DNA of 20,000 bases, taken from IMG/VR virus record IMGVR_UViG_3300021437_000016. One strand, 5' to 3'. Positions 1 to 20,000 of this stretch are shown here, piece after piece (position 1 is the first letter of the stretch; each line of letters begins with the position of its first letter). This DNA is from an uncultured virus (IMG/VR IMGVR_UViG_3300021437_000016). Taxonomy: Duplodnaviria > Heunggongvirae > Uroviricota > Caudoviricetes. The translations under genes were made by a program, and so were the position numbers. The notes under the pieces are model-generated. The model saw nothing but the letters and a program-made list of their open reading frames with translations. It was not told the DNA's origin and did no database searches.

Positions 1-2
1 AG

Positions 3-416
3 ATCGTTGAGGCCTACGCCAAGATCAAGGATGCCCGGACCGCCAAGAAGCGGGCCTGGGAAGCTGAAGACTCCGAGCTCGAAGCGTCGATGACCATGCT
101 CAAGCAGGTCATGCTGGCGAAGCTCAACGCGATCGGCGGTAAGTCGGTCGCCACCAACCACGGCACGATCTACCGCACAGAGAAGATCAAGCCGAGCGCT
201 GCGGACTGGCAGGTGGTCTACACGTGGATCATGGCAGACCCGGATCGCTTCGAGGTTCTGGAGCGTCGCCTCAAGCCGACGTTCATCAAACAGTTCATGG
301 ATGATAACGCCGGGGCGATACCTCCTGGGGTCAATGTCCATCGCGAGTTCGAGGTGTCGGTCCGCCGTGCCAACAGCTCATCTGAGTCGAGCAGCTTCTC
401 GACGATCAACGAGTAG
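3..416 (+). CDS. Conserved phage replication-module protein (Gam-like coiled coil, 'IPPGV' family), 5' end outside window
   Basis: Frame is open from base 3 (IVEAYAKIKDAR...). Motifs T-x-x-GTIYR, ADW and IPPGVNV...VSVRR resemble the small protein commonly found upstream of phage SSB genes. Confidence 0.7.
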   Translation: MVEAYAKIKDARTAKKRAWEAEDSELEASMTMLKQVMLAKLNAIGGKSVATNHGTIYRTEKIKPSAADWQVVYTWIMADPDRFEVLERRLKPTFIKQFMDDNAGAIPPGVNVHREFEVSVRRANSSSESSSFSTINE

Positions 417-424
417 GAGCAGCA

Positions 425-619
425 ATGCCAAGGACCCTGCGCAAGTGGCGGGCTCGACGCGTTGGTGGTAACATGACCATCAACGGTGAGGACGCTGTCA
501 CCCGGCTTGACGTGAAGATCACAAACGTCGAGTCGATCTTCCCTCCGACCTATGCCAGCGACAACTTTGTGCTCGCCACCGACAAGCGCGGTGATGTCCA
601 CAAGCTGCTCATCGGCTGA
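425..619 (+). CDS. Hypothetical phage protein (64 aa)
   Basis: AGGAG RBS at about 415-419; fills the gap between neighbouring genes; typical codon usage. Confidence 0.75.
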   Translation: MPRTLRKWRARRVGGNMTINGEDAVTRLDVKITNVESIFPPTYASDNFVLATDKRGDVHKLLIG

Positions 620-648
620 ACAATCAACCCTCGCAACAAGAGACCTTT

Positions 649-2043
649 ATGTCAAACATCACCATTGTGTCGAACGACTCGAATGCCGTCGCCGCCTGGG
701 ACCCGAACTCGGGTGCTGCCCTCCCCGCCTACCTGACCGAAACGCTGGGTGAGCTTGGATCGAACATCCCGGATCGCCAGACGGTCCCCTCACTGTCGTA
801 TGAGGGCAAGGTCTGGACCGTCGTCAAGGACGGCAACAAGACCAAGATGCAGGCTCCCAACGCCGACGGCGACATGGTGCCGCTTCCGATCATGCGCGTG
901 GTCCTGCTGGACTTCAACGCGGACCGTGGCCGGGCCTACTATACCGGCACCTACAACCCGGCTGCCGCGTCGGCTCCCACCTGCTGGTCGGCGGACGGCA
1001 AGGCACCGGACGCCAGCGTCAGGGAGAAGCAGGGCGCTATCTGCCAGACCTGCCCGATGGCTGCCAAGGGATCGAAAATCCAGGACGGCAAGGAAATGGT
1101 CGCCTGCTCGCAGCATCGCATGTTGGCGGTTGTTCCGGCGTTCGACATCAGCGCGGACCCGCTGCGCTTGAAGATTGCCGTCACCAGCGATTACGACAAG
1201 GAGCTTGTCGAGCATGGCTGGTTCGCCCTGCGCCAGTACGTGGACTTCCTGAAGTCGCGCGGCGTCAACCACACCGGTCTGGTCGTGACCAAGATCAAGT
1301 TCGACGCCAACACGGCATACCCCAAGCTGCTGTTCTCGCTCGACCGCATCCTGAGTCCGGATGAGGCCGTGCAGATGAAGAAGGCGATCGCTAACCCCAA
1401 GGTGGCCGAGCTTCTCGCTGAGAAGTGGACTGCTGCTGGCACCAATGGCACGCCGATCGACGACGCGGATATTGCCCCGCAGCCGGCGCTTCAGGCTGAG
1501 ACGCCTGCTGCACAGCAGGTCATCGAGGCGGTCGCCACACCCGCCACTTCCCCGGTTGCCGCTGTTGTGTCTGCGACGGTCGCCCCGAGCGGTCTCGCTG
1601 CTGCTGTCGCCGATGGCTGGGTCCCGCACCCGAGCGCACCGGGCTACCACTACAAGGGCCAGGACGTGAAGGCCGACGCTGAGGTGGCTGCGCTGTACAC
1701 GGCTCCCGCACCGGTCGTGGAGGCCGCGCCGCCGCCTCCGCCTGTTGTCGAGGCTGCCCCGCCCCCGGTGGTTGACCCGATGGCTGCCGCTATCGCCGAT
1801 GGCTGGGTCCCGCACCCGGGTGCCCCGGGCTACCACTACAAGGGCCAGGACGTCGTTGCTGACGGAGACCTCGCCGCTCGTTACTCGGGAAACGGGTCTG
1901 TCGCTGCGGTCGCGGCTACGTCTCCCGCTACGACGGTAAGTGCGGCCACTGCCGAACCCGCAGTGAGCGCAAGCGCCACAGCAACCGCTTCCGATGAGCC
2001 GCTCGATCCGGCCGTCGCTGCGCTGCTCAACAAGTGGACCTGA
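649..2043 (+). CDS. Putative ssDNA-binding/annealing protein with Ala/Pro-rich C-terminal extension
   Basis: N-terminal ~260 aa has RAYY..Y, P-x-CWSADG..PD, CQTCP...GS and ACSQHRMLAV motifs, as in phage SSB-like proteins located next to primase/helicase genes. The C-terminus is low-complexity with two ADGWVPHPxAPGYHYKGQDV repeats. Confidence 0.7.
   Translation: MSNITIVSNDSNAVAAWDPNSGAALPAYLTETLGELGSNIPDRQTVPSLSYEGKVWTVVKDGNKTKMQAPNADGDMVPLPIMRVVLLDFNADRGRAYYTGTYNPAAASAPTCWSADGKAPDASVREKQGAICQTCPMAAKGSKIQDGKEMVACSQHRMLAVVPAFDISADPLRLKIAVTSDYDKELVEHGWFALRQYVDFLKSRGVNHTGLVVTKIKFDANTAYPKLLFSLDRILSPDEAVQMKKAIANPKVAELLAEKWTAAGTNGTPIDDADIAPQPALQAETPAAQQVIEAVATPATSPVAAVVSATVAPSGLAAAVADGWVPHPSAPGYHYKGQDVKADAEVAALYTAPAPVVEAAPPPPPVVEAAPPPVVDPMAAAIADGWVPHPGAPGYHYKGQDVVADGDLAARYSGNGSVAAVAATSPATTVSAATAEPAVSASATATASDEPLDPAVAALLNKWT
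1607..1853 (+). repeat. 61-bp intragenic direct repeat (1607-1667 and 1793-1853)
   Basis: The two copies differ at 3 positions, offset 186 bp, and encode ADGWVPHP(S/G)APGYHYKGQDV. Confidence 0.9.
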
Positions 2044-2044
2044 T

Positions 2045-2166
2045 GGGTCTCAGCTGACCCTGAGCCACTAGGTCTAGTGGCTTGCCGACGCAATCGACAT
2101 GACGCATAATCCGATCCCCTCGCCAAGTGCGAGGGGATCATCGGCAGTGAGGTTTCAAGTGGCTCA
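2045..2166. repeat. Cluster of inverted repeats between the SSB-like and primase genes
   Basis: GGGTC/GACCC (2045-2060); AGCCACTA/TAGTGGCT (2063-2082); perfect 11-bp GATCCCCTCGC/GCGAGGGGATC (2113-2139); TGCCGA/TCGGCA (2083-2088 with 2141-2146); TGAGCCACT/AGTGGCTCA (2061-2069 with 2158-2166). Confidence 0.85.
2082..2110 (+). promoter_or_regulatory. Putative sigma70 promoter for the primase-helicase
   Basis: TTGCCG (2082-2087), 17-nt spacer, CATAAT (2105-2110), in the only intergenic gap upstream of the gene. Confidence 0.55.
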
Positions 2167-2202
2167 AACGCATCGTCCCGCGTGGATTGTCGAGGTGTGC
2201 TC

Positions 2203-5200
2203 ATGATGACGGCTGGACAATTCCTGCGCGCTATCTGGCCCAGCAGCGGTAACTTCTGCACTGCGTACCCCATCCAGACTGACAGCGGAAAACCTGCTTG
2301 GTCGCATCACGTATTCCCGACTATTACCGAAGCCGTGTCCTTCGCGCATGAGAAGAAGCATATCAAGGATATGTACTTCGCCATGTTCACCCTCGAACAG
2401 CCAAAGGTATGGGACCCCACCAAGCCGGACTATAAGACCGGTGTACTCGGTGGGTGGACCTATCGCAAGAAGCCCAACATGCTCCAGACGCGTGTCCTTT
2501 ACTTGGACATCGACGTCAACAAGGGGCTGAATAGTTACCCTGAGCAGCGCGACGCTCTCATCGCCTTGGCTGTCTTCATCAAGAAGATCGGCTTGCCTGA
2601 GCCGCTGATCGTGAACTCTGGCTACGGTGTCCACGTCTACTGGCGCTTCCCGACCCCGATCTCCTCCGCTGAGTGGCAGCCGATGGCTGACCAGCTGCAG
2701 GCGCTGGCAGTGCATCACAAGCTGCACGTCGATCCAGCCATCACGACTGACTGCGCACGCATCCTCCGCATCCCGGAGACCATCAACCACAAGTTCGGTA
2801 AGCAGGCCGACGTCACGGTCCTCGCACCCGGCGTCGAGACCTCGGTCGACCACCTGAGGAAAGTCCTGTCGGATGCGGTCATCCGTGACTCGGTTGAGGT
2901 CGAGGCCACCAAGGCACCCCGGCTGCCGGTCATAGACAATGGCCTGAAGCAGCAGACGTTCAACGATTTCGGCCCGCCGCCCAAGCTGGGTGAGGTCGTG
3001 GCAGCCTGCGGCCAGGTGCGCAACATGGTCCGCGCGCACTGCGAGGCAGGCTTCGAGCACTATGGGCGTCTGCACCACAACGCATGGTACAAGGGCTTCA
3101 TCTCGACGATCGCGTATCTCGATCAGGGCGAGGACATCTGCCGCGACCTGACCAAGCTCTGGCCGCGCAACAAGTCGGACGTCGAGGCCAAGATCGTCCA
3201 GACCAAGACCCATGGACCGTCGAAGTGCTCGACCATCGAAGCGGTCGCAGCGTCCGAGATGCCATGGGGAGACAGCCCCTGCCGTGCGTGCAAGTGGCGC
3301 GATGATGCCAGTGTCCCCAACCCGCTGGTCGCCGCGCGCCGTGGTGCGTCGGCTCCGCAGCCGACGATGGCCCCGCCCCCTCCCCCGGTGCAGCCGTTGC
3401 TTGCTGCGGTTCCGCCAGCGCCCAACCAGACGCTGTTCGCTGCTCTGCTTCCGAACCCGCCGCACCCTTACAAGCGGACCCCGGGCTACGGCATTACGCT
3501 GACGCAGACGGACAAGGACGGGAATGAGAAAACCTCGGTCATCTATCCGAACGACCTCTACCCCCTCAAGCGCCTGCTCAACCACGACACAGGCACTGAG
3601 CAGCAAGTCTGGCGCGTGGTGCTTCCCCGCACCGGGTCGCGAGACTTCACCATCGACGCGGACGTCCTCTACGACTCCCGCAAGTTCAACGTGGCGATCG
3701 CCAACAACGGTCTCTACCCCAACAAGGCCGACATCCCGGCACTGCAGGACTATATGGTAGCCTATATCAAACAGCTTCAGAAAGACATGGACGGCGAAGT
3801 TCAGAAGTCCCACCTCGGCTGGACCGATGACTGCGCATCTTTCGTTGCCCCCGACAAGACGTTCATGCCTGACGGCTCGGTGCGCCAGACATCACTGACC
3901 ACGGCAGCCCAGCGCGCCGCCCAGCATATCACGCGCAAGGGCGACCTGCAGCGCCAGGTGGAGCTTCTGCGCTTCTACAACAACCCAGCCTATGTCGGAT
4001 CGCAATTCGCCATCCTCGCGGCGCTGGGGTCGATCCTGTTCCACTTCACCGGGCATCATGGTGTGGTGGTCAATATGTCCGGCACGGCCGGCGCGTCGAA
4101 GTCCACCACGCTGTACACAGCCGCCTCACTGTTCGGCCATCCCAAGCTGTGGTCCCTGAACGGAACCAACCAAGGCGCGACCATGAAGGGCCGGGCCCAG
4201 CGTATCGCGACCAGCGGCAATTATCCGACCTGCGTCGACGAGATCACCCACATGGGTGTCAAGGACGTCAACGACATGGTCATGGGTATCACGCAGCCCA
4301 ACCACCGCCTGCGCCTCCAGTCGGACGGCACCGAGCAGGCGATGCCCGACGGGTACAAGTCGGCGATCATGCTCTCGACCGCCAACAGCTCGCTGCACTC
4401 GGTACTGTCGCTGGACAACACGGCTGGTACGGCTGGCTCGATGCGCGTCGTGGAGCTGAAGTTCGTCAAGACCAACGTCCACACCAAGGCTGAGGCCGAC
4501 ACGTTCCTGCGTGAGATCGAGCAGAACTATGGCTGGATCGGCGAGGCGTTCATCGCCTTCGTGGTGCGCAACATCGAGCTGGTCCGCAACGCCGTGCAAC
4601 GTGTCATGCAACAGATCGACGAGGAAGCTGGTATCCAGGCAGCTGAACGCTTCTGGTCAGCACCACTCACGGTCGCGCTTGTGGCCTGCGACATCGCCAA
4701 CGCCCTCGGCCTTCTGGAGTACGACCGCGAAGTGATCCACCGCTGGTATGTCGATGCCCAGATTCCCTATATGCGCGGTGTCGTGAGTGAGGAGTACCGG
4801 ACACCCCTCGCCATCCTGACCGACTACATTGCCGAGAAGCACAGCAACATTGTGGTGGTCGATCGCACCTCTTCGATGGGCGTCAACACCGGCGGGGCGA
4901 AGGTCCCCAGCGAGACATCCTATGTGGTCGGACGGCCTCCGAGCGGCCCGCTGCTCGGGCACTACGACATGAAATCGCAGACGCTCTACCTGCTCAAACA
5001 GGCGTTCAAGGAGCATTGTGGCCGGATCGGTGCAGCGTCCACCCGGGTGCTCGACGATCTCTATGCGCCGCGCGAGGCCGGGTCCCGGACCCTGAAGCGG
5101 ATCGTCCCGGACCGATCGGCCCGGCGCACCCTTGGCGCTGGCACTGAGCTGGCGAAGGGCCAGAGCTGGTGCTTCGCTGTCGACATGAGCCACCCGGAGA

Positions 5201-5286
5201 TTTCCGGAGCCACACCACTGTCCACGGTTCAGGGTGGGGCCCAGGCTCCGACTGCGCCGGCGGGTAACCTGAGGAGCGTGCCGTGA
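2203..5286 (+). CDS. Primase-helicase: RepB-like AEP primase + Cys-rich domain + DUF927/Cch-like helicase
   Basis: AEP motifs YLDID, IVNSGYGVHVYW and D-x-ARILRIPETINHK; Cys cluster (ACGQV, KCSTI, PCRACKW); HLGW motif; Walker A-like GTAGASKST and Walker B CVDEIT. GAGGTG RBS at 2192-2197 favours ATG 2203 over GTG 2182. Confidence 0.85.
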   Translation: MMTAGQFLRAIWPSSGNFCTAYPIQTDSGKPAWSHHVFPTITEAVSFAHEKKHIKDMYFAMFTLEQPKVWDPTKPDYKTGVLGGWTYRKKPNMLQTRVLYLDIDVNKGLNSYPEQRDALIALAVFIKKIGLPEPLIVNSGYGVHVYWRFPTPISSAEWQPMADQLQALAVHHKLHVDPAITTDCARILRIPETINHKFGKQADVTVLAPGVETSVDHLRKVLSDAVIRDSVEVEATKAPRLPVIDNGLKQQTFNDFGPPPKLGEVVAACGQVRNMVRAHCEAGFEHYGRLHHNAWYKGFISTIAYLDQGEDICRDLTKLWPRNKSDVEAKIVQTKTHGPSKCSTIEAVAASEMPWGDSPCRACKWRDDASVPNPLVAARRGASAPQPTMAPPPPPVQPLLAAVPPAPNQTLFAALLPNPPHPYKRTPGYGITLTQTDKDGNEKTSVIYPNDLYPLKRLLNHDTGTEQQVWRVVLPRTGSRDFTIDADVLYDSRKFNVAIANNGLYPNKADIPALQDYMVAYIKQLQKDMDGEVQKSHLGWTDDCASFVAPDKTFMPDGSVRQTSLTTAAQRAAQHITRKGDLQRQVELLRFYNNPAYVGSQFAILAALGSILFHFTGHHGVVVNMSGTAGASKSTTLYTAASLFGHPKLWSLNGTNQGATMKGRAQRIATSGNYPTCVDEITHMGVKDVNDMVMGITQPNHRLRLQSDGTEQAMPDGYKSAIMLSTANSSLHSVLSLDNTAGTAGSMRVVELKFVKTNVHTKAEADTFLREIEQNYGWIGEAFIAFVVRNIELVRNAVQRVMQQIDEEAGIQAAERFWSAPLTVALVACDIANALGLLEYDREVIHRWYVDAQIPYMRGVVSEEYRTPLAILTDYIAEKHSNIVVVDRTSSMGVNTGGAKVPSETSYVVGRPPSGPLLGHYDMKSQTLYLLKQAFKEHCGRIGAASTRVLDDLYAPREAGSRTLKRIVPDRSARRTLGAGTELAKGQSWCFAVDMSHPEISGATPLSTVQGGAQAPTAPAGNLRSVP

Positions 5287-5573
5287 CTAACCTCGTACAG
5301 ATCGCAGCGACCCTTGAGGCGCTGGCAGCGAAGGTAACGCCGGGAGAGTGGGAGGTTGAACAGCCGCTGGATCATGAGTTGTGGCTGGTCGAAGCAGGCC
5401 TTCCCAACCCAGAGTGGCGCGTCATCAGCGGCCTACCTTTCCCCGATGAGAAGGGTGATATTCCGAAGCGTCAGGTGGAAGCCAATGCCGCCCTGATCGT
5501 CGCCCTGCGCAACAACCTCCCCACGATCATAACTGCGCTCAAGGCAATGGAGGAACAGACCGATGGCGAGTGA
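5283..5573 (+). CDS. Ead/Ea22-like phage protein
   Basis: LEALAAKVTPGEW...EANAALIVALRNNLP matches the TPGxW...NAxxI signature; GTGA overlap with the helicase stop; GAGGAG RBS. Confidence 0.75.
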   Translation: MTNLVQIAATLEALAAKVTPGEWEVEQPLDHELWLVEAGLPNPEWRVISGLPFPDEKGDIPKRQVEANAALIVALRNNLPTIITALKAMEEQTDGE

Positions 5574-5826
5574 CCTAGCACAGATCGAAGCGACCTGTCA
5601 GACGTGCCGGTGGTTCGTGAAGCATGAACCGCAGTTCATCTATGGCGATTGCCACCGCTACCCGGCGACTTTCAACTTTCACGCGAACATCAGTGACCCG
5701 GCAGAATGGAGGTCGGAGCGATTTAGGATCGATGTGATACGCGAGCGAAACGCTGTTTGGCCGAACATTCACCAAGATGAGTTCTGCGGCGAACACCAAC
5801 TGAAGGAACAGACCGATGGCGAGTGA
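5551..5826 (+). repeat. Perfect 23-bp direct repeat at two consecutive gene junctions
   Basis: AGGAACAGACCGATGGCGAGTGA at 5551-5573 and 5804-5826; each copy contains an RBS-like sequence, the next ATG and the previous stop. Confidence 0.95.
5563..5826 (+). CDS. Small Cys-rich (putative metal-binding) phage protein, 87 aa
   Basis: CQTCRWF...GDCHRYP...WP...FCGEH pattern; translationally coupled to both neighbours. Confidence 0.8.
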   Translation: MASDLAQIEATCQTCRWFVKHEPQFIYGDCHRYPATFNFHANISDPAEWRSERFRIDVIRERNAVWPNIHQDEFCGEHQLKEQTDGE

Positions 5827-6043
5827 TCTTGTAGAGCGGTTGCGGGACCAAGTGCCACAAGGAACGCCGTTGTCCGTATGCCATATGCTCGACGAAGCAG
5901 CCGACCGCATCACCGAACTGGAAGCGGAGGTCGAGCGGCTCAAGAACCTCGCAAAACAGAACAACAATTTGGCGAAGATGTACAAGCAGCAGGCCGACGA
6001 GTTTCGCGCCAAGTATGTCTCCGCAGCAGGAGGACCGGATTGA
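5816..6043 (+). CDS. Small coiled-coil phage protein (DLVERLR...EAADRITELEAEVERL family)
   Basis: Common phage early-gene motif; coupled start and stop. Confidence 0.8.
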   Translation: MASDLVERLRDQVPQGTPLSVCHMLDEAADRITELEAEVERLKNLAKQNNNLAKMYKQQADEFRAKYVSAAGGPD

Positions 6044-6291
6044 TGTTTGATCTACCGAAACGCTTGCAGACCGTGGCAAAAAACATTGAAGCGCTCGGCC
6101 CGGCCAGTACCAGTGCATACCTGCTTCAAGCGGCCACAGAACTGAATGCTCACCGCGACCGCATCACCCAGCAGGACGCGGTTATCGCGGGGCTGGTGGA
6201 GGCGCTGGAGCGCATCGCAAACATGGAAATGCACCCAGAGTTGATCGCCCGCGCCGCCCTCGCAAAAGCCAAGGAGAGCCGTGATGTCTGA
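6043..6291 (+). CDS. Hypothetical phage early protein, 82 aa (MFDLPKRL...)
   Basis: AGGAGG RBS and TGATG overlap at 6041-6045; LVEALERIA...IARAALAKA motif. Start trimmed from the 5878 ORF. Confidence 0.8.
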   Translation: MFDLPKRLQTVAKNIEALGPASTSAYLLQAATELNAHRDRITQQDAVIAGLVEALERIANMEMHPELIARAALAKAKESRDV

Positions 6292-6379
6292 ACCGAGCGC
6301 GTGGCTGTATGACTGCAATCCGCAAAAATACCGTTTGACAATATCGGACGCACCCTATATTCAATGGCGCAGGGGATGA
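6284..6379 (+). pseudogene. Probable truncated early gene (MSEPSAWLY..., 31 codons)
   Basis: Good RBS (AAGGAG) and an EPxAW-type N-terminus common in phage early proteins, but the frame runs into the AT-rich promoter and stops at 6379. Confidence 0.4.
6335..6361 (+). promoter_or_regulatory. Sigma70-type promoter with operator-like inverted repeat
   Basis: Consensus -35 TTGACA (6335-6340); -10 region CCTATATT/TATTCA (6354-6363); inverted repeat AATATCGG-N6-CCTATATT (6340-6361, 7/8 match). Confidence 0.7.
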
Positions 6380-6402
6380 CCTCGCCGACAGGAGAATGTG
6401 AG

Positions 6403-6606
6403 ATGACTACCGCCAGAACCTACAAAGGGTTTGAGATACGGAACAAGACTTGGAGCAAGGGCTATGCAGTCTACGATCCGAGGTTCCCGAAATCCCCGTT
6501 GCAGTTCGCTGATACGCTTGTTTTGGCCCGTGGCTGGATACAAGCCTACCGCAACGGTACCACTTGGGCGGTGCTTTCCGTTCTGAACGAGGGCGAGCGC
6601 ACATGA
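6403..6606 (+). CDS. Small orphan protein, 67 aa (MTTARTYKGFEI...), candidate anti-defence protein
   Basis: AGGAGA RBS at 6390-6395; first gene after the promoter; start trimmed from 6364. Confidence 0.75.
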   Translation: MTTARTYKGFEIRNKTWSKGYAVYDPRFPKSPLQFADTLVLARGWIQAYRNGTTWAVLSVLNEGERT

Positions 6607-6785
6607 TGGGCTGGCTGTTAAGTATCCTTCCGCGCAAGTGGCTTCAAGACGCGCTGTATGAGCAATTCTTGAGGACACTACCACGCGGAGAGTTTTGGCG
6701 GCTCCATCATTGGGGTGCAACTGGAAATCCGAAGCACCATGAGTTTCAATGGGCAGACCACATAGGAGATAACGATGGACGCTGA
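6603..6785 (+). CDS. Small Trp/His-rich orphan protein, 60 aa
   Basis: ATGA overlap with the upstream stop; its stop overlaps the next gene. Confidence 0.65.
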   Translation: MMGWLLSILPRKWLQDALYEQFLRTLPRGEFWRLHHWGATGNPKHHEFQWADHIGDNDGR

Positions 6786-6954
6786 TGACATGGCTGATGC
6801 TCTGACATGGCATCTGAATAAAGATAGTTGGAAGGCGGTTTTTCTTGGCCTTGGTGAGATCAAGTTCACCAATGAGAACGGCGATGAATACCGGCTTACT
6901 GTCGAAGAGTGGGATGCCGAGTGGGACGATAGTGTGCCGGAGGACGAAGATTGA
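6775..6954 (+). CDS. Highly acidic 59-aa protein, candidate DNA-mimic/anti-CRISPR (absent from the ORF track)
   Basis: Hand translation: MDADDMADALTWHLNKDSWKAVFLGLGEIKFTNENGDEYRLTVEEWDAEWDDSVPEDED; 19 D/E versus 4 K/R; AGGAGA RBS; stop overlaps the HTH TTG start (TTGA). Confidence 0.75.
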   Translation: MDADDMADALTWHLNKDSWKAVFLGLGEIKFTNENGDEYRLTVEEWDAEWDDSVPEDED

Positions 6955-7187
6955 CCCCCACCGACCTCCGCGCTGCCCGCAAGTCCCTCGGCTATACTCA
7001 GAAGCAGTTAGCCAAGGCCCTGCGCATGGGGAAGCATGGCTGGCAGACCATTAGTAAGTGGGAATCCGATGACTTCACCGGAACGATACCCGGACCTGTC
7101 CAGATCGCGCTTGAGCATATCGCGCACTGTCGCGGCGAGTACAGGAGCATGAGCGATGCGCATCGCCCTAGTGACATCGATCACTGA
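6951..7187 (+). CDS. XRE-family HTH regulator, Aca1-like
   Basis: LRAARKSLGYTQKQLAKAL...TISKWE HTH followed by IPGPVQIALEHIA; GGAGG RBS; last gene of the small-gene operon. Confidence 0.8.
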   Translation: MTPTDLRAARKSLGYTQKQLAKALRMGKHGWQTISKWESDDFTGTIPGPVQIALEHIAHCRGEYRSMSDAHRPSDIDH

Positions 7188-7975
7188 GCCTTGCGGAACC
7201 GGTAGATGCCGTTCTCATCCTGGTACATGAGCGGATTTCCAAGCCCTTCCTGCGCCGCCCACGGAGCAGGGCTCATGATCTGGTTGCGACGCAATGCTCT
7301 GACCTCTTGCTCGGTCGGCTGAGGGATACTGTTGGTCCGATAGTTGATATCGGTGGTGTTCTTGACATCAGCTGCGTGGGCGTTGACGAGGCCGATGTCA
7401 GCCTGCGCTCTTGGCCCCATCCACTTGGTCTGCTCTGCGGTGTTTGCTGCAGCTGCACGCATCTGTGCGATGTTGGCCTCCGTTTCCCCAGGCATCAGCG
7501 CTGCCTTAACGTCGTTAAGGCGCGAGCCTGACAGGTTCTGGGTATAGCCGCCGACAGTGTTCAGCATCAGCGCGGCTTCGGACGGCCTGTACCCACGGTT
7601 CAGATAGTTGTCGAGCGCGCCTGCTCCGCTCTCCCTACCACCCCACACCTGGATGTTGTTCTTGAACCCAGGAGTGGTCCAATTCTGGTAGTGCCCGTTA
7701 CCGATATCGGAGCTGTTGGTCAGCGTATGAGGATTCAGGGACCCGACGCTTTGGTTGCTCCCACGCACCTGTTGGTCGCTCTGGATGCGCCCCCCGGTGT
7801 TCGCGACTCCAGTCAGTGCCTGGATGCCTTGCGTGACAGGGGATGCCGGCTTCGGCGCAGCAGCCACAGCAGGCGTTACGGCAGGCTTCTTTGCCATGTC
7901 GGCAGTCGGCGCGGTCGGCCGCATGATCGAGTAGCTGGAGGCCAGAAGGTTGGCCATGTTGTCGGGGAGTTTCAT
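7181..7975 (-). CDS. Putative virion internal/ejection-type protein, 264 aa
   Basis: Last gene of the virion arm; rich in G/N/Q/A with a TEANIAQMRAAA helical segment; AAGGA RBS. Function inferred from position and composition. Confidence 0.5.
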   Translation of the reverse strand: MKLPDNMANLLASSYSIMRPTAPTADMAKKPAVTPAVAAAPKPASPVTQGIQALTGVANTGGRIQSDQQVRGSNQSVGSLNPHTLTNSSDIGNGHYQNWTTPGFKNNIQVWGGRESGAGALDNYLNRGYRPSEAALMLNTVGGYTQNLSGSRLNDVKAALMPGETEANIAQMRAAAANTAEQTKWMGPRAQADIGLVNAHAADVKNTTDINYRTNSIPQPTEQEVRALRRNQIMSPAPWAAQEGLGNPLMYQDENGIYRFRKAQ

Positions 7976-7989
7976 GTCCTAGGTCCTTA

Positions 7990-9900
7990 TCAGGCGGGTC
8001 CGATGTAGGTGTAGTTGGTAGCCCTGCTTGTGCTGTCTGTGTGGCCGTCCTGCTGCGAGTAGCTCCACGAGTTGCTGCGCTGTGACGCGAAGCTGCTGCT
8101 CGACTGCACGCCGTAGCTGACCGACCAGTTGATGGCGTTGAGCGCCGCGGCTGCGATCTGAGCGTGGACCTGTGCACCGACCTTGGCGGCGTCCGACGCC
8201 ACGTTGCGCGTCGTCACGTAGAGCTCAGCGTTGGCCTTGGCGGCACTGATGCCGATCTCAGCAGTCCGCTGGTTCTGATCGAGGAGCGCCTGCCACTGCT
8301 TGGTGAGGACCTCGTTGTAGGACGACACCCCGGAGACCTCGGCCTTGTAGGCGTCAGCCAGTGACGAGTTGTTGGAGACGATGGCCTGCACCCGGGCAGT
8401 CTCGCCCTGCACCGTGGCCTTGTACTTCTCCAGCTCGATGTTCTTGGCGTCGATCTGACCGCGGAACGCGGCGATGCGGCTGTCCACCTGCTTGGCGGCG
8501 GCTGTCACCTTGGCGCTATAGGCCTCGACCTGCGACTGGTAGACCTGCTGCTTGGTCTGCTCGGCCTGGAGCGTGGCGCGGAAGCCCTCCACCCCAGCGG
8601 TGTAGGCGTTGATCTTGGCACCATAGGCCTTGACCTGCTCACCGTAGATTTCGATCTTGGTCTTCTCGATCTCAGCCTTGGTCTGGATGCCAGCGATCTG
8701 CGCCTTGTAAATCTCGATGTTCGACAGCGAGACTTCCGCCATGGCTTTGTACTGGCTGACCAGCGCGGTGTTGACGTCGGCCTTGACCTTCTCTGCCTCG
8801 ATCTGCGCCTTGTACGCTTCGACCCGCGACATCTCAGCCTGGATTTGCGCCGTGTAAATCTGGACCTTGGTCTTGTAGACGTCGACCAGTGAAGCGTAGG
8901 CCTGCACCTGTGCGTTATAGATCGAGATGCCTGCCTCGGTCGCATACTTGGTGGCGTCGAACAGCCGCTGCTCCACCGAGTTGGTGTAGTTCAGCATCTG
9001 GCCTTCGAGCTGCTGCGCGGTCTGCAGGGCTGCCAGCACGTTGCTCTGCTCCAGCTCAGCCTGCTTGATCATCACCTCGCGGCTGTGGCCGCGCAGCGCG
9101 TAGTCAGTCTCGGTGGTGATCTTGATCCGAGCGTCGAGGTATGTCCCGGGAGGCAAGGCATAGCCGAGGCTCTCCATCCGCTCCAGGTCCGCGATAGCGT
9201 CGCGCTGCGCCCGGTACTCCCGCTCCCGACCACGGTCCCAGATCGCGTTCTCGACGTCGGAGTTAAGCCCGGTGCCGCCGTTCTCGATGCGGTCCTGCAG
9301 CGTGGCAGCCACGCTGGTGAGGAGGGCGGAGGTATACTGCGACCCCGGAACGTACTCGCGCACCGAGGGAGCCGTCAGCGCCAGCACAGGGTCAGTCGCT
9401 GTGAAGGTCGGCATGGTGACACCGTCGAACGGGGTGACGCTGATCGACAACAGGTTCGGCGTGGCTGGGAGCGAGATGCTCAGCGTCGGGTCCACGTAGC
9501 TCAGGTTGATCGCCGGAGCATCCGGTGCCAGCTCGCTGAAGGCTGCAGGCGCAGAGCCGAACGTGAGCGTGGGTGGGGAGTCGTCGAACGGAGCCGGCAT
9601 CAGGTCCGTGATCGTCAGCGTGTCTGTGAATGCTGTCGGAGCAGCAGGAGACTCCCACACGATCTGCTGGAAATCAGGAGTCGCCACGATCGATACAGCA
9701 GGCGCGTCGACCGTGCTGAACGTCGGGGTGATGACGGCAGGAGCCATGCCGGCGACGATACCTGCAAGCTGCAGCGTGTAGTCTGCAACACGTGCGATCT
9801 CAGTCGCCGCAGTGTTCGAGATATCTCCCGGATCGCCGAGCGAGGCACCGCCGATCGGTGCTGGTGATTGTGCTGAGGTATCTGGCGGTAGCGTAGCCAT
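7990..9900 (-). CDS. Long coiled-coil virion protein (putative ejection/tail-tube-extending protein)
   Basis: Pro/Thr-rich N-terminus, then over 250 aa of heptad-like helix with periodic Tyr, then a Ser-rich C-terminus; AGGAGA RBS favours ATG 9900. Confidence 0.6.
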   Translation of the reverse strand: MATLPPDTSAQSPAPIGGASLGDPGDISNTAATEIARVADYTLQLAGIVAGMAPAVITPTFSTVDAPAVSIVATPDFQQIVWESPAAPTAFTDTLTITDLMPAPFDDSPPTLTFGSAPAAFSELAPDAPAINLSYVDPTLSISLPATPNLLSISVTPFDGVTMPTFTATDPVLALTAPSVREYVPGSQYTSALLTSVAATLQDRIENGGTGLNSDVENAIWDRGREREYRAQRDAIADLERMESLGYALPPGTYLDARIKITTETDYALRGHSREVMIKQAELEQSNVLAALQTAQQLEGQMLNYTNSVEQRLFDATKYATEAGISIYNAQVQAYASLVDVYKTKVQIYTAQIQAEMSRVEAYKAQIEAEKVKADVNTALVSQYKAMAEVSLSNIEIYKAQIAGIQTKAEIEKTKIEIYGEQVKAYGAKINAYTAGVEGFRATLQAEQTKQQVYQSQVEAYSAKVTAAAKQVDSRIAAFRGQIDAKNIELEKYKATVQGETARVQAIVSNNSSLADAYKAEVSGVSSYNEVLTKQWQALLDQNQRTAEIGISAAKANAELYVTTRNVASDAAKVGAQVHAQIAAAALNAINWSVSYGVQSSSSFASQRSNSWSYSQQDGHTDSTSRATNYTYIGPA

Positions 9901-9949
9901 CACGATCTCCTGAAGCCTGCTCTGTATCAGCTACGCGCAGCGCGTACAA

Positions 9950-10264
9950 TCACGGAATAGCAGCCCAGCTCTCGGCAATGATCTGGTCCTGAGGTGTCGG
10001 GTCCCGGTCGGCGTTGACGCTCTTGGGCGGCGGTGCGATGCTCCCTGCACAGGCTGAGGTGTTGTCGAGCTTTGGTAGCGGAAGCCCCATGTACCGATCA
10101 TCGAGAAAGTAATCATAGGTCCGCACAAGCTCCTGGCGCGGAGGGTCAGGGAGTGAGCTCCCATCATCCAGCCAACGATCATAACCGCCGGGGAAGTCAT
10201 CCACCCAGCGGTCGTAGATCGCCCGCCCGCGCACCATGGTGGCGCTGCGCTCTCCTGCATCCAT
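9950..10264 (-). CDS. Hypothetical protein, ~104 aa
   Basis: Fills the gap in the - strand operon; GGAG RBS upstream of ATG 10264. Confidence 0.55.
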   Translation of the reverse strand: MDAGERSATMVRGRAIYDRWVDDFPGGYDRWLDDGSSLPDPPRQELVRTYDYFLDDRYMGLPLPKLDNTSACAGSIAPPPKSVNADRDPTPQDQIIAESWAAIP

Positions 10265-10266
10265 CG

Positions 10267-11094
10267 TCAATCACTCCAAGCGCGAAGGGAGTAGACGAAC
10301 CCACCGAGGGACTCGACCTCTTCCCTGAACTGGTTGTAGGCCCCGGCCGCAGCGTAGAACCCTGGATACACGTTGGCTGCCGACTCTGAGATGATGTCGA
10401 ACGGAGGAGAGTCCAGGAACACATAGAACCCGCGGCCTGCGAACGCGTCGCCAGTGAGCATCTCCGCGATCCCGAGCCGATCGCGCATGATCGGTATCCA
10501 CTGATCTGAGCCCGCCGGGGCGTGCCCGTAGTCCGGGGTCACCGGGACCACCCACATAAGCGGGTCAGCATAGACTGCGTCAGGGATGCTGAGCGCTGCC
10601 TCAGGTCCGCCTGTCGGGCGGATGATGAACATCGGTGCGCGGGGGTGCGCCTCTCGGAACGCGTCGTACCCGGATTGCAGGATTCCTTGGATCGTCAGGT
10701 CTGTTTCATCTGCTATCTCAGGTCGCACACTCATCACAGAGATGAAGATGTAGTCCGGGTTGAACACCACACGACGGGGGTACCCCTCCACACCTGTTGC
10801 AGGAGCGTTCCCAGTAACTTGTTGGGGTGTGATTGTCACGATCTCCTGACCCTGCAACCGCTGGTAGCGCAGCTTGTGGTCGCCTCGATCCTCGATCATG
10901 TGCTCATGCTCGATGAACCCTGCGTCAGTCATAGACGCTGCCTTCCGGTAGAAGTGGCGCATCGAGGCTGCGAAGTGGTCCAGCACCGCTGCTGTGGCTG
11001 GATCATCAGGAGCTATTCCGCTGACCCGGAAGATCGGCATCGAGCGGGAGATGTCCTGGCTTCCGGGCGGTATCCAGAACGGGAGCTTAGACAC
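10267..11094 (-). CDS. Hypothetical virion-module protein, 275 aa
   Basis: Overlaps the upstream gene end; long ORF with operon-consistent codon usage. Confidence 0.7.
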   Translation of the reverse strand: MSKLPFWIPPGSQDISRSMPIFRVSGIAPDDPATAAVLDHFAASMRHFYRKAASMTDAGFIEHEHMIEDRGDHKLRYQRLQGQEIVTITPQQVTGNAPATGVEGYPRRVVFNPDYIFISVMSVRPEIADETDLTIQGILQSGYDAFREAHPRAPMFIIRPTGGPEAALSIPDAVYADPLMWVVPVTPDYGHAPAGSDQWIPIMRDRLGIAEMLTGDAFAGRGFYVFLDSPPFDIISESAANVYPGFYAAAGAYNQFREEVESLGGFVYSLRAWSD

Positions 11095-12256
11095 GGCGGT
11101 TCACCACAATGGGCACGAACTCCAGCGTGTCGAGGTCGAAGTCCTGCCCGGCGCTGATCAGCTCGAATGAGAAGTACCGAGAGCGCTGGCCCTTGCCCAT
11201 GTGGACCCGGGTGGAGCGCATGCTCTGCGTGGTGATGCCGTAGTTGTAGGTCGTGCCGTCACCGTCCACGATCTTGAGGACGAAGTCCCCAGCCCCGCGT
11301 GTGGCGATATAGGCAGTGGACAGGCGCGAGAGCCGGGGGCCTCCGAACTGAAGGAGACCCCCTTTGATCCGCGCGACGATACCTGTCCCGGCGTCATCGT
11401 CGCCAAGGAGTTCGTAGATGCCACCGGTCACAGGGTCGGATGACGCTGCGATGAACTTCCCGTCCAACACGGCATAGCTGTTGAAGTTGTAGTTGCTGTA
11501 CTCGGTCACCGCCCCGGTGCGTGTGTTGATCGCCCAGGTGGTGAAGTTCCCATTGGGTGCGGCATAGGCCGCGGTGATCTCGAAGCCGTCCCACAGAGAG
11601 TCGCTGTAGACCATCTCCACAAGCTGGTCGAACTCGATGGCAACGCCGTCGGTAACCGAGACACGAAGCAGCAGTGTGCCCTCTGGAGGGTCCTCCGCCA
11701 GTACGAGCTCTTCTGTCAGCGTGTCGTAGGTGAGGCGCAGCGTGCTGAGCGCCTCCGCGATCCCTACACCCTCAACGATATCTGCTCCGAAGAACTGGCC
11801 CAGCGAGGATGCGACCCGCAGCTGGTCCACCAGCGACATCTGGTAGTGCGTAGACGGCGTGACGGTGCGCGAGAGGATGAGCGCATCGACGATGCGTGCT
11901 GCCTGGGTCACCACCTGCGTCAGACCCATGCCGACGCCGGACGTCAGGCTGACCGGAATGCCCTTGTAGACTTGCTCAAGGATCGCAGCTGTGTCGGCAA
12001 GCGACAGGTGGTAGCGCAGGTTCGGGACGAAAGTCTCGGCAGCACGGATGACCTCTGCGACCAGCACGGCATAGGTGCCGGAGGCGGTCCCCGCCACACC
12101 GACACCGGAGGTGAGAGAGCCGACAGCCGCGCGGACCCCGTCAGGGACAGGGCTCACCCGGATATCAGTCGAGATGCGTTCGACCGGATAATACGTGCGA
12201 TCGACCAACCCGATAATGGGCCAGTCGATCAGCTCGTCCTCAAATACTGTCGGCAT
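11087..12256 (-). CDS. Putative tail structural protein, 389 aa
   Basis: C-terminal TWAINTRTGAVTEYSNYNFNS...GKGQRSRYFSFEL...DFDLDTLEF domain resembles phage tail proteins; N-terminal beta-rich pseudo-repeats; GAGGTG RBS. Confidence 0.65.
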   Translation of the reverse strand: MPTVFEDELIDWPIIGLVDRTYYPVERISTDIRVSPVPDGVRAAVGSLTSGVGVAGTASGTYAVLVAEVIRAAETFVPNLRYHLSLADTAAILEQVYKGIPVSLTSGVGMGLTQVVTQAARIVDALILSRTVTPSTHYQMSLVDQLRVASSLGQFFGADIVEGVGIAEALSTLRLTYDTLTEELVLAEDPPEGTLLLRVSVTDGVAIEFDQLVEMVYSDSLWDGFEITAAYAAPNGNFTTWAINTRTGAVTEYSNYNFNSYAVLDGKFIAASSDPVTGGIYELLGDDDAGTGIVARIKGGLLQFGGPRLSRLSTAYIATRGAGDFVLKIVDGDGTTYNYGITTQSMRSTRVHMGKGQRSRYFSFELISAGQDFDLDTLEFVPIVVNRRV

Positions 12257-12282
12257 TATCCGTCCACCTCAGTGCGACGGCA

Positions 12283-12816
12283 TTACACCGACGAAGCGTT
12301 GAAGGTATAGGTCAGCAGCAGCTGATCGCCCAACACCACCGACTTGGAGGCGGAGAAGCGTGCAGCCGAGAAGAGCGTCCCGGTCGTGCCTGACTTGGTG
12401 CTGTTCGACACCAGGAACGCGCCGTAGATCGTCTTGGTCGCGTTGAAGGTGAACGTCGCACGGCTGGCGCTATTGGTGATGCTCTGGCTGGCTGCCGCAG
12501 CTTCGTCGTAGGCCTGACGCGTGGCTTCGTCGTATGCGGTGCACTCAGTCGAGGCAGCAGTGATCGAGGCAGCAGTGACGCCGGCGACCGGGGTGTAGTT
12601 ACCCTCGAACACGCCGAGATACCAGGTGGTGATCTGGGTATCGCCGTGGAACATGATGTTCAGCAGCGAGTTGAGGCCCTCATTGCAGACGATGTTGTCA
12701 TCCGCGAACTCGTCGATGACCTGACCATCACGGATGATCTGACCTTCGTAGCGGCCCCCGACAAGCAGCTTCTGCGACGGCAGAAGGATGCCTCCAGCAC
12801 TCTTTTCGTAGTCCAT
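12283..12816 (-). CDS. Putative tail structural protein, 177 aa
   Basis: NIVCNEGLNSLL...WYLGVF...TIYGAFL...GTLFSAARF...GDQLLLTY pattern typical of small phage tail/fibre-associated proteins; AGGGGG RBS favours ATG 12816. Confidence 0.7.
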   Translation of the reverse strand: MDYEKSAGGILLPSQKLLVGGRYEGQIIRDGQVIDEFADDNIVCNEGLNSLLNIMFHGDTQITTWYLGVFEGNYTPVAGVTAASITAASTECTAYDEATRQAYDEAAAASQSITNSASRATFTFNATKTIYGAFLVSNSTKSGTTGTLFSAARFSASKSVVLGDQLLLTYTFNASSV

Positions 12817-12884
12817 CTTCATACCCCCTGAAATCGTGGGAAGGTTGGTATCACCATCACGCACCGTGCGCAATGCTGTTCGCG

Positions 12885-14069
12885 CTAGTCGCCCCAGAGG
12901 CCATCCCAGTAATCAATCACCAGAGTGCTTCCGGTAGTGGTGACGGTCTCAGATAAAATGGTTGCTGCGGTTGTGAATGGAATACCGCTACTGGTCACTC
13001 CATAATCGTTGGAGCGATTCACAACGCCACCGGTACCGGGATACTCCAGCACAGAGAACAGCCCAGGACTCCCCCATGCGCCGGGAAGGCTGATCGGTGT
13101 AAATGCGGAAACACCTGGGACAACCGCCCGCCGCAGGGTCGCCGCAACGATCGCCGGGTTTCCGTTGTTGTAGTCATACGGCGCGATATATCCTCCGGTC
13201 ACCGGAGCGGTTAACACAAAAAGAGGTGCATGCCAGTCCAGAGCCCAAACGCGGAGCTGATAACCTCCAGGAGAGACCCCGACGAAAATGCCTGGATCGG
13301 GTGGGTAGAATCCATGGATGTTGACGAACTCTCCGAAATCTACCGATTGTGTGCGAGCGTTAACGAGACTCCATGAGTACGGGCCGATGGAGTTCCGACA
13401 ATACCCAGGACCGACACTCAGAGACCCGCTGTTCCCTGTTTGGAGTATCGAAGTCCCGATTTGAAAAGAAGGTGATCCATTAAATGTCAGCCCGGAAATC
13501 ACGTTCATGCCGCTGCTTCCTGCGACCACGTCGATTGTGAGCGTGTCACTTGCAGTGTGATTAACTCTCGACACCCAGTTGTTTATCGTTGTGGACGCTG
13601 CGTACTGCACACCAGGAGTCCCGCTCAAGTTGAAAGCAAGGAGAAGGTTGTCCAGCGTATCGGTCAGCGTCGCTCCGATCTGGATGTGGCCGTCCGAATC
13701 CGTCAGAGTGTCTTGGAACGTATATGTGTGGCCGCCAAAAGAGAACGCATCACCGTCGATTGGATTGACCGCAAACCCGAGCGCAAACCGCGAATATACG
13801 GGAGGTACCCATTCGATCAGCTCGAAGTTCTTGGTCTGGAGCTCCAGGAGATGCGTCGTACCACTTGAGATCGAGACTCGGCTATTGCTGTCAATGAACG
13901 GCTTTCCCGCGTTCTGCGGATTGGTGCTTGGCAGCGACAATCCCATTGAGTCCAGAATCCGAGCGACGGTCGTCTTACCATCAGTGGTCCCACCTCGAAC
14001 AGCATACAGCTCTTCGTTGCCCTGCAGTGTGCCGAGATCAGTCTCGTTGGTGACCTTGGTATCAGCCAT
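12885..14069 (-). CDS. Putative tail fibre/receptor-binding protein, 394 aa
   Basis: MADTKVT...GKTTV N-terminal anchor-like motif, an LPSTNPQNAGKPF motif and a beta-rich G/S/T body; visibly more A/T-ending codons than its neighbours. Confidence 0.6.
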   Translation of the reverse strand: MADTKVTNETDLGTLQGNEELYAVRGGTTDGKTTVARILDSMGLSLPSTNPQNAGKPFIDSNSRVSISSGTTHLLELQTKNFELIEWVPPVYSRFALGFAVNPIDGDAFSFGGHTYTFQDTLTDSDGHIQIGATLTDTLDNLLLAFNLSGTPGVQYAASTTINNWVSRVNHTASDTLTIDVVAGSSGMNVISGLTFNGSPSFQIGTSILQTGNSGSLSVGPGYCRNSIGPYSWSLVNARTQSVDFGEFVNIHGFYPPDPGIFVGVSPGGYQLRVWALDWHAPLFVLTAPVTGGYIAPYDYNNGNPAIVAATLRRAVVPGVSAFTPISLPGAWGSPGLFSVLEYPGTGGVVNRSNDYGVTSSGIPFTTAATILSETVTTTGSTLVIDYWDGLWGD

Positions 14070-14072
14070 TGC

Positions 14073-15248
14073 TTATGCCCTCAGAATCGCAGAGCCGTCG
14101 GCTCTCAGGAGATAGGAGCCATCAGTGCGAAGGATGGCGTTGACGTGTGTCGCCGGTGGAGTCGCAACCGCAGGCCGGAACCGGACAATCTCAGCGTCGA
14201 TGTAGTCACCGATGCGGGCGGTTGAAGAGGGGGAGCCGCCCGCATCGGCTGTGACCACATAGCTCATGAAGCCATCCAAGTCACGCACCATTGCAGCAGA
14301 AGCGATCGCCCCTGGGAACACCACACGGTTACGCGTCAGGTTGTAGACCTCACCACCGTCGAACGCCGCGCAGACCCCGTCATTGGTGAGGAACATGAAC
14401 GCTCCGGCCTCAGGGACCGGGTTGCCTTGCCTTGCTTGCGGGTGGACGCGCGACGCCGGGAGCGGGACGCATGAGCCCTTCACCACGCCAGTGTCCATGA
14501 CAATGTCACGCTTCATGCCTTCACTGAACACGCCGTGCAGGAAGTAGAGCTTCTCGGTGGTGCCGACATAGAGCCCATCATCAGCGGCAGCCAGCATGGT
14601 GATGTCGTGCTCGAACTGCAGGAAGTTCCGGGTCTTGTCGACGTGATCGTAGAGGTAGAGATCGGTCGTCCAGAGCGTGCTGCCATGCACCATGTAGATG
14701 CGGCCTCGATAGTATTCGAGCAGCGTGGCTGTTGGCGGCGGTCCGAGCAGCTTGCCTCCGATCGCACCCAGCGTGTCGGTCGGCGAGATGACAGGCGAGA
14801 GCCATGTGGCGACTGCCGCACCCCACTGGTCTACCGCGAACCCCGACGGCCTCGCGTTCTGGTGGCTGGGCATGTACCAGAACTTGATTGATTGGGCTCC
14901 GTCGCTGGCATAGAACGTGTCACCGACCATGGTGATGCTGACAGGGCCGTTGGTGCCCTCGTTGAAGTCGTAGATAAGATTGAGGGCCCAATCTTCCTGA
15001 AGGCGGAACAGGATGCCTTGAGCTGCACAGAACGTGTACCCGCCAAGCGTCTTCAGGCTGTGGCACCGCTGATCGTTCATCAGCACATACCCGCGCCGGC
15101 GATGGAGCTGACCCTCATCGTCGATGTCCACATTGACGGCAGCCTCAAGGTCCGTCGTCTTCAAGCGCTCAGGCGTCACCGTGTTCTTGACCCCGTCGAA
15201 GCTCGACAGGATCAGCGTCTCCGGTGCTTGAGGAGGCTGGCTCGCCAC
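14073..15248 (-). CDS. Putative tail nozzle/stabilisation-like beta-propeller virion protein, 391 aa
   Basis: FDGVKN...AVNVDIDDEGQLHRRRGY N-terminus, YRGRIY and DGLYVGT beta repeats; C-terminal ILRTDGSYLLRADG tail; directly abuts the upstream stop. Confidence 0.6.
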   Translation of the reverse strand: MASQPPQAPETLILSSFDGVKNTVTPERLKTTDLEAAVNVDIDDEGQLHRRRGYVLMNDQRCHSLKTLGGYTFCAAQGILFRLQEDWALNLIYDFNEGTNGPVSITMVGDTFYASDGAQSIKFWYMPSHQNARPSGFAVDQWGAAVATWLSPVISPTDTLGAIGGKLLGPPPTATLLEYYRGRIYMVHGSTLWTTDLYLYDHVDKTRNFLQFEHDITMLAAADDGLYVGTTEKLYFLHGVFSEGMKRDIVMDTGVVKGSCVPLPASRVHPQARQGNPVPEAGAFMFLTNDGVCAAFDGGEVYNLTRNRVVFPGAIASAAMVRDLDGFMSYVVTADAGGSPSSTARIGDYIDAEIVRFRPAVATPPATHVNAILRTDGSYLLRADGSAILRA

Positions 15249-15524
15249 TTATTTGCTCCTGATCTTGAGCTTCACTGTCTCGTCGTAGATGCGCCCTGCG
15301 CTGGTGGTGATCCGGTTGAGGACCTCCGCGGTCGACCCGTCCGTACCGCCTGCTACCCAGACGGTGGTGATACCCGAGGCGTAGGCCTGGTTGCTGAGCG
15401 TCACGTCACCACTCACCACCGTGAACACCGAGGCTGCGATGGTCTCGCCGGTCACGAGCCGGTCGACCCAGTTGACCTGGTAATCCAGAAACTCGTTCGG
15501 GTCTTTGGCTGGCCAGACGTGCAT
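15249..15524 (-). CDS. Putative fibre-tail adaptor (KDPxxxLDY family), 91 aa
   Basis: KDPNEFLDYQVNW...TTVWVAGGTDG...NRITTSAGR matches a recognisable small phage adaptor family; lies directly after the fibre gene. Confidence 0.7.
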   Translation of the reverse strand: MHVWPAKDPNEFLDYQVNWVDRLVTGETIAASVFTVVSGDVTLSNQAYASGITTVWVAGGTDGSTAEVLNRITTSAGRIYDETVKLKIRSK

Positions 15525-15551
15525 GGGTACCCCCTGAAAACTCGAACCTGT

Positions 15552-18233
15552 TTACGCGACCTTGCTCCGAACGCCAATAGCCGTTGTGCGGGCCCTGGCG
15601 GAGGCCTTTACCAGACGTGGTGCGGCAGCGTCCAGCACCATGACACGGCTCTCAGCCGGGAGGCGCACGATCCGCGCAGCCGCTGCGCTGAGGTTGATCG
15701 TCCTGCTGACGCGCTGCAGTGTGATGACCCGCGGTCCGATCGCGGGAGCACCGACCTGTGCCGCGAGCGCGAAGGCCGCATCAGTCTCGGTCGCCAGCCC
15801 GACATCGCCGACGTCCGGAGCGGTCGGAGCAAGTGCGTTGTCGTTCTCGGCAGCCAGGCCAACCGACATGATCTGGATCGGGGTCAGCGCGAGCGCTTCG
15901 TCCGTCTCTGTGGACACCCCAGCAGGTGAGCCTGCCACGTAACTCAGAGCGAAGGCTGTGTCAGACTCGATAGCGATCCCGGTATCCGTGACCTGGACCG
16001 GGCTCAGTGCGAGTGCATTGTCGTTTTCTGCCGACAGACCAGGCGCACGGATCGCCACTGAGGAGAGCGTGAGCGCTGTGTCGGCCTCTGTTGCCGCACC
16101 AGCCGCGCGGAGCTGCACCCCAGCCAGGGCCAACGCAGTGTCAGTCTCAGTCGAGATGCCGACCGCCTTGATCAGCTTGGCACCGAGTGTGAGAGACTGG
16201 TCGGTCTCAGCTGCAAGCCCTGCCGACGTCCCTGTGGTGCCTGTGAGCGGGATCGCGATATCGGTCTCAACGCTGACCCCTGCAGGGCGCGCGGAGCCGA
16301 GCGAGATCGCAGTGTCGGTCTCGGTGGCAGTAGCTGCCGGCCGTGCCGCACCGAGTGATGCCGCTGTGTCGGTCTCGGTTGCAGTCCCCACACCTTGGCC
16401 TCGACCAAGCTGCAACGCAGTATCGGTCTCAGTTGCAAGTCCGGCCGCCTTGAGCTGTACCGGCGTCAGTGCGGATGCGGTGTCGGTCTCAGCCGCAAAG
16501 CCAACAGTCCGGGCCCGGCCGAGCGGGAGCGCGGTGTCGGCCTCGGTCGCAACCCCAGCAGGGCGGGACACGCCAAGGGCAAGCGCAGTCTCGGTCTCGG
16601 TCGCGAGGCCCGCCGGGCGCGCTACACCAAGAGCAAGCGCAGTATCGGTCTCGGCCGCAAGTCCGCCGGCCCTGATCTGCACCGCGCTCAGAGCGAGAGC
16701 TGTGTCAGCCTCAGTTGCGAGGCCGGCTGCACGGACTTGCACCGCGCTAAGCGCGAGAGCTGTATCGGACTCAGCTACAAGGCCGACAGCCCTGATCTGC
16801 ACCGACGACAGCGACAGTGCAGTGTCGGCTTCAGTGGAGAGCCCGGCTGCTCTGGTCTGCACCGCGCTGAGCGCGAGAGCTGTGTCGGACTCGACAGCGT
16901 TACCTGTGGGTCGTGCGGCACCAAGCTGCAGCGCTGCGTCGGTCTCGGTCGAGGTGCCGACGGCTTTAATCTGCACCACACTGAGCGCTGACGCCGTGTC
17001 GGACTCTGTGGCTACTCCGGTTGCGCGGGCCTGCACCGCACTAAGCGCGAGAGCTGTGTCGGACTCTGTGGAAAGGCCAACGGCTTTGATCTGAACCGCA
17101 CTGAGCGCCAGCGCCGTGCCGGTCTCCGTGGAGATTCCGGTCGCTCTGATCTGAACCGCACTGCGCGCGAACGCTGTGTCTGCTTCAGTTGCCAGACCTG
17201 CAGTCAGCGACGCTGAGAGTGCAAGCGCTGTGTCGGTCTCAATGGAGAGCCCGGCTGACCTAACCTGTACCGCGCTAAGCGTGAGAGCTGTGTCGGCCTC
17301 GGTCGCCAGCCCTACTGCTCTGACCTGTACCGCGCTGAGCGCGAGAGCTGTATCTGTCTCAGTCGTGAGGCCTGCCGGGCGCGCGGAGCCGAGAGGGAGC
17401 GCAGTGTCAGCCTCAGTGGCGATACCAGCGGGCCGGGCCCCGCCAAGCTGCAGCGCAGTGTCGGTCTCGGTGGCGGTGCCGGCAGGGCGTGCGGAGCCGA
17501 GAGGGAGCGCAGTGTCAGCCTCAATGGCGATACCAGCGGGCCGGGCCCCGCCAAGCTGCAGCGCAGTGTCGGTCTCGGTCGCCATGCCGACAGCTGCTGA
17601 CGATCCCGAGCTCGCGCCGTAGGCAGAGAAGCCGGTAGGGATGGAGTAGGTAAACGCGGTCGCGCCGAAGTTCGCCGTCCACTGCTGGTTGGTCTCGCGG
17701 AAGAAGGCATAGACATATCGCTCGGTACCGCCGAACGTCACCGACATGCCATTGAGGTTCGAGCTGGGGTTGCCTGAGTCCAGCCACGTACCGTTGAGGC
17801 CGATGTAGTATTTCTCAAGCGTCTCGTCGTAGGCCAGCATCACAATATCGCCGGCTACTGGCGACGGTGAGCTCCCTACAAATCCGCCGTCATCATATGT
17901 GCCACCGCCATCGCTGCGTGAATTGGTGCGTGACGTCGTGCTGAACGGGGTCGATGAGGTTGTGTCGAAGCCTTCGTCGCAGAAGCCGAACCCACCCCAC
18001 GGAGTGCCGTTGGAGTTGATGGTGAACTCCATGTACGACTTGGTCGTGGCCGGCTGCGCCGATGCACGGACGACCTGGTCTGTGGCGCTCGCACTGGTAG
18101 TCGCTGTCAGATCGCCATTGGTGAGGACGATCGACGCGCCCTTGTTCGTCGTGCTCCAGGTTACGGTCGAGGAGCCGGATGCTGCTGAGCCGGGCGGGGC
18201 AAACGCATCTGGTTGAAACACGCCCGGCTGCAT
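15552..18233 (-). CDS. Repeat-rich fibre protein with N-terminal SPRY/ConA-like domain, 893 aa
   Basis: TWSTTNKGASIVLTNGDLTAT...KSYMEF...GDIVMLAYD...YIGLNGTW...ANFGATAFTYSIPTGF is a SPRY-like phage domain; it is followed by 32 repeats and an Arg-rich C-terminus. Confidence 0.8.
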   Translation of the reverse strand: MQPGVFQPDAFAPPGSAASGSSTVTWSTTNKGASIVLTNGDLTATTSASATDQVVRASAQPATTKSYMEFTINSNGTPWGGFGFCDEGFDTTSSTPFSTTSRTNSRSDGGGTYDDGGFVGSSPSPVAGDIVMLAYDETLEKYYIGLNGTWLDSGNPSSNLNGMSVTFGGTERYVYAFFRETNQQWTANFGATAFTYSIPTGFSAYGASSGSSAAVGMATETDTALQLGGARPAGIAIEADTALPLGSARPAGTATETDTALQLGGARPAGIATEADTALPLGSARPAGLTTETDTALALSAVQVRAVGLATEADTALTLSAVQVRSAGLSIETDTALALSASLTAGLATEADTAFARSAVQIRATGISTETGTALALSAVQIKAVGLSTESDTALALSAVQARATGVATESDTASALSVVQIKAVGTSTETDAALQLGAARPTGNAVESDTALALSAVQTRAAGLSTEADTALSLSSVQIRAVGLVAESDTALALSAVQVRAAGLATEADTALALSAVQIRAGGLAAETDTALALGVARPAGLATETETALALGVSRPAGVATEADTALPLGRARTVGFAAETDTASALTPVQLKAAGLATETDTALQLGRGQGVGTATETDTAASLGAARPAATATETDTAISLGSARPAGVSVETDIAIPLTGTTGTSAGLAAETDQSLTLGAKLIKAVGISTETDTALALAGVQLRAAGAATEADTALTLSSVAIRAPGLSAENDNALALSPVQVTDTGIAIESDTAFALSYVAGSPAGVSTETDEALALTPIQIMSVGLAAENDNALAPTAPDVGDVGLATETDAAFALAAQVGAPAIGPRVITLQRVSRTINLSAAAARIVRLPAESRVMVLDAAAPRLVKASARARTTAIGVRSKVA
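15751..17592 (-). repeat. 32 tandem coding repeats of 18 or 20 aa (54/60 bp), consensus xGLATETDTALAL(SAVQIRA|GxARP)
   Basis: Counted from the translation; includes a near-exact 108-bp-period duplication (17377-17471 versus 17485-17579, 2 mismatches). Confidence 0.9.
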
Positions 18234-18240
18234 AGCGGAA

Positions 18241-18768
18241 CTACCTCTTAGTCAGTGTCGCGTGCATGTCCTGCACCGCTTCCTTGTACCATGCCATCGC
18301 GAACTGCTGAAATTCCTGATTGCGCGTATGCAGTCCGGGATGCAGCGAATAGCCCCATGTAGCCTCGAAATCGCAGTCAAGTCCATCCGGATTGTACTGC
18401 TTGTCGCAGTGAGGTGCGTTTGCGTCCCGCCACTCGCGCTTCAGGTAATAGAAGAACATCTCACTGACCGGAGGCCACTGGTGTGTCATATCACCATATG
18501 CGCGGTTGCTGTTCCAATGCGGCACAATGATCGCTGCCTTCGCACCTGGCTTCATGACCCGGTACAGATCGTTCATGAAGAACATGCGTTCGTTAGCAGT
18601 CAGGTGCTCCAGGAAGTGCGAGGCGTGAACCTCTTCGACAGACTCGTCTGCAAATGGCAGAGGGTCTCGTCCGACCGCACAGACAACGTCAACACCAGGA
18701 AACTTGGCGACGTCGATGCCAGTGAAACCTTCTTTTTTGTTCGGGCCGCAGCCGATGTCAATTCGCAT
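18241..18768 (-). CDS. Class I SAM-dependent methyltransferase (Methyltransf_11-like)
   Basis: IDIGCG motif I; LPFADESVEEVHASHFLEHL; YRVMKPGA; DMTH. Confidence 0.9.
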   Translation of the reverse strand: MRIDIGCGPNKKEGFTGIDVAKFPGVDVVCAVGRDPLPFADESVEEVHASHFLEHLTANERMFFMNDLYRVMKPGAKAAIIVPHWNSNRAYGDMTHQWPPVSEMFFYYLKREWRDANAPHCDKQYNPDGLDCDFEATWGYSLHPGLHTRNQEFQQFAMAWYKEAVQDMHATLTKR

Positions 18769-18771
18769 TAT

Positions 18772-19224
18772 CTACCTACCAAGATATTGAGTTATGGCGG
18801 CTTCGTGCGTTTCGAGCCAGCCTAGCTTCGTGTTGCAGCGGTGGCAAAGGATGCCGCGAACGCACCCAGTCCTGTGGCAGTGATCCACGTGGGTACTGCG
18901 AGAGCTAGAAAAGGGCTCTGCGCAGATCAAACACAAACCGTTCTGCGCTGCGACCATGTCAGCTTTGTCTTGCCTTGAGATCCCGTACTTCGCTCGCAGG
19001 TGGTAATCCGCGTTGCGCTCCACGTGCTTGTGCGCGTTCCGACGATGCGACTGCCGCGCCAGCTCGTTATGTCGCTCGCGGTTCTCTTCGCGCCACTTGC
19101 GCATATACTCGCGTCGAACCGCTTTGTGTTCGTCGGTTCGTGCGAGGGCGGACTTGCGCTCGCGGTATGCTTGCACATTTTTGGCTCGGTACCGGGCGCT
19201 CTTCTCGGCAGACGTCAGCATCAC
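18772..19224 (-). CDS. Endonuclease VII-family (His-Me finger) free-standing, probably homing, endonuclease
   Basis: KYGIS...QNGLCLIC...HVDHCHRTGCVRGILCHRCNTKLG; basic N-terminal helix; AAAGGAG RBS favours GTG 19224 or ATG 19221. Confidence 0.88.
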   Translation of the reverse strand: MMLTSAEKSARYRAKNVQAYRERKSALARTDEHKAVRREYMRKWREENRERHNELARQSHRRNAHKHVERNADYHLRAKYGISRQDKADMVAAQNGLCLICAEPFSSSRSTHVDHCHRTGCVRGILCHRCNTKLGWLETHEAAITQYLGR

Positions 19225-19238
19225 GCGCGGCGCTCCTT

Positions 19239-19303
19239 TCAGTTGGTAGGGCACTACCATACTCACCAACTGATGTCCGCACAAGCGTCGTAGTGCCCTA
19301 CCA
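19239..19303 (-). promoter_or_regulatory. Alternative RNA hairpins directly upstream of the endonuclease RBS
   Basis: Perfect 14-bp inverted repeat (19244-19257 with 19290-19303) and a mutually exclusive 9-bp one (19239-19247 with 19265-19273). Confidence 0.6.
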
Positions 19304-19985
19304 GCACATCGCAGTCTACCGCACAGCGATAGCCATGCTTGCGTGCATCAGCCCAGAAGTAGAGGTCTTGAGTGCCTACCCCTTCACCCCCAGCACCGTT
19401 CAAGGTCTTGAACCACGGCTGGCGCAGCTTCTCGTCCTTGAACGTAGACACGCGCCAGAGATTGAAGCCCATGCCGGTTCCGCAGCACTCGACCAGCTCG
19501 TTGGGAACTGGGGGCTGGGGACGGAAGTTCAGCACCGGATCAGAGGGGTCTCCCCAAATCTGAGGTACACCGCCCTCACCCTTCGTCCAATACAGCCCAC
19601 CAACACAGGTGTACTCGGGGTGGTCCTCCATGCGTTTGATGAGCTTCACCAGTCCGTCGGGCGGAGGGATGTTATCATGCTCCATGGTCAGGATGTATTC
19701 CCAGTCCTTGAGGTCTGGGTGCTCCAGCACGAACTTGATGGCCTCGCTGTAGGCATCACCAACCTCCATTCCAAGGCAGAGCATCTTGAACACCGCTTGG
19801 TTGGGCGGGAAGATCAGGTTCCACTGCGCCAACGCGACCTTGGCTGGGATCATATTGGCCGAGGGCACCATGACGATGATGCGCTGCTTCTTCCATGTCG
19901 CACCTTCGAGGATGCGCGAGGCTGATGCCTGAAGGTCAAGGTTGTGCCGTCCGAGTCCGGGCACAACGATTTCGGGTTTGGTCAT
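19263..19985 (-). CDS. GT-A fold (GT2-like) glycosyltransferase, 240 aa
   Basis: YILTMEHDNIPPPD (DxD-equivalent), VGGLY, GTGMGFNL, PWF, TQDLYF (ED-equivalent) and VGHYD; AGGA RBS. Confidence 0.8.
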   Translation of the reverse strand: MTKPEIVVPGLGRHNLDLQASASRILEGATWKKQRIIVMVPSANMIPAKVALAQWNLIFPPNQAVFKMLCLGMEVGDAYSEAIKFVLEHPDLKDWEYILTMEHDNIPPPDGLVKLIKRMEDHPEYTCVGGLYWTKGEGGVPQIWGDPSDPVLNFRPQPPVPNELVECCGTGMGFNLWRVSTFKDEKLRQPWFKTLNGAGGEGVGTQDLYFWADARKHGYRCAVDCDVLVGHYDACADISW

Positions 19986-20000
19986 GGACCGTCCTGTTGC

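Follow-up and report, generated by a model that had tools for sequence, protein, structure and literature searches.

The known systems closest to the locus analysed here are the acr-aca1 operon of phage JBD30 and the acr-aca2 operon of phage ZF40. In both, and in the cassettes that we describe below, an inverted repeat lies over the core promoter, a hairpin directly follows the predicted transcription start and ends about 20 nt before the first codon, the cargo genes are small and variable, a helix-turn-helix (HTH) gene comes last, and extra copies of the motif occur without an HTH (PMC13551039). Mom, PAPS reductases and restriction-modification (RM) systems are also found in Aca-regulated operons (PMC13551039). 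Only 15% of Aca-like homologs lie near known or predicted acrs according to PMC9410906, which makes the layout a poor guide to CRISPR inhibition. The PeSL cassettes of T4-type phages also resemble our locus, as a conserved strong promoter and a stem-loop frame exchangeable small genes (PMC2839356).

The cassette and its phage

The window, a 20,000-nt stretch from an uncultured virus (IMG/VR IMGVR_UViG_3300021437_000016), is part of a tailed phage, whose plus strand carries a DUF927 primase/helicase arm and whose minus strand encodes the virion genes. Among named phages, even the closest are only remotely similar (Pseudomonas phage Rollin, 27%; Rhizobium RHph_TM27A, 23%). The stretch was matched in freshwater metagenome runs, three of which are possibly its source, and no RNA dataset is listed among the runs that contain it. 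The 464-aa product of a gene at 649-2043 (+) is conserved in relatives, and its tail, rich in Pro/Ala, contains two copies of a small GWVPHP..PGYHYKGQDV module. An 893-aa protein encoded at 15552-18233 (-), ahead of the gene for a Gp77 fibre adaptor, consists mostly of acidic ETDTALAL-type repeats of ~20 residues and has no Pfam match. At 18241-19985 (-), just upstream of virion fibre genes, an endonuclease VII gene lies between glycosyltransferase-like and class I methyltransferase genes; this group possibly serves virion or DNA decoration.

The operon under study, whose 3' end abuts the convergent late arm, has the following features:

6335..6363 (+): sigma70-type promoter, -35 TTGACA at 6335-6340, 17 nt, -10 TATTCA at 6358-6363; spacing conserved in homologous cassettes
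6340..6361 (no strand assigned): candidate operator, inverted repeat AATATCGG-N6-CCTATATT, 7/8 paired, which fills the space from the -35 to the -10 and overlaps each of them
6372..6386 (+): 5' leader hairpin GGGG-AUGA-CCUC plus GCC tail, conserved and covarying in the family
6390..6394 (+): ribosome-binding site (RBS) AGGAG, ahead of ORF1
6403..6606 (+): ORF1, open reading frame of 67 aa
6603..6785 (+): ORF2, open reading frame of 60 aa (59 counting from the ATG at 6606)
6775..6954 (+): ORF3, open reading frame of 59 aa with its own AGGAG site
6951..7187 (+): XRE-type HTH regulator of 78 aa, TTG start, with a Pfam HTH_3 match

The genes overlap by 4, 11 and 4 nt at the ORF1/ORF2, ORF2/ORF3 and ORF3/HTH junctions, and ORF2 is apparently coupled translationally to ORF1. 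We discarded an alternative ORF1 start at 6364 (80 aa), since it precedes the point where transcription is predicted to begin, and since the start at 6403 agrees with the RBS and with most family members. The original prediction had read this locus as a candidate anti-CRISPR or anti-defence operon, and on rechecking the coordinates we found the four ORFs, their sizes and the TTGACA box all at the positions it gave. Its terminal XRE HTH gene was confirmed as well (HTH_3, 28.2 bits vs a cut-off of 23), and the protein continues for 20 residues beyond IPGPVQIALEHIA, where its end had been placed. The AT-rich patch in which the operon was said to lie exists, with 54.6% GC vs 61.2% in the window and a rank within the lowest 2% of 853-nt windows, but the dip already begins at ~5500 and the region at ~13250-13750 is equally low. 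The operator at 6340-6361 and the leader hairpin at 6372-6386 are additional elements absent from that first reading.

The junction between the primase gene and the conserved late gene is spanned by 11 of 15 related-phage loci, and none of these 11 has the HTH, ORF1-3 or the leader. A metagenome contig from run X8 joins the leader (to 6405) to a close HTH variant (from 6951; 19 differences in 208 nt of HTH), skipping the cargo of the window, at a depth of 13.9 and with a short side of 35 nt. Cargo has been swapped between a fixed leader and a fixed HTH. The operon is a portable phage gene cassette in which promoter, operator, hairpin and the final, putative repressor gene are fixed and the tiny genes are interchangeable. 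Between the primase gene and the cassette, at 5283-6291 (+), lie four more small ORFs with no tblastn match in the 15 relatives, and metagenome contigs have many joints in this region, which is a second variable zone.

HTH family, operator and leader hairpin

The window HTH, with the recognition helix GKHGWQTISKW ("W-type"), is the founding example of a family represented by profile A2, which was built from 12 members and with which all loci then collected were scored. Promoter shape, leader and RBS were the same in the three full-length relatives first found in viruses and in phage Pan3, with unrelated genes in between. A frame of TTG-type -35, GGG..CYY-RCC hairpin and RBS lies upstream of 40 of the 41 distinct HTH loci at or above 85 bits, a band that is partly circular and somewhat inflated since some A2 members were first found via the motif; the sole miss, L142, duplicates the L143 cassette in truncated form. 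The same frame occurs in 7/21 loci at 60-85 bits, 6/30 at 40-60 and 2/81 at 25-40, and the opposite-strand control gave 0, 0, 0 and 2 across the four bands (counted over distinct loci whose upstream flank is 450 nt or longer; 4, 3, 2 and 4 short-flank loci were dropped per band). A reverse search that starts from the DNA pattern is free of the circularity of the profile. An exact hairpin-variant pattern retrieved 67 loci, 66 of them distinct, and the family HTH gene follows on the same strand in 44 of the 66 (41 of the 56 with at least 1 kb), compared with 0, 0 and 1 of 66 in three controls. In IMG/VR, the two exact leader patterns matched 10 and 67 loci. A scan of genome contigs returned mostly generic XRE proteins and one close member, L054.

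Our literature searches, which did not include the motif logos of PMC13551039, found no description of this HTH family or leader motif; some members may belong to the Aca3 operon set of that paper. Two loci, L023 and L026, have tandem related HTH genes with small ORFs between them; the leader motif was found for the second gene only, and the other precedes the matched HTH by ~1.1 and 0.85 kb. The cultured phage Pan3 (ON968454.1) carries a cassette with the full leader and a second family-like HTH elsewhere (19047-19160 and 36914-37063), and is a possible experimental system for the cassette. An HTH homodimer prediction scored 0.18, which says nothing either way.

The promoter had originally been called dedicated, with the consensus TTGACA. 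This hexamer is not significant in itself, with six copies on the two strands of the window, and an E. coli-type promoter scan of the window made no call at 6335-6363 because the 17-nt-spaced -10, TATTCA, lacks the last T (-7T). The scan uses the E. coli consensus, and -7T is absent from many alphaproteobacterial promoters (PMC7703639). The case for the promoter thus rests on comparison with relatives, and in homologous loci it is conserved; transcription is predicted to start near 6370. A close relative of ORF3 (78%) is annotated in Novosphingobium sp., which together with the -10 lacking its last T makes it probable that the host is an alphaproteobacterium, specifically a member of the Sphingomonadaceae.

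The operator varies together with the protein. W-type members (G.xGWQ recognition helix) have TAT(A/C)G-N8-CTATA-type repeats, and R-type members (S..NGDRS recognition helix) have GCGG-N9-CCGC-type repeats containing TTACC. Scored as presence or absence of TTACC, operator type matches helix type in 37 of 39 cassettes, a count that, like its Fisher value, does not represent independent events, W and R being two related groups (L005 and L025 were untyped and left out). Promoter symmetry exceeds its own shuffle mean in 20/21 W-type and 11/15 R-type cassettes. Greater weight attaches to cassettes L009 (W) and L174 (R), which have three cargo genes in common and whose operators and helices differ in matching fashion. 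Both exceptions (L011 and L224) come from a single contig; they have the same first cargo gene with the ends swapped, which reflects either recombination across the common cargo or an assembly chimera. This 50.8-kb viral contig (G003) holds its two cassettes (L011/L264 and L224/L266) ~40 kb apart, each HTH with the operator of the other type. We predict that the HTH binds the inverted repeat and represses the promoter, which the operator-helix covariation supports indirectly and which we regard as very probable.

The leader hairpin starts at about +2 of the predicted transcript, whose start site is itself inferred, and stops 16 nt 5' of the start codon, a position that corresponds to the one reported for the Aca1 motif (PMC13551039). 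Its general form is GGG-N-loop-N'-CCC-GCC, with a single stem of 4-5 bp, a loop of 3 to 6 nt or more, and a GCC/ACC tail retained across the family; together with the RBS, the motif occurs once in the window. The search pattern constrained pairs 1-3 and left pair 4 free, and 28 of 30 distinct hairpins have a Watson-Crick pair there (13 G-C, 11 C-G and 4 A-U), covariation being judged by such pair counts. The outer pairs accept G-U, in the hairpin of the window as well, an argument for an RNA structure. The folding energy of single copies does not surpass that of shuffled sequences, and Rfam gave no leader match in window positions 5200-7400 or in five family loci.

The hairpin is constant across HTH types with differing recognition helices, and 15 of the 56 hairpin loci with at least 1 kb of downstream sequence have no HTH there; both observations are compatible with a role independent of the HTH. 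In the locus L013 (2001-2334), two leader copies 310 nt apart each precede a small ORF and are followed by more small genes. No HTH is seen in L013 or in L007, which is uninformative because both are fragments (22% and 17% complete). In the work reported in PMC13551039, the covarying motifs of Aca10 and Aca12 showed no protein binding, and RNA binding by Aca1 resulted in no translational silencing. By analogy with described Aca proteins, the HTH might act through the leader hairpin as well as through DNA, and to this we assign roughly even odds. Because operator and helix change together while the hairpin stays, W/R swaps can separate the two binding modes, and the family is a natural experiment on HTH proteins that bind DNA and, as predicted, RNA.

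Cargo proteins

The cargo genes of the window had been described as orphans and compared with small acidic acr genes. Indeed, ORF1-3 match no family in Pfam, NCBIfam or PHROGs, but ORF1 has a family of its own, and ORF2 and ORF3 have two and three close relatives, respectively. The acidic character holds for ORF3 (net charge -15, pI 4.05) but not for ORF1, which is basic (pI 9.99), or ORF2, which is neutral. The ORF1 family, itself unnamed, has the motifs YKG.., V.DPR.P and A..W..AYR.G..WA; 25 of its members likewise gave no family in PHROGs, and ORF1 had no match among annotated phages. The family search returned 32 hits, and five of these (P0013, P0014, P0017, P0020 and P0031) were rejected as repeat artefacts, being long low-complexity repeat proteins; they were kept out of the alignment (A5), as were three longer true relatives. 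The ORF1 model has four strands followed by two helices (pLDDT 83.7). Its fold search reached a best Z of 4.8, with Acr chains at Z 3.1-4.5 among unrelated proteins, and its best BFVD match had an E of 0.0055, with weak rows for polyvalent-protein domains.

The two viral homologs of ORF1 each come first after a TTGACT promoter that holds several CGATATC-type palindromes, next to an RHH-like gene on the divergent side (66 aa; RHH_1 E 0.013, below the cut-off). In both loci (L282:387-845 and L283:3723-4171) a common small Cys-rich ORF follows, giving a second cassette type. ORF1 thus recurs as cargo in a second kind of cassette, one that is probably self-regulated, and Aca14 is an RHH precedent (PMC13551039).

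ORF2 is Trp/His-rich and has one relative at 69% besides an identical record. ORF3, modelled at a pLDDT of 67.9, gave a best Z of 5.5 in the fold search and Foldseek E values of 0.05 or worse; neither ORF1 nor ORF3 (best Z 4.8 and 5.5) has a clear fold match to a known inhibitor, and the sequence search of the PDB with ORF1-3 returned no Acr match. The ESM Atlas has only unnamed clusters for the two (0.90 for ORF1, 0.77 for ORF3). AcrIIA4, which ORF3 may still resemble, is absent from both ORF3 fold lists. An ORF3 homolog (47%) at L284:3001-3159 lies directly after the N4-type RNAP1 gene of a 77.7-kb phage with no family HTH. We consider ORF3 the best anti-defence candidate of the three.

Across the family, a heuristic that also picks up some downstream genes called 142 cargo ORFs. 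These fall into 121 clusters, 103 of which are singletons; the median length is 77 aa, and the pI is above 8.5 in 59 and below 5.5 in 52. Names could be given to few of the 140 family ORFs (54 + 86) scanned with Pfam, NCBIfam and PHROGs: three DNA methyltransferases, two Mom proteins, one pentapeptide-repeat protein, one DUF1281 domain and, downstream of the HTH, one PAPS reductase. When these neighbours of HTH homologues were checked for known acr genes, none was named as an Acr, and no toxin family appeared. The same libraries leave AcrIF1 and Aca1 unnamed (NCBIfam) or list them under unknown function (PHROGs), so the negative Acr scans are weak. Mom and methyltransferases are classic anti-restriction functions, and methyltransferases are common in phages. 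The recognisable cargo points to DNA modification (anti-restriction) more than to CRISPR.

Interpretation and comparison with known systems

We read the locus as a mobile, self-limiting early expression cassette with cargo that acts in phage-host conflict, with a probability of roughly 0.55. On DNA entry, the host sigma70 polymerase would fire the promoter, and the cargo would be made in a burst. The HTH, as the last gene, would be translated by coupling, and would then bind the inverted repeat between -35 and -10 and shut the promoter. Taken jointly, the host-polymerase burst, coupled translation and operator repression seem highly likely. Like Aca2 and Aca1 with their hairpins, the HTH would probably also work via the leader hairpin beside the ribosome site, and the cargo would most likely act in phage-host conflict. 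We see an even chance that at least one of the three window proteins inhibits some host defence; CRISPR specifically is an improbable target. Tentatively, and with more doubt than confidence, we can extend this reading to an undescribed, widespread Aca-like family, mostly of alphaproteobacterial phages, that combines a swappable operator-helix pair with one common RNA hairpin. Its 15-17 nt leader would tag >100 unrelated small proteins, many of them new defence inhibitors including ORF1 or ORF3, and the HTH would read the hairpin independently of its recognition helix.

Other readings of the same evidence differ in what the cargo does. If this were a true anti-CRISPR operon, at least one of ORF1-3 would inhibit a Cas complex and the HTH would be a strict new Aca family. 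The layout agrees with acr-aca1 and acr-aca2 down to the hairpin position (PMC13551039), Aca3 is the closest structure, ORF3 encodes a small acidic protein, and scans that miss AcrIF1 and Aca1 say little by their silence. However, the count of named Acrs is 0/140, PDB sequence searches with ORF1-3 found none, the Acr chains in the ORF1 fold list reach only Z 3.1-4.5, and the named cargo is DNA-modifying, which leaves this proposal unlikely. A further alternative, less doubtful though still on the unlikely side, is an autoregulated accessory-gene platform with no special defence link, its cargo serving host takeover, superinfection exclusion or niche functions and its leader mainly mRNA 5'-end protection or recombination anchoring, as in PeSL. 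Cargo that is basic as often as acidic (59 vs 52 of 142), leaders that also occur without a nearby HTH, cargo swaps at cassette borders and the PeSL precedent itself (PMC2839356) are all consistent with it. However, the PeSL stem-loops are terminators in the account of PMC2839356, whereas the hairpin here has 4 bp, no U-tract and a place beside the RBS. The tight self-repression that we predict suggests cargo that is needed briefly, and the Mom and methyltransferase genes argue for a link to anti-restriction.

The HTH itself might instead have another role. In a reverse-order type II toxin-antitoxin pair (HigBA or MqsRA-like), ORF3 would be the toxin and the HTH the antitoxin; the gene order fits, and MqsA-like and HipB-like models match the HTH weakly, with every score well short of the cut-off. 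However, the gene before the HTH varies by locus, and one antitoxin family cannot neutralise unrelated toxins; with 0/140 ORFs matching a toxin family in Pfam or NCBIfam as well, this reading is very improbable. We give slightly less credence still to the idea that the HTH is a common Cro or immunity repressor controlling the phage life cycle, the small ORFs being incidental. Generic PHROG repressor matches would suit such a protein, as would the cassettes that follow integrase-like genes (L002 and L227, read by eye), but the HTH comes last in its own operon with no divergent partner, is absent at the junction in 11 related phage loci, and accompanies a leader motif and RBS that occur once in the window.

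New here are the operator-helix match, the covariation count at an unconstrained pair, the reverse motif test and the empty-site comparison. The leader motif can serve as bait at the DNA level without recourse to protein homology, and the 121 cargo clusters, nearly all unnamed, are a library for anti-defence screening in alphaproteobacterial hosts.

The acr-aca-like architecture that was first proposed for this locus is strongly supported by the conserved operator, the RNA hairpin, the hypervariable cargo and the terminal HTH. In the family, a small regulator gene closes an operon whose other genes are small and variable and which is carried by a mobile element, an inverted repeat is conserved in the core promoter, and a covarying hairpin lies between the inferred start and the ribosome site. 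As judged from these sequence features, the HTH works like an Aca, and strict Aca status depends on a link to acr. Its C terminus had been likened to that of Aca1; a P..VQ.ALE stretch does align, but overall identity is 25% (17/69, E 0.046 in a single pairwise comparison) and the HTH was rejected as an Aca1. The PHROG that holds Aca1 (phrog_3865) is not among its PHROG matches at E 0.1, nor is Aca1 among the 22 PDB hits of the family profile at E 1, and the published Aca1 operator and bulged RNA probe differ from the family motifs when compared by eye. Assignment to Aca2 (DUF1870) was rejected too, with Pfam Aca2_YdiL at 14.4 bits vs a cut-off of 23.8 and a length of 78 aa vs about 120 aa; the family profile gives E 0.16 against Aca2, which is put at twice the length and has a C-terminal dimer domain.

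In the PDB, the family profile matches Aca3 best (9vt3; E 8.7e-6, profile positions 2-39 only); the window HTH alone matches it at E 0.15. The third match of the profile (E 0.0024, positions 3-43) is 7xi5, named in the Aca10 structure paper (PMC9410881). Like the family members, Aca3 and Aca10 are small XRE HTH proteins with a TPA.L...RK..G.TQ start. However, the match stops short of the PGPV C-terminal helix of the family, and the operator and UTR of Aca10 differ from ours. Of the published RNA probes, that of JBD30 has a GCC after the stem, like the family, and that of ZF40 has an AUGG loop, like some members (PMC13551039). In contrast, the operator, hairpin and protein sequences of acr-aca1 and acr-aca2 all differ from those of the family, whose stem is a single GGG-N/N'-CCC of 4-5 bp and which has no linked known acr among 140 ORFs scanned with libraries that failed to name AcrIF1. 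In PeSL cassettes the stem-loops are terminators, and the text available from PMC2839356 mentions no dedicated regulator gene. Our family, unlike PeSL, has its hairpin within the leader, and the last gene of the unit encodes an HTH that matches the operator. Altogether, we regard the cassette as a new, Aca-like kind with predicted autoregulation.
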